The translations under genes were made by a program, and so were the position numbers. The notes beneath the pieces are model-generated. The model had not been told where the DNA came from. It made no database searches and worked only from the letters and a program-made list of their open reading frames with translations. Shown here in pieces: positions 1 through 64,000 of a stretch of 64,000 nt of DNA. Each line of letters starts with the position of its first letter. Position 1 is the first letter of the stretch. The stretch comes from Candidatus Heimdallarchaeota archaeon (GTDB lineage Archaea; Asgardarchaeota; Heimdallarchaeia; JABLTI01): NCBI GenBank assembly GCA_018238155.1, contig JABCTZ010000036.1, forward strand, positions 352,001 to 416,000, in the 5' to 3' direction.

Positions 1-47
1 TCTTTAAATAAATTTCACCTTTACATCAAATTTAGGCGATTTTATTA

Positions 48-821
48 ATGACAATTGCTGATATACTTAAGGTGATAAAAATAAGAGAAAAGCAGCCTAC
101 TCTGAGATATATTATCTTTAGCTATAGAATATTACTAGCACTTTTTAGTTGGACCGTTTTAGGTATAATGTTTTATCGAAGTGTGATTAGACAATCAGAT
201 ATAGCTGCAGGTATTTTAGCTGGAATCAGTTCCTATAGATATTACACTATGCAAACAAATCTTTTTGTTGCTTTGTGGTATAGCTTTGCAGTATTCTTTC
301 AATTCAAGCCAGAACTTTTGAACAAAATACGAGGTGGACTTAAAGGAGCATTAGCACTCTATATTACTATCACATTCATTGTATTTGCTGTAATGTTAAG
401 TGAATCCTATCAACCAACTGGCATTGATAGCTTCACCAATATTAGTTCACATTATATTGTACCAATTCTTTTCATTGTAGATTGGTTCTTAGCAGAATGG
501 GATGTAAAATATCGATGGCTCTATTTGGCATTTTGGGTAATTTATCCTCTATGTTATTTGATATTCGCAGTTCTTCATGGAAACTATATCAGTTCTGGTA
601 ACTATCTATACCCATTTCTCAATCTGCAAAATCTTGGTTGGGTCAAGTTTATCATTAGTGTGCTTGTACTCGTAGTTGTTTTCCTATCCTTGGGTTCATT
701 ATATATCGGGATGAACAGAATAATTAGACTGATAATGACCAAAAAACAACAAGAGAATAACGAAAACAAAACAATGGTAGGGGATATTGAACAAAGTGAA
801 GAAAGAGAGGAGGATCATTGA
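48..821 (+). CDS. Pr6Pr-family (FAR-17a/AIG1-like) integral membrane protein
   Basis: About 6 TM helices; motifs YYTMQTN, HYIVPILFIVDW, YPLCY, YLYPFLN. Confidence 0.75.
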   Translation: MTIADILKVIKIREKQPTLRYIIFSYRILLALFSWTVLGIMFYRSVIRQSDIAAGILAGISSYRYYTMQTNLFVALWYSFAVFFQFKPELLNKIRGGLKGALALYITITFIVFAVMLSESYQPTGIDSFTNISSHYIVPILFIVDWFLAEWDVKYRWLYLAFWVIYPLCYLIFAVLHGNYISSGNYLYPFLNLQNLGWVKFIISVLVLVVVFLSLGSLYIGMNRIIRLIMTKKQQENNENKTMVGDIEQSEEREEDH

Positions 822-1719
822 TACTTTTTCTCTAAATCCTCTAATACAATACCTGCTCTTGCAATAGCTTCCGAATCATCAAGAATCATTTTGTAATTTT
901 CTACCACACCTCTATGAGCGGGACTTGTACTAAGTGCCTTTTTCAAAGTTCGAAGAGAATTCTCAATCTGATCATCGTGGTAATAAAAAAGACCCAGATT
1001 GTTCATAAGATCTAGATTATCATTTTTGATATTGAGAGCTTTCAGTGTGTATTCAATAGCTTTCTTTTCTCTTATAAGAAGGCGTAACATTGTCCCAGTT
1101 GTCCTAGAACTTTACAATGAAGTGGATCTGTTGCAATAACTTTGTTAAATTCCACAATGGCTTCATTGTATTTTCATTCTTCAACCAAAAGTTCGCCATA
1201 CTCACTCAAAATTTCAACATCATCTCTGCCAAATTCTGTAAATGCTTTATTATAAACTTCAGGGGCCTTATCAAAGAAACCATATTTTCTATGTGTTGCA
1301 GCCAATTTGATGTAAGGTTCTTTGAATCTCTTCTCAATTTCAATCGCTCCCTCGAATACTATAACTTGTGGTTTATACTCAGTTTCAATTCGTAACAAAA
1401 AATGTGCTTCTTGTGATAATGGATTAATACTCAGAGCCTTTTCTAAACACATAATGGCAGTTGCAGATTGGTCCAAATTTTGATGAAACATCCCTAAAGC
1501 TATATAATCGTTTACATCATGCGGCATGCCTTCAGGACGATAATGTAAATATCTATCGTATGCATCTACAGCACCTTGATAATCTCCAAGTAGTGCTGAC
1601 ATATCACCAACTCCTTTCCAAGCAAAAGCATTACTTTCATCTTTAGTAGTGATTTGTCTATAAAGGTCCAAAGCTTCATCATATCTATTTAGAAATTGAA
1701 GTTTAGAAGCAATATCCAT
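815..1719 (-). pseudogene. Decayed TPR-repeat protein gene
   Basis: TPR pattern continues past the in-frame TGA at 1174-1176 (KYNEAIVEFNKVIATDPLHCKVLGQLGQCYAFL), then shifts frame near 1070 into the 815..1090 ORF (KAIEYTLKALNIKNDNLDLMNNLG). Confidence 0.7.
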
Positions 1720-1885
1720 TAATTCATGAGGATCGGTTGCAACCCTGTTTGTTTCAATTCCTTCAGAGGTGGTTGGTAAAGGATTTGCATTGACTTTATT
1801 TCTTAATTTATTCTTGAAGATATCAATGGAAAAAAGTGTAACTCAATAGGAAAGAAATTGTCACTAAAATTATCTTAAAAATAGG

Positions 1886-2695
1886 CTAAAGATATGTTTC
1901 ATATAAATCGTATTGCTGATGATTTCGTGTTTGAAATGTCCAGATAGCATCTTGAGGGCAGAGATTTACACAACCATTACAGCCAACACAAAGAAGCTCA
2001 TTGAAACTTGGTGTATTGTTTTTATTCATAGATATTGCACCACTTGAGCATATTTTAGATGCACAGAGACGACAATGATTACACTTGGATTTATCAACAC
2101 GTTTGATTCCAACTGTAAATAACATTTGCCAACTCCAAGTGAAGAAAAGAGACCAAAAAACTATTCCAATACTATACGATGGAATCCAATTTTTATTTTG
2201 TTGCATCAAATTCGATGATAAATTTTCAAAACGTGTAATAATGGTTTTTGCGAATTTTTGTGCATTTGATAAATCGTAATTGTTTAATCCGGAGAGATTA
2301 GATTTTAATTCATTCTTAGGAGGCATCCATGATCGTAGATTTGTAGATCCAATTGCACTAGTATATCCTAAGCAAATTCCGCCTGTTCTTTTAGTTGCTT
2401 TAAATAAATTCCAAAGAGTATTTCCCGGCATCCCACCACTCGTACAAAAAACAAAGAGTGGTTTTTTTTCTAGCTTTGCTTTTCGCAGAAATCTTGTTAC
2501 CATTCTTGGGGCTCTAATAGAATAAGCCGGAGCACCAATTCCAATAATGTCATATATCGAGAAATCAATTTTCTTACCTCGTTTAATTCTTAGCAGATCA
2601 ACAGATACATGTAAATTTTCAAATTGTTTTCCTAATTCGGAAGCATATTTCGCTGTAACACCTGTTCCTGTAAAATAAAGCAAAGCAGCTTTCAT
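1886..2695 (-). CDS. EFR1-family ferrodoxin (flavodoxin domain + 4Fe-4S dicluster)
   Basis: N-terminal YFTGTGVT flavodoxin loop; C-terminal CNHCRLCASKIC and CVGCNGCVNLCP. Confidence 0.85.
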   Translation of the reverse strand: MKAALLYFTGTGVTAKYASELGKQFENLHVSVDLLRIKRGKKIDFSIYDIIGIGAPAYSIRAPRMVTRFLRKAKLEKKPLFVFCTSGGMPGNTLWNLFKATKRTGGICLGYTSAIGSTNLRSWMPPKNELKSNLSGLNNYDLSNAQKFAKTIITRFENLSSNLMQQNKNWIPSYSIGIVFWSLFFTWSWQMLFTVGIKRVDKSKCNHCRLCASKICSSGAISMNKNNTPSFNELLCVGCNGCVNLCPQDAIWTFQTRNHQQYDLYETYL

Positions 2696-2971
2696 ACTGA
2701 ATGTACTAGTATCAAATATTCAAAAGATTTTAGTTCTATCTCTTTTCTTATAGAAACAATCTTTCAAATCTGTCTTAGGCTGAAAAATGCTGGCAGCACT
2801 GTGACTAATTTATGTTCTTTTCGCATATTCTATCTATTTTTTCTTAGACTTGTGAAGAAAAACAATCTCAAAATCAATTCTGACTCTAAAATATTGGTTA
2901 TTCTTTGCTTTTACTCAAAGAATAAGAAAACTTTTATTAATCCTAAAAACCAAAAGAGTCTGTGGGAAAGC

Positions 2972-3739
2972 ATGAAAAGCGAAGATAGAAGTGATATGAT
3001 TATATTTACTTATAGGGTAATATTGGCTATTTTTAGTTGGCTTATTCTTGGGATCATGTTTTATCGAAACGTAGCAAGTCAGTCTAGTATATCCTCAGGA
3101 ATTGTAACTGCTATTGATTCCTACAAATATTATTCCAGACAAACTAATCTCTTTGTTGCATTGTGGTATAGCTTTGCCCTGATTTTTCACTCTAAACCAA
3201 TTATATTAAAGAAAATTCGAGGTATGCTCAAAGGAGCTATAACTGTTTATATTACTGTTACTTTTGCTGTTTTTGCTGTAATGTTAAGTAGTTTGTATCA
3301 CCCGACAGGTATAGATAGTTTCTTGAGTCTTTGTTCACATTATCTCATTCCTATTTTATTTGTTGCTGATTGGTTCTTATCTGAAACAGAAGTCGATTAT
3401 AAATGGCGATATCTGGGTTATTGGATCATTTATTTGCTTTCTTATTTGGTTTTTACAATTATTTATGCACAGATTACAAACAACTATCTCTATCCATTCC
3501 TCAATATTGAGAATCTAGGTTTGAGTAAATTTATTTTTAATACCTCTATATTGATATTCGTCGCTCTATTCTTTGGAACGCTATTTATTGCTACGAATAA
3601 AATTATCAGATCCTCTCTAGAAAGGAGAGGTCTAGATAAAATTAGTTTAGATTTTATCAATTTGAAATCCAAAAGAAAAAGTAGAAGAAAAGCTTCACAG
3701 AATTATTATGAGAGCCTTTGTATTGTGATTTCAACTTAA
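2972..3739 (+). CDS. Pr6Pr-family membrane protein, paralog of 48..821
   Basis: Shares QTNLFVALWYSFA, HYLIPILFVADWFL, YLYPFLN with 48..821; ATG 2972 preferred to the track start 2801. Confidence 0.75.
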   Translation: MKSEDRSDMIIFTYRVILAIFSWLILGIMFYRNVASQSSISSGIVTAIDSYKYYSRQTNLFVALWYSFALIFHSKPIILKKIRGMLKGAITVYITVTFAVFAVMLSSLYHPTGIDSFLSLCSHYLIPILFVADWFLSETEVDYKWRYLGYWIIYLLSYLVFTIIYAQITNNYLYPFLNIENLGLSKFIFNTSILIFVALFFGTLFIATNKIIRSSLERRGLDKISLDFINLKSKRKSRRKASQNYYESLCIVIST

Positions 3740-3831
3740 ATTGTGTTGATAAATGTAAATTTATTACCTATTTATTTGATAGCGTTCTTCAACATGTTTA
3801 AAGAGAAGATATATCACCAAATTATTCTTTC

Positions 3832-4332
3832 TCACTTTTTCTTTGTAAATACTCTGATGAAAACAAAAAAGAACCAAGAAAAGATAAGTGTAAATGGGAT
3901 AATCGTTAAAACAGCAATAATGTTTTTAACAATAATATACTCGGAAGCAATTCCAAATATAAGCCCCGATGAAACCCCCAATGAAATTAGAAATGAAATC
4001 CCATAAATAATCAAGCTCTGTCTGTTTAAGAACCTTGATCTACTCTTTTTCTTTTCGGAGAGATTACTACTACCACATTTGATACAATATTGAGCTCCAG
4101 CAGGGTTGGCAAAAGAACAAACAATACAAACTTGATCAAATTGCCTCTTCGCTCTTGCTTCTAGTAGAATGGTATCCATATCTCGGTCGCATTCAAGGCA
4201 TAAACTAGTTTGTTCATGTAGACGCAGTTTGTTATCAGTTGTTGCACTGCAAAATGGACAAAAAATAATGTTCTGATATGCTCCTTTTTTTTGCGAATTA
4301 GGTTTTTCAATTATATCCTTTTCTGAAGTCAT
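3832..4332 (-). CDS. Double zinc-ribbon membrane protein
   Basis: CPFC/CLEC and CIVC/CIKC pairs followed by two TM helices. Confidence 0.6.
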   Translation of the reverse strand: MTSEKDIIEKPNSQKKGAYQNIIFCPFCSATTDNKLRLHEQTSLCLECDRDMDTILLEARAKRQFDQVCIVCSFANPAGAQYCIKCGSSNLSEKKKSRSRFLNRQSLIIYGISFLISLGVSSGLIFGIASEYIIVKNIIAVLTIIPFTLIFSWFFFVFIRVFTKKK

Positions 4333-4477
4333 ACCAATCCTCGCTCTGTTATGTTATTGTTTGTTATTTAAGGGATTGTATTGAATAAAAGAAAAAAAAC
4401 CTCTTTGCAACTAATGGCAACATTTATTAGTATTTATTGCCAAATATTGTATAGTGCTTTATCTTGGTGAAGAAAAA

Positions 4478-5659
4478 ATGAGTAAAACAATTGAAATTTT
4501 TGGAAAAGAGCAAAAGGAAATCAAGAAAAGAATAGAGTCAATTGAAAATGGTTTAATTCCTGTAGCAATTGAAGATAACCAACTTTCATATAAATGGAAT
4601 GAAAAGGCTAACATCGAGAAACGAATGAAAGTTTACAATGTTCCTGGTGTAAGTATTGCGTTCATTAATAATTTTGAAGTGGAATGGGCGAAAGCTTTTG
4701 GAGTAAGAGATACACGAACATCAGATATTGTTACACTTGATACTTTATTTGAATCGGGTTCAACAGCAAAATCATTTACAGCCTTAGCAACATTACAAAC
4801 AGTTAGAAAGAATTTACTGACTTTAGATGAGAATGTCAATAAGAAATTGAAAGCTTGGAAAATACCTGAGAATGATTTGACTAAAGAGGAAAAAGTAACA
4901 CTTAAACGTCTATTATCTCATACTGCAGGGATTAACAGACCTGATAGTATGTTTGGCTCAGAATCAGGTTCCATGTCAACAATTGAACACATCTTAAGTG
5001 GAGAGAAACCGGCTCTAAATGATCCAGTAAAAGTTGAATTCATACCAGGAACAGATCACCAATATTCTAATTTAGGATATATCATCATTGAGAAACTTTT
5101 AACTGAAATATACGGAAAATCTTTCGCTGATTTAATGAAAGAAACTATTCTTAAACCTCTCTCAATGAAACGTTCTACGTTTGAATACCCTGATGATGAA
5201 TTAGGAAAAAGGACTATTGTTCCACATGATCAAAATGGCGAGGCACAAGAAACAGGAATGATGCATGGGGCTGCAGCTCATTGTGGTCTTCTAACTACAC
5301 CTGTTGAGCTTGGTAAATTTGTAGTTGAATTAATGAAAGCATATCAAGGTAATTCCGAAATAATTTCTCAAGAAACCGCAAAGCAAATGTTAACTCCTAC
5401 ACTGCCTCTTGATCCGGCAAAATTTTTTGGTTTTACAGGGCAAGCACTAGGAATGTTTCTATTAGAAAAAGATGAAAATCTGTTTTTTACCCATCCCGGA
5501 ACAAATATGCCCGGAGCTGTGTGCTTGATGATTGGTAGTCCATCTGAAGGACAAGGGTTAGTTATCATGTCTAATGGCATTCAAGCAGAATTGCTTCATT
5601 TAGAAATTCTCTATGGAATAGCTAAAATATTTGATTGGCCATTTTGGCAAAAAGAATGA
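4478..5659 (+). CDS. Serine hydrolase, beta-lactamase/AmpC-like family
   Basis: SxxK (STAK), LLSHTAG, YSN and HPG motifs; GGTGA upstream of ATG 4478. Confidence 0.9.
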   Translation: MSKTIEIFGKEQKEIKKRIESIENGLIPVAIEDNQLSYKWNEKANIEKRMKVYNVPGVSIAFINNFEVEWAKAFGVRDTRTSDIVTLDTLFESGSTAKSFTALATLQTVRKNLLTLDENVNKKLKAWKIPENDLTKEEKVTLKRLLSHTAGINRPDSMFGSESGSMSTIEHILSGEKPALNDPVKVEFIPGTDHQYSNLGYIIIEKLLTEIYGKSFADLMKETILKPLSMKRSTFEYPDDELGKRTIVPHDQNGEAQETGMMHGAAAHCGLLTTPVELGKFVVELMKAYQGNSEIISQETAKQMLTPTLPLDPAKFFGFTGQALGMFLLEKDENLFFTHPGTNMPGAVCLMIGSPSEGQGLVIMSNGIQAELLHLEILYGIAKIFDWPFWQKE

Positions 5660-5680
5660 GCGTATGAAAGTTTTGGAGAA

Positions 5681-6784
5681 GTGGCTAGTATGACTAATAA
5701 CAATATAGCTGAACTGGATGGTAACGATATACGTATTGTTAGTACACTTGACTCTCTTCCACATAAGAGCTCAACCAAAAGAATAAGTGAGGAATTGGAT
5801 ATTCCCTCACGTAGCATTCGTTATCGGTTGGCGAAATTAAAAGAAAGGGACATTTTGAAAGAACAAACAGTTATTACTCATGAAAGAAAGCTTGGCATTC
5901 GAGAATCATTTATTTTTATTGAAGAACGTCGAAATAGCAGAAAGACTTTTTGTAAAATCATTGAGGAGAATCCTGCTCTAAGTTGGTATGTCCCCACATC
6001 TGGAAAGTATCAAGGTTTTATTTTGCATGCAATAAATGCAATGAATGTGCCTGATTATCCTCGGCAATTACTAGAGCAAATGAAAGAGAAAGAGATAATT
6101 AATGATTATTTTATTTTTGAGATAATTGAGTATCAAGAATATGGTTGGAACTACAAATGTTTTAATGAAGATGGAAAATGGGTTTGGAATTGGAAAATAT
6201 GGGAAGATTATATTAAAAAAGAAGAGTATGGACAAGAAGTAGTCGAGTTCGAAGAAAATCCCAAAGTAACAAGCTTTGATTATATTGATATTCAAATTTT
6301 AAGGCATTTCATTCTTTTTGAAAATATAACGCAAAAGGAAATAGGAAAGAAATTAGCATTATCAGAATCACAAATTGGTCGAAGACTTCGATCGTTGGAA
6401 CAAAGTGAAATAATCCGCGGATATCGAACAGGTTTTACACCCTTCACGGAAACTCAAGCAGTACTATGTATGATAAAAACTAACAATTCACTGGAATGTA
6501 TTGTGAATATTCTAAAACAAATACCTTATCCAAAAACAATAGCATTTGAGAATAGACATTCGATTGGATTGGGCTTTGAAATTCCTACAAATGAAATTAA
6601 TGGATTTCTAAATGGACTTCATTGTTTGCGACCTCTCATCGATTCATACTTTGTTCAATATCAACTAAGCAGTCCAACTTTTAATCCACAGACATCATTT
6701 GATTTGTTTGATAAAGATTCAAATGACTTGAACCAAGTAGCAACTGAATATGAAAAAACACTAGAACAAATTAGAGCAATCTAA
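5681..6784 (+). CDS. Tandem Lrp/AsnC-type winged-helix transcriptional regulator
   Basis: Two HTH units (ISEELDIPSRSIRYRLAKL; IGKKLALSESQIGRRLRSLE) separated by a W-rich linker. Confidence 0.75.
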   Translation: MASMTNNNIAELDGNDIRIVSTLDSLPHKSSTKRISEELDIPSRSIRYRLAKLKERDILKEQTVITHERKLGIRESFIFIEERRNSRKTFCKIIEENPALSWYVPTSGKYQGFILHAINAMNVPDYPRQLLEQMKEKEIINDYFIFEIIEYQEYGWNYKCFNEDGKWVWNWKIWEDYIKKEEYGQEVVEFEENPKVTSFDYIDIQILRHFILFENITQKEIGKKLALSESQIGRRLRSLEQSEIIRGYRTGFTPFTETQAVLCMIKTNNSLECIVNILKQIPYPKTIAFENRHSIGLGFEIPTNEINGFLNGLHCLRPLIDSYFVQYQLSSPTFNPQTSFDLFDKDSNDLNQVATEYEKTLEQIRAI

Positions 6785-7703
6785 ACAGAGGTTCAGTTTT
6801 TCGAAGGATTTCACCAAGCTCATTTGCACCATCCTTATTGAAGATTAACGCATCTAGACTGATTTTCTTTTTTGGTTTACCTATGTATTTCTCAGCTATT
6901 TCATCTAAGCCTACTAATGCATTATCGATAAGTTCTTTATAATTGCTCAATTTTCGAGCAGCAATAATCAATAAAAGATGGGATTCAATTTTTTCACCAA
7001 TCTTGATGCATTTTTTGAATGCTTTCGGTATTCGGATAAATAAAGTAAATGGCAAATTTTTATCAAATAGATATTCCATAATACTAATTAAATCTTGAAT
7101 ATCTCGAATTAAATAACTGGTTTTCGCTTTCTTTTTTGAATGAGTTTCTCCTTCGCTTTCAAAGCGTGAAATTAATAAGTAAATATTTAGAATTAGATCT
7201 TCGAAATTCTTTTCACTAAAATAAAACATCTTTTCATACTCAAAATTATTCTTTGAAATATAATCAGATGTACCAAAAATACCAGTATCAATATCATACA
7301 TGAATTTTTGATAATTGATTAAATGTTGAGCTGATTTACAGATATTTATTAGAATATCCAAAAAATGATCTGACGATAGGAGATTTAGTGAAGATTTTTT
7401 TATTTTCTTCTTTAAAGCCTTTAAATTTTGAATAACCAGTTTGATGTTCTCAACCACTATACTCGAGTAAGGAGATAAATATTTAATTTCCTTCAATATT
7501 TGTAGACATTCGCGAGTTTCAGATGCAATGAGGTTAATATTCTCTAGATCTGCTAAATGCAATTTTGTTAGTAGATGAGAATGTTCCTTAATATATTTCA
7601 AATACTCGATTTCTTGATAAACGCTTTCAACCATTTTTCTGATATCTCCTTGTGAAAATAATCTAATTGAATAACAATTATAATATTCAAAAGAATTGTC
7701 CAA
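6771..7703 (-). CDS. Hypothetical protein
   Basis: 310-aa ORF, no recognised motif. Confidence 0.5.
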   Translation of the reverse strand: MDNSFEYYNCYSIRLFSQGDIRKMVESVYQEIEYLKYIKEHSHLLTKLHLADLENINLIASETRECLQILKEIKYLSPYSSIVVENIKLVIQNLKALKKKIKKSSLNLLSSDHFLDILINICKSAQHLINYQKFMYDIDTGIFGTSDYISKNNFEYEKMFYFSEKNFEDLILNIYLLISRFESEGETHSKKKAKTSYLIRDIQDLISIMEYLFDKNLPFTLFIRIPKAFKKCIKIGEKIESHLLLIIAARKLSNYKELIDNALVGLDEIAEKYIGKPKKKISLDALIFNKDGANELGEILRKTEPLFRLL

Positions 7704-7829
7704 AAATAATTCTTTTCAATTAGCTTTTCGTTAAAGTCACTTATATACCTCTCTGAATTGGATAGGGTTTTTAAAAAAAGAAAATATATCATTCCACATA
7801 CAATATTACTACAATAAGGATGAATTAGG

Positions 7830-9329
7830 ATGATGGAAGAATATAGTATAGATCAAATTCAAGAAAAGATGGAAAATGGAGAACTATCTGCAAGAAAACT
7901 CGTTGAGGATTTTCTACATCGAATCGAAAAAATTGACCGACAGGGACCAAAAGTAAATGCGATCATAGAGATCAATCCTGATGCACTAGAAATTGCCGAA
8001 AATCTCGATAAGGAACGTAAAAACAAGAAAACGCGTGGACCCCTTCATGGCATTCCTGTTATTATTAAAGACAATATTGAAACCGCAGACAAAATGATGA
8101 CTACAGCTGGATCGCTCGCACTTGAAGGACATATTGCTTCGCAAGATTCATTTATTGTCCAAAAACTAAGAGATGCAGGAGCAATCATTTTAGCGAAAGC
8201 AAATCTGAGTGAATGGGCTAATTTTCGCTCAACACGTTCTTCCAGTGGCTGGAGTAGTCGTGGAGGACAAACGTTGAATCCATATGCTCTTAATAGAAGT
8301 CCTTGCGGTTCGAGCTCAGGTTCTGCAGTAGCTGTAGCAGCAAATCTCTGTTCGGTAGCAATCGGAACTGAAACAGATGGTTCTGTAATTTGCCCCGCTC
8401 AAATAAATTCTGTAGTGGGAATAAAACCCACGGTAGGATTAGTTAGTCGCTCTGGAATTATCCCAATAAGCCATACACAAGATACTGCAGGACCAATGGG
8501 AAGAACTGTTCGTGATGCAGTTATTTTATTAAATGCTATAGTCGGGAAAGACACTCGAGATACTGCCACGTTAGAACTTAAACAGAACATTCCCGAAGAT
8601 TACACTGAATTCTTGGATGAAGGCGGATTAAAAGGAACAAGAATTGGTGTTGCGCGAAATTACTTCGGTAAAAATGACAATGTGGACAAATTAATGGAAA
8701 AAGCAATTGAGACAATGAAAGAATTGGGAACAGAGATCATTGACCCAATAGAAATTACCACATTGAAAGATCTAAGAGATCCTGAATTCCAAGTACTCTT
8801 ATTTGATTTCAAAAATGATTTGAATGAATATTTAGCTACAACAAACTCTGAGTGCAAAAATCGAACACTGAAAGATATTATTGATTTCAACAAGGAAAAT
8901 AGTCGAAAAATGATGCCTTATTTTGGACAAGAGATATTACTAATGGCAGAAGAAAAAGGACCACTAACAAGTAAGGAATATCTAGAAGCATTGGAAAAAT
9001 GTGATACATATGCAAGACAAGAAGGCATAGATAAAATTTTAGCTGAAAACAAACTTGATGCCATTGTTGCCCCGAGCGGTGGAATAGCTTGGCCAATAGA
9101 TTGGGTGAATGGTGATCATTTCACAGGAGGAAGCTCTTCTGTTGCTGCTGTAGCAGGATACCCAAATATTACTGTTCCACTGGGTTTTATCTGGGGATTG
9201 CCAGTTGGTATCTCTTTCTTTAGTGGAGCATTTCAAGAACCGGTTCTAATAAAAATAGCTTATGCATTCGAACAAGCAACAACAGCACGACAACCACCGA
9301 AATTTTTGAAAGAAGTAAATTATAAATAA
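7830..9329 (+). CDS. Amidase signature family enzyme
   Basis: GPLHGIPVIIKDN, PCGSSSGSA, GTETDGSVICP (Lys-cisSer-Ser triad). Confidence 0.95.
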   Translation: MMEEYSIDQIQEKMENGELSARKLVEDFLHRIEKIDRQGPKVNAIIEINPDALEIAENLDKERKNKKTRGPLHGIPVIIKDNIETADKMMTTAGSLALEGHIASQDSFIVQKLRDAGAIILAKANLSEWANFRSTRSSSGWSSRGGQTLNPYALNRSPCGSSSGSAVAVAANLCSVAIGTETDGSVICPAQINSVVGIKPTVGLVSRSGIIPISHTQDTAGPMGRTVRDAVILLNAIVGKDTRDTATLELKQNIPEDYTEFLDEGGLKGTRIGVARNYFGKNDNVDKLMEKAIETMKELGTEIIDPIEITTLKDLRDPEFQVLLFDFKNDLNEYLATTNSECKNRTLKDIIDFNKENSRKMMPYFGQEILLMAEEKGPLTSKEYLEALEKCDTYARQEGIDKILAENKLDAIVAPSGGIAWPIDWVNGDHFTGGSSSVAAVAGYPNITVPLGFIWGLPVGISFFSGAFQEPVLIKIAYAFEQATTARQPPKFLKEVNYK

Positions 9330-9368
9330 ATAATAGCTAAAGAGTACATAATACATAAAATGCATTCC

Positions 9369-9395
9369 TGGATACTTTTTTGAAGAAAGTATCCA
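9369..9395. terminator. Inverted repeat downstream of the amidase (terminator or operator)
   Basis: TGGATACTTT-N7-AAAGTATCCA, perfect 10-bp arms. Confidence 0.4.
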
Positions 9396-9426
9396 ATATT
9401 TACAATCAACCACTCAAAAACCAACT

Positions 9427-9741
9427 GTGAATACTATGACAGATGAAATATATCGTTCAATAAGTGATAATATTATGAATAAAGAAATCACTTTTAGAGG
9501 CATTGCCATGGATGCAAAAGGTGGCGCAGTGATAATTCTATTCAAGGGAGAAATTATCTATTTACAAAATATGGATTGTTGGGATGATGCTATGCTCAAT
9601 AGAGGTGTTCTTGTAAAAGGGCTATTGGTTGAAAGGAAATTGATCCCAGATCCTGTTGTTGCTGAAGATGGGGCGATCAGTACAGGTGCGTATGGTACTC
9701 AATATGTTTTAGAAAATGTGATAATAATCCAGAAAGAATAA
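9427..9741 (+). CDS. Small hypothetical protein (beta-rich)
   Basis: 104-aa ORF with DAKGGA motif. Confidence 0.55.
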   Translation: MNTMTDEIYRSISDNIMNKEITFRGIAMDAKGGAVIILFKGEIIYLQNMDCWDDAMLNRGVLVKGLLVERKLIPDPVVAEDGAISTGAYGTQYVLENVIIIQKE

Positions 9742-9816
9742 TAAATTTTGATGTTCAGTATCTTTCCATTTATTTATGTTCATTTTCAGAAATAACTTGC
9801 TAAAGAGAAAAAATCA

Positions 9817-9853
9817 GTTCCAATATTCACACTTAAGCTTTATTCTTTGCAAC
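9817..9853 (-). CRISPR. Orphan degenerate CRISPR repeat
   Basis: GTTCCAATATTCACACTTAAGCTTTATTCTTTGCAAC matches the array repeat at 31/37 positions, ungapped, same orientation. Confidence 0.85.
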
Positions 9854-10014
9854 GAATTTGAACAATCAAAACCAAGAAATACTGGTGCTTAGATGACAAT
9901 AGTTTGAAATAAGATTATTGGCATAATTTTATTTTCTTACTTCATTGCAAGTTCAGATAGCTCATTAATAACCTTTAAGTAATTTCAAAGCAATATTTTT
10001 GTATTATTCTAGTT

Positions 10015-11424
10015 GTGAGTTTGATGATTTTAAACAAGAAACTGTTATATGTCGGAATTCTTTGTCTAATACTTAGTCCAATGAACCTGGTTGAATTAAG
10101 CTCTGCAAATAGTCGTGATTATGAAGACGAATTGCCATCTGTTGTTCTTAATACTTTTCTAGTGGATTTAGACAAACTTTACCTGTATGATAATTTAACT
10201 ATGAGAAACAAACTCCTAAATGAGATAGGTAATGGTTCTTATGGCTGGCCCTTAACTCCTTATGGCGCTCATTTTGTTAGTCAACACATTGAAGGTGTTG
10301 ATCACGTATATTTCCATCCGTATAGAATCCTTCCAATGTTCGCACCTCATGATGGCGTTTTCGATTCATTCCAAAGTAACTTAGGAAATAAAACTGTAAT
10401 GCAGAATGGAACCGAGGTTATTGATGATAGTAAATTAGTAATAGATATAGGTGAAGGTTGTTATTTTCACATAAGTCACATTTCTCTTCTGAAATCAATA
10501 TATGATGTCATTCAAGATACAGGAAGCTATAGTTTTAGTGAAGGAGAAATAATTGGTTATAATCATGCAAATCCTTGGGGCAATTATGGATTTGAGATTT
10601 TTTATCATGCAGGTGGGATGGGATATGGAGGAGGATTCTTTTATCCACTAAAATATTTTAGTTCTACTATACAAGACAAGATTGAGGATTATTATAACCA
10701 GCTACTTCCCAGGGCAAAAATAGGTGGAGCTTTTCCAGAGGTAGCTATGTATAATGATATTTATGTTGCAATTGAAAGTAGTGTATGGGGTGTTTGGAAA
10801 TATAAAAGTGGCTACTTGGACTCTTATTTTGAAATAGGTTCTTTTACTGTGGTTGAGGGAAGGTATACTACTTTCTTCAATCGCAATTTTTCAAATACTG
10901 AGTACTATTATCGAGATCCGAAAAATCCCGACCTAAATATTACAGAAGATGTTTTGGGTATATTTGGTAATAGTCGAGGAACAACAATAATCGAAGAATT
11001 TAACATTACTACGCATGGTTTTCTAAAGACTGTTGAAGGTGATTTCTCCAATGGTATTATGGAAGTTGTTTTAAATTCTGAAGTTGATGATTGGGGGTTC
11101 GCGAATGATAGTATCTATGTTAGATATAATGTCGATTCCAACAGTACCGGTTTCAAAGATGATATCTTGACTGTTGAATGCTTTAAGGAACTTGCAAGTG
11201 CACAAGCCGGATTTACAGAATATAATCTCACGTATGCAAGATATATCCAGTCCTGGGAAATTAAGGATCCTAATCCTCAACCAACAGAAACACCAACTCC
11301 AACTACACCAACCACGCCTACAAATAGCTCAAATGGTTACTGGATAATTCCATTCACATCAGTACTTGTAGTGATGATAATAATAAGTAAGAGAAAGAAA
11401 TGGAGTGGAAATTACAAGAAATAA
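10015..11424 (+). CDS. Secreted/surface protein with M23-like region, Pro/Thr linker and C-terminal membrane anchor
   Basis: Signal peptide; HIEGVDH, APHDG, GEIIGY segments; PTETPTPTTPTTPT, TM helix, KRKK tail. Confidence 0.7.
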   Translation: MSLMILNKKLLYVGILCLILSPMNLVELSSANSRDYEDELPSVVLNTFLVDLDKLYLYDNLTMRNKLLNEIGNGSYGWPLTPYGAHFVSQHIEGVDHVYFHPYRILPMFAPHDGVFDSFQSNLGNKTVMQNGTEVIDDSKLVIDIGEGCYFHISHISLLKSIYDVIQDTGSYSFSEGEIIGYNHANPWGNYGFEIFYHAGGMGYGGGFFYPLKYFSSTIQDKIEDYYNQLLPRAKIGGAFPEVAMYNDIYVAIESSVWGVWKYKSGYLDSYFEIGSFTVVEGRYTTFFNRNFSNTEYYYRDPKNPDLNITEDVLGIFGNSRGTTIIEEFNITTHGFLKTVEGDFSNGIMEVVLNSEVDDWGFANDSIYVRYNVDSNSTGFKDDILTVECFKELASAQAGFTEYNLTYARYIQSWEIKDPNPQPTETPTPTTPTTPTNSSNGYWIIPFTSVLVVMIIISKRKKWSGNYKK

Positions 11425-11433
11425 AGTTACTAG

Positions 11434-11544
11434 TTTCTCAAAAAGCACTCTAGTCACATTGGTGGTATTTATCCAGAAGAACAAATGGGTAATAATTTCA
11501 CCATTGATATTAAGGATACTTTTTGGGACGTCTTGAGAATACCA
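11434..11544 (+). pseudogene. Internal fragment of a paralog of the 10015..11424 gene
   Basis: Translates HIGGIYPEEQMGNNFTIDIKDTFWDV versus KIGGAFPEVAMYNDIYVAIESSVWGV in 10015..11424; in-frame TAG just upstream. Confidence 0.65.
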
Positions 11545-11585
11545 TTCTCTTTAAACATTTTTTCTTATTATATCTCTTTTTGGAT

Positions 11586-12617
11586 GTTTCAATACTCATA
11601 ATTGAGCTTTATTCTTTGCATCCCGATCTATTGACTCGTGATTTTGTAGCGACACAAGACGTTTCAATACTCATAATTGAGCTTTATTCTTTGCATCTTA
11701 CTAACCAATTGCTTCTTCTAGTTTCAGGTGAAAAACGTTTCAATACTCATAATTGAGCTTTATTCTTTGCATCCAAGCTAAAGCATCACGCAGTCGTCAT
11801 AGGAGCAACTCAGACGTTTCAATACTCATAATTGAGCTTTATTCTTTGCATCAAGTTTGTGATTTCTTATGGCTAAGTTACGCTATCAAGTTGTTTCAAT
11901 ACTCATAATTGAGCTTTATTCTTTGCATCACCAATGGCTTATCTGTGGATGGGAACAGCTTATTTTGTTTCAATACTCATAATTGAGCTTTATTCTTTGC
12001 ATCTTCATTTAGATCTGTTAGAACTTTTATCCATTTATCCTCGTTTCAATACTCATAATTGAGCTTTATTCTTTGCATCATTCCTTAATAAAAAGGTTAA
12101 CATCTCAGCAGTAAGATTGTTTCAATACTCATAATTGAGCTTTATTCTTTGCATCAAGTAATTTGGACGGTAATTTGTCAACTAACATTCTAAAGTTTCA
12201 ATACTCATAATTGAGCTTTATTCTTTGCATCCATAAATATCACCATCCTTAGTATCTTTCCATTCTAGGTTTGTTTCAATACTCATAATTGAGCTTTATT
12301 CTTTGCATCTACAAGTTTAACGACTCTAAAGCGCGCCTGGAGAGTAAGTTTCAATACTCATAATTGAGCTTTATTCTTTGCATCAATGAAAATTTCTCAG
12401 ATGATAAATGTCACTATTTGAGAGTAAGTTTCAATACTCATAATTGAGCTTTATTCTTTGCATCTGACTTGAAACACGCTAACTTGAGAGGCGCTAACTT
12501 GAGGTTTCAATACTCATAATTGAGCTTTATTCTTTGCATCACGATATAGACGCCACTAAAGGCGCAGGAAGTTTTTAATTGTTTCAATACTCATAATTGA
12601 GCTTTATTCTTTGCATC
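11586..12617 (-). CRISPR. CRISPR array: 14 identical 37-bp repeats, 13 spacers of 37-43 bp
   Basis: Plus-strand repeat GTTTCAATACTCATAATTGAGCTTTATTCTTTGCATC; on the minus strand it forms a GCUCA-auua-UGAGU hairpin followed by the 8-nt handle AUUGAAAC, which indicates minus-strand transcription. Confidence 0.98.
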
Positions 12618-12880
12618 TGACAGTTCTTAGGCGTCTAGGAGTTAAAAATCTTCTTCTCAAGGTTCTAGAACGATTTTTTCGATCAACAGCTTGGCGGGTG
12701 ACCAAAGTGGAACGAGCTTTAAAAAGACCCGCCAGATTTTAACTGTTTTTGAGGGAAAAGAAGGCAGGAGATGGGTTCTTTTACTGCTCAAACTGTCGGG
12801 TCTTCTCTCTAGCAAAGGTCTTAAATAGTACTTACGAAGACCCGCCACTCTCATAGACAGAAATGGGCTTATTTTTTGAA
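12618..12880 (-). promoter_or_regulatory. CRISPR leader with paired inverted motifs and TATA-like elements
   Basis: Lies between cas4 and the first repeat; AAGACCCGCCA at 12724-12734 and 12837-12847, inverted copies at 12692-12699 and 12794-12805. Confidence 0.75.
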
Positions 12881-13447
12881 CTAAGCTCTCCAACATTGTA
12901 ACCAAAATTCGCAGTCTTGGCATTTTTTTTCATTTGGTGTGGGAGAAGGAATAATCTCTTTAGTTACAATTTGCAACATTATTGTATGCTGCTCCAAAGC
13001 ATCTATTTTATCTCGCAGTGTAATAGGAATCTCAATTCGTTTATCGGCACCATAACGAATTTCAGCTTTATTTACATCCGTTTGAAAGATATTTTCAAGG
13101 ATAATGGCTTGAATAACGAGCTGAATTAAATGGTGTTGAGGTATTGTAGAATAGATCTTACCTGTTTTAAACTCAATTGGGTAGTAATCATTATTAGATT
13201 CTACATAGGCATCAAAAAGAGCTGCTAAACCTAAATCCGGCTCGACAATGAAACGATTATAATAGATCGTTGATTTTTCCAGTTTAGTTTGAGTTTTCTT
13301 TCGTATCTTTGAATCATGATAATCAGCTCCCTTCCTCATTTTGTAAGATATTCTAGGAAAGATCTTCTTAACATATCTAAAATAGATTATTCTTGGGCAA
13401 TAAATGAACTGTCGGAAATCTTCTGCAGTAAATTCAATGTTAGTCAT
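12881..13447 (-). CDS. cas4: CRISPR-associated exonuclease Cas4
   Basis: YCPR, D...PIEFK, QLVIQA, C-terminal KCQDCEFWLQC Fe-S cysteines. Confidence 0.95.
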   Translation of the reverse strand: MTNIEFTAEDFRQFIYCPRIIYFRYVKKIFPRISYKMRKGADYHDSKIRKKTQTKLEKSTIYYNRFIVEPDLGLAALFDAYVESNNDYYPIEFKTGKIYSTIPQHHLIQLVIQAIILENIFQTDVNKAEIRYGADKRIEIPITLRDKIDALEQHTIMLQIVTKEIIPSPTPNEKKCQDCEFWLQCWRA

Positions 13448-13761
13448 AAAATCACAACCTTTTCTTCTTCGAAACCAAACGCAGACTTCTGTTTGGTGAT
13501 CAATAGATCACTCATACCAATGTAGCTTATTTTTTCAAAACAACGAAAACATATTGGTATCACTACTACTTTCCCTAGTCTTTTTGCGAAAAGATCGCTT
13601 ATTTCCATGATGAGCATTTCAACCATATTTCTGGTTTGCTCTCCGGCAAAGACAGAAAATTGTATACGTTGGAAGCCATAGTTTTCACAAAGTTTGGCTG
13701 TTTTCGTTCGGAGAGAATCATTTGGGATGTCATAGCTTACAAGATAAAACAACAAAATCAC
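13444..13761 (-). CDS. cas2: CRISPR-associated endoribonuclease Cas2
   Basis: YLVSYDI, RIQFSVF, IPICFRC. Confidence 0.95.
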   Translation of the reverse strand: MILLFYLVSYDIPNDSLRTKTAKLCENYGFQRIQFSVFAGEQTRNMVEMLIMEISDLFAKRLGKVVVIPICFRCFEKISYIGMSDLLITKQKSAFGFEEEKVVIL

Positions 13762-14796
13762 CTACCTTTTCAGACTAAATGGTTGATAATTCTCTATGTC
13801 TCCTCTGAAGAATTTTCCTGCAGATCGAGCTTGATGTATGATATGTTGTTCAAATGACATATTTTTGTCTGTGTGTTGATTTGTTTCCTTTTGAGTAAAA
13901 GTTTTGATTAATTCTGAAAGGAAATGTTTTTTGAAATCATTCTTAAGCTTACAAAATTGACCTTGTATATCGAAATCATCAGGAGATACCTCAGACTTTC
14001 CTACAAGCCTGAGGATCAATCTATCTACAATTGGTTGTCTAAACTCCTCAATTATATCCAAAACAAAGGATGGTTTCCCGCTTCGGTCAGTATGTAAAAA
14101 ACCGGCATAGGGTTCTAAACCGGCGATTAATACTCCAGAAAGCACTTTCATCGTCAAAATTGCATAAGCATAACTGAGCATGCTATTAATAGGATCCTTG
14201 GGTGGGCGACGATTCCTGTTAGTAAAGGTAAATTCAGCGGGGATTAATTCCTTAAAAGCAGTAAAATAAGCATCTGCTGCTGCACCTTCAAAAGCAAAAA
14301 TACTTTCACGGTGAAAAGTAATTTTACGACTCATTTTTAATGATAAGTCTTTTTCCAAATAGCTTTCCAATTCTTTGCTTTTACTCTTTACTATTGAATT
14401 TGCTCGAACACTTAATTGTCTATTCTTCTGAATTCTTCGCAGAAGATTACGCTTATTTGTTATTGCACCCCTTAGAGCACTAAGAATAAACCTTGTTCCA
14501 ACAGATGATTCATATGCTAAAATCTGCGCTCTTCGTGTTGCTACCGTTCCATGAGCAACATAAGAATGTAAAATTCCAACAGGTTTTCCACCTCGGAAAA
14601 ATAATGCTGGAACACCATTTGCTGTTAACAAATCAATTGCACCTGATGTTAGTGTTGCTTTTGATTCGATAATTAACTGTTCAAGCTTCATTATTGGAAT
14701 ATAATTTTTAGCCAAGTCTTTGGAAGGATAAGTAACATAAAGTCTTTCACCTTCTTTGCCAATCTTAGCCCCATGCTCTGCAATAATAAGTATCAT
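13762..14796 (-). CDS. cas1: CRISPR-associated integrase Cas1
   Basis: EGAAADAYF, RNRRPPKDPINSMLSYAY, GFLH, DIIEEFRQPIVD. Confidence 0.97.
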   Translation of the reverse strand: MILIIAEHGAKIGKEGERLYVTYPSKDLAKNYIPIMKLEQLIIESKATLTSGAIDLLTANGVPALFFRGGKPVGILHSYVAHGTVATRRAQILAYESSVGTRFILSALRGAITNKRNLLRRIQKNRQLSVRANSIVKSKSKELESYLEKDLSLKMSRKITFHRESIFAFEGAAADAYFTAFKELIPAEFTFTNRNRRPPKDPINSMLSYAYAILTMKVLSGVLIAGLEPYAGFLHTDRSGKPSFVLDIIEEFRQPIVDRLILRLVGKSEVSPDDFDIQGQFCKLKNDFKKHFLSELIKTFTQKETNQHTDKNMSFEQHIIHQARSAGKFFRGDIENYQPFSLKR

Positions 14797-14824
14797 TTCT
14801 TACACCACATCTCCTCTAACTCAG

Positions 14825-15787
14825 TTAATCTGTTGTTAGAACCTCCAAGCCTTTCAAATGAGAAAGGTTGTATGCATAAACAACTTCTTCTGAAGTTTGT
14901 TGCTCTACAGGTTGCACTAGCACAATATTTCCACGAGAATAGACCACTTCACCGGCAAGCGTATTTGGGAATGAAACAGTTTTAATTTTGCGATTAGTTC
15001 CTATTTGCCCCCAAGTATCAAGTAAGTCTATATTGGTAATTTTACAATCAGGATAAAGTTCCAGTAATTGCTCCGCATAATCATAGAGTGAAACTATTTC
15101 AGAGGTTTTTTCATAGTTCGTTAGTAATTGTATCTTATCAGCAAAAGTAAGGAAAGTAGTTAGATGAAGCTGGTCAGCAATCATTGCTTCAGCAGCAAGA
15201 ACATTTTCTAAAGAACTAAATTTTGAGAGCACTAATGCTTCATCTAATCCTTGTTCAATTAAACGATAATATTTACCTTCACTTCTTCTACAATTGCTTA
15301 TCCCAACTTTGATTTTATTACCAAATCGACCAAGATAAAGATAATGATCACTATAGCATCTTGCATGCTTCCAAGCTAGTTGACAAGGATAACTTTCAAG
15401 AGTACACTTGACATCGAAAGGTTTACCTGGACCCTCGAAAATACACCTTTGACATTTATATATCAATGAATCTCTACAGAGATCACATATTGCATCTCGA
15501 GTTGCACGTGGTATAATTTCATCACAATACGAGCATCGCTTCAAACCAAACTCTAAGAAGAGAGTTCCATCTAAAGGTATGGTATAACTAAGTCCATCAC
15601 CTTGATCAACCAAAAGTTGCAAAGATTTAGACCCAACACCAAGCTTCCACAAATATCGTCGAATTATTGGTGAGTCACTTACACATATTTCTTCTCTAGA
15701 AGAAAGAACACGGTTATTTGATATTTTCCCTTTGATAATCACTTTGCTAACACCAAGTGATGTATAACAATGAAAATTAAAGAACAA
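14825..15787 (-). CDS. DUF2797-like Cys-rich protein with GIY-YIG-like motif
   Basis: CSYC/CDLC/CQRC cluster then HYLYLG..KIKVGIS..RLIEQG..AE; the real start may be downstream of 15787. Confidence 0.75.
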   Translation of the reverse strand: MFFNFHCYTSLGVSKVIIKGKISNNRVLSSREEICVSDSPIIRRYLWKLGVGSKSLQLLVDQGDGLSYTIPLDGTLFLEFGLKRCSYCDEIIPRATRDAICDLCRDSLIYKCQRCIFEGPGKPFDVKCTLESYPCQLAWKHARCYSDHYLYLGRFGNKIKVGISNCRRSEGKYYRLIEQGLDEALVLSKFSSLENVLAAEAMIADQLHLTTFLTFADKIQLLTNYEKTSEIVSLYDYAEQLLELYPDCKITNIDLLDTWGQIGTNRKIKTVSFPNTLAGEVVYSRGNIVLVQPVEQQTSEEVVYAYNLSHLKGLEVLTTD

Positions 15788-16035
15788 GTTCTTCCAAAAA
15801 AAAGGCTTTTGAAAAATGATTTAAAAATTAAACAACTGTTTTAAAGGGTTGTTTTCATCTTTCAAGGACGGAGAATAGTCCTTAGTACACTTCTTGATCG
15901 AAAATACCAAACAGTAAAGAATAAATTCAGAATAGACAATGTAAACTGACAAGATAGAGATGTTACACGTTAGTCTATCTAGTAGAAGAACAAGTTTCTT
16001 CTACTCACTATTTTATCTATTGAAAGGAAGAGGAA

Positions 16036-17595
16036 ATGTTGACAGGATATACACAAATACGATATAGCTGGTATATTCCTTTACCACAAATATTTACACA
16101 TGATACTTTAATAAATCAAGATTTTAGATGGATTATGAAGAATAACTTATCAAGTGAAGAAATTAAGACAAATCAAGCAATTATTAGAAATTTTGGAAAA
16201 TTACGTTTTGATAAGACAATGACTTTTCCACTTGTATCTCAAGATAATCAAGTTAGAACCTTTAAAGAAATTCCGTTTTCGCCCCTATGTTTCACTTCAA
16301 CAGAACAGAAAAAAACCGTTTTTGAATTTTGTAATTCACATTCGGAAAGTACTCAAACTGATATGAAAATTGAATCAGTCAAATTCTCAATTCAATTATA
16401 TCCAATTGGTTTTGGAGTAATTATTGCATATGTTAACTTTAGAGAAATAATTGAACCAGAAATAATTAATCATTTTGTTGATAAACTTAAATGTGGTAGA
16501 AAAAAGAAATCAATGACAAAATATGCTCATTACCTTAAAAAGCAGTTATTGAAAAGCCTTTTTCAAGAAAAAGAAATAGCCAATATTAGAACTGTTTGTC
16601 AAGGACCAAAGATTAGAGTAAACTTTATTGATCAATGTTTTTCCGAACAGAAATTTAATGACTATGCCAAAAAAATACTTGGCACTAAAAACTCTGAAAC
16701 AAAAATCCTTTTTAGATTTAATAAGAAAACAGATGATTTAACTGCTTTTTATAAAAAGGGGCTCGTGGTCTTTTCTAGCATGGACCTTTCTAGAGGAAGA
16801 AGAAGTTATTTTAGAAAAAACCTTGATTTTATAATGGATGTTTTTTATGGTGCAAATTTTCTTCTTCCGTTGATACCTTCAATAATTACTAAAGCTGATA
16901 GCATAAATAGATATGGCAAAATGAAAAAACTAATCTCTACTATCTTTTTAACGCTTAATCCACAAATATTAGAATCCAAAAATGAGCTTGATTCACTTCT
17001 TCCTACTGCAGGTTTACGATTGTGGTTTAGACTTTTTAATAAAATATTTCATTATACAGAAAATTACTCCCTGCATCTTGAAAAGATAATTGCACAAATA
17101 AATGAAATGCGTGTGGATAAATGGTATGAGCTTATTACTTCATCATTAAAGGAGAACATACCCATTGTTTCAGATCTCTTATTAAAAGATTTCAAAAAAC
17201 AAAACTATTCGATTAGAGAAATAATTACTCCAAAAATACAATTAGATGAAAGGAACAAAGAAATAATTGACTTTATGCTAGAAAGAATAACAGCTGATTT
17301 TACGAGTCGTTTTGGCTTTAATAGAAACACTCAGTTATCAAAGGATAAATTAGGATTTTGTACACTGAATGTCATTGAAAGAACTTTAGGCATTACAGGA
17401 AGAAAACATATGGAATTCAAAAATAGATTAGATCTACTTAGTAGAGTAGGTTTATTAGAAGCTGAAGCTTACAGAGGTCCTGGTTCAAGAAAAGATAGTG
17501 TGCAATATAGAGCATCACCTAGCCATCCTTATGTAGACACACATTTGAGAGTAAAATTAGCAAAAGAATCAATATCTGAACTCAAACTAAGATAG
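16036..17595 (+). CDS. Unknown protein with C-terminal winged HTH (candidate cas regulator)
   Basis: TLNVIERTLGI..FKNRLDLLSRVGLLE..GPGSRKDSVQYR wHTH pattern. Confidence 0.6.
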   Translation: MLTGYTQIRYSWYIPLPQIFTHDTLINQDFRWIMKNNLSSEEIKTNQAIIRNFGKLRFDKTMTFPLVSQDNQVRTFKEIPFSPLCFTSTEQKKTVFEFCNSHSESTQTDMKIESVKFSIQLYPIGFGVIIAYVNFREIIEPEIINHFVDKLKCGRKKKSMTKYAHYLKKQLLKSLFQEKEIANIRTVCQGPKIRVNFIDQCFSEQKFNDYAKKILGTKNSETKILFRFNKKTDDLTAFYKKGLVVFSSMDLSRGRRSYFRKNLDFIMDVFYGANFLLPLIPSIITKADSINRYGKMKKLISTIFLTLNPQILESKNELDSLLPTAGLRLWFRLFNKIFHYTENYSLHLEKIIAQINEMRVDKWYELITSSLKENIPIVSDLLLKDFKKQNYSIREIITPKIQLDERNKEIIDFMLERITADFTSRFGFNRNTQLSKDKLGFCTLNVIERTLGITGRKHMEFKNRLDLLSRVGLLEAEAYRGPGSRKDSVQYRASPSHPYVDTHLRVKLAKESISELKLR

Positions 17596-17976
17596 AAAAT
17601 AAGATTCCTCCTCGTTTAAAATGAGGAAACCTGCTGTCAAATCAAATGGTTTCTCTAAATAGCTATTTAGCGTTAATCTTTAGCAGTATGGGAATAGTTT
17701 ATATAATGAAATGTTAAAAGTAGTTACAATATAAAAACAAATAAGAAATAAATTGATACTAATTGTTTCTTGGAAATAGGAATAAAGAAGTTAATATTAT
17801 GAAAACTGCATCATTATTCGATTTCACTGGAAATGCATTCGTCACTATACTGGAATAGCGACAATATGTGCGCTATTTAACAAAGAGAGTTTACAGGATT
17901 AAATATCGATGATCATAATGTCACATTAACTTTGTTTATGATATCTACTCTGAAAAACGATGGAGAGCAACTATTT

Positions 17977-19626
17977 ATGATTCTTAAAACTATAATGGAA
18001 ATCGGTAAGTCAATCAAGGAAGATGTTACAGATACTTTAGAAGAATTACAACGCCACTCCCCTAATTTAGGATCTGATATTATTCATTACATAAGAGAAG
18101 AGTATGGTTATTCAAAGAAGTGCAAAAATTATATTGTTGTAAAAATAGCAATTAACCCCTTCATTTCTAGGCTAAATGAATTCCTAGATAAATGTAGCAG
18201 AAACACAAATCTAACAGAATTAATCTCAGATGATTTGATAAAAATCAAATTGAATAAAAATAAACGACAAGAGATATTTGAGAGATTATACTCAAAAGTT
18301 GATCCAAATCTCATTATCGACTTGCAGCAAAAGGCAATTAAAGTTGAATTAAGAGATTTTGACTATAATGAATTTGATGATATAAAACTGTTGTTAGGAA
18401 ATCAGCATGGAACAACAATCTTTTATTCACCAGTCATGTATCAATCAGTTTCAAAAAGTTTAGTAACCGAGTTACCTATGTGGAAAATCAAACTCAGTAC
18501 AGAGGATAAAGTAAATTCTAGCTTTTTCGATAAACTTCCAACAATCACTGAGTATAATACAATAACTAAAATATCAAGTGAATGCATAAGGAAGGTGTTT
18601 ATCTCTGATATTTTTCTATCTGTAATAAATGATTATCTAAAGGATATAGGGCTTAAAAGTTCGAAGTATTACATAGTCTTTCTACTTGGAAAAGGTAATC
18701 TCCAAGAAGTTAAAGATTATCCTTATGAAATTGAATCATTTGTTGATTATTACAATTCCAAAATTTCAGGTACTGATGAAGGTCCGCGAGGTTTGTGTGA
18801 ACTATGCTTAGAAAAGAAGCCTGTTATACCTGGTCCTAAATCTAAGATTGGATTCTATACTGATGATCCAAAGGGAAATGTTCCTATCCACCTTAACAAT
18901 ACTTACACAATATGCAAAGAATGTAATTCTTATCTTATTGCAGGACGTAATTTCATAAAAAGTAACTTACGATTTAAGCTAGCAAATCGTGGTACTAAAA
19001 GGAAACCCAAAAATCCATTGTTTGCTTATTTTATTCCATACACAGATGATAATGATAATTTGTCAGAAATTTTGAATTTCTTTAAAATACTGGAAAAGAA
19101 GGATAAAGAGGGATTAGAAGGATTAGTTCGAAAAGAAATCATTACAAATGAATTTCTGTATGTAATGGAATCTCGAATGAATGAGGATGATCATCGAATA
19201 ATACAAGATAGTTTAGATTTTCTTATGATTCCATTCAAGTTACATTTCTCTTTACTAATAATCATCTTTTATCATCCGGAAGGACAAGCTAGTTCCTTCC
19301 ATAGCGTGAAGAGGATAATATATTTGAATTCAAATGATATTGACAGAATAAATAATGCTTATAAAAAATTGAAAGATAGAAATAGAACATTTTCTCTTAA
19401 ATCCCTTTTCTACCTATTTGGAGAGTATAAAATAGAGAAGTATATCTTATCGTTTCTGGAACTACGCAAGATGAATAAGCGTATACTATATAAAGATGCA
19501 TACATGATGCTGAAAAGGGGTTTCTTGAGAGATGCTTTAAATCCCGATAAAACATCAACTATAAGACCTACAATGTTTACTTTTACATCATTTTTATACT
19601 TGCTTAAGGAGTTGAAACTATTATGA
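17977..19626 (+). CDS. cas8b: Cas8b-like large subunit (TM1802/Csh1-like) lacking the C-terminal helical bundle
   Basis: MILKTIMEIGK start, Zn finger CELC..FYTDD..ICKEC, AYFIP; located upstream of cas7. Confidence 0.75.
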   Translation: MILKTIMEIGKSIKEDVTDTLEELQRHSPNLGSDIIHYIREEYGYSKKCKNYIVVKIAINPFISRLNEFLDKCSRNTNLTELISDDLIKIKLNKNKRQEIFERLYSKVDPNLIIDLQQKAIKVELRDFDYNEFDDIKLLLGNQHGTTIFYSPVMYQSVSKSLVTELPMWKIKLSTEDKVNSSFFDKLPTITEYNTITKISSECIRKVFISDIFLSVINDYLKDIGLKSSKYYIVFLLGKGNLQEVKDYPYEIESFVDYYNSKISGTDEGPRGLCELCLEKKPVIPGPKSKIGFYTDDPKGNVPIHLNNTYTICKECNSYLIAGRNFIKSNLRFKLANRGTKRKPKNPLFAYFIPYTDDNDNLSEILNFFKILEKKDKEGLEGLVRKEIITNEFLYVMESRMNEDDHRIIQDSLDFLMIPFKLHFSLLIIIFYHPEGQASSFHSVKRIIYLNSNDIDRINNAYKKLKDRNRTFSLKSLFYLFGEYKIEKYILSFLELRKMNKRILYKDAYMMLKRGFLRDALNPDKTSTIRPTMFTFTSFLYLLKELKLL

Positions 19627-20921
19627 AAAAGGAGTCGAAACTACAACTACTAGGATCATTAGCAAGTAAATTGCAGAGCTTGGAGGATATAATACGTTCT
19701 AAGGTTATTACAAAGAATCTTTATAGTTTGCTCAAGATGGTTGAAATGGTAGAACGAGATCCCATAAAGATCGAAACAGTAACCAATTTCTTGGAAAAGA
19801 GGTTAAACAATCATTTTCCAAATAGAGCCATCAAAGTTCTTGAAAACAAATTAGAAAGGGAAATTTTAGATGATCTTGAAAAGCAAAAATTAAAAAAGCA
19901 AATCATTAGTGTAAAACGTTCTTACAAGCTTATAACTAAAATCAAAAATGATGATTTACTAACATTTAATTATACGCCTTTTTTTGATTTCATCATCGGT
20001 TATGATAATCTTTCAGAAAACAAGAAATTTCTGTTAAATGGTGATGGTGAGTCTTGGATAGAGAGATGGCATAGTTATCCCTATCTAAAAGAAAATCCTA
20101 ATAATTTCGTAGTTTTTTGTTTAGGTAGATACTATTCTCTTATGAGTATGAAGCAAATCGATAAGCTAACTGAAACTATTCTCTTAAGGAAAAGCACTAG
20201 TTGGTATAAAAACCTAAACTTTAGCAAACTGCTGAAAATCTTTGCTGAAATCACTAAAGCAGGAGCTCTCATTTCTCTGAATGAGAGTAAAGAGAAGGAA
20301 AAAGAGGAAAACAGTAATGAGAGTTCTAAAGAACACAATCTAATCCCTTTTAGGAGATTTAGACAATTTATTGAGTATTATTTACTTACTGAATATTTTG
20401 AAAATAACAATCAAGGATTTGATCAAAACATAAATACATTTCTATTTGGTGCAGGATTTTTTCTACAGAAAAAACCAGAAAAAGTCGATTTGAAAATTTC
20501 AACCATTTTAGAAATGGTTAAGTGGGATAAACCCAATCAAATAGCTGGATTCCTACTTGGCAAGTTGTTCTCTATATACTCCTATTCTGAGTTTGAGGAT
20601 TTAAATACTCGTTCCTACAAGAAGTTAGCTAAAAAAATTCAACTAGCTGAAATAGGCAATCACCCAGAAATAATGTCTTACATTTTTATGATTGCTTTCA
20701 GAATACTTGCGAAAAAAGATGCAAAGATGGAAAAGGAAACCAAAGGGACGAATAAGAACCATTGGTTATATACAAATGTAAAATACCTAAGTCATATCGA
20801 ATATTACATGAAACTCGTAATAAAAAATGACCTTCTCGAAAATATGAATGATAAATACGAAGATGCATTAACGTTTATGACAGGTTATCAATACTATAAA
20901 AAGAGTGATGAAAATGACTGA
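19623..20921 (+). CDS. Protein of three tandem Cas11/Cas8b-C-terminal-like helical units
   Basis: LLGSL..FIIGY (aa 9-127), FCLGRY..FLFGAG (165-278), FLLGKL..FMTGY (310-422). Confidence 0.65.
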   Translation: MKKESKLQLLGSLASKLQSLEDIIRSKVITKNLYSLLKMVEMVERDPIKIETVTNFLEKRLNNHFPNRAIKVLENKLEREILDDLEKQKLKKQIISVKRSYKLITKIKNDDLLTFNYTPFFDFIIGYDNLSENKKFLLNGDGESWIERWHSYPYLKENPNNFVVFCLGRYYSLMSMKQIDKLTETILLRKSTSWYKNLNFSKLLKIFAEITKAGALISLNESKEKEKEENSNESSKEHNLIPFRRFRQFIEYYLLTEYFENNNQGFDQNINTFLFGAGFFLQKKPEKVDLKISTILEMVKWDKPNQIAGFLLGKLFSIYSYSEFEDLNTRSYKKLAKKIQLAEIGNHPEIMSYIFMIAFRILAKKDAKMEKETKGTNKNHWLYTNVKYLSHIEYYMKLVIKNDLLENMNDKYEDALTFMTGYQYYKKSDEND

Positions 20922-21861
20922 AAAAGACAATGAAAAAATAATTGAAAAAAGAAAGGAATTAATCTTTCTATATTCTGTTAAGGATGCAAATCCAAATGGC
21001 GACCCAGATGACGAGAACCGTCCTAGGACTGATCTTAATGGATATAACATCGTTTCTGATGTACGGTTAAAACGAACAATTCGAGATTATCTCATTGATA
21101 ACGGTGAATCAGTAATAATAAGACGAAAATACACAAATGAAAATAAAGTCAAGAATATTGAAGGTCTTATTACTGATTTTCTTCAGAAAGAAATTACACG
21201 TGAAAAGATTCTAGATAAAATACCAAAGGAATTTATTGATGTGAGATTATTTGGCTTAATGGCAGCAGTAGAAAATGCCAGTTGTGCTATTACAGGACCT
21301 GTCCAATTTGCCATCGGAAAGTCTTTGAATATTCCCGATATATCAACTCATTCAATAACTTCGGTAATGGCTGCAGGTACTGGTAAAGGTGGTGGAGCTA
21401 TGGGTTCATTCCATGTAGTTGATTACTCTCTGATTGCATTCGAAGGAGTTGTATGTCCAAATTTAGCAAAGATATCAAAGTTAACTCATAGTGATGTCTG
21501 TAAGCTCTTTAAAGCGATCTGGATGGGAACAAAGACAATTAATACAAGAAGCAAATTTAATCATATACCTCAATTGCTTATTTCTGTTAATTCAAATAAT
21601 AGTGAATTCCTTATTGGGGATTTAGCTTATCGATTAAAAATCGATGGAGAAAAACCGAACTTTAGAATTAAGCTTGATGATTTCATCAGTCGCATAAGTA
21701 AATTCGCTGAAGATGGAAAATCACAAATCGAATCAATAAGTTATTGCCAAGATCCTGATCTAATATTAAGTTTTGATGGAAAAGAAGATACTTTCGAAAA
21801 TATTATAGCTAAAATAAAAATTCCTGTCGAAAAAATGACTTTTAACTGTGGTGCTAAGTAA
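20914..21861 (+). CDS. cas7: Cas7 (Csh2/Cas7b)
   Basis: ANPNGDPDDENRPR, VSDVRLKRTIRDYL, DVRLFG, ITGPVQF. Confidence 0.95.
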   Translation: MTEKDNEKIIEKRKELIFLYSVKDANPNGDPDDENRPRTDLNGYNIVSDVRLKRTIRDYLIDNGESVIIRRKYTNENKVKNIEGLITDFLQKEITREKILDKIPKEFIDVRLFGLMAAVENASCAITGPVQFAIGKSLNIPDISTHSITSVMAAGTGKGGGAMGSFHVVDYSLIAFEGVVCPNLAKISKLTHSDVCKLFKAIWMGTKTINTRSKFNHIPQLLISVNSNNSEFLIGDLAYRLKIDGEKPNFRIKLDDFISRISKFAEDGKSQIESISYCQDPDLILSFDGKEDTFENIIAKIKIPVEKMTFNCGAK

Positions 21862-22640
21862 TTACTACAAAAGTCATTTGTTTTGATATTTGTGCTCCAT
21901 TTGCTACCTTTCGAACACCAGATACGACAAGGGGATATTTAACATTCCCTTTTCCTCCCCGAACAGCTATAGTTGGTTTCCTTGGAGCCATCATGGGTAC
22001 AAAGAAAAGAAATGCTATCTATTCTAGTAAACACTATTTGTCTAAAACAAGAATTGCTTTGCAAGTAGTAAAGAAACCAAGGATGTTAGCTTATAAGACT
22101 AACTATTTTCGTACAAAAAAAATCATGAATATATCAAAAGGTGCTAAAATATACATTCCAATGGATGTTGAAGACAGAGGCGTACGATCTCCTGTAAATA
22201 TTACCCTTTTACAAGATGTTCACTACAGGTTATTCATAGATATGCCTAAAGAAAAGTATGAAGAACTCAAACGTCGCTTGATAAATCATGAAACCGTTTT
22301 CCCAGTATATCTTGGTCATGCAAATATGAGAGCCTATTTCAATTATATTGGTGAAATCGAAATTAAAGAGAATAACGATAACGAAGTTGAATTATTAAGC
22401 TTGTCTAGAGCTGAGCAAATTAAAAACCTTCAACAAGGTGAATTTACAATTATAATGAGTGTACCATTCGATTATGATTACATAGAGAAAAATGACCGAA
22501 TAGAATTATCTCAATTAGCCAATGTTGTTTATCATATCGAGCCTATAAAAGTAAAATTAGCAATTGCTCCTCAAGAATCTTATAAGATTGTAAAGTCACC
22601 AATTGAAGAACAGCTAAACAAATCATTGGTTTTTATTTGA
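21861..22640 (+). CDS. cas5: Cas5 (type I-B), probable ATT start
   Basis: Canonical N-terminus FDICAPFATFRTP..TFPFPPRTAIVGFLGAIMG is in frame upstream of ATG 21993; also VYLG. Confidence 0.9.
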   Translation: MTTKVICFDICAPFATFRTPDTTRGYLTFPFPPRTAIVGFLGAIMGTKKRNAIYSSKHYLSKTRIALQVVKKPRMLAYKTNYFRTKKIMNISKGAKIYIPMDVEDRGVRSPVNITLLQDVHYRLFIDMPKEKYEELKRRLINHETVFPVYLGHANMRAYFNYIGEIEIKENNDNEVELLSLSRAEQIKNLQQGEFTIIMSVPFDYDYIEKNDRIELSQLANVVYHIEPIKVKLAIAPQESYKIVKSPIEEQLNKSLVFI

Positions 22641-22646
22641 ACAGAA

Positions 22647-25232
22647 ATGGGATTGCTAATGTTTGAAGTTGATACGAATAATGTCGAAAGTTTAAAAGAA
22701 ATTATCTCAATGTTGCTTGAGAACACAAAGATTAAATTAGACCTAGCAGCACCATGTCAAACACTAGTTGAACATACAACTAACATGCTGAAAGCATTCA
22801 AAAGTAATAGTAAGCACTTGATACCAAATTCACATATAATAGATGATGAGTTATGGGTTAAATTAATGCAAATAACAATTATTTTTCATGATATTGGCAA
22901 ACTAAACCTTTTTTTTCAACTCTTTATAATTTCAAAAAGAAAGGATTATGATGAAATAAAGGGAGAGTTTAAAACTATAATCCAAGCTAAAGATAGTTAC
23001 GAGCATCTTTTAGATGTGCGCTTCAATAAAAAATACAGAAGACATACGATAGAATCTGCAATCTTAGCTTACTACTTTCTAACCGAGATTTGCAATAAAT
23101 TATTCAAAGATAAAAACATCATTAGAGTTTTTATGAATGCAATTCTGACACATCATTCAGGGCATATGAAATTACCAGAAAAAATGTCTGATTTAAGATT
23201 TTATTTAACTCGTTTAAGAAGCGGAAATCAGAAAGAACTATGGTCCCTTTTCTACACATTCTTGAAAAAGTCATCTTACCTAATGGATATAGCTAATATA
23301 ATTACCGATATAGAATTAAAGAATCTATTTGAGGAATTCCATGAACGTATTGAGAATGACAGCTCCTTAGAGAGCTATTTTCTTAGGAATGGAATTAAAG
23401 AAATAATAAGAGATATGTTCTTTGATGGAACATGCATCTCTCAAAGCAATAATAGTTCGTTCATACATCTAGTACAATATACTTCATCAGTACTATACGA
23501 TCTTGATGAATGGGATGCAATTACAAATAGGAATACTAACTTGGATTCTATGGAAATTTCTTTCGATATCACTAGAAAAGAAACTAATCAACGTTTAATT
23601 GATGATTACATAAAAGAAAATACAAATGATTCTCCTTTGAATCCAATAAGAGAATCTTTTTTGAAAAACACTCGAGCTCAATTCAGCACAATCAAGATTG
23701 AAGAGAAGAGAATTTTTCGGATGATTGCTCCAACAGGAGCTGGTAAAACACTTAATCTTCTATCCGCGGCATTTAGTTTAAAGGAACAAGTTCATTCAAA
23801 TTACGGTTTTTATCCAAAGATAATCTACGCATTACCATTTATTTCTATTTGTGATCAGATTGAAATGATTCTATCTGAATTGCTAGAAACAACTTCTCAA
23901 ACATCAGAGCTCACAGTTCATCACTATCTCAGTAATTTTCAAAAAGATAGAAGTAATGATATGGAAGACGAATACGATTTCTTATCTCCATATGAAATTC
24001 GGCTTTGGAGGTCAGATTTTATTGTCACAACAACTATTAAGCTTTTCTACACCATTTTGCACTTTTACAAAAACAAAGTTAAAAGATTTCATCGTTTGTG
24101 TAATTCAATAATTATTATTGATGAGTATCATTCATTGCCAATAAAGTACCAGAATTTAGTTAAGAAAGTTATAGAGAATCTTACAAGAAACTTTAATGTT
24201 TACTTCATTATAGCAACAGCAACAGCTCCAGCAATATTTGAAAATACCGAATGCAAGGATTTAGTTGACAACAAACTCTTCATGGAATTGAATAGATATT
24301 GGATAAATTACATCAAAGAACCAAAAACACCGAGTGAGTTTTTCGATTATGTTTCTAATCAGATAAAGATGCATCAAAATGAAAATATAATGATTGTTGT
24401 TAACACACGGAATCTCGCTCGAAACCTATTTCTTCATTTGCAGGGATTAAGTAGCGATGAAACGATTGATAGCGATAACTTATTGCATCTATCCGGTAAT
24501 ATGCTACCGAATCACAGAAAAAGAACTATCAGCGAAGAAATTTTACCTAGATTAAAGAATAGAAAAAATACCATATTAGTTACCACGCAATTAATTGAAG
24601 CAGGTATCGATATTGATTTTGATTACATTATAAGAGAATTATCACCATTTAGCTCGATTGTTCAAACAGCAGGTAGATGTAATCGTCATAATAAGAAAAA
24701 TGAAGATGAAATTCCTGAAATAAGTTTGGTCAAAGTAAAAGATGTACCAAATCCTTATGATCCAATAGATCTTGGGGTTACAATAGAGACACTAGATAAT
24801 CTAAAAGGATTATGTAGTAGCACAAAACTAACTGAAAATTTCATTAGAAAGAACTATCAAGTTTATACTAATGCATTAAACAAAAGAAGAGCAAAGTCTG
24901 ATTTGCTTGTTGAATATAAAGATTGTGAATATGAAGAATTATCTGATAGATTCAAGTTAATCAATGATAGCAATCGTTATCCTCTTGTTATTATCCCCAA
25001 AGAGCAAGGGGCAGATGAAGTAGTTTCAGCTATTCAAAAAGTCAAAGATAAACGTTACATATCGAAAGTAATCTGGGTTAATTCTATATCAATTAGTAAA
25101 AGTCAATTAGTAGATAGATTTAGGAAAAACTTAGAGATGATTGAAGATAAAGACATTGTACTATATATCTTGGATTTACGTAAAAATGAGGATTTCTACC
25201 GAAATGATATCGGATTATATATTGAAACATGA
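22647..25232 (+). CDS. cas3: Cas3 HD nuclease-helicase
   Basis: HDIGK, HH, APTGAGKT, DEYH, TTQLIEAGIDID, QTAGRCNRH. Confidence 0.97.
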   Translation: MGLLMFEVDTNNVESLKEIISMLLENTKIKLDLAAPCQTLVEHTTNMLKAFKSNSKHLIPNSHIIDDELWVKLMQITIIFHDIGKLNLFFQLFIISKRKDYDEIKGEFKTIIQAKDSYEHLLDVRFNKKYRRHTIESAILAYYFLTEICNKLFKDKNIIRVFMNAILTHHSGHMKLPEKMSDLRFYLTRLRSGNQKELWSLFYTFLKKSSYLMDIANIITDIELKNLFEEFHERIENDSSLESYFLRNGIKEIIRDMFFDGTCISQSNNSSFIHLVQYTSSVLYDLDEWDAITNRNTNLDSMEISFDITRKETNQRLIDDYIKENTNDSPLNPIRESFLKNTRAQFSTIKIEEKRIFRMIAPTGAGKTLNLLSAAFSLKEQVHSNYGFYPKIIYALPFISICDQIEMILSELLETTSQTSELTVHHYLSNFQKDRSNDMEDEYDFLSPYEIRLWRSDFIVTTTIKLFYTILHFYKNKVKRFHRLCNSIIIIDEYHSLPIKYQNLVKKVIENLTRNFNVYFIIATATAPAIFENTECKDLVDNKLFMELNRYWINYIKEPKTPSEFFDYVSNQIKMHQNENIMIVVNTRNLARNLFLHLQGLSSDETIDSDNLLHLSGNMLPNHRKRTISEEILPRLKNRKNTILVTTQLIEAGIDIDFDYIIRELSPFSSIVQTAGRCNRHNKKNEDEIPEISLVKVKDVPNPYDPIDLGVTIETLDNLKGLCSSTKLTENFIRKNYQVYTNALNKRRAKSDLLVEYKDCEYEELSDRFKLINDSNRYPLVIIPKEQGADEVVSAIQKVKDKRYISKVIWVNSISISKSQLVDRFRKNLEMIEDKDIVLYILDLRKNEDFYRNDIGLYIET

Positions 25233-26340
25233 GTTCCCAATAATTGCAGAGAAAATTGATGGGAATTGGTGTTTTTGGTCAATAGAAAACATAACAACCA
25301 AAATTTGTGAAATTGTCGATGAGTTTCCCCATTTAAATGGTTTAGATGAGTCATTAATGAAAGATCTCACTGAGCAATTTAGACTTTTTAACTATATAAT
25401 AAAACCGGATAGAGTAACTAGAGAATATATTCTGGATTGTTGCGACTTGGATTTTTTAAAAAATGAACAAGTAAAAAACGAAGAAGGAATTATAATACCC
25501 TTTCAAGATTTCAAAGATCAACTAAAAGATTATGAAATCAGTAAGTATACAAACCCAGTATATTTAGAGTGTGATTATTTTTGTATAGAAATTATTCCAA
25601 ACTCAGAATCAATTATTTGCAAATATCTAATATTCACAAAATCTAGACAATTATGTAATAATGAATTTAATTGTGATAAGGTTCAATGTATGAATCTCTC
25701 ACTCATATTGGGAATACAATATATCCAAGTGGAGTTTATGTATCAACTTTTTAAAGTTTTTTTTAATCTAAACTTTGAGTTATTTTATAGAATAACTGGT
25801 TATTTTCTAACAGAAAATAAAGAATATCAATCAATATCTTCTGAGGATGACTATGAAGTATTAAAAAATTCAATTGAAAACTTGCCCGATGTTATTTGGG
25901 ATAAAAGCAAGTTTCGGTATGGTTTCCTAGCAGGATACTATTGGCGAGATCAAATAAAGCTACTAAAGCATATATTAGAAATCTTATTATCGATATTTGA
26001 AGAAAAAGAAAAAGAATCGAAACCCACTCAATTTATAATTGAAGCAATAACTGAATTTACTGATAAGATCAACAGTTTTAATGATTTAGAAGAGCTCCAA
26101 AATAAAAGGAACAATCACGCACACATTATATTCGAAATTAACAGTATGTCAGAGTTAAAAGAGACATTGCCTAATAATAACACAAAAGAGATATTTATTG
26201 AGTTTTGTAAAAAACGGGAGTTAAAAGTACAATTACTAGAACTTATTAAGACAATATCAAACAAGCTTTTTAGGAATGACAAACAAGGATTACTTATTAA
26301 ACTTATACAAAAATGTTTACAAAAAAAAGGGACAGTATAA
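25186..26340 (+). CDS. Unknown protein embedded between cas3 and cas6
   Basis: Long ORF overlapping the cas3 end and 3 bp from cas6; start uncertain (25141, 25186 or 25204). Confidence 0.6.
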   Translation: MRISTEMISDYILKHEFPIIAEKIDGNWCFWSIENITTKICEIVDEFPHLNGLDESLMKDLTEQFRLFNYIIKPDRVTREYILDCCDLDFLKNEQVKNEEGIIIPFQDFKDQLKDYEISKYTNPVYLECDYFCIEIIPNSESIICKYLIFTKSRQLCNNEFNCDKVQCMNLSLILGIQYIQVEFMYQLFKVFFNLNFELFYRITGYFLTENKEYQSISSEDDYEVLKNSIENLPDVIWDKSKFRYGFLAGYYWRDQIKLLKHILEILLSIFEEKEKESKPTQFIIEAITEFTDKINSFNDLEELQNKRNNHAHIIFEINSMSELKETLPNNNTKEIFIEFCKKRELKVQLLELIKTISNKLFRNDKQGLLIKLIQKCLQKKGTV

Positions 26341-26343
26341 ACC

Positions 26344-27144
26344 ATGTACAATTTTATATTCATGTTGGAAACAAAATCGAATTGTTTACTACCATCTTTT
26401 ACAGGGCAAATAATTCGAGGAGCTTTACTTAGCACGATAAATGAATTTGATGCAACATTTGCAGAAAAACTCCACAAAGGGAATGATATTAGACCCTATG
26501 CTGTTTCACCTCTCATGGGTCATGAGGGAAGATTAAATCGAACAAGAAGAAATGAAATCATTGTTAGCAAAGATAGAACCTATAAGTTTCGCATGGGTAT
26601 TCTTTCAAGTGATTTAGCTGAACAAATGATTAAGATTTCTTTGCAAAATGATAAAATGCGATTGCAACTTGCTGATGCTAAGTTCACTGTTTCGAGTATC
26701 GAAATTAAGAAAAAAACTATAAAAGAACTACTTGACTGTGATGACCAACAATCAAAATTTATTGAACTTTCTTTCCTTACACCCTCATGTTTCAATATAG
26801 CTGGTAAGGATTTTCCCATGAGATTTCCTGATCCTAGATTTCTTTTTATGAACCTAGCTACTTTGTGGAACACTTTCAATGAAGAACAAGTTTTTATAGA
26901 TAGGTCTGAATTTTTTACTTGGCTTGAAAGCAATATTTCAATTAACAGATATAAATTAAGCACTCATAGGGTCTATACAGCTAAGAATACTCCCAAAATT
27001 GGTTTTAAGGGGTTTATTCGATACAGACTTTCAGATGACAATAAATATCAATCATGGATTCATGCACTCGCACAGTATGCAGAATTTAGTAATGTAGGAT
27101 CCAATAGAACTGCAGGGTTAGGGTGTGTTAAGTATATTCGATAA
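26344..27144 (+). CDS. cas6: Cas6 crRNA endoribonuclease
   Basis: LH..RPYAVSPL, FLTP, GFKG, Gly-rich loop NVGSNRTAGLG. Confidence 0.95.
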   Translation: MYNFIFMLETKSNCLLPSFTGQIIRGALLSTINEFDATFAEKLHKGNDIRPYAVSPLMGHEGRLNRTRRNEIIVSKDRTYKFRMGILSSDLAEQMIKISLQNDKMRLQLADAKFTVSSIEIKKKTIKELLDCDDQQSKFIELSFLTPSCFNIAGKDFPMRFPDPRFLFMNLATLWNTFNEEQVFIDRSEFFTWLESNISINRYKLSTHRVYTAKNTPKIGFKGFIRYRLSDDNKYQSWIHALAQYAEFSNVGSNRTAGLGCVKYIR

Positions 27145-27332
27145 AAAGCAAAAATGAGAACTGAATCAGCAGATGATTAATCGTTTTTTCGCTAAACTAC
27201 TCATACAAACTGGTTAAACTTTCATAATTGTTTTCTTGATCTTTCTGCCTGTCTATTAGAAATGCCGTTATGTATTTCTTAAAGAAAATTATCACCTCTT
27301 CTCTTCCAAGCAATTCATCTATAACTTGGAAT

Positions 27333-27726
27333 TTAAAAATATCTTAGATAGAGAAATGAGCGAAGATAATCCCCATTTGTTACAGTTACTTTTTCACTTA
27401 ACCAATCTGTTTCATTTGGTAGATTCAACAACGTCAGATAATAATTAAGATAATTTCTTACTAGTTCAGTTTGTTCCTTTAAATTCTCTAAACTTGGAAA
27501 ATTTATTAATTCTTTACCTAGGAAATCTTTGACAGCTAAATTCTTATATTTTGAATTCAATTTTTGGAATAATTCTTCTTTGAAGTTAGTGTCATTTTCT
27601 CCAATGTATCTAATAAAAAAAATTCATTCTCTTTAAGGCATTTCTCTTTTCATCTTCAAATGATTGAATTTCCCGTTTAATTTCAAGTGCTCTAGGGTTT
27701 CTTTTTCCTTTTTGAATAATTCTCAT
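27333..27726 (-). pseudogene. Frameshifted hypothetical gene
   Basis: The ATG 27726 frame stops just after a T8 tract (27615-27622); removing one base joins it to the 27333..27560 ORF. Confidence 0.5.
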
Positions 27727-27940
27727 TTTATCAACTCAGTAAGCATTATAATTGGCAAGAATTGTATAAATCGTTTTTTCTTTCCTAAATTAAGAGGTAT
27801 TTTATATTTCAAGCAAAAAACATTTTGATCTTCACTTGAATTTGAGAAAAAAAGTATTTATTTTTTTCATATATAGTTCAAGATATCATTGTTATCCAAT
27901 TATTTGCATTATTTCGATTTACTTTTTTTGTCTTATTAGT

Positions 27941-29752
27941 TCATTCTTCCTCTTCTTCAGAGTCATTACTGTTTTCTAAATCTCCTTCCCAAAGTTTTTG
28001 CATCTCTTCATTGGTGTGTAGTAATTCTTTCAAAGTCCCTTGAGCTTCTATTTGTCCGTTCTTCATCACAATAACATTGTCTGCTTTGTGTAGAGCAATT
28101 GGTCTATGTGATACTGCTAAACAAGTGGCTCTTTTGTTTTTGGAGAATATTCTTGCCCACAGCTCTTGTTCTGTTTCGACATCTAAAGCACTGGATAAAT
28201 CATCAAATACCAGTAACTCTGGTTCTCGTATGAACATTCTCGCTGCGGCTAATCTTTGTTTTTGTCCTCCTGACAGTCTGACACCCTTTGGTCCAACGAT
28301 AGTATCTAATTCATCATCAAAAGTTGCAATTTCATCTTCAAAGACAGCTAATTTTACTGCTTCATCAATATCAACAGATTCTTTTGGAACATTCAGCAAA
28401 ATATTATCTCGTAATGTTTCACTGAAGAGATAGGGGATTTGAGGTGTGTAAGCTACTTTTGGTGTTTGCATAAAACCGGTTGCGATTGGTACTTCTTTAT
28501 CATTCCAAAGGATTTTTCCACTATCTACTGGAACTAGCCCAAGGAGTGCTCGTAAAAGAGTTGTTTTTCCGGAGCCAATTCGCCCTGTAACTACAGTAAC
28601 TGATCCTTTCTGTATTGTCATAGTAATATCTTTGATTCCCTTCTCAGTTCCAGGATAATTAAAGGAGAGATTTCTTGTTGATAATGATATTAATTTGTCC
28701 TCATCAGTTCTCGTTATTGGTTTAAATTTCTCAAAATCTTTTTTAACATAGATTGGTCCTGGAACAATAATGTCATCAAACTTGACACTGTCTTCTTGAT
28801 CTTGCATGAGATTTTGTATGCGTTCGTAAGATACTTTTGATTGTTGATAAAGTGCAACGATATCTCCCATAAACCAGAGAAAATCGCCGATCCACCATAG
28901 TTGTGCTTGGAAGAAATAGAGATTCCCAATAGAGAAAGCACCAAGGTTCAATTCTCGACCAACGATAATTAATATGATACCCAATCCAATTGATACTGAA
29001 ATTAGATAGATAGAATTTACAAATGAAAGGAAGGTTTGCTCTTTGACTAGTGCTTTTCTTCTAGTATCACATTTAGATCTAAAATGTTCTATAATATTTT
29101 TCTCTGTACTAGTAACTTTGAATGTTTGAATTGACCCGAAAATTTTCCCCAAAGTAGAAGTAACTTCTGAAGTTGCACTCCTGCTATTCTTCCTTAATTT
29201 CTCAAATTGTTTTCTCCAAGCTAACCCTACGGCTAGAATGAGTGCAAATGGAATGAAGATGAAAATGGTTGCTTTCCAATTTATGAAAAACATGAAAGTG
29301 ATACTAGCAATAGCATAGATGATGTATCCTGATCGAAATGCTAATGTTGAAGCAAACCAAGAACCATTGAAAACATCTCCCCGGAAGCGTGAGATGGATT
29401 CTCCAGATGTAAATGGTAAAGATTGTGTTCCCGGTTTTTTAAGTAAAGATTCCATCATATTTTTTCGTATTAGTATTTCTGCTGAATTAAAGAAAAATGA
29501 AAATACAACATCCATGATTGATTTAAACACCAATCCAAGTATATAGAATACTGCTAGAAGAATGAAGAGCATTTTTAGATCTAAATTCAAGAAAGAACCC
29601 TGTGCTGTAGGAAAGATCGTATCAATTAATTCTTGGATAGCAAAATCTCTGAGAAAAATGGTTACTAACCATAGTATCGTTGATGAGATTGTTATTAGCC
29701 AGAACTTTAAACGAAATTTGATAAGTTTGCCGGTTAGATTCCAAGTATTCAT
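27941..29752 (-). CDS. ABC exporter half-transporter (TMD+NBD)
   Basis: GRIGSGKT, LSGGQKQR, LVFDD (degenerate Walker B). Confidence 0.92.
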   Translation of the reverse strand: MNTWNLTGKLIKFRLKFWLITISSTILWLVTIFLRDFAIQELIDTIFPTAQGSFLNLDLKMLFILLAVFYILGLVFKSIMDVVFSFFFNSAEILIRKNMMESLLKKPGTQSLPFTSGESISRFRGDVFNGSWFASTLAFRSGYIIYAIASITFMFFINWKATIFIFIPFALILAVGLAWRKQFEKLRKNSRSATSEVTSTLGKIFGSIQTFKVTSTEKNIIEHFRSKCDTRRKALVKEQTFLSFVNSIYLISVSIGLGIILIIVGRELNLGAFSIGNLYFFQAQLWWIGDFLWFMGDIVALYQQSKVSYERIQNLMQDQEDSVKFDDIIVPGPIYVKKDFEKFKPITRTDEDKLISLSTRNLSFNYPGTEKGIKDITMTIQKGSVTVVTGRIGSGKTTLLRALLGLVPVDSGKILWNDKEVPIATGFMQTPKVAYTPQIPYLFSETLRDNILLNVPKESVDIDEAVKLAVFEDEIATFDDELDTIVGPKGVRLSGGQKQRLAAARMFIREPELLVFDDLSSALDVETEQELWARIFSKNKRATCLAVSHRPIALHKADNVIVMKNGQIEAQGTLKELLHTNEEMQKLWEGDLENSNDSEEEEE

Positions 29753-31521
29753 TGTAAATAACCTTCCATACCTTTCTGTAATAATTCTGAAAAGAGGGAT
29801 TGTGGATTTTTCACTAATTCCGCTCTTGACCCTGCTTCAATTATTTTTCCTTTCCCAAGAATGATGATATCATCGACTTTTTCTAATGTTGGCAGTCGAT
29901 GTGCGATAATAATTGCACTTCTTCCTTGTAGGAGCTTTTCAAGTGCTTGGTCAACTTGTCGTTCTGTTGCAGGATCGAGTCTTGAGGAAGCTTCATCAAG
30001 GATGACTATTTTTGGATCCTTCAAAAATGCTCGAGTAAGTGCCAGTAATTGTTCCTCACCTGCAGAGAGTCCCAACTCATCTGAGTAGACAATCGTTTCA
30101 AGACCATTTGGTAAGCTTTCATACCATTCTTTTAACCCTAATTCATGTATAACATCAATAATCTCTTCATCAGAGATTTCTTTGTTGAAGAAAGTAATAT
30201 TATCTTTAATGGATGCCTTAAAGAGCTCAACATCTTGAGTGACGTAAGCAATATTTTTTCGTAATTCATGAAGTGGGAATTCTGCTACCTTGAAACCATT
30301 GACAGTTATGTTTCCTTCATTTGGTTCATATAATCGAAAAATCAAACGAGCAATGGTTGTTTTACCACTCCCTGTTTTTCCAACCAAACCGATTTTTTTC
30401 CCTGGTTGTAAGTCAAAATTGATGCCTTGTAAAACTAGGTTCTCTTCTTTGTAACCAAAGGATAATTTTTCAAAGGTAAGATTGACATTCTTCTCTGGAA
30501 AAGAGCGTTCTCCCAGATTCTCTATTTTACTTTTGATATCGAAAAATTCCTTTATACGGTCAATATTTGCAATTGAATTTTGCATCATATCAATTTGCCA
30601 AATTATTAGACGGATGGGCCAAATAAGTGTGGCTGCATAGGATAAGAGAAGGTACAATTGACCAATGTCTGCTCCTAACGGGACAGCGAAATAAGCAAAA
30701 GCAACGAGAATTGCAATATTAATTACTGCTCTCATTAAAACCACTAAGAGAAAATAAACACGAGAATAGAGTGTAGAATTAATTCTATCTGTATAATTAA
30801 CTTTGGAATGATCAAGGAACCGTTTCATAATATAGCTACTACCTGCATTTGGTTGAATGTCTTCTAAACCAGATACATTTTCTTCAACATTGCCAAATAA
30901 TGCTGTAGTAGATTCTCGAACCTTTTTCCAATAGGGTGCAACAACATTTCGTACCAAAAATATCGCAATAAATGCGATAAAAGTATAGGCTAGAAAAATG
31001 ACTCCATAAATCCATCCTTCTATGAAGATTGCAATGATTATCCCAATAATGATAAGAAAACTTCCAAGGAAAAAAATACTGAAAGTACTAAAGAACTCGG
31101 ATAAGGTAGTCGCATCACCATCAATTCGCTCAATCATTTCGCCGGTTTTTTTCTGGTTGTGAAAAGTCATATCTAAATTAATACAATGGAAAGCTAAGTC
31201 TACTCGTAAATCGTTTGTTGTCAACCAAGCTAATTTTATGCTAACAAATCGAATGAAAACCATCAAGCTTCTATACAAAAGGCTAACTCCAATATAAATT
31301 AGGGATATTGTTAAGAGAAATTGAAAATCAAGTGTACTTGATAGTGCAGCATTAATGTAGGTTCTAAGAATTTGAGGAAGAAAGATATTCAATACATTAT
31401 ACACAATGATTGTTAGAGATAAAATTACTACTAATTTTACATAGGGTTTCAAGTACTTTTTTAGTAACGACATTGTGTACTTCATTGTTGGCGACATGTT
31501 TTTTTCTTCCTTATTTAGCAT
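29749..31521 (-). CDS. ABC exporter half-transporter (TMD+NBD), heterodimer partner
   Basis: GKTGSGKT, LSAGEEQ, ILDEASS, AHRL. Confidence 0.92.
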   Translation of the reverse strand: MLNKEEKNMSPTMKYTMSLLKKYLKPYVKLVVILSLTIIVYNVLNIFLPQILRTYINAALSSTLDFQFLLTISLIYIGVSLLYRSLMVFIRFVSIKLAWLTTNDLRVDLAFHCINLDMTFHNQKKTGEMIERIDGDATTLSEFFSTFSIFFLGSFLIIIGIIIAIFIEGWIYGVIFLAYTFIAFIAIFLVRNVVAPYWKKVRESTTALFGNVEENVSGLEDIQPNAGSSYIMKRFLDHSKVNYTDRINSTLYSRVYFLLVVLMRAVINIAILVAFAYFAVPLGADIGQLYLLLSYAATLIWPIRLIIWQIDMMQNSIANIDRIKEFFDIKSKIENLGERSFPEKNVNLTFEKLSFGYKEENLVLQGINFDLQPGKKIGLVGKTGSGKTTIARLIFRLYEPNEGNITVNGFKVAEFPLHELRKNIAYVTQDVELFKASIKDNITFFNKEISDEEIIDVIHELGLKEWYESLPNGLETIVYSDELGLSAGEEQLLALTRAFLKDPKIVILDEASSRLDPATERQVDQALEKLLQGRSAIIIAHRLPTLEKVDDIIILGKGKIIEAGSRAELVKNPQSLFSELLQKGMEGYLQ

Positions 31522-31703
31522 AGTTCTCTTAAGATTGTTACTTAAGACAAATTGATGACGAAAGAAACGTCTTTTTTTCTAAAAGAAACCAATCTTGTTT
31601 TAATAATTTTGGTTTGTGTCATAAGGTTAAAGCATTATGTTAGATATGATAATTTTGCAAAGATCATTTAACACAAACATTAGCTTTAAGATTTGACCAA
31701 TAT

Positions 31704-32948
31704 TCAATCAGAAGTTTTCTTTATTTTAATAACCTTTTTTTTCTTAGTGATATTTCTCCGCGTATAGGAGGTTTTTCTTGTTTTCGGATAGATGCCTGAT
31801 GTAGTTTTAACCTTATTTTGTAATAAATCAAACGCAAAAGCTGAAGTAGAGAAAGTAGTTGCATCAATTGTTTTAGCAATTTCTGCTAATTCTTCATCAA
31901 ACATTCGTACAAATAATTCGATGTGAGGATATTTCTTCTTAACTGCCACAGTTAGAATGATTGCATCTGAGAATAGTTCTTCTGTGTTCCAACAGATATA
32001 CATTTGAGAGATTTTGCTCATATCACACCTTTCTTCTAAGTTTTCAACAAATTGCACTCTTTCCTCAAAAGGGTGAACACTTTGTACATCATTGTATACT
32101 TCTGCATCAATCTTTGGATCAATAAGATAGACATCGCTTTGTAAATGGGTGCCAAAATAATCAACCATTCGAACAACAATACTATCATTTCCTAAAACAA
32201 TTATACTGTCATCTTTTGTGATTTTTTCACTCCATTTCACAACAGAGTTCATTGTCCACTTAGATAAAGAAAATGTAAATGCATTCCATGGTTCGCTAGT
32301 GAGATACTCTCTAAAATGGTCATTAAAAACTCGCATATATAGGTCACATGTACTGTTCAGTTCTCTAACTTTTACTGCTGCAATTAAAGCTCTTCGGAGG
32401 TCACTTGTGACGCAAATGACTTCCTTACATTTTTCCACAGCGGCAAGTTTTACAATATCAATATCTGTGTAATCCCCAACAACTACAGGTTGATGAAAAT
32501 TAATTAGATCCTCAACTTTGCCTATATCTATTTCAACTACAGAATACGGTTGATTATTCTCTCTCAGATATTCTACCACGCGCTTTCCTAAATGGTTGCA
32601 TCCTAAGACTACTGTGTGATTTGATTTTCGAGAAGATAATTTCCTAGAACTCAATACTGGATTATATCCATAGAATTCCTGCAATGTTGTTAGAATAAAT
32701 GTTAAGATAAGCAATTCAAATAGTAAAGGCCAAATAAATTGGTACAAACTGTTCAAGGTTTCATTTGCTTCAATTGGTTTTACACAGATAGATTTCAATA
32801 AAATTACTAGAAAATTCTTATCTGTTTCAATGATAAGAAAAGTAATTATTCCTGCTATCCAAAACAAAATAAAAATAATAAATGGTAATCTAAATTGTTT
32901 TAATTGATTACCAAATGTTCTCAATCTGCTGCGTGATTTCATACTCAA
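31704..32948 (-). CDS. Membrane protein with two RCK/TrkA-N domains
   Basis: 2 TM helices then HTVVLGCNHLG and IIVLGNDSI Rossmann units. Confidence 0.75.
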   Translation of the reverse strand: MSMKSRSRLRTFGNQLKQFRLPFIIFILFWIAGIITFLIIETDKNFLVILLKSICVKPIEANETLNSLYQFIWPLLFELLILTFILTTLQEFYGYNPVLSSRKLSSRKSNHTVVLGCNHLGKRVVEYLRENNQPYSVVEIDIGKVEDLINFHQPVVVGDYTDIDIVKLAAVEKCKEVICVTSDLRRALIAAVKVRELNSTCDLYMRVFNDHFREYLTSEPWNAFTFSLSKWTMNSVVKWSEKITKDDSIIVLGNDSIVVRMVDYFGTHLQSDVYLIDPKIDAEVYNDVQSVHPFEERVQFVENLEERCDMSKISQMYICWNTEELFSDAIILTVAVKKKYPHIELFVRMFDEELAEIAKTIDATTFSTSAFAFDLLQNKVKTTSGIYPKTRKTSYTRRNITKKKKVIKIKKTSD

Positions 32949-33175
32949 TTATTAAACAGTGGAAATATATTAAAGATTGTGAAATAACCTTTGAAAATCC
33001 ACTTTCAATTATCAAATAAGAAAATATAGCCAACAATTTTTTTTATTGATTAATTCATACTTTTATTACAATTGCAGCCATTTTTTCTCAATCTGGTGAG
33101 AATACTTTTTTAGTTAGATGAAAATTATTTACTCTCTACTTAATATTCCATTGATGAATAAATAAAGTTGATTGT

Positions 33176-34138
33176 ATGACTACCTCAATTAATAGTTCAG
33201 AAGACAAAAACAACTCTTTCAATTTTAAAAAAACTAAATTCAAATACACTGTTGTTTCAGTAAAATTTTTCGACGAACTCCAAAATGATTTGGATAAATT
33301 GCATCGAGATGAAAATCTTAGCACTCATAAAAATTTCCGGGTATACCTTGATAAGATGAAGTTTGCCCTTCCTGAAGATTTTCCTTCAGCAAAGTATGTT
33401 ATTCTTTTAGTTCGAGAAACGAAGCTCGGTTTAATTGATCTAAATTATAAAGGCAAAAAACATCAGATAATGATATCCCCTGGTTATTTTGGTAGTTCGA
33501 AATATGGTCAAAATGAACTGATCGATTACGTAAAGTCAAATATTATTAGGAGCACTGATTATAGACTTGAACCTGTAACCGGTAATTTACACATAAAGTC
33601 CATAACCGTTAGAAGTGGGTTAGGTCGATACGGTCGAAATAATTTATGCTATGTTGATGAGATGGGCAGCTTTATTGTAATACGTGCATTCCTCACAGAT
33701 TTCGATTTTAATGACGAAACATTCTTTGATATGAAATTAATGGCTGCTTGTGAGAATTGTCGACTATGTGTTACAAAATGTCCAACTGAAGCGATTACTG
33801 GTGATAATTCACCAATTGATGTTGATAGATGTATCACTCTCTATAATGAAAATCTTGGCGAACTTCCAGAATGGATAGATCACTCGGTATACAATGCCTT
33901 GTTTGGTTGTATGAGATGTCAAATGTATTGTCCTGTCAATAAAGATGTAATGAAGAATTCCCACCATTTAGGTGAGCTCTCAGAAGATGAAACAATGGTA
34001 CTATTGAACGGCACAAAAAATAGCCCTTTGCTTGATTCTATAAGTGAGAAGCTACAAATCCCTATTGCCAAACATCCTGACTATTATCTATCTGTGATTC
34101 AAAGAAATCTTAAAATGTTGTTAGAAAAGAACTGTTAG
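33176..34138 (+). CDS. QueG/reductive-dehalogenase-like cobalamin Fe-S protein
   Basis: SGLGRYGRNN, CENCRLCVTKCPTEAI, RCIT, GCMRCQMYCP. Confidence 0.8.
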   Translation: MTTSINSSEDKNNSFNFKKTKFKYTVVSVKFFDELQNDLDKLHRDENLSTHKNFRVYLDKMKFALPEDFPSAKYVILLVRETKLGLIDLNYKGKKHQIMISPGYFGSSKYGQNELIDYVKSNIIRSTDYRLEPVTGNLHIKSITVRSGLGRYGRNNLCYVDEMGSFIVIRAFLTDFDFNDETFFDMKLMAACENCRLCVTKCPTEAITGDNSPIDVDRCITLYNENLGELPEWIDHSVYNALFGCMRCQMYCPVNKDVMKNSHHLGELSEDETMVLLNGTKNSPLLDSISEKLQIPIAKHPDYYLSVIQRNLKMLLEKNC

Positions 34139-34338
34139 TAGTTTTTTTCATGTTAAATCATTGATTTAGATATCTTTATTTACATTAAAATGTAATACAA
34201 TTACAGACAAGCAATCGAGATTAGCGGTTACGATATATCAGATACTTACCTCTCTGAAACAATCTCACCAATAGTCGCAAAGGAAGGCATTCGTACTTCT
34301 GCAAGGTTGAATTGTCACTTTACAAAGAGGTATAGCTG

Positions 34339-35949
34339 ATGAAAAATAATGCTCGCAAAGAGATATTAGAACAAATTGCAGAAGGAAATGTTTCTGCAGA
34401 TGAAGGTTTTAGACTTCTTCAAAAATTAGAGCGTGCAGATGCTGAGATTTCACGTCTGGTTAACATTAATTCTAATACAACTGTTTCTATGGATATTTTC
34501 GATGAAATATCTACAAACATTGCACCATATGTTAAACCGGAATTTCTACTTGCATTACGCGAAATTAATCATGAAGAAGGTATAACTCACTATGAGTTAA
34601 AAGAATTCATTTTGAAAGAACTCAATAATGATTACACAAAAGCAATAGCTAAATATGGCTACAAGAAACTCTCGAGAGACGATTTGTACAGCTTTCTAAC
34701 AAATGGTATTACACCTGAATACTTGTATGAATTGAAAAGATGTGGATATAATGATATTCCAATTTCTCAATTAATCAAAATGGGCATCCATAATGTCGAT
34801 GCTGATTTTATTGATGATTTGAAGGATCAAGGTTATAAAGATCTGTCTCCAAATCAGCTAGTAAAAATGTCTCTACGAGATGTCACACCCGACTTTATTT
34901 CTACGTTAAAAGAACTCGGTTATTACAATCTTTCAGTTAATCAATTAGTGAAGCTTCAGAGTGCAGGGATAACTGCTAGATACATTATTGAACTTGAAAA
35001 AGCAGGATTTCGTGAACTTGCTCCTAGTATTTTGTTAAGTTTAATAACTGCAGGTGTAGATAAGGATTTTATCAAAAAAGCACGAAAGGAATTTGGTAAA
35101 GATGTTCCCTTAAATCAAATTCTGAAAATGAAAAAATATGGTGTAACTGATTCTTTCGTAAAAGAAATGAAAAGTTTGGGTTATGATAATCTCTCTCCAA
35201 ATCGCTTTGTTGAATTGAAAAAGAGTGGCGTAGATACAGGTCCAATAACAAATTTGGAATCTCTAGGGTACTCTAATATTTCAGTCGATACTCTAATGGA
35301 TTTACAAAATCATGATGTTAAATTTAATTTTATCAAAAAAGTTCTTGATACCGGATTACAAGTCAAGAATTTAGAAGATTTTATTGAACTTTCAAATCAT
35401 GATGTTTCACTTCAATACATTGAACAAGTGATGAAATTAGATCTAAAGATCAAAAACGTTGATGATCTTATCGAACTCTCGAATCACGATGTTTCTATCG
35501 AATATATTCAGAAATTAAAAGATAGCAAAATTCGAATAAAAGATATCGATGAATTGGTAGAATTAGCAAGCCATAGCGTAACTCCAGAATATATTACTAT
35601 GATTCAGAATTCCGGAGTAAAAAAAATCGACTTAGATGATCTAATTGAATTGGCTAGTCACAGTATATCTCCTCAATTTATCATTGATTTACAACAATCA
35701 GGCTATCGCAAATTTGACATTGATGATATGATAGAATTACATGATCATGGTATAGATGTTAAATTCATCACAAAAATAGCTGGATTAGGGTATTCAAAAC
35801 TCGACGCAGATCAGTTAATCGAATTTCATGAACATAACATCGATGCAGATTTCATTCAAGCACTAAAGAAAAAAGGAATAAAGAACCTCACTCCAGACAA
35901 ACTCATTGAAGCAAAAGAAAATGATTTATTGAATTTCTTTGATGATTAA
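34339..35949 (+). CDS. SHOCT-like N-terminus plus about 14 tandem 29-aa helical repeats
   Basis: RKEILEQIAEGNVSADEGFRLL, then L..D.LIEL..H.V...FI..L...GY.. units. Confidence 0.75.
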   Translation: MKNNARKEILEQIAEGNVSADEGFRLLQKLERADAEISRLVNINSNTTVSMDIFDEISTNIAPYVKPEFLLALREINHEEGITHYELKEFILKELNNDYTKAIAKYGYKKLSRDDLYSFLTNGITPEYLYELKRCGYNDIPISQLIKMGIHNVDADFIDDLKDQGYKDLSPNQLVKMSLRDVTPDFISTLKELGYYNLSVNQLVKLQSAGITARYIIELEKAGFRELAPSILLSLITAGVDKDFIKKARKEFGKDVPLNQILKMKKYGVTDSFVKEMKSLGYDNLSPNRFVELKKSGVDTGPITNLESLGYSNISVDTLMDLQNHDVKFNFIKKVLDTGLQVKNLEDFIELSNHDVSLQYIEQVMKLDLKIKNVDDLIELSNHDVSIEYIQKLKDSKIRIKDIDELVELASHSVTPEYITMIQNSGVKKIDLDDLIELASHSISPQFIIDLQQSGYRKFDIDDMIELHDHGIDVKFITKIAGLGYSKLDADQLIEFHEHNIDADFIQALKKKGIKNLTPDKLIEAKENDLLNFFDD

Positions 35950-35967
35950 AAAAAAAAGAATCATAAA

Positions 35968-36005
35968 CAAAAAAAGGATAAATAAAAATCAAAGTCCTTT
36001 TTTTG
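35968..36005. terminator. Probable bidirectional terminator between convergent genes
   Basis: CAAAAAAAGGA-N16-TCCTTTTTTTG flanked by A and T runs. Confidence 0.5.
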
Positions 36006-36070
36006 CCTTTTTTTTTGTCCATAAAAAAGCAATTATTTAAAAGTATTTTTTAACACAAAAAAAACGATTT

Positions 36071-37270
36071 CTACTTTTGTAAATCTTCAATAGAACCCAC
36101 AATAATATTTCGCATACATACAGGGCATTTACCTTGTGTTTTAATCCATTCGAAGAGATGTGTAAGATGTGCTTTGGATTCACAATGGGGGCATTGACCT
36201 ATATCTTGATTTTGTGAAATAGGTAGTTTACATACTGAGCATTTCAAAACTTCTTCTTTACAATTTGAGCAAACTTTTTGAGTCTTTGATATTGATCCCC
36301 CACAAAGATAACACACAAGAGCTTTTTTTGTTTCTTGATAATCAAACAAATTATCTATTTCAGCTCGAAATTGAGAATCAAATACCAACATCTTTTGTAG
36401 CTCTTTCTCTTGTCGTCCTCTTTCGTTTATGATTAAATGTCTTGATCCACTTTTACTGTCAAGTCGGGCAATCCAAAATAAATGGTAAAAAGTATCTATA
36501 TTTTTAAATTCTATTATTTTGAAATCCTTTTTAATTTTCAAAGCATTTCTCATACCAAGAAACCATTGTCTTTTGAATTTCTCAACAATATTATTTTGTA
36601 TAGCAATTTTACCATTTGCTTCCTTTCTCAATTTTCTTGTTTGATTTCTAAAATCAGATACTTGTTGCTTGTATTCTTTATATTCCGGTGTAGATTTATT
36701 TGAGGAGTATTTTTCAGCATTTTTTTGAGCTATTTCTGCTTTCTGCTGAAGTGCTTCCGCTTCAATGAATAATGGTTGTACTTCTTCTTTGGTTTTTTCT
36801 AAATCTAATACTAATTCATCATGCCGGTGTATATAAATTTCAAATAAGCTAGTATAAACAATACTTGGATCTAAAAATTGCAATACTGGCACTTTAGTTG
36901 TGTACATACCGATAAGTTGTAGAAGTCTTTTTTTCTCTTTAGAATAGATTGATGTTAGTGCTACTCTTCCACCTTTATCCAATAAAAGTTTCTCAACAAA
37001 AGGTAATGAAAATTTTCCAAGCATAAAATTACTTTTTGAATTAATTTTGGTAGACTCGTCAATCAGTGAATTCTGTTTTGAGTAATTAATCTCAAATTGC
37101 CTTACTGGCCATAAAATCGGTTTGAGATAGATCAACTTCTCAATAATTCTTCGGTGTAAGAGTCCTCCTTTCTTTCGATGTCTTTCGACTATTTCTACAA
37201 TTTTTGCTCTCACTAAATCGTTCTGAATAATTCTATAGCTCATACGGGAAGACTCCAGGAGAAAATTCAT
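36071..37270 (-). CDS. Coiled-coil protein with C-terminal Zn ribbon and RING-like domain
   Basis: CSVC-x12-CPHC-x4-HLTH..W..CPVC. Confidence 0.75.
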   Translation of the reverse strand: MNFLLESSRMSYRIIQNDLVRAKIVEIVERHRKKGGLLHRRIIEKLIYLKPILWPVRQFEINYSKQNSLIDESTKINSKSNFMLGKFSLPFVEKLLLDKGGRVALTSIYSKEKKRLLQLIGMYTTKVPVLQFLDPSIVYTSLFEIYIHRHDELVLDLEKTKEEVQPLFIEAEALQQKAEIAQKNAEKYSSNKSTPEYKEYKQQVSDFRNQTRKLRKEANGKIAIQNNIVEKFKRQWFLGMRNALKIKKDFKIIEFKNIDTFYHLFWIARLDSKSGSRHLIINERGRQEKELQKMLVFDSQFRAEIDNLFDYQETKKALVCYLCGGSISKTQKVCSNCKEEVLKCSVCKLPISQNQDIGQCPHCESKAHLTHLFEWIKTQGKCPVCMRNIIVGSIEDLQK

Positions 37271-37429
37271 CTACATATTTTACGCAAGTTTGTTTTACAA
37301 GCAAAATTAAATAGATATTCATATTATTTAAACATGATATAATCTTTCTGTTTGAAGAAAACAATCCTTTATCTTTTGTTTGGCAGCAATTACTAATTGT
37401 TTTTATGTAGATTTGTTTTTACTTTCAGT

Positions 37430-38176
37430 ATGGTAAAGATTGTTTATTGCTCGGTATGCGGCAAAATGTTACATGGTATTGAACGGAAATGTAGTTATTG
37501 TATGATACCATTATGTAAGAAACATTGTGTGAATGGCCTCTGTCCAGATCATCAACACACAATGACCGCAAAACAGTCAAAACAACTTGGAAGCCAAACA
37601 AATTCCTCACTTTGGTTTCTTGTTTGTGCTTGTCCAATAATTGCATTTGCACTTTTCTTTGGTATAGTTGGTTTGCTTACACCAACGGGCAGGACCTTTG
37701 GCATTATTAGTATGGGAATTTTTATTGTTGCTCTTGCTATAACTATTCTAGTTCAAAGAAGGAGTAAAAGATTGACTACTGAAGTTCATGCTGAAATAGA
37801 GCGAGATCAACAGCAGTTAGTTAGTATTTGCCCAAATTGTGGTGGTCCTATTATGGCCAATAATTCTTCTTGTTCAAATTGTGGAATGACTGTTAATCAT
37901 TCATCACAACAATCAGTGCCACCTCAACAAAATGCTAGAAATGAACATGAACATCACATTCCTCCTCCTCCCCCTGGTTGGACACCTAATCAACAAATCG
38001 ATAGAGGCTTGCAAGAAATAGCCAATGCAAATCCTGGATCCAAAATTGAAGTCACAAGTTATTATGATGAAGCAACAAATTCTGGATTTCACATTTGTAA
38101 GCATTGTAACATTAGATTTGAAACAAAAGGTGATACTATAGAGTGTCCCCATTGTCGAAAATCATTATATGGATAA
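37430..38176 (+). CDS. Membrane protein with multiple Zn fingers
   Basis: CSVC/CSYC..CKKH, 2 TM helices, CPNC/CSNC, poly-Pro, CKHC/CPHC. Confidence 0.65.
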   Translation: MVKIVYCSVCGKMLHGIERKCSYCMIPLCKKHCVNGLCPDHQHTMTAKQSKQLGSQTNSSLWFLVCACPIIAFALFFGIVGLLTPTGRTFGIISMGIFIVALAITILVQRRSKRLTTEVHAEIERDQQQLVSICPNCGGPIMANNSSCSNCGMTVNHSSQQSVPPQQNARNEHEHHIPPPPPGWTPNQQIDRGLQEIANANPGSKIEVTSYYDEATNSGFHICKHCNIRFETKGDTIECPHCRKSLYG

Positions 38177-38245
38177 TTCAAATCTTTTATTGCTTTTTTT
38201 TCTTAAATACAAAGGTACCAGTTTTCTACTAGTAATTTTCTAAAT

Positions 38246-38797
38246 TCATTTCTCACTATTTGTTGTTCCTAAGAATTGGTATATTTCTTTTAATGGTAGA
38301 TGATCGGCTATACTGTTTCCATAATAGGCTCGTTTAATAACTAAATTTTCAATTAAGAAATCCGCAGGTACTAAATTTACTTGCCCTTCCCTTTTACCTG
38401 TTTTAAATCCTTTTTTATGCGCTTTATTCAAAGTTTTTGTCAGGCCACCTTTTATGAATTTTATCCATGATTTTTCTACACCAAACAACTTGTAGATTTT
38501 TCTTTCTGGATCAGGGATTAAGGGAAATGGCACTTCTTGCTTACCAACATATTGTTCCATACTTTCCATTGAAGATTGGAAGAAAGCAATGATGAATAAT
38601 CCTTTCTCTTTTAGTGCATCATATTCTTGAATGAGTTGACTGATTCGTAAGTTACACAAAGCACAAGAAGCGTATCTAAAAAACGAGAGTAGTAATTTCT
38701 TCTCTTTGTAATCTTCTAAGTTAATGTTGTTTCCTTCAAAATCCGTTACAGAGAATAACTTTGCTTTGTTTCCTTCCTTCAGTCTCATTTTAATCAA
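38246..38797 (-). CDS. AhpC/TSA peroxiredoxin-like redoxin
   Basis: FFRYASCALCN, DPER, PADFLI. Confidence 0.85.
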   Translation of the reverse strand: MIKMRLKEGNKAKLFSVTDFEGNNINLEDYKEKKLLLSFFRYASCALCNLRISQLIQEYDALKEKGLFIIAFFQSSMESMEQYVGKQEVPFPLIPDPERKIYKLFGVEKSWIKFIKGGLTKTLNKAHKKGFKTGKREGQVNLVPADFLIENLVIKRAYYGNSIADHLPLKEIYQFLGTTNSEK

Positions 38798-38932
38798 TTA
38801 GTGATTAATGATAGTTTGAATTAAAGATGTTGGTTAAGATAATGCTGTGGAAGTTTCAATAAATTGTTTTTTACAAGTTTATTAATCAATTTTTTATTAA
38901 ATGTTTATAATATTGAATAACATGCTAATTTC

Positions 38933-39682
38933 ATGAAAGATAACAACAAAAATTCTTTACTACTAGTAGAAATTTTATCCTCACCATGGTCAACAACAGA
39001 CTACTCTGGTGAGAAAGTAAAAATTACCGGTATGAAAAAATCAGACACAGTTGAGATCAAAGTTTCTGAAATAGATCTGATTGCAAAAATGTTAGAGCAT
39101 GAAGATCCGAAAATACAAATTGGTGCCAAGAAAATTCTCGGTTTGTTTGGTGAAAATGCTAATGCTTACATCAAGCAAATATCAAAGAATTTTAAGCGAT
39201 TTGATGAAAAGGAGCAAATTGAGATAATACTTTCGTTACGAAGAATTGGAACAGAAGAAGCACTAAATGAAATAGGATTAATGATTGATACTAAACCGTC
39301 ATATGATGTTTTGTTTGATACTATCTATTATCTAAGTGAATTGTTAGAAGATTTTCCTGTTTTGGGTCTATCAACTATTTTGAAATGTTCCAATAATAGA
39401 GATATGTGGATAATGCTTGAAGGAAGCTTTAGGGAATCTCTGATTGTTGGTCAAGATCCAAATCGAGAAGCACTCAATGATCTTTCAACCAAAATAAAAC
39501 GTGAACCACCAATTGGTATAAGTCAAGAAATGGAGAAAGACCGGATTCAATTAGATTATACATTTGATAGAATAGCAGAAACAGTAATTCTAATATTTCA
39601 ATTGGAAAAAAGCACTAAAAAAGAGGAAAGCAAAGAAGCCAAAAAATTACTTAAAAGAATAAAATCACTGGTTAAAGATTGA
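38933..39682 (+). CDS. HEAT-repeat-like hypothetical protein
   Basis: LEHEDPKIQIGAKKILG, LRRIGTEEAL. Confidence 0.55.
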   Translation: MKDNNKNSLLLVEILSSPWSTTDYSGEKVKITGMKKSDTVEIKVSEIDLIAKMLEHEDPKIQIGAKKILGLFGENANAYIKQISKNFKRFDEKEQIEIILSLRRIGTEEALNEIGLMIDTKPSYDVLFDTIYYLSELLEDFPVLGLSTILKCSNNRDMWIMLEGSFRESLIVGQDPNREALNDLSTKIKREPPIGISQEMEKDRIQLDYTFDRIAETVILIFQLEKSTKKEESKEAKKLLKRIKSLVKD

Positions 39683-39981
39683 ATGAAATAGTTTGTCTGA
39701 AGAAGGTTTTTACTTAGTGCTAATAGCTTTTTTTCTGAAATTTTTTGATTAAATTCTATAATCAATATTTTTCTTCGATTCCTATACCAAACAAAGAATA
39801 CAATCGATAATACAAGGAAAAAAATAATTGGAATGGTTAAAGTCTAGTAAAGTTGAATCTAGTTCAAACAAATAACAAATCTCCTAATACATGTCTCATT
39901 GTTTTGAAAGTTAAAAATATTAACATTTTTTAAGAAAATTTTATAGTGTCATATTAAAAACTGTTAATGAGATGATTTCAG

Positions 39982-40467
39982 ATGAAAATTGGTATAATTA
40001 TCTGTAGCCGGTATCAAACATGTGATGGTGGGAAGTGTTTTCGAGCAGTTAATAATCGTGAAGGTGCATTCCGAAGATATTCAAAAGATGAACCCTTAGA
40101 AGTTGTTGTTTTCACTTCTTGTGGTGGTTGTCCTGGAGGCAATATTGAAATTACTGCTGCTAATGGAGCAAAGAAATATGGTGCAGAAGCAATTCATCTT
40201 GCGACTGGTCTTTTAGCTGGTTATCCTCCTTGCAAATATCTGTCAACACATATTAAATTTCTAAAAGAACAAACAGGTTTACCTGTCATTGTTGGCACTC
40301 ATCCAATGCCTACTAACTATATTACTATGCATAAGAAGGTTGGTGATTGGTCAAAACACCATCTCGAGTTAATGGAAAAATTCGATCTTCTTCACCCCGA
40401 AGAAACAGTAAAATATGATTCCACTCGTCCTGATTACGTTTCTATATTACAGAAAGAAGTGAAGTAA
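39982..40467 (+). CDS. CGGC domain protein
   Basis: MKIGIIIC, CDGGKC, SCGGCPG, VIVGTH. Confidence 0.9.
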   Translation: MKIGIIICSRYQTCDGGKCFRAVNNREGAFRRYSKDEPLEVVVFTSCGGCPGGNIEITAANGAKKYGAEAIHLATGLLAGYPPCKYLSTHIKFLKEQTGLPVIVGTHPMPTNYITMHKKVGDWSKHHLELMEKFDLLHPEETVKYDSTRPDYVSILQKEVK

Positions 40468-40572
40468 ATTCACTTTATCTCGAATTTTTTTCTTTTAGTA
40501 TTTACTATCAAAAGATTAAATTTCTACTTAAGCATATATTTAATGTAATTTATGTATCGAAGATGATTATTA

Positions 40573-41523
40573 TTGAAAAAAAGTTACAAATACATTTATG
40601 GTCCTGTGCCATCAAGACGATTAGGAAAATCACTTGGTATAAGTCCCATCCCTGAAAAAACATGTAATTATTCATGTGTATATTGCCAAATTGGTCGAAC
40701 TACTCATTTTACTAACACTCGAGAGGATTTTTTCCCTAGAGATGAAATTCTAGAAGAAATTAAAGATGCTGTAGAGCAATTGGATTTTGATTATATTACT
40801 TTCGTTGGAGAAGGTGAACCCACTTTAAGTAAAAGTTTAGGCTGGTTAATAGTTGAAACTAAAAAGTTAACCGATAAACCTGTTGCAGTAATTACTAATG
40901 GAGCATTGTTATATGATCCTCAAGTTAGAAAAGAATTGCTTGAAGCAGATGTGATTCTTCCTACGTTAGATGCAACTACTCAAGAATTATTTAAAAAAGT
41001 AAACAGACCAAAGAAAGAATTAGATATCGAAAAAATAATCCAAGGATTCCATGATTTTCGCGAAAAATATACCGGACAAATATGGATGGAAGTTATGCTA
41101 GTTGCTGGATTGAATGATTCTGAAGAAAATATTGCTGCAATTAAAGAAGTACTGAATCAAATCAAATGTGAACGAGTGTATGTCAACGTGCCAATACGCC
41201 CACCTGCTGAAAAATGGGTGAAAATTCCATCAAAAGAACGTGTTATTGAAATCTGTAAAATCTTGAATGCAGAAAATATTGATTCATATGAACAAACAGA
41301 AGGGATTCATATTGATAAGGAAAAAGACCTCAAAGAGGAAATTCTAAAGACAACGTTAAGGCATCCTTTACGCGAATCACAAATAATATCAATGTTAGAC
41401 CTCCCTAAGGAAGAGATTATGCAATTATTACGCGAAATGGAAACAAGTGGTGTAATTAGAAAAAAAATTTACAACGAAAAAACTTTCTGGGTTAGAACAA
41501 AACAAAAAGAAAAAAAGAACTAG
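40573..41523 (+). CDS. Radical SAM protein
   Basis: YGPVPSRRLGKSLG, CNYSCVYC, GEGEPTL. Confidence 0.9.
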   Translation: MKKSYKYIYGPVPSRRLGKSLGISPIPEKTCNYSCVYCQIGRTTHFTNTREDFFPRDEILEEIKDAVEQLDFDYITFVGEGEPTLSKSLGWLIVETKKLTDKPVAVITNGALLYDPQVRKELLEADVILPTLDATTQELFKKVNRPKKELDIEKIIQGFHDFREKYTGQIWMEVMLVAGLNDSEENIAAIKEVLNQIKCERVYVNVPIRPPAEKWVKIPSKERVIEICKILNAENIDSYEQTEGIHIDKEKDLKEEILKTTLRHPLRESQIISMLDLPKEEIMQLLREMETSGVIRKKIYNEKTFWVRTKQKEKKN

Positions 41524-41733
41524 TTTGGAATTAACTAATAAAGTATATCAATATTAATTAAGAAAATTAAGAAATAAGTTTGAACATTGCAAGGTTGGTT
41601 CAATGACCACCACAAAATCGATTTTTGTGGCTTAACACTTTTTTTTTTTAACTCCGAATTAAAGAGAAATCTAGTTTGGATTTCAAAAGAGAGAGAAAAA
41701 TTTTACATCTATATTGTTTTACTATTTAGTATT

Positions 41734-42753
41734 ATGAACCATCGAACCCTCAAATTTAAAGTTGCAGTTGTACAGGACTCATCGGCTATTATGGATAAGA
41801 AAAAATGCTTAGAAAAAGTAGAGCAACTGACTAAAGAAGCAGTAAGCAATGAAGCAAACTTAGTATTGTTTCCCGAAGCATTTATCCCTGCATATCCTAG
41901 AGGATTAATCTTTGGTGCAAAAGTGGGTAGTCGATCTGATAAAGGAAAAGATGATTTTGCTCGCTATTGGCAAAACTCAATTGAAATTCCAAGTGAAGAT
42001 ATTTCTATTCTTGGTGAAATTGCCAAATCTAATAGTGTCTATCTTATCGTTGGAATAATAGAACGTGATAGTAAAAGCAAAGGTGGAACACTTTATTGTT
42101 CAATGGTTTATTTTGACCCCAATGGAAACTATCTAGGTAAACACCGAAAATTGAAACCAACTGGCTCTGAAAGATTAATCTGGGGCGAAGGTGATGGTAG
42201 CACTTTGACTGTTATTGAGACCCCATTTGGTAAAATTGGTGGATTAATTTGTTGGGAAAATTATATGCCTTTGGCAAGAACAGCAATTTATGGAAAAGGT
42301 GTAGATATCTATTTAGCTCCAACAGCAGATGCTCGAGAGCAATGGCAGTCAACTATTAAGCATATTGCTTTAGAGGGAAGATGTTTTGTCCTCTCATGTA
42401 ATCAATTTGTAACCAAGGAAATGTATCCTAAGGATTTGGCTTGTTATGATGATTTGAAAGATTCTCCTGATATAATGTCTCGAGGTGGGAGTGCAATAAT
42501 TGATCCAAATGGTAATTATTTAGCCGGTCCGTTATTTGACTCAACCGGAATTCTTTACGCTGATCTTGATCTTTCCCTAATAGCAAAAAGTCGATTTGAT
42601 TTTGATGTTGTAGGTCATTATTCTCGACCAGATATTTTTCAATTAACTGTTAATGAGTTTGAACAAAAATCAGTTATCTTGAAAAAAAGAAAGCATAAAT
42701 TGTTTGGAAAATACCGAAAAAATAGTTTTGGACGGAAAGAAGTTATTGAATAA
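41734..42753 (+). CDS. Nitrilase (carbon-nitrogen hydrolase)
   Basis: FPEAFIP, KHRKLKPT, LICWENYMP triad, GHYSRPD. Confidence 0.92.
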   Translation: MNHRTLKFKVAVVQDSSAIMDKKKCLEKVEQLTKEAVSNEANLVLFPEAFIPAYPRGLIFGAKVGSRSDKGKDDFARYWQNSIEIPSEDISILGEIAKSNSVYLIVGIIERDSKSKGGTLYCSMVYFDPNGNYLGKHRKLKPTGSERLIWGEGDGSTLTVIETPFGKIGGLICWENYMPLARTAIYGKGVDIYLAPTADAREQWQSTIKHIALEGRCFVLSCNQFVTKEMYPKDLACYDDLKDSPDIMSRGGSAIIDPNGNYLAGPLFDSTGILYADLDLSLIAKSRFDFDVVGHYSRPDIFQLTVNEFEQKSVILKKRKHKLFGKYRKNSFGRKEVIE

Positions 42754-42982
42754 TAAATATCTAATGGGTAGCATTTCTTTGACAAGCATTGATATGGAAA
42801 TTTCTTCACCTCGACATTTATTTGAGATTCTTAAAACTATATCAGAGCTGTTTTGTAAGTTATCTCTTCTAGAAGATAAATTTGAAATTGAAATGAATAA
42901 ACATAATGTACCAGAAGATAATAGAATTGCAGTGCATTATCACATGGTGAGTGGAGAAATAGCTGAATTCAAATTCGAATAA
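42704..42982 (+). CDS. Small hypothetical protein
   Basis: Short ORF only. Confidence 0.3.
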   Translation: MENTEKIVLDGKKLLNNKYLMGSISLTSIDMEISSPRHLFEILKTISELFCKLSLLEDKFEIEMNKHNVPEDNRIAVHYHMVSGEIAEFKFE

Positions 42983-43049
42983 TAGTAATAAAATTCACAA
43001 AAAAAGGATTTTTTCAGCTAAAATTCAAAGAGTTGAATATTAAAGATTT

Positions 43050-43228
43050 ATAGAAGGAACAAGATATTTTTTATTAAATATGCAGAATATAATGTATGGA
43101 CAGGAGATAATACAAGAGACATTTTAAGCAATCTTTCGAATGAAGAATATTTACTAGATTTATGTGTGCCACCATTTACAGATAGAATAAACACAATACA
43201 AAATCTAATGAAATTCATTCCTTTGTAG
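43050..43228 (+). pseudogene. DinB-like gene remnant
   Basis: KYAEYNVWTGDNTRDILSNLSNEEY..PPF..TIQNL resembles the DinB N-terminus; no in-frame start, early TAG. Confidence 0.4.
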
Positions 43229-43250
43229 ACTTAGCAATGAAATACCAATT

Positions 43251-44585
43251 TCAATTTGTTTGAATTTTTATTTTAATACCTAACTTTACTAATTTTCTAA
43301 AGAAGAATTTTTCTACTTCGGGTTCTTCTACTGTTCTAGAGAAATTAATAATAAATTTATCATTAAAACTAATAATTGCGCAACCTGTAGTAATTGTAGA
43401 ACTAGGTGCAAGAATGAAGTCGAAATCTTCTATTTCATTTGCAAAAGCTTCCGGCATGGTCACTCTTCCAATATTGCTCAGTTTTCCTGAATTTTGTTTT
43501 TCGCCCATTTTTTCAAAAATAATCTTACCAAATAATTTCTTGATAAAAAGAGGAACGAACCGTATATACGGATAGTATTCACCCCTTACATTTCGAGAAA
43601 TATATTTTTTAAGATCTCTTTTTGCAGCGTCTTTTCTCAATGTGTGATGTATGATATTTGTTATCTCATCAAAACTATGTTTGCCCAATTGAGGATCTAT
43701 ACCAGGAGTAACCATGAAACTGAAATTTCTCATAGTTTTGGAAGGAAATGGATTTCTAAGATTTACTGGGACAGCTATTCTAATTGGTTTCATATATTTC
43801 TTTCTTTTTTCTGTAGGGATGTTAAACAGTGTATCTTGAAGTGCTTCAATGTATATACTGGTTAGTAATTCTGTTATTGAAATCTTCATAGCTCGAGCCA
43901 CTTGTAAGAGTTGTTTAACAGACATTGTAGCAGAAATGATATGAAATACTCCTGTTTCTACTTTTGTAAAAGGAGTTTTATAACCGGCTCCATTTACTTG
44001 AGGATTTGGCAGATTTTTTCCATAATTGCTTTTGTAAGAATCATCATATTCCTCAGGATGAGGTGCTTGCTTATATCTAAACAAATCATCCCAATCGTTT
44101 GTTCTCACCCCTCGTAAGAAAAGGTAATCTGCAATCAATGCTCGCAAGAAAGTTATTCCACCTAAACCATCTGTTAAACAATGATGAAATTCTATTGCTA
44201 TTCTGTTATAGTAAGCTTTTACTCTAAACAGAAAAGTACCTGCTTTGTGAACTGGCATGAATTGAGCGGGATATTTTGTCTCTGCATGAATCCTTGGAGA
44301 ATTTCGGTTTTCTTCAAAGTAACTCCAAAATAAACCTGTTTTTAATGTTACATTGAAATAAGGAAATCGTTCCATCATTCTGTTAAGAGACATTTGCAAG
44401 TCTGCTAAATTCACACGTTCTTTTAGTGTACATGAGACTCGAAAAATATTCGTTGATCGTTTAGATTTCATCAAACTAAAAATAGTTGCTGCATTATCTA
44501 ATCTGTACCATTGATTTGTAAATATTCTCTTCTGAGGTAATTTAGCCATTTTATTCTCAGAATATGGTTGATTTACTTTGGACAA
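43251..44585 (-). CDS. Alcohol acyltransferase/condensation-domain protein
   Basis: WYRLDNAA, HHCLTDG (HHxxxDG), PVNLR, LSNIG. Confidence 0.85.
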   Translation of the reverse strand: MSKVNQPYSENKMAKLPQKRIFTNQWYRLDNAATIFSLMKSKRSTNIFRVSCTLKERVNLADLQMSLNRMMERFPYFNVTLKTGLFWSYFEENRNSPRIHAETKYPAQFMPVHKAGTFLFRVKAYYNRIAIEFHHCLTDGLGGITFLRALIADYLFLRGVRTNDWDDLFRYKQAPHPEEYDDSYKSNYGKNLPNPQVNGAGYKTPFTKVETGVFHIISATMSVKQLLQVARAMKISITELLTSIYIEALQDTLFNIPTEKRKKYMKPIRIAVPVNLRNPFPSKTMRNFSFMVTPGIDPQLGKHSFDEITNIIHHTLRKDAAKRDLKKYISRNVRGEYYPYIRFVPLFIKKLFGKIIFEKMGEKQNSGKLSNIGRVTMPEAFANEIEDFDFILAPSSTITTGCAIISFNDKFIINFSRTVEEPEVEKFFFRKLVKLGIKIKIQTN

Positions 44586-44803
44586 TAATGAAACTACCTA
44601 TTAAGTTTAAGATTATGCTTTCTTGCATTTAATAAGTATTAAATTTTGCTATTTATTACATCATAGAAAGCGGCAATTTTTATTAGAAAATAAAGTCTTC
44701 TTTACTTTTTTTCAGATTTACATTGAATACGGAGTTTGCTTAGCTTATATTTGTCTATTTTATAGATTAGTTTTATTAGTTTCTTTTCATAATAATAGAT
44801 ATT

Positions 44804-45460
44804 ATGAATCGTAAATGGAAAATAGTGATTATTGTTTTCACAATAATTATTATTATCATTGGTAGTATTATGGGAATAATTGTTCTTCTAAATTTACCTG
44901 ATGGAGGTTTGCCATTACCAAATAATCCTCCTGGAGCACCGATTCTATTATTTCCTGTTGAAAACACAGGTGTATTGATAACGCTAGATGCTTTCATCTG
45001 GGACAATGTATCTGGGTTTGTACATAATGGTATTGATTTTGGTATTAATGATACTGCAACAATAATTGCTTCTTGCAATATGACTTGTAATGATAAGAAT
45101 TTGTTTTACAATGATCTAGGGGATCATTGGCAAGCCGGTGCATCATTTACAATTAATGAGGACTATGAATTGTTTATTGCTTTCGAATCTTTTGCTGAGA
45201 ATGAAACCTTTGGAAATATTCAGCTTGAAGCTATTTTGGTTGAAATTGGGCAAGAAGTCACTCGAGGAGAATTGGTAGGTTATTTATTATATCATCGAGC
45301 TGGAGCTCACATACACTTTATGTTACAAAAAAATAATGAACCTGTATGTCCCTATCAGTATTTTAGTGCAGAAGCGAAAACAATTTTTGATGGTCTTTGG
45401 GGACAAATAGGTACTAGTGGTAATCCATGCAATGGTACTTCATTGCTATGTTCTCATTAG
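44804..45460 (+). CDS. Membrane-anchored M23-like metallopeptidase
   Basis: HNGID (HxxxD), GQEVTRGELVG, HIH. Confidence 0.65.
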   Translation: MNRKWKIVIIVFTIIIIIIGSIMGIIVLLNLPDGGLPLPNNPPGAPILLFPVENTGVLITLDAFIWDNVSGFVHNGIDFGINDTATIIASCNMTCNDKNLFYNDLGDHWQAGASFTINEDYELFIAFESFAENETFGNIQLEAILVEIGQEVTRGELVGYLLYHRAGAHIHFMLQKNNEPVCPYQYFSAEAKTIFDGLWGQIGTSGNPCNGTSLLCSH

Positions 45461-45674
45461 ATATTTTTGCTTTTACCAATCTTTTCATTTTATCTATGCA
45501 ACAACATATTTTATCTATGAGTTACCTAATAAATTAGTTAAAAACTTTCAAAAGAAATAGTTAATGATAATTTCCTCAAAGAAATAATAAAGAGAATAAT
45601 ATAGAGATAGTAAATCAACTAATTAACAAACTAATAAGTAAAATTCGTTATCATATTTTGGAGTACGTGTTCAA

Positions 45675-46280
45675 ATGCAAAGAGTAAAGTTCGGGAAGAA
45701 AGTTAGAAAATTTATTGCAGAAATTATACCAATTACATATTCAAAAGACATTTCAACCTATTTTGAAGAAATAGAAGAATTTCGAAAACTAGCACTAAAA
45801 ATACCTGATCAAGAACAAGAGAAATATGAGCAATACTTTGCAAAACATATGACCCATCAAATCAATTTAGTGCAAATCAATCAAAGAAAAATTGAGATGA
45901 AACATAGAGATTGTGTTCATGGTACAAGTAAACAATCTGCGAAATTTAATTCATTGTTAGCTGATCCAAAACTAAAACAGCACATGAGAATATTTTATCA
46001 AAGAGAATATCTGAAAATTTTGAATCCAATGTACTTTCTTGAGCAACTCAAAGAAAATTACAGTAAATATGTTGAAGTTTTGGAAATAACTCAAGCAGAA
46101 TTCAGTGAATGGTTTTTCTTGGGTAGATCTGATTATTTGAAGCAATTATTGCAACCATATATTATCGAGAATAAGCCTTCTGCAAAAGAAAAAGAAATTT
46201 GGATCTATAGAAAGCATACTCAAGAATTAAATCCTGAACGAAAGAAAAAGATGTATGAAAAAGCAGGATTAAATCAATGA
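45675..46280 (+). CDS. Hypothetical protein
   Basis: 201-aa ORF. Confidence 0.55.
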   Translation: MQRVKFGKKVRKFIAEIIPITYSKDISTYFEEIEEFRKLALKIPDQEQEKYEQYFAKHMTHQINLVQINQRKIEMKHRDCVHGTSKQSAKFNSLLADPKLKQHMRIFYQREYLKILNPMYFLEQLKENYSKYVEVLEITQAEFSEWFFLGRSDYLKQLLQPYIIENKPSAKEKEIWIYRKHTQELNPERKKKMYEKAGLNQ

Positions 46281-46324
46281 AAAAATGTTCTGTTTTCTTT
46301 GTTTAAGCTTTTCAAAGAAAACAA

Positions 46325-47647
46325 TCAATCACCTTTTTCAGCTGGAAGAACAACTTTTTCTGGAGTACTCATCGAATCTTTTCCAAAGACAATGAAAAAC
46401 ACTGTACCGATTATACCAAAAGCTCCCGCGACAAGGAAATTTACCCGTGGACCAACATCTGTTCCAATATTCCATAAAAATGCTCCACCAAAAGCAGCGG
46501 CTGAAACAACCAAATCTCTAATGAGATAATATGTACCAAAAGTGTTTGCTTTCGCATCTTCTGGAGCAAGCTCCATAATCAATGCTTTTCTTGTAGGTTC
46601 ACCAAATTCCTTCAAACCACGAATGACAAAAGCAATTACAAAGAACCAAAATGATTTGCAGAAAATAAGTATAAATGGAAAAGCGGTAAAGAAGATGAAG
46701 GTTGTCACTACAAAAGGCTTCTTTCTATACCTGTCTGCAAAATATGCAACTGGAATATAAATTAGTACAGCAGTTACCATTTCAATTGTTGTTAAAACTC
46801 CAAATTGGATGGTTGTTAATCCATGTGTGTTTACTGCCCAGATGACTACAAAAGCATAAGGGATCTGTTCGGCAAAACGTATCAATATATCCGATATTAA
46901 CAAATACCATAAACTTGAGGGGATGTTTCGGATGGATCGTATCAATTTAATTGGCTTTTTGTCTTTTTTTTCTGGTTCCTTCACCAAAAACCATTGTAAA
47001 ATTGTTGCAACAACAGCTAATCCTATGGCGATTCCAAATGCAATTCGTAATCCCAATATAGTTCCGAATGCATAGATTAGCATTCCACCAAAAATAGGTC
47101 CAAGTGCCATTGGCAATCTTCTGATGAGTGAATGTACTGTTACCCCCATAGTTTGTTTTCTCTTTGGGATGATTTTTGAAATCATGCTCATAATAGCAGG
47201 TAAAGAGATAGCTGTCCAAGAAATAAAAAGCACCGCACCAACAAGTACTGCCCACCAATAAGGAACAAACAAAACAATGCTATAACCTGTTATAGCCATA
47301 ATATTGAATACAACTAGCGCTTTTTTGTAACCAATTTTATCACTTAGAAAACCTCCCGGAAATGAATAGAGTGATGATAAGAGGTTATCCATGCCATTAA
47401 GAAAACCAACAGCGAGTATTCCTCCACCCATTGATATTAGATAGAGAGGGAGAAAACGTTCAGCCATTTTTTCACCCATTCCAACTAAGATAACTACACC
47501 AAGTAATGTAAGCATGCTTGGTTTAAAGAAAGAAGACCATCCCTTTTCTTTAGGATGTTCAGGTGGATCTGGAGTATCAAAAGCTTCATCATGTAATTTA
47601 GATTGTTCTTCTGTTAGAGTATCCTCTGGCAATTTTTGAGAGACCAT
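46325..47647 (-). CDS. MFS transporter
   Basis: About 12 TM helices; GGFLSDKIGYK motif A. Confidence 0.9.
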   Translation of the reverse strand: MVSQKLPEDTLTEEQSKLHDEAFDTPDPPEHPKEKGWSSFFKPSMLTLLGVVILVGMGEKMAERFLPLYLISMGGGILAVGFLNGMDNLLSSLYSFPGGFLSDKIGYKKALVVFNIMAITGYSIVLFVPYWWAVLVGAVLFISWTAISLPAIMSMISKIIPKRKQTMGVTVHSLIRRLPMALGPIFGGMLIYAFGTILGLRIAFGIAIGLAVVATILQWFLVKEPEKKDKKPIKLIRSIRNIPSSLWYLLISDILIRFAEQIPYAFVVIWAVNTHGLTTIQFGVLTTIEMVTAVLIYIPVAYFADRYRKKPFVVTTFIFFTAFPFILIFCKSFWFFVIAFVIRGLKEFGEPTRKALIMELAPEDAKANTFGTYYLIRDLVVSAAAFGGAFLWNIGTDVGPRVNFLVAGAFGIIGTVFFIVFGKDSMSTPEKVVLPAEKGD

Positions 47648-47685
47648 ACTGAATCAAATCGGAATTCTTTATTGAAGATATAAAA

Positions 47686-48189
47686 TTATTCTTTCCTAAC
47701 AATACGAATCCTGCCGTTCAATTTTGGTCGTTCTTCGGGGTATTTTGTTTGAGAACGAGAATCTTCTCCAGCAATTCTGCTTATTGCCCAACAAGCCCAA
47801 TCACGAACTCGAGTGTTTTCATCTTTTGAAGCTTGGTGAAGAACAGGCATAGCTGTAATCGCTGTTTTATCTAATTCGCCTAACATTACTGCTGCATGGC
47901 TACGAAATTCTTTACTATCATCCCGTTTCAAAATATCAATTAATATTGGAACCAATTGACTATTTTTTTCACCTAATTCACCTAAAGAAAGAGCAGCCCA
48001 TTTTCTCACGTCCCAATTATTATCAGTTAAAGAATCAACAAGAGCTTTTCTTATGTTTTTGTCCTTTTTCCCCAATGTCCCAAGCATGTAAGCTGCAACA
48101 GCACGTGATTTAGTATCGCCAGTTTTCAAATCTTTAAGATATCCTTTGATTTCTTCACGACTTGTTTTGATACTATCTTGTCCTACCAT
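47686..48189 (-). CDS. HEAT (PBS lyase-like) repeat protein
   Basis: D.VRKWAALSLGELG repeats. Confidence 0.85.
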   Translation of the reverse strand: MVGQDSIKTSREEIKGYLKDLKTGDTKSRAVAAYMLGTLGKKDKNIRKALVDSLTDNNWDVRKWAALSLGELGEKNSQLVPILIDILKRDDSKEFRSHAAVMLGELDKTAITAMPVLHQASKDENTRVRDWACWAISRIAGEDSRSQTKYPEERPKLNGRIRIVRKE

Positions 48190-48541
48190 TTTTTCACCTT
48201 ACAACAAAAATATACTATGTCTTTCCAATAATTATTCTCTAATGTAATTAAAAAAATAGCGGTTGCGTATTTAAACTCAAAACATCAGATTAACCATTCA
48301 GACAAAAAATAAAATAGACGGTTTGTTGGACTTGTACTAATTATGCCAAATTTCTAACACTTCTAGTTGATATCATTGTGAGTGAGCTATGTTCGTATAT
48401 AATAATAGAATCCGATGTAGTTTTGATATTCAAGAAATAATCTTACTATGTTTCACAAGAATATCATACTCGATGGAGTCTATGCTAAACATCACATACT
48501 TGCAAACGATCTAGTTTAAGATAAGAATTGGTTATCCGTTG

Positions 48542-49024
48542 TTACTTAATGGTTGAATACTTTGTTAACATAGCATTATATCCTTGAATGCTTTCTTCAG
48601 CTATGGTACTATCTTCTAACCATGATTTTATGTGAACTAGTCGTGTTGCTATCCAGGAGAAATCTTCAACATCAAAAGCAAGAGCTAGTTCCCATTCGGT
48701 AGCTGTTAAATGAGCTTGGTTCACTTTTTCAGCTTCTGAAAAAAGTAGGTTTGCACTTATCTTAAACCCCATTTTTTTCAGTTCATTTAATTCAATAATT
48801 TCATGTATTAGTAACCACTTTGATTGTAAAACATTATCAAGTGTGATTGTATCTCCTGAAGGTGCTTCTCCTTCGAAATAATCAATTAATTCTTGAGTAT
48901 AAATTTCTTCTATTAGATAACTGTTTTTCAATAGAAGTGTACGAAAAAGATTAATTTTTTTCTGAATTTCAACAAGAGCATTTTTGTTGTTGAGATGATT
49001 TGAAGCTACCAATATTAACAACAA
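48542..49024 (-). CDS. Hypothetical protein
   Basis: 160-aa ORF with HEIIEL motif. Confidence 0.5.
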   Translation of the reverse strand: MLLILVASNHLNNKNALVEIQKKINLFRTLLLKNSYLIEEIYTQELIDYFEGEAPSGDTITLDNVLQSKWLLIHEIIELNELKKMGFKISANLLFSEAEKVNQAHLTATEWELALAFDVEDFSWIATRLVHIKSWLEDSTIAEESIQGYNAMLTKYSTIK

Positions 49025-49248
49025 AGTAATGATTTACGAGTCAATTAAAATAATTATTGGTGAATGAATATGGTTGGTAAAATGTTTATTGAGATACGCC
49101 ATCTTTCTCTTTTGTACAACAATTAGTAAACATAAAACTTACGCTGAAAAAATATTTATCGAAATAAGTTCGACAAAATTAATTTTCACTTTGCAACTAT
49201 AGTAACATAGATATTTGATTATTGAAAGCTATGCGTTAGTAAGTTACG

Positions 49249-50358
49249 GTGAGAATAAAATTGACTGAGAAGAAACGATATTCTTTATTGTGCCCACATT
49301 GTAAGGATAACATCGCATTTGAATTAAGTGTAGAAGAATTAGAAAAAAGCTATTCTGGAGAAACGGCAAAAATATCTCTCGCAACACATGGAAGCCCTGA
49401 ACATACTGTAGATGTTTATATTGATCGTGATGGGCTAATACGTTCTGCTTTTGCAAATTTCGCTTCAATTGAAACCAAGGTTTCTCTACAGAATACCTAT
49501 ATTACAGATGCAACAAGTGAACTCAATCCTCAAGAAGGACTAGCAATTGGAGTCAAAGTTGTCCCTTATACTGTTACTATTGGTGATAGCTCACCGAAAA
49601 AATATAATGAAGAAGTATTTTTTTCGGAAGTTTACGATGGGTTGAAATCTGATAAAAGAGTTAAAAGTCAACCTGTTTCTGTTGAGTCATTTTTAGAAGC
49701 TTTCAAAACATCTCCACGCGATAAGCCTGTGATTACTGTAACTGTTAGTATGAAGTACAGTGAAGGATATGCTAACGCTGTCAAAGCTAAGAAAATCCTC
49801 GCAAAGGAAGACCCCTCTTTTGCCAAAAATATCCACATTGTTGATTCAAAAACAACTGGGCCAATGATGAAATTAATGGTGAAAAAAGCTCTTTCTTTGG
49901 ATGAAGAAGGGCAAAGTGTCTCTGAAATAATTGAATACTTGAATTGGATACGCGAAAAACATTTAACTTATATTTATGTTGATTCATTGAGTGCTCTTCG
50001 AAAAAGCGAACGTGTTGGTCGTGTGACATCATTTTTTGGTAATTTACTTGGTTTAAAACCTGTCATTATTGAGAATGAAAACAATAATGGAGAACTTAAA
50101 CCTTTTAAAACTGTTCGTAGTAAGAAAGCTGCTATTAAAGAAATTGTTAAAGCAATTAGAGAACAATTTGGTTATGTAGAACTTGTTGGAGTAATTATTT
50201 ATGGTATCATTATTGATGATGCATTAGAAATGCAAGAGATGCTTAAAGAAGATTCAAGAACTGAAGATAATGACTTTACAATGGATTTCATTGGTACTGG
50301 AGTCGCAATGCATCTGAGCTATGATGTTCTTGGTATCTCTCTCTATCCTAAATTATGA
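49249..50358 (+). CDS. DegV/FakB-like fatty-acid-binding protein with N-terminal Zn-binding domain
   Basis: ITDATSEL, KSQP, SEGYANA, IVDSK, L.LKPVI; N-terminal CPHC..HG..H. Confidence 0.85.
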   Translation: MRIKLTEKKRYSLLCPHCKDNIAFELSVEELEKSYSGETAKISLATHGSPEHTVDVYIDRDGLIRSAFANFASIETKVSLQNTYITDATSELNPQEGLAIGVKVVPYTVTIGDSSPKKYNEEVFFSEVYDGLKSDKRVKSQPVSVESFLEAFKTSPRDKPVITVTVSMKYSEGYANAVKAKKILAKEDPSFAKNIHIVDSKTTGPMMKLMVKKALSLDEEGQSVSEIIEYLNWIREKHLTYIYVDSLSALRKSERVGRVTSFFGNLLGLKPVIIENENNNGELKPFKTVRSKKAAIKEIVKAIREQFGYVELVGVIIYGIIIDDALEMQEMLKEDSRTEDNDFTMDFIGTGVAMHLSYDVLGISLYPKL

Positions 50359-50798
50359 TTCTTCTTCAACGTTGTTAATAGAAGAATCTTTTTCCTTTTC
50401 TTTTTTTAAATTAAGGATAACTTGCTTTGCTTACCATTTTTTGAGGAAAAGTAAATCATCACTTTATTTTTGTTGATAACTATTTATAGTTTTTAACAAA
50501 CTAACGTACTATTTTATGTGTATAGAATCTCTCTGGAGATAAAATTAATGTCAACAAGTACTGAATTTGATGCCGTTATTGAACTACCTAAAAAAGGTTA
50601 TAGGGGGAGGGAGGCCTAATAACCGTGTAAAAAAGAAAAAAGTTTTCTATTTTGGTCACTAGGCTGAACTTATTTTATACTCATATAATAAAAAGCTTTT
50701 GTCGATTACATAAAAGCAATTTTTGCTTTACTTTCTACTTATATAAATAAGTTCTTGATTAAGTTTCTATTTTTTTATTGTTCTAAATAGAATTATGT

Positions 50799-51962
50799 TT
50801 AAACTTTTCGTCGAGAGATACGTATAAATTCCTCAGTATCACCACATACAGGGCAACCTTTTTCCTTTAACACTTCAATATTTTTTGTTTCCAATGTTAA
50901 CCCTACTTCTGTGATATGTCCATTTTTACATTGATATTCTCTAATAGTGGGATTTAATTCACCCGTATAGATCTTCCCACTAAAATCTAAAGTGATCAAT
51001 GATTTTGAGCTATCAGTTGTCGATAAAATACTGATATAAGTGGTGTTTCCGTGCATTTCAGCACCTTCATATAAATTGAAACCCGGTATTAATTGTTGAA
51101 TTGCTAATCCTAGTTTTGTTAATGAGTTTTGAACTTCTAATTGTATTTTAGGTGGGCGATGAGCATAAGCTAGGTAGATCTTTCTTCCTGATTCATCTTT
51201 TAACCCTTGAATTGCTCTGGAAAGAAATAATTCTAATCCGGGAATAGTGTACGGTGGATCTGTAAGAACTACATCAAATCTATTCGTCAAATCTTCAGCA
51301 AGCGATTTACGTAAATCATGTGTTACACAATTAATATGGAAATTGTTTTCTTCTGAGATTTCTTTTATCACTTTTAACAATCTGGTATCAATATCTAAAA
51401 CAGTGATTTTTGCATTTGTTTTTAGCTGAGCAATTGCTAGAGATGTAAAATCATCATCTCCAATTAATAGTATCTCTCTACCTTCAAGATCATTGTTTTC
51501 TAACATCAAATAAGCTCGGCGAATTGCTGTTATTGGTCTACCAAAAGCTTGATCAATTTCTGTTTGAGGTTTTGGTCTTCGCTCAGAAAAGATTCTTTGT
51601 TTAGCAATCAATTTTTCAGCTTCATGTGGGAGTGCAAGACCGGTACTGTCACATTTTTTACAGCTGTGGCTTTCAAGGTAATTAATGCCTAATACATCAT
51701 TAACAAAAATTAATCCTCTTTTGGTTAAAATAGCCCCTTTTTTTTCACGACTAATTAAATTAACTTTTTCTAATTCTTTTCTTATTGCAGCTATAGTTGG
51801 TATGGGCATTTTTATCTTTCTTGAGAGGCTTTTGGTTCCGATTGTACCACTAAGGAAAATTTCACGTAAAATGGCTCTAATTGCTTCCTTTCCTTCAAAT
51901 ACATTTGCTTTTTCAGCGATTTCATTTAATACTTCATCAGGATCATTAGTAATATTTGACAT
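50799..51962 (-). CDS. bpsA: Branched-chain polyamine synthase (BpsA)-like protein with N-terminal HTH
   Basis: DQAF, IGDDDFTS, DID, TDPPYT. Confidence 0.8.
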   Translation of the reverse strand: MSNITNDPDEVLNEIAEKANVFEGKEAIRAILREIFLSGTIGTKSLSRKIKMPIPTIAAIRKELEKVNLISREKKGAILTKRGLIFVNDVLGINYLESHSCKKCDSTGLALPHEAEKLIAKQRIFSERRPKPQTEIDQAFGRPITAIRRAYLMLENNDLEGREILLIGDDDFTSLAIAQLKTNAKITVLDIDTRLLKVIKEISEENNFHINCVTHDLRKSLAEDLTNRFDVVLTDPPYTIPGLELFLSRAIQGLKDESGRKIYLAYAHRPPKIQLEVQNSLTKLGLAIQQLIPGFNLYEGAEMHGNTTYISILSTTDSSKSLITLDFSGKIYTGELNPTIREYQCKNGHITEVGLTLETKNIEVLKEKGCPVCGDTEEFIRISRRKV

Positions 51963-51978
51963 TGAAATTTCCCATCTT

Positions 51979-52362
51979 TCATTTAATTTCCCTTGGCAAT
52001 TCTTTCAATTCAAAAGATTCAGGCTTCAATTCTGCCTTAATATATTCCCAAGCAACATAAGGATCTAAGGACTCACCACAGAGGAAAATGTCTAGGGCAG
52101 CGAAATTAAATTCTGGCCAAGTATGAAGTGAGATATGTGTTTCTTTCAGGATAACCACTACACTACAACCTAAAGGAGAAAATCTGTGAACTGATGCTTG
52201 AAGAACATGTGCTCCGGCTTTTTTTGCCGCTTCTGTTATTAATGTTAGAATTGCTGTTTCATTGTTTAGATCTGATTGACATTTATATAGATCAATTAAT
52301 AGTTGATTTACTTTCAATGGTTCTTTCAATGGGTATTTTTTTATTTCTTCTTTGGGCATCAA
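51979..52362 (-). CDS. speD: S-adenosylmethionine decarboxylase proenzyme (class 1B)
   Basis: HRFSPLG, ETHISLHTWPE, DIFLCG; Thr at the pyruvoyl position. Confidence 0.8.
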   Translation of the reverse strand: MMPKEEIKKYPLKEPLKVNQLLIDLYKCQSDLNNETAILTLITEAAKKAGAHVLQASVHRFSPLGCSVVVILKETHISLHTWPEFNFAALDIFLCGESLDPYVAWEYIKAELKPESFELKELPREIK

Positions 52363-52536
52363 ATTTTTTCTCCAATTTACTTGTTTTAGTTTGTAAAAAA
52401 TGACAATATTAATGTATGTTTCCTTTGATTAATTTATTTTCATAGATAAAAGTAATAAAAAATATAGCTTCTTGTTCCATTAAATATAATTAGAATAAAG
52501 AGGTATTAAAATAACTATAGGAGAATGATTTAAACT

Positions 52537-53292
52537 ATGAGCACTATTGAAAATGAAATTTTGACATTTGATGAAGTTATATCCACTCAAGAGTTAGCAA
52601 TGAAATATATTCGTGAACGAAAAAAAACTCATGGTTTAGTTCTAACTGCAACAAAACAAACAGGTGGACAAGGACGATTAGAGCGTAGTTGGTCATCTCC
52701 TATTGGTGGGCTCTGGATGACTACAATATATCAATGTAAAACACCTCTAGCTCAATTTGAAGGTTTTTCAGTTCGTTTGGGTTTGGAAATGATCAAGGAT
52801 TTTGAGAATTCAATTCCATTAAAATTTCAAATTAAATGGCCAAATGACTTGATAGTAAACAAGAAAAAAGTAGGTGGGATTTTGATTAATACACGAATAA
52901 AAGAAGATATTCTGACCGAACTCATAATTGGCATTGGTATCAATATTAATAATCAAACAGAAACATTACCTCCCGAAGTAGCATCAATTGCTACATCAAT
53001 GAGTGAAAACATGCTCGATAAGATTTCTATTAGTTCAGTTCAACACATTGTTCTTACAGCACAGAATAGGTTATTCCAAAATGTAGAAAGAAATGAGTTA
53101 GAAGATATTGCAGATATTTGGACCAAGAAATCTCTCAGTTATCAGAAAACTATTCGAGTAGTTACTCGAGAAGAAACATTGACCGGCGTAGAGCAAGGAA
53201 TTACTGAAAATGGTAGCTTAATTCTGAAAACAAATTCGAATGAATTAAAAACAGTTTCTATAGGAGATATTGAATTGCTGAGAATAAAATAA
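52537..53292 (+). CDS. birA: Biotin-protein ligase (no HTH)
   Basis: QTGGQGRLERSWSSP, KWPNDL, KKVGGIL, GIGIN. Confidence 0.95.
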   Translation: MSTIENEILTFDEVISTQELAMKYIRERKKTHGLVLTATKQTGGQGRLERSWSSPIGGLWMTTIYQCKTPLAQFEGFSVRLGLEMIKDFENSIPLKFQIKWPNDLIVNKKKVGGILINTRIKEDILTELIIGIGININNQTETLPPEVASIATSMSENMLDKISISSVQHIVLTAQNRLFQNVERNELEDIADIWTKKSLSYQKTIRVVTREETLTGVEQGITENGSLILKTNSNELKTVSIGDIELLRIK

Positions 53293-53316
53293 AAAATAGA
53301 AAGGGAAATTGATTCC

Positions 53317-54078
53317 CTACGCTTCAATTAATTGATTAACAAAAAATTCTCGTAATGCAACGAATGTTTCATGACGAGCTTGGGGGTTCGTAAGATTGTG
53401 ATCAGCATTTGGAATGATTTTAAATGCTTTTGGATTAAATGCTTTAGAGAAAAGATGTCTCATACCTTTCATTGGCATAAAACTATCTTTTGAACCTGTA
53501 ATAATCAGCAATGGTCTTGGTGAAATTCGATTAACACATCTTAATGGATTATTTCCTCGAATATCATTTTGCAATTTTTCCTTTACACCTGTTGCAGCTG
53601 TACGAACTAATCCTGATGCGGTTAATCCATCCCAGAGAGCATCAAAGTGAGGATAATTCACAACAAAATCGAAATCGAATAGTGGTGCTTGTAAAGCAAC
53701 TATTGCTACTCTTGGATCTCTCGATGCATGACATGTTACTAATGCTCCTCCCAGACTCACTCCATATAATCCGATTCTCATTGGATTTACTTTTGGATGA
53801 TTTGCTAAAAAGGAAATTACATAATCCAAGTTTTGGAGTGAAGCATGGATTGTCGTTTCTCCTTTACTTTTGTAAAAACCTGATAAATGAAATACAAAAT
53901 AAGCTATTCCGTTATCAGTTAAAAGTGATGCAAGAGCTTCTTCTTTAGCGAATTCATTTGAAACCAACCCATGAACTTTACAGACCACAGGATATTTCTT
54001 TCTATCATCATCTGGAAAGAAGAACGCAGCACTTATTGTGCTATTATAGTAATCGATCATTAATTCTTCTTTTTTCAT
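53317..54078 (-). CDS. Alpha/beta hydrolase (thioesterase candidate)
   Basis: HG, GVSLG nucleophile elbow, GSKD, ADH triad. Confidence 0.85.
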   Translation of the reverse strand: MKKEELMIDYYNSTISAAFFFPDDDRKKYPVVCKVHGLVSNEFAKEEALASLLTDNGIAYFVFHLSGFYKSKGETTIHASLQNLDYVISFLANHPKVNPMRIGLYGVSLGGALVTCHASRDPRVAIVALQAPLFDFDFVVNYPHFDALWDGLTASGLVRTAATGVKEKLQNDIRGNNPLRCVNRISPRPLLIITGSKDSFMPMKGMRHLFSKAFNPKAFKIIPNADHNLTNPQARHETFVALREFFVNQLIEA

Positions 54079-54092
54079 TTTTTGTTTATCTC

Positions 54093-54584
54093 CTATTTTT
54101 CTTTATTTTGAATTGGTTTTACTTTTATCATCAATTGCCTAGCTACTACTTGATCACCGGTATTCACTAGAATTTTATCTACGATACCATTAATTGGTGA
54201 AAGAATTTCATTTCTCATTTTCATAGATTCGAGAATAAGTAGGCATTGTTGATCACTTACAACATCCCCAATTTTGACTTTTACATCAACTATTTTCCCA
54301 GGGATAGCTGCTTTGATATCTGCTTGTCTCTTTTGTTGAACTCCTTTCTTCAATTGTATTGTAGGTGAATGTCGAAAATCGAAATCTATTTCTTTGCCAT
54401 CAAGAAAAATAACATTGTCTTTGAATTCAATTCTGAATTCATGACCACTCACAAATACTTTATAGAATTTGCCATTAAAGATGACTTCAGGAGTAAAACT
54501 ATAATTTTCTACGATTATTTTTTTATCGGTTTTTTCTAATTCTAAATTAATACCATTTAGAGATATTTTGTACCTGTTTTCCAT
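54093..54584 (-). CDS. accB: Biotin carboxyl carrier protein
   Basis: ESMKMRNEI biotinyl-lysine motif. Confidence 0.9.
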   Translation of the reverse strand: MENRYKISLNGINLELEKTDKKIIVENYSFTPEVIFNGKFYKVFVSGHEFRIEFKDNVIFLDGKEIDFDFRHSPTIQLKKGVQQKRQADIKAAIPGKIVDVKVKIGDVVSDQQCLLILESMKMRNEILSPINGIVDKILVNTGDQVVARQLMIKVKPIQNKEK

Positions 54585-56059
54585 TAGTAATCTCTCCTAA
54601 TTGCGTCTAGTCTTCCTTTCATTCGCCATTGGTTCGATTGATCTGGAAGGTTTGTTTCATTCTTCCTCATCCCTACGGCGAATAAAGCACTTGCTTGTAA
54701 ACAGATACGTTTTTTTAATTTCTCAAGGATATTTCGCTCTTCAATAAATTTAATGCTTATATCCCCTGATTTGAATTTTTCATCATTAAATAACTCTTCA
54801 AAAAATGGTATGTTGGTTGCAAAACCAAGGATAGATAATTCCTTTAGAGCCATTTTAGCTCGAACTATCGCTTCTTCTCGTGTCTCATCTGCAACAATCA
54901 GTTTTCCTATTAATGAATCATAACAATCTGGGATAGTAAATCCTTCATATATTGCAGTATCAAAACGAACTTGTGGTCCTCCTGGTGCAGTGAATTTCCT
55001 GACTCGTCCTGGAGTCGGGCGGAAATCCAATAAAGGATCTTCTGCATTGATCCTTAACTCCATTGCATGACCCCTAAATTTAATATCAGATTGTTTAAAG
55101 GATAAATGTTCTCCTTTAGCAATTCTAATTTGTTCTTTAACAATGTCTTTTCCAGTTAACATCTCTGTGACAGGGTGTTCGACTTGAATTCTTGGGTTCA
55201 CTTCATTGAAAAGGATATTACTATCCTTTAAGAGGAATTCAACAGTCCCTGCATTTCTGTATTTTACTCGTCGAGCTAATTTACAGACTAATCTTCCAAT
55301 TCTTTTTCGCTCATCATGAGAAATTACTGTTGAAGGTGCTTCTTCAAGCAATTTCTGATTTCTGCGCTGAATAGAACATTCTCTTTCTCCCAAATGAACT
55401 ACTTTGCCATAGTTATCAGCAATAATTTGGAATTCAATATGTCTAGGATGTTCTAAGAATTTTTCTAAAAATACTTCACCACGTCCAAAAGCAGCTTCTG
55501 CTTGAGCACTTGCACTTGCAATCGCAGGATGCAACTCCTTGGCATTTTCTGCTTTTTGTATGCCCATTCCACCACCACCATAGACAGCTTTTACTAGAAT
55601 AGGATAACCAATTCTTCTCGCTTCGCGATTAGCATGATTTTCATTTCGAATAATATCTGAACCAGGAGGTACTGTTAAGCCTACTCTTCTAGCTAAATCT
55701 CGAGACTTTACTTTATTTCCTAAAAGCTCAATAACCTCAGGAGGTGGTCCAACATAGACTATTCCTTCTGCAATGAGTTTCTTAGCAAACATTTCGCTTT
55801 CAGAAAGAAACCCATAGCCTGGATGAACACTTTCAATATTTAATCTATTACAAATAGCAAAAATTTGGTCTATGTCCAAATAACCCGGTTGGTCATTAAA
55901 TTCTTCTAATTCTATTGCCTCATCTGCAAGTTTAACATGAAGGGCATTTTTATCTACAGAAGTATAAATTGCGTAAGTTTTTACACCGAGCTCTCTTGCG
56001 GCTCGAATAATGCGTATAGCAATTTCACCTCTATTTGCAACTAACAGACTACTGAACAT
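54584..56059 (-). CDS. accC: Biotin carboxylase
   Basis: ANRGEIA, HPGYGFLSE, GGGGMG, RECSIQRRNQK, QVEHPVTE, RINAED. Confidence 0.95.
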   Translation of the reverse strand: MFSSLLVANRGEIAIRIIRAARELGVKTYAIYTSVDKNALHVKLADEAIELEEFNDQPGYLDIDQIFAICNRLNIESVHPGYGFLSESEMFAKKLIAEGIVYVGPPPEVIELLGNKVKSRDLARRVGLTVPPGSDIIRNENHANREARRIGYPILVKAVYGGGGMGIQKAENAKELHPAIASASAQAEAAFGRGEVFLEKFLEHPRHIEFQIIADNYGKVVHLGERECSIQRRNQKLLEEAPSTVISHDERKRIGRLVCKLARRVKYRNAGTVEFLLKDSNILFNEVNPRIQVEHPVTEMLTGKDIVKEQIRIAKGEHLSFKQSDIKFRGHAMELRINAEDPLLDFRPTPGRVRKFTAPGGPQVRFDTAIYEGFTIPDCYDSLIGKLIVADETREEAIVRAKMALKELSILGFATNIPFFEELFNDEKFKSGDISIKFIEERNILEKLKKRICLQASALFAVGMRKNETNLPDQSNQWRMKGRLDAIRRDY

Positions 56060-56102
56060 GATGTCATCTCACATTCTTTGCTTCTATAAAGTATTAGTGT
56101 AT

Positions 56103-56221
56103 TTTTACTGTAAAATGATTCAATTTGTTTATCTAGAAAGCAAATTTTACTGTAATATACAGTATATTTTTTATATAGCTTATTCTGATTGTAAACTACA
56201 CAGTTTGGCACATTGTACTGT
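56103..56221. promoter_or_regulatory. Palindromic operator-like sites in the accC/carboxyltransferase divergent promoter
   Basis: TTTTAC-T-GTAAAA (56103-56115), TACTGTA-ATA-TACAGTA (56148-56164), AAACT-ACAC-AGTTT (56193-56206), TACTGT (56216-56221). Confidence 0.5.
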
Positions 56222-56239
56222 GTAACAGGAGATTTGGCA

Positions 56240-57838
56240 ATGAATCTGAACACAGAGCTTGGCACGCAAAAAGATATGATAAAAAAATCCAATTCGGAAA
56301 AAAAGAATGAGGAATTATTAGAAAAACGCGAAGAAGCTCTTATGGGTGGAGGGCAAAAAGCTATTGATAAGCAATCGGAGAAAGGTAAGCTTACTGCTCG
56401 ACAAAGAGTGGAGTTACTACTTGATCCAGGTACTTTTTCTGAAACAAATATGTTCGTCCGACATAATTGTAGCAATTTCAACCTAGAAAAAAAGAAATTT
56501 TATACTGATGGAGTCGTCACAGGATTCGGACAAGTAAATGGGAAGTTAGTTTATGTGTACAGTCAAGATTTTACTATACTAGGAGGAAGTCTTGGTGAAG
56601 CACAAGCCAAAAAAATCGCTTACACAATGGATCAAGCTCTTCAAAATGGTGCTCCATTGATTGGATTCAATGATTCCGGTGGAGCTCGAATCCAAGAAGG
56701 AGCTAATTCATTAGCAGGATATGGTGACATTTTCATAAGAAATGTCCGTGCATCGGGTGTCATTCCTCAAATTTCTTGTATGGTTGGTCCCTCTGCAGGA
56801 GGAGCTGTTTATTCTCCCGCACTTACAGATTTCGTCATTATGACAGAAGATACCTCTTACATGTTCGTAACAGGTCCTTCAGTTGTTAAAGCTGTTACAG
56901 GAGAAGATGCAACTTTTGAGGAACTAGGCGGAGCATCTATCCATAGTGCAAATTCTGGTATAGCACATTTAACAGGTTCAGATGAAATCGAATCTATTGA
57001 ATTTATCAAATTGCTTCTATCCTATCTTCCTTCAAATAATCTCGAAGATCCTCCAATAAAAAAAATTACTGTTACAAATGATGCTGATCTTGAGTGCTTA
57101 AACAGTGTCATTCCTGAAGACCCTCAAATTCCTTATGATGTTCGTGAGATTATTTTAAGAGTAGTCGATAAAGGTAATTTTCTTGAGATTCAGAAAAAAT
57201 GGGCTCAGAATATCATTGTTGGTTTTAGCCGATTAAATGGATATCCAATTGGTATTGTAGCTAATCAACCAAATAATCTCGCTGGAGCACTTGATATAAA
57301 TGCCTCTTCAAAAGCTGCCAGATTCATACGATTCTGTGATGCATTTAATATTCCAATTATTTCTTTTGTAGATGTTCCCGGCTTCTTGCCTGGATTAGAT
57401 CAAGAACACAACGGTATCATTAAACATGGTGCAAAATTAATCTATGCTTACGCTGAAGCAACTGTTCCTAAATTAACAGTTATTACTCGAAAGGCATATG
57501 GTGGTGCTTACATTGTTATGGGCTCAAAACATTTAGCCACCGACATGAATTTTGCCTGGCCATCTGCAGAAATTGCCGTTATGGGTGCAGAAGGAGCAGT
57601 ACAAGTTCTTTATAGAAGGGATTTAGCTAAATCAGATGACAAAGAAACCTTACTTGAAGAATTGAAAAATGAATTCATTGAGGAATTCAATAACCCCTAT
57701 TTAGCTGCAGAAAAAGGATACATCGATGATGTTATCTTGCCAAGTGAAACAAGAAGAAAACTCATTGCAGCACTTTGGCCCCTACTCAGGAAGAGAGATA
57801 AACTTCCAAACAAAAAACATGGAAATGTACCTCTTTAG
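56240..57838 (+). CDS. Acyl-CoA carboxylase carboxyltransferase subunit (PccB-like)
   Basis: DSGGARIQEG, AGGAVYSPA, DVPGFLPG, KAYGGAY, KHGNVPL; AGGAGA upstream of ATG 56240. Confidence 0.95.
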   Translation: MNLNTELGTQKDMIKKSNSEKKNEELLEKREEALMGGGQKAIDKQSEKGKLTARQRVELLLDPGTFSETNMFVRHNCSNFNLEKKKFYTDGVVTGFGQVNGKLVYVYSQDFTILGGSLGEAQAKKIAYTMDQALQNGAPLIGFNDSGGARIQEGANSLAGYGDIFIRNVRASGVIPQISCMVGPSAGGAVYSPALTDFVIMTEDTSYMFVTGPSVVKAVTGEDATFEELGGASIHSANSGIAHLTGSDEIESIEFIKLLLSYLPSNNLEDPPIKKITVTNDADLECLNSVIPEDPQIPYDVREIILRVVDKGNFLEIQKKWAQNIIVGFSRLNGYPIGIVANQPNNLAGALDINASSKAARFIRFCDAFNIPIISFVDVPGFLPGLDQEHNGIIKHGAKLIYAYAEATVPKLTVITRKAYGGAYIVMGSKHLATDMNFAWPSAEIAVMGAEGAVQVLYRRDLAKSDDKETLLEELKNEFIEEFNNPYLAAEKGYIDDVILPSETRRKLIAALWPLLRKRDKLPNKKHGNVPL

Positions 57839-57895
57839 TACATTTTATATGATTTTTTTTATTGTAACCAAAAATTTAAACAGGAGATATTTTAA

Positions 57896-60800
57896 ATGGT
57901 TGCTGATACAAGATTTAATCAAATAATGGAAAATAAAAAACCGATATTGGCATTTAATCCTTTAGGACTCAATGATCTAGGATTAGTAAAAGCAGTAAAC
58001 AAAGCAGGTGGCATAGGTTTAATTAATCTTGAACGTATGACAGCTCAAGGATACCAAGCAATATTAATAAAATGCTTGTCAGAAATTACAAATATTGTTG
58101 GAATTCGAGTAGTAAATAAAGATCAATTGAATTTCATTTTGGAACACTCCTCAAAACAACAAAGTTTGATACTCATTATTGCTGATGTTTCTCTAAGCAA
58201 AGAGCAAATAAAATTGGCAAAAGAAAAAAGAATGTCACTTATTGCAGAAGTTATTTCATTAGAAGAAGCTTATGATAAAAAGTGGGCTGATGTTTTTCTA
58301 TTAAAAGGTGCAGAAGCTGGCGGAAGAGTTAGTGATGAAACTTCCTTCATTCTTACTCAGCAATTTGCAGAGGCTGGACTTGAATTCATTGTTCAAGGTG
58401 GAGTCGGTATTTATACTACTCCAGCACTCTTTGCTGCTGGAGCTAAAGCTGTTGTGCTTGATACACAATTGTATACTATGCCTGAATGCCCCTTATCAAA
58501 GGAAGTAAAAGATTTTCTTGTTAAACTTGATGCAACTGATACAAAAATTATTGGTGATTCAACAAGTTACAAATACAGAGTATATGCTCGCTTAGCAACA
58601 AAAATCGTTAAAGATTTTATCAAGATTGAGAAAGATCTTCTTGGTTTATCTCTTGAAGAGCGGACAAAGAAAATTAAACAAAAAATAGAAGATGAGAAGG
58701 AATCTTTCAATAGCCCTACTTTAGCTAATTGTCTGCTACCAATAGGTCAAGATGTTTCTTTTATTAACATCTTTTCAAAGAGATTTTCATCTGTGGAAGA
58801 AGTTTTTGACGGTCTTCTTGAACAAACTAAAAAACAAATCAAAAATACTCTTGATAATTATCCTTTCAAAAGTGGTTCTGATTTAGCAAAAGATTTGGGA
58901 ATAAAATATCCCTTAATTCAAGGTCCAATGGCTAATATTTCCGAAAGCCCTGAATTTGCCAAAATCATTGCAGAAGAAGGAGCTCTTCCTATTCTTGCTC
59001 TTGGTTCTCTGTTCAAAAACCAATCCAGAAATTTAATCAAGAAAACTAAGGAAACATTAGGCTCTCTTCCGTTTGGTTGTGGAATCATTGGTTTAGATGC
59101 TAATGCTACTGCTCGAGATAACCATTTAGTGATAATTAAAGAAATACAACCATCATTGGTTGTTGTAGCTGCTGGAACAATTGATTTAGCAAAGGAAGTT
59201 ATGAGTTATGGTGACATTAAGACTTTCTTACATTCACCCTCTCCCTTGATTTTTTCAGAAGCAATTGAAACTGATGTTAGATACTTGGTTCTAGAAGGTA
59301 TGGAATGTGGTGGCCATATTGGTATTTTAACTAGTTTTGTTTTATGGGAACTATCCCTACATCAACTAGTACGATTACAAGATAAAATAAAAGCAAGTGG
59401 AAAGAAGATCAATGTAGCTTTTGCTGGTGGCATTGGAGATCGATTTTCTGCTGCAATGGTTGCAGTTATTGCGTCAGCTTTACCTGACCTAATGAACAGT
59501 GCACTATGGGTAGGTACAGCTTATATTCTTACAGAAGAAATTGTTGATACTGGTGCAGTAAAACCTCTTTATAGAGAACAAGCATTAGATGCTAAAGAAA
59601 CAGTTCTTCTTGGTGAGACTGTAAGCATTCGAGCCAGAACAATTCCAACACCATATGCTAAAGTTATTGTTGAACGAGAACTAGAACGAATAAAGGACGG
59701 TATAAGTCTCAAAGAACGTAAACATCTCTTCGAAAGAGATAATCTGGGTTCAACTCGTATAGCTGCATTAGGTGAAATTTGGAATCCTGATGGAGAAGAT
59801 GATAAACCAAATAGATTTGTACCAATTGATGAAAAAGGTCAATACGAAAAAGGAAATTATATGATAGGTCAGATAGTTGGTAGTTTACGAAGTATTCGTA
59901 CTGTAAAGGATCTTCATATGGAATTAATTGAAGAGTCAAAAAGAGTTGTTAGTACCAAAGGAAAAAGTATTACCAAACAATTTGAAGCTAAAGATGATTC
60001 TGTTAAAACAATTAATTCGCAAATTGAACATGATCATACAAGTCCAATACCTGATGATATCCCTCATGGTGAGGGTGTTGCAATTGTTGGTTTAGGTGGA
60101 ATCTTTCCAGATGCATTAAATATTGATCAATATTGGAAAAATATTACTTTAGGACTTTATTCAGTAAAAGAAATACCAAAAGAAAGATGGTCCAATGACC
60201 TTAGCCTCTTTTATTCTCCTGACCCATTTGAACCCGATAAAACATATGCGAAAATTGCTGCAACAATTGATGATTTCAAATTCAATTCATTGGAATTTAA
60301 AATACCTCCAAAAGTTGCTCTAAGGATGGATCGCGTTCAGCAATTCGCTTTGGTAGCTGCAAAAGAAGCTCTAATTGATGCCAATATTTTAGATAAAGAT
60401 AATTCAAACACAGCTGTTATTATTGGAAACAGTATGGGTGGAGAGATTCGAGTGGATTACAATAGAAGAATTTTCTTACCTGAAACCTATCGTTCTTTGG
60501 AAAAATGTGCTTCTTTTAGTAATATTGACAAAGGTGTTTGGAAGAAAGTCAAAGAAGAATTAAAAGTGATTTATGACAGCGATCTTTTGTCAATAAATGA
60601 GGACTCGATGCCTGGAGAATTATCTAATGTAATTGCAGGTCGAGTAGCCAATGTCTTCAATCTTCGAGGTAAAAGTATGACCTGTGATGCTGCTTGTGCA
60701 TCAAGTTTAGCTGCTTTGAATATCTCCGTTAAAGGATTACTAGATAATGAGTACGATGTTGTTCTTTGTGGTGGATCAGATTGTTCATTAGATGCGTCCA

Positions 60801-64000: not shown

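Follow-up and report, generated by a model that had tools for sequence, protein, structure and literature searches.

A Type I-B CRISPR-Cas Locus of a Heimdallarchaeota Archaeon with a Split cas8b and a Gene That Likely Encodes Three Linked Cas11-Like Units

Organization of the Type I-B Locus

The window analyzed here is a 64,000-nt stretch of a Candidatus Heimdallarchaeota genome (contig JABCTZ010000036.1, assembly GCA_018238155.1). Judged by family profile matches, the locus described below is a type I-B CRISPR-Cas effector operon with adaptation genes and an array. The type I-B gene set was complete in these matches, comprising cas7 (Csh2), cas5b, an HD-helicase cas3, cas6, cas1-cas2-cas4, and the array, with the signature gene cas8b represented by its N-terminal body only. 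The array (11586..12617, - strand) consists of 14 identical 37-nt repeats and 13 spacers of 37-43 nt, and, because the reverse complement of its repeat has ATTGAAAC as its 3' end, it is probably transcribed on the - strand. The adaptation genes cas4 (12881-13447; NCBIfam TIGR00372, E 5e-26), cas2 (13444-13761; NCBIfam TIGR01573, E 1e-15), and cas1 (13762-14796; NCBIfam TIGR00287, E 2e-75) are also encoded on the - strand. The + strand carries the cas8b N-part (17977..19626; PADLOC Cas8b model PDLC01343, E 1.5e-13), a gene for a 432-aa protein (19623..20921) that we propose to be a single-chain small-subunit array of three Cas11-like units, cas7 of the Csh2 type (20905..21861; TIGR02590, E 1.5e-59, 201.8 bits against a cutoff of 171.55), cas5b (21859..22640), cas3 for an HD nuclease fused to a helicase (22647..25232; PADLOC Cas3b, E 6e-124; TIGR01587 and TIGR01596), and cas6 (26344..27144; TIGR01877, E 4.8e-21). 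The 432-aa ORF overlaps cas8b by 4 nt at its start (ATGA) and overlaps cas7 at its end.

The frame of cas5b is open from 21859, yet its first ATG, GTG, or TTG is found only at 21993. A frameshift in this gene was ruled out, as the open frame aligned with full-length Cas5 from related loci and lacks only a canonical start codon. Type I-A systems are marked by cas8a, csa5 (cas11a), and a cas3 split into cas3' and cas3''. None of the I-A models matched at the locus in NCBIfam/PADLOC-type family profile scans, and type I-A was ruled out, the Cas3 being a single HD-helicase fusion and Cas7 and Cas5 fitting I-B models best; an I-A/I-B hybrid was likewise ruled out by the family profile scans.

Truncation of Cas8b at the Small-Subunit Junction

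The cas8b-like ORF spans 17932/17977-19626, and the Met of 17977 is the start used in its homologues. The sequence-only reading had described this ORF as lacking the C-terminal bundle, in agreement with its profile coverage: the encoded protein, Cas8b-N, matched only positions 31-410 of the 535-position PDLC01343, positions 426-535 were matched by stand-alone small genes from related loci, and thus the C-terminal bundle is missing from Cas8b-N. Compared with the full-length Cas8b of its relatives, Cas8b-N gave an hhalign prob of 97.5% (P 4.9e-12), and it carries a conserved CxxC...CxxC pair. The best Foldseek matches of its AF2 model were Cas8c (8dfs_I; E 5.4e-4, prob 0.97) and the Cas8b of an I-B CAST (8fcj_I). 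At the level of sequence, these comparisons support a split of Cas8b at the junction of the large and small subunits, where other Cas8b proteins run on into a Cas11-like domain.

Homology Linking Units 2 and 3 with the C-Terminal Domain of Cas8b

The 432-aa protein comprises unit 1 (residues 1-135; 19623..20027, + strand), unit 2 (residues 143-290; 20049..20492, + strand), and unit 3 (residues 291-432; 20493..20918, + strand), whereas a typical Cas11 is one domain of roughly 100-170 aa that occurs as several copies in each Cascade. Three units had been claimed before, each of about 110 aa; the number held, but the actual length is about 135-148 aa. The glycines G11, G126, G168, G276/278, G313, and G421 were all found in the motifs described for them. 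The AF2 model of the protein is all-helical (pLDDT 77, pTM 0.81), with five main helices per unit (3 x 5) and low-confidence linkers at residues 132-142 and 230-237; the linker between units 1 and 2 contains a 30-aa insertion in one homologue. Units 2 and 3 aligned end to end (hhalign prob 92.9-93.7%, P 1.9e-7 to 3.7e-7; reversed control P 0.56) and, by this comparison, are homologous to each other.

A family-profile search over 400 genomes of the phylum found eight stand-alone ORFs of 139-171 aa, each between a cas8b-N of ~500 aa and cas7. All alignments in the analysis were shallow, with 7-9 sequences. Unit 2, to which these small-subunit genes are nearest, matched them with an hhalign prob of 98.6% over 114 columns (P 7e-16; reversed control P 0.21), unit 3 matched them with an hhalign prob of 96.6% (P 6e-10), and the small genes in turn matched the C-terminal domain of full-length Cas8b (hhalign P 1.8e-11), with P > 0.1 for every reversed control of the three comparisons. 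A pooled Cas11-like profile also matched the Cas8b C-terminal domain (P 8e-10). Compared directly with the Cas8b C-terminal profile, units 2 and 3 gave weak matches (P 0.016-0.021), and only the route through the stand-alone small genes linked them strongly to this domain. Matches of the small genes to three PADLOC Cas8b models (E 2e-8 to 2.6e-4) also fell at the extreme C-terminus of each model, and in one case (G091) a Cas8b of the TM1802 type carried the small-gene domain as a fusion (hhalign 99.5%, P 3.8e-22; Pfam PF09484, E 2e-16). In a solved I-B Cascade, the C-terminal portion of Cas8b is identical to Cas11b (PMC11096372). Through these sequence intermediates, units 2 and 3 are homologous to the C-terminal bundle of Cas8b, that is, to the Cas11b module; profile homology via the intermediates, together with the helix count, points to a putative Cas11 fold of the units. 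The proposal that the gene following the split Cas8b concatenates Cas11-like units was thereby backed by both the intermediate profile comparisons and comparative genomics.

Conservation of the Gene Pair in Seven Loci

The pair of cas8b-N and the three-unit gene was found in seven diverged loci (the one in the window and six others), upstream of cas7-cas5-cas3. In all seven, the three-unit gene lies between cas8b-N and cas7, with stops and starts that overlap or abut, and its frame is kept; members of the three-unit family share 22-46% identity. In a tree of the Cas8b N-part, the seven fell on one side of a branch (SH-aLRT 99), beside the group with a split cas8b and a single Cas11. A distant eighth protein of 477 aa (G143), encoded upstream of cas7b-cas5b-cas7b-cas3b, was matched by the stand-alone Cas11 profile in three separate places (P 1.7e-6, 1e-5, and 4.7e-5).

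Beyond these loci, few related sequences were found. Neither the whole 432-aa protein nor any single unit gave a meaningful match in scans against Pfam, NCBIfam, and PADLOC, and no Csa5 or Cse2 profile matched the protein in these scans. Nothing was found among PDB sequences in a profile search with two family alignments, an ESM Atlas feature search with residues 143-432 gave no usable match, and whole-model structure searches with the AF2 model of the 432-aa protein gave no informative match. A word-indexed protein search returned only the query itself, or three proteins when an alignment was used; a search of metagenome and genome contigs for related loci with a 3-row alignment returned no relatives; and an exhaustive HMMER protein search returned five relatives of the 432-aa protein, whose homologues are very few among billions of proteins. 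An ORF that is decaying or arose by chance, or an accessory protein outside Cascade, would likewise have scarce homologues and no match to a curated family in Pfam, NCBIfam, or PADLOC, but we give this explanation almost no credence. The gene keeps its frame and its place between cas8b-N and cas7 in seven diverged loci, where neighboring stops and starts overlap or abut; it is homologous to genes of the Cas8b C-terminal-domain type; and a search of this genome (90.7% complete) turned up no further Cas8b or Cas11-like gene from which the small subunit could come. The three-unit Cas11 chain is rare, conserved, and apparently undescribed. Splitting of cas8b by itself is already known, as other I-B loci have stand-alone cas11 genes; the new element appears to be the three-unit chain only.

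Identity of Unit 1

Unit 1 has five helices, an LG motif at its N-end, and F..GYD at its C-end, and the stand-alone small genes share this five-helix order and the LG and F..GY(D) end motifs. Against the pooled profile of unit 2, unit 3, and the small genes, unit 1 gave an hhalign prob of 70% (P 4e-5) with 70 columns in register, the register being kept over helices 1-3, compared with P 0.2 for the reversed control and P of at least 0.025 for six decoy windows. It was also collinear with unit 3 over 110-119 columns (P 6e-4 to 0.014). Against unit 2 alone the hhalign match was not significant (P 0.15), and against the small genes alone just 12-33 columns were aligned (P 0.008-0.013). The latter two comparisons would agree with a protein whose Cas11 modules are limited to units 2 and 3, with unit 1 as an unrelated adaptor of four or five helices (e.g., for Cas6, Cas7, or Cas3), making a Cas11 dimer with an added head and no trimer; the same holds for the lack of a match between unit 1 and the N-terminal unit of the G143 protein (P 0.54), and for a wide structure search in which unit 1 matched generic helical bundles only. 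Nevertheless, we consider such an adaptor unlikely in view of the match to the pooled profile, the collinearity with unit 3, the helix order and motifs in common with the small genes, and the distant G143 protein, whose N-terminal unit is clearly Cas11-like (P 1.7e-6). Thus, unit 1 is diverged and probably Cas11-like, less securely so than units 2 and 3, and the internal triplication that had been predicted was beyond chance for units 2 and 3 by hhalign and moderately supported for unit 1.

Predicted Contact with Cas8b-N and Proposed Architecture

We consider it likely that a I-B cas8b was split where its N-terminal body meets the Cas11-like bundle, and that the small-subunit module was tandem-triplicated within one 432-aa protein. 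In complex predictions, Cas8b-N and the 432-aa protein reached an ipSAE of 0.68, against 0.00 for the best of three controls; by counts that are rough, own alignments having been used, this ipSAE mark was attained in 58 of 80 solved complexes and in 2 of 110 mismatched pairs. At least 91% of the contacts agreed among runs, and partner pLDDT was at least 79. The predicted interface joins residues 501-544 of Cas8b-N with residues 295-341 and 410-424 in unit 3, placing unit 3 on the final helices of Cas8b-N. This result may reflect likeness to solved Cas8 structures, the pair being the halves of a split gene.

We proposed the following architecture. Translation of the three-unit chain would be coupled to that of cas8b-N through the ATGA overlap. 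Unit 3, on the last helices of Cas8b-N, would take the place of the missing C-terminal domain, and units 2 and then 1 would continue along the inner face of Cascade (the "belly"), opposite the Cas7 filament. The units are all basic (pI 8.0-9.9) in seven of seven members, and on the belly such units would hold the displaced non-target strand and stabilize the R-loop ahead of Cas3 recruitment. A single chain would supply three belly modules where other Cascades use one Cas8 C-terminal domain and free copies of Cas11, and stoichiometry would be fixed genetically, without internal translation. More tentatively, and with slightly less than even confidence, we suggest that one chain forms the whole small-subunit row with position-specialized units: unit 3 would replace the C-terminal domain of Cas8b, unit 2 would serve as Cas11.1, and unit 1 as Cas11.2. 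Belly length and stoichiometry would then be determined by the gene and not by assembly or internal translation. In the solved I-B Cascade, three Cas11b and the C-terminal domain of Cas8b make up four belly modules (PMC11096372), and thus three units alone may not fill the belly for spacers of 37-43 nt.

The 432-aa ORF could instead encode a precursor from which internal starts or proteolysis free one- or two-unit Cas11 for assembly, in line with the in-frame internal translation by which Cas11 is made as a rule in types I-B, I-C, and I-D (PMC11899642, PMC13199841) and with the predicted flexibility of the inter-unit linkers. However, the seven-member alignment has no conserved Met at either unit boundary, and the AF2 pTM of 0.81 suggests a defined arrangement of the units. 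Moreover, the divergence among the three units far exceeds that of orthologous units between loci, and such strong divergence fits fixed, position-specific roles better than interchangeable subunits. We therefore regard a precursor as quite improbable and retain the intact three-unit chain.

Comparison with Known Systems

Both our understanding of type I systems and their application are constrained by Cas11 copy number and supply. The hidden internal start from which the small subunit is made in types I-B, I-C, and I-D often fails in foreign hosts. The Thermotoga maritima Cascade could be assembled in Escherichia coli only when cas11 was supplied as a gene of its own (PMC13199841). A single-chain Cas11 array found in nature would show that the Cascade belly tolerates covalent linkage and that each position can evolve its own sequence, and it would serve as a template for expression constructs that are simpler and have a fixed stoichiometry.

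The sequence-only reading had stated that Cas11 comes from internal translation in types I-B, I-C, and I-D, in agreement with published work (PMC11899642, PMC13199841, PMC11096372). Cas11b is produced from within cas8b in the Cascade of Synechocystis PCC 6714 (PDB 8H67/8IP0), in Haloferax volcanii, and in the TM1802 type of T. maritima. Via intermediates, units 2 and 3 and probably unit 1 belong to the domain family of this Cas11b, which is the helical bundle at the C-terminus of Cas8b, and the operon of cas8b, cas7 (Csh2), cas5b, fused cas3, and cas6 is that of I-B systems with internal Cas11b. By analogy, the role expected for the units would also be that of I-B Cas11b, namely, a place in the Cascade belly, support of the non-target strand, and retention of Cas8b (PMC11096372, PMC13199841). 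In contrast to the systems with internal Cas11b, Cas8b here has neither a C-terminal domain nor a nested cas11 frame, and the module has its own gene, with three strongly diverged copies per chain.

As with stand-alone Csa5 (I-A), Cse2 (I-E), and the split cas8b plus cas11 loci, the small-subunit gene directly follows the large-subunit gene. The sister loci with a split cas8b and a single cas11 (L020-L028) are split at the same point, and in the tree their Cas8b-N clusters with that of the window (SH-aLRT 99); however, their cas11 encodes one unit of 139-171 aa that needs multi-copy assembly, whereas here three units are covalently linked. One archaeal phylum would thus offer a stepwise series, from fused Cas8b through Cas8b-N with one Cas11 gene to Cas8b-N with the three-unit chain, in which the fusion and specialization of class 1 effector subunits can be studied. 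Normally repeating subunits are also joined in one polypeptide, with their number and order fixed, in the fusions of Cas7-11 (III-E), III-D/III-Dv, and III-I. In those fusions, which belong to type III systems that target RNA, Cas7 domains are combined with one Cas11 domain (PMC12669027), whereas in the DNA-targeting type I system described here only the Cas11 row would be fused and Cas7 is free. If one chain forms the whole row, it would be a type I counterpart of the fusions that lead from multi-subunit type III complexes towards single-protein effectors.

Gene content of the type I-B locus

By gene content, the locus in the window is a complete CRISPR-Cas system of type I-B. The CRISPR array (11586-12617) is built of 14 copies of a 37-nt repeat, all identical and separated by 37-43-nt spacers, and a degenerate repeat copy (31/37 bases; 9817-9853) lies 1.7 kb past the array in the same orientation. 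The cas4, cas2 and cas1 genes are encoded on the minus strand together with a DUF2797 gene (14825-15787, minus strand; Pfam PF10977, E 3e-11) immediately upstream of cas1, a pairing also observed in the related locus L005 (431-1345). Between the adaptation and effector modules, a plus-strand gene (16036-17595) encodes a 519-aa protein of unassigned family, which was without a match in Pfam, NCBIfam or PADLOC. Also on the plus strand are a cas8b-like ORF, a 432-codon ORF directly after it (19623-20921), a cas7 whose match to the Csh2 type exceeded the curated cutoff, cas5b, cas3 in its HD-helicase fusion form, a gene for a 399-aa protein of unassigned family (25141-26340) and cas6. The reading frame of cas5 extends back to 21859, and the first 45 residues encoded there can be aligned to full-length Cas5 proteins from related loci; no ATG, GTG or TTG occurs between 21859 and 21993, which points to either an unusual start codon or an N-terminally short Cas5. 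No family match was found for the 399-aa ORF, and its similarity to the 410-aa ORF at the equivalent position of the related locus L002 was not significant by BLAST; the two have only a short R-N-x-x-x-H stretch in common, at an equal relative place (residues 315-330 and 323-338, respectively).

A Cas8b body followed by a rare, conserved gene family

The cas8b-like ORF is open from 17932 (TTG) to 19626, and because its homologues all start at the Met encoded at 17977, the gene was taken as 17977-19626. The PADLOC Cas8b model PDLC01343 matched its product, Cas8b-N, with an E-value of 1.5e-13 over profile positions 31-410 of 535 only, and in genomes of the same class, full-length Cas8b proteins (620-684 aa) covered the entire profile, which agrees with the sequence-only reading that this ORF ends without the usual C-terminal bundle. 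The Cas8b-N family alignment matched full-length Cas8b proteins (hhalign probability 97.5%, P 4.9e-12), and the top Foldseek matches of an AF2 model (pLDDT 74) were Cas8c and Cas8b chains, with 8dfs_I (E 5.4e-4, prob 0.97) ahead of 8fcj_I and 8g9t_K. These sequence and model comparisons indicated that the first gene of the pair encodes the body of Cas8b and lacks the tail.

The ATG of the 432-codon ORF overlaps the cas8b-N stop codon (ATGA), and its end overlaps the cas7 start. Word-based protein searches with the 432-aa protein recovered the query alone, and five relatives emerged when 1.8 billion representatives were searched exhaustively with HMMER; one homologue was labelled Candidatus Helarchaeota. 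The proposed search for homologues beside short cas8b genes gave six further loci, reached via the contigs of Cas8b-N homologues and the HMMER relatives (L001-L005) or via a phylum search (L019). Each carried a 535-566-aa Cas8b-N, then a 420-470-aa homologue, then cas7, cas5 and cas3, and the junction of the first two genes was usually a 4-nt overlap. The family is rare but conserved: its members are 22-46% identical to the 432-aa protein and collinear with it from end to end. In L005, the corresponding gene (6355-7691) falls into ORFs of 84 and 361 aa at a stretch of seven A, through a frameshift or else an error in the assembly.

Internal repeats and the link to Cas11

Three Cas11-like units had been proposed in the 432-aa protein, and each of the glycines named for them lies within its motif. 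We cut the family alignment into unit 1 (residues 1-135), unit 2 (143-290) and unit 3 (291-432). Units 2 and 3 matched end to end over 127 columns (hhalign probability 92.9-93.7%, P 1.9e-7 to 3.7e-7; reversed control, P 0.56). The AF2 model (pLDDT 77, pTM 0.81) was all-helical, with five main helices per unit in the order long-short-long-long-short in each and low-confidence linkers; fold searches with the whole model gave no informative match.

Of 400 genomes of the phylum scanned with the three-unit family profile, only two, the window's genome and G161, had the full protein. The match in eight more was limited to profile positions ~130-230 and corresponded to stand-alone ORFs of 139-171 aa between a ~500-aa cas8b-N and cas7. 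These small genes matched unit 2 (hhalign probability 98.6%, P 7e-16, 114 columns), unit 3 (96.6%, P 6e-10, 108 columns) and the C-terminal region of full-length Cas8b (97.3%, P 1.8e-11, 135 columns), and the reversed controls all gave P > 0.1. In PADLOC, three independent Cas8b models were also matched by single small ORFs, at the extreme C-termini of the models (E 2e-8 to 2.6e-4). A TM1802-type Cas8b of genome G091 ends in the small-gene domain (hhalign 99.5%, P 3.8e-22; Pfam PF09484, E 2e-16). In the solved Synechocystis I-B Cascade, Cas11b is identical to the C-terminal portion of Cas8b (PMC11096372). Because the small genes match both units 2 and 3 and the Cas8b C-terminus, and the latter is Cas11b, these profile comparisons indicate that units 2 and 3 are Cas11b-type modules; the path via the small genes is strong, whereas the direct match of the two units to the Cas8b C-terminal profile is weak (P ~0.02).

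Unit 1 was collinear with unit 3 over 110-119 columns, weakly (P 6e-4 to 0.014), and hhalign gave no match between units 1 and 2. Unit 1 did match a profile pooled from units 2 and 3 and the small genes (probability 70%, P 4e-5), over 70 columns that spanned helices 1-3 and kept the LG motif in register. P was 0.2 for the reversed profile and at least 0.025 for six decoy windows of 140 residues taken from the Cas8b-N family. Unit 1 also closes with F..GYD, as do the small genes. The repeat exceeded chance for units 2 and 3, and unit 1 is probably, although not certainly, a diverged third copy.

Evolution of the split and a distant case

In a maximum-likelihood tree of the Cas8b N-part (24 rows, unrooted; C-terminal-domain columns removed by a 50% fill rule), the nine full-length Cas8b proteins, eight from single-small-gene loci and seven from three-unit loci were each separated by a branch. 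The two split groups clustered with each other (SH-aLRT 99), and support for the three-unit group was likewise 99. This topology fits a history of one split of Cas8b followed by one triplication. What seems to be another, separate case of such splitting is found in L015 (G014:C92, 711-2526), where a Cas8b of the full-length group lies in two ORFs of 543 aa (profile positions 1-367) and 216 aa (395-535).

In genome G143, a 477-aa protein encoded upstream of cas7b-cas5b-cas7b-cas3b matched a small-gene-only profile at residues 31-99 (P 1.7e-6), 191-246 (P 1e-5) and 337-467 (P 4.7e-5). Its N-terminal unit is clearly Cas11-like by profile match, and the protein may or may not share its triplication with the window's family. 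This I-B-like effector locus, L032 (G143:C435, 1-6947), has two different cas7b genes on either side of cas5b, and its contig stops before any cas8.

Proposed architecture and comparison with known Cascades

Complex prediction for Cas8b-N and the 432-aa protein gave an ipSAE of 0.68; of three controls, the highest-scoring had 0.00. The ipSAE mark was reached by 58/80 solved complexes and 2/110 mismatched pairs, counts that are only rough because our own alignments were used for prediction. At least 91% of contacts agreed between runs, with a partner pLDDT of at least 79, and the predicted interface lay between unit 3 (residues 295-341 and 410-424) and the final helices of Cas8b-N (501-544). 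Since the two proteins are halves of a split gene, this pass may mirror likeness to solved Cas8 structures; the prediction supports, rather than shows, binding of Cas8b-N to the 432-aa protein.

The I-C and I-E Cascades have three modules in all in the belly, the small-subunit row opposite the Cas7 filament. In the Synechocystis I-B complex, the belly is formed by the Cas8b C-terminal domain and three Cas11b, facing seven Cas7 (PMC11096372). We proposed that one 432-aa chain would supply three belly modules. Unit 3 would stand in for the Cas8b C-terminal domain that is missing here, and the belly would run on along the Cas7 filament with units 2 and 1; the processing, stoichiometry and function of the chain are inferences. 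Each unit is basic in 7/7 members (pI 8.0-9.9), a property to be expected if the units touch the displaced strand, and the seven-member alignment has no conserved Met at the unit boundaries, which argues against routine internal initiation.

Papers of 2025-2026 (PMC11899642, PMC13199841) assign a distinct cas11 gene to types I-A and I-E, and internal translation of Cas11 to types I-B, I-C and I-D, the latter in agreement with the sequence-only reading. In the full-text literature on tandem or fused Cas11, each Cas11 domain that we found was single, with Cas7, Cas10 or a nuclease as its fusion partner, and the 2025 classification update does not mention tandem Cas11 in type I. The split of Cas8b and cas11 alone is not new, and it is the chain of three units that appears undescribed.
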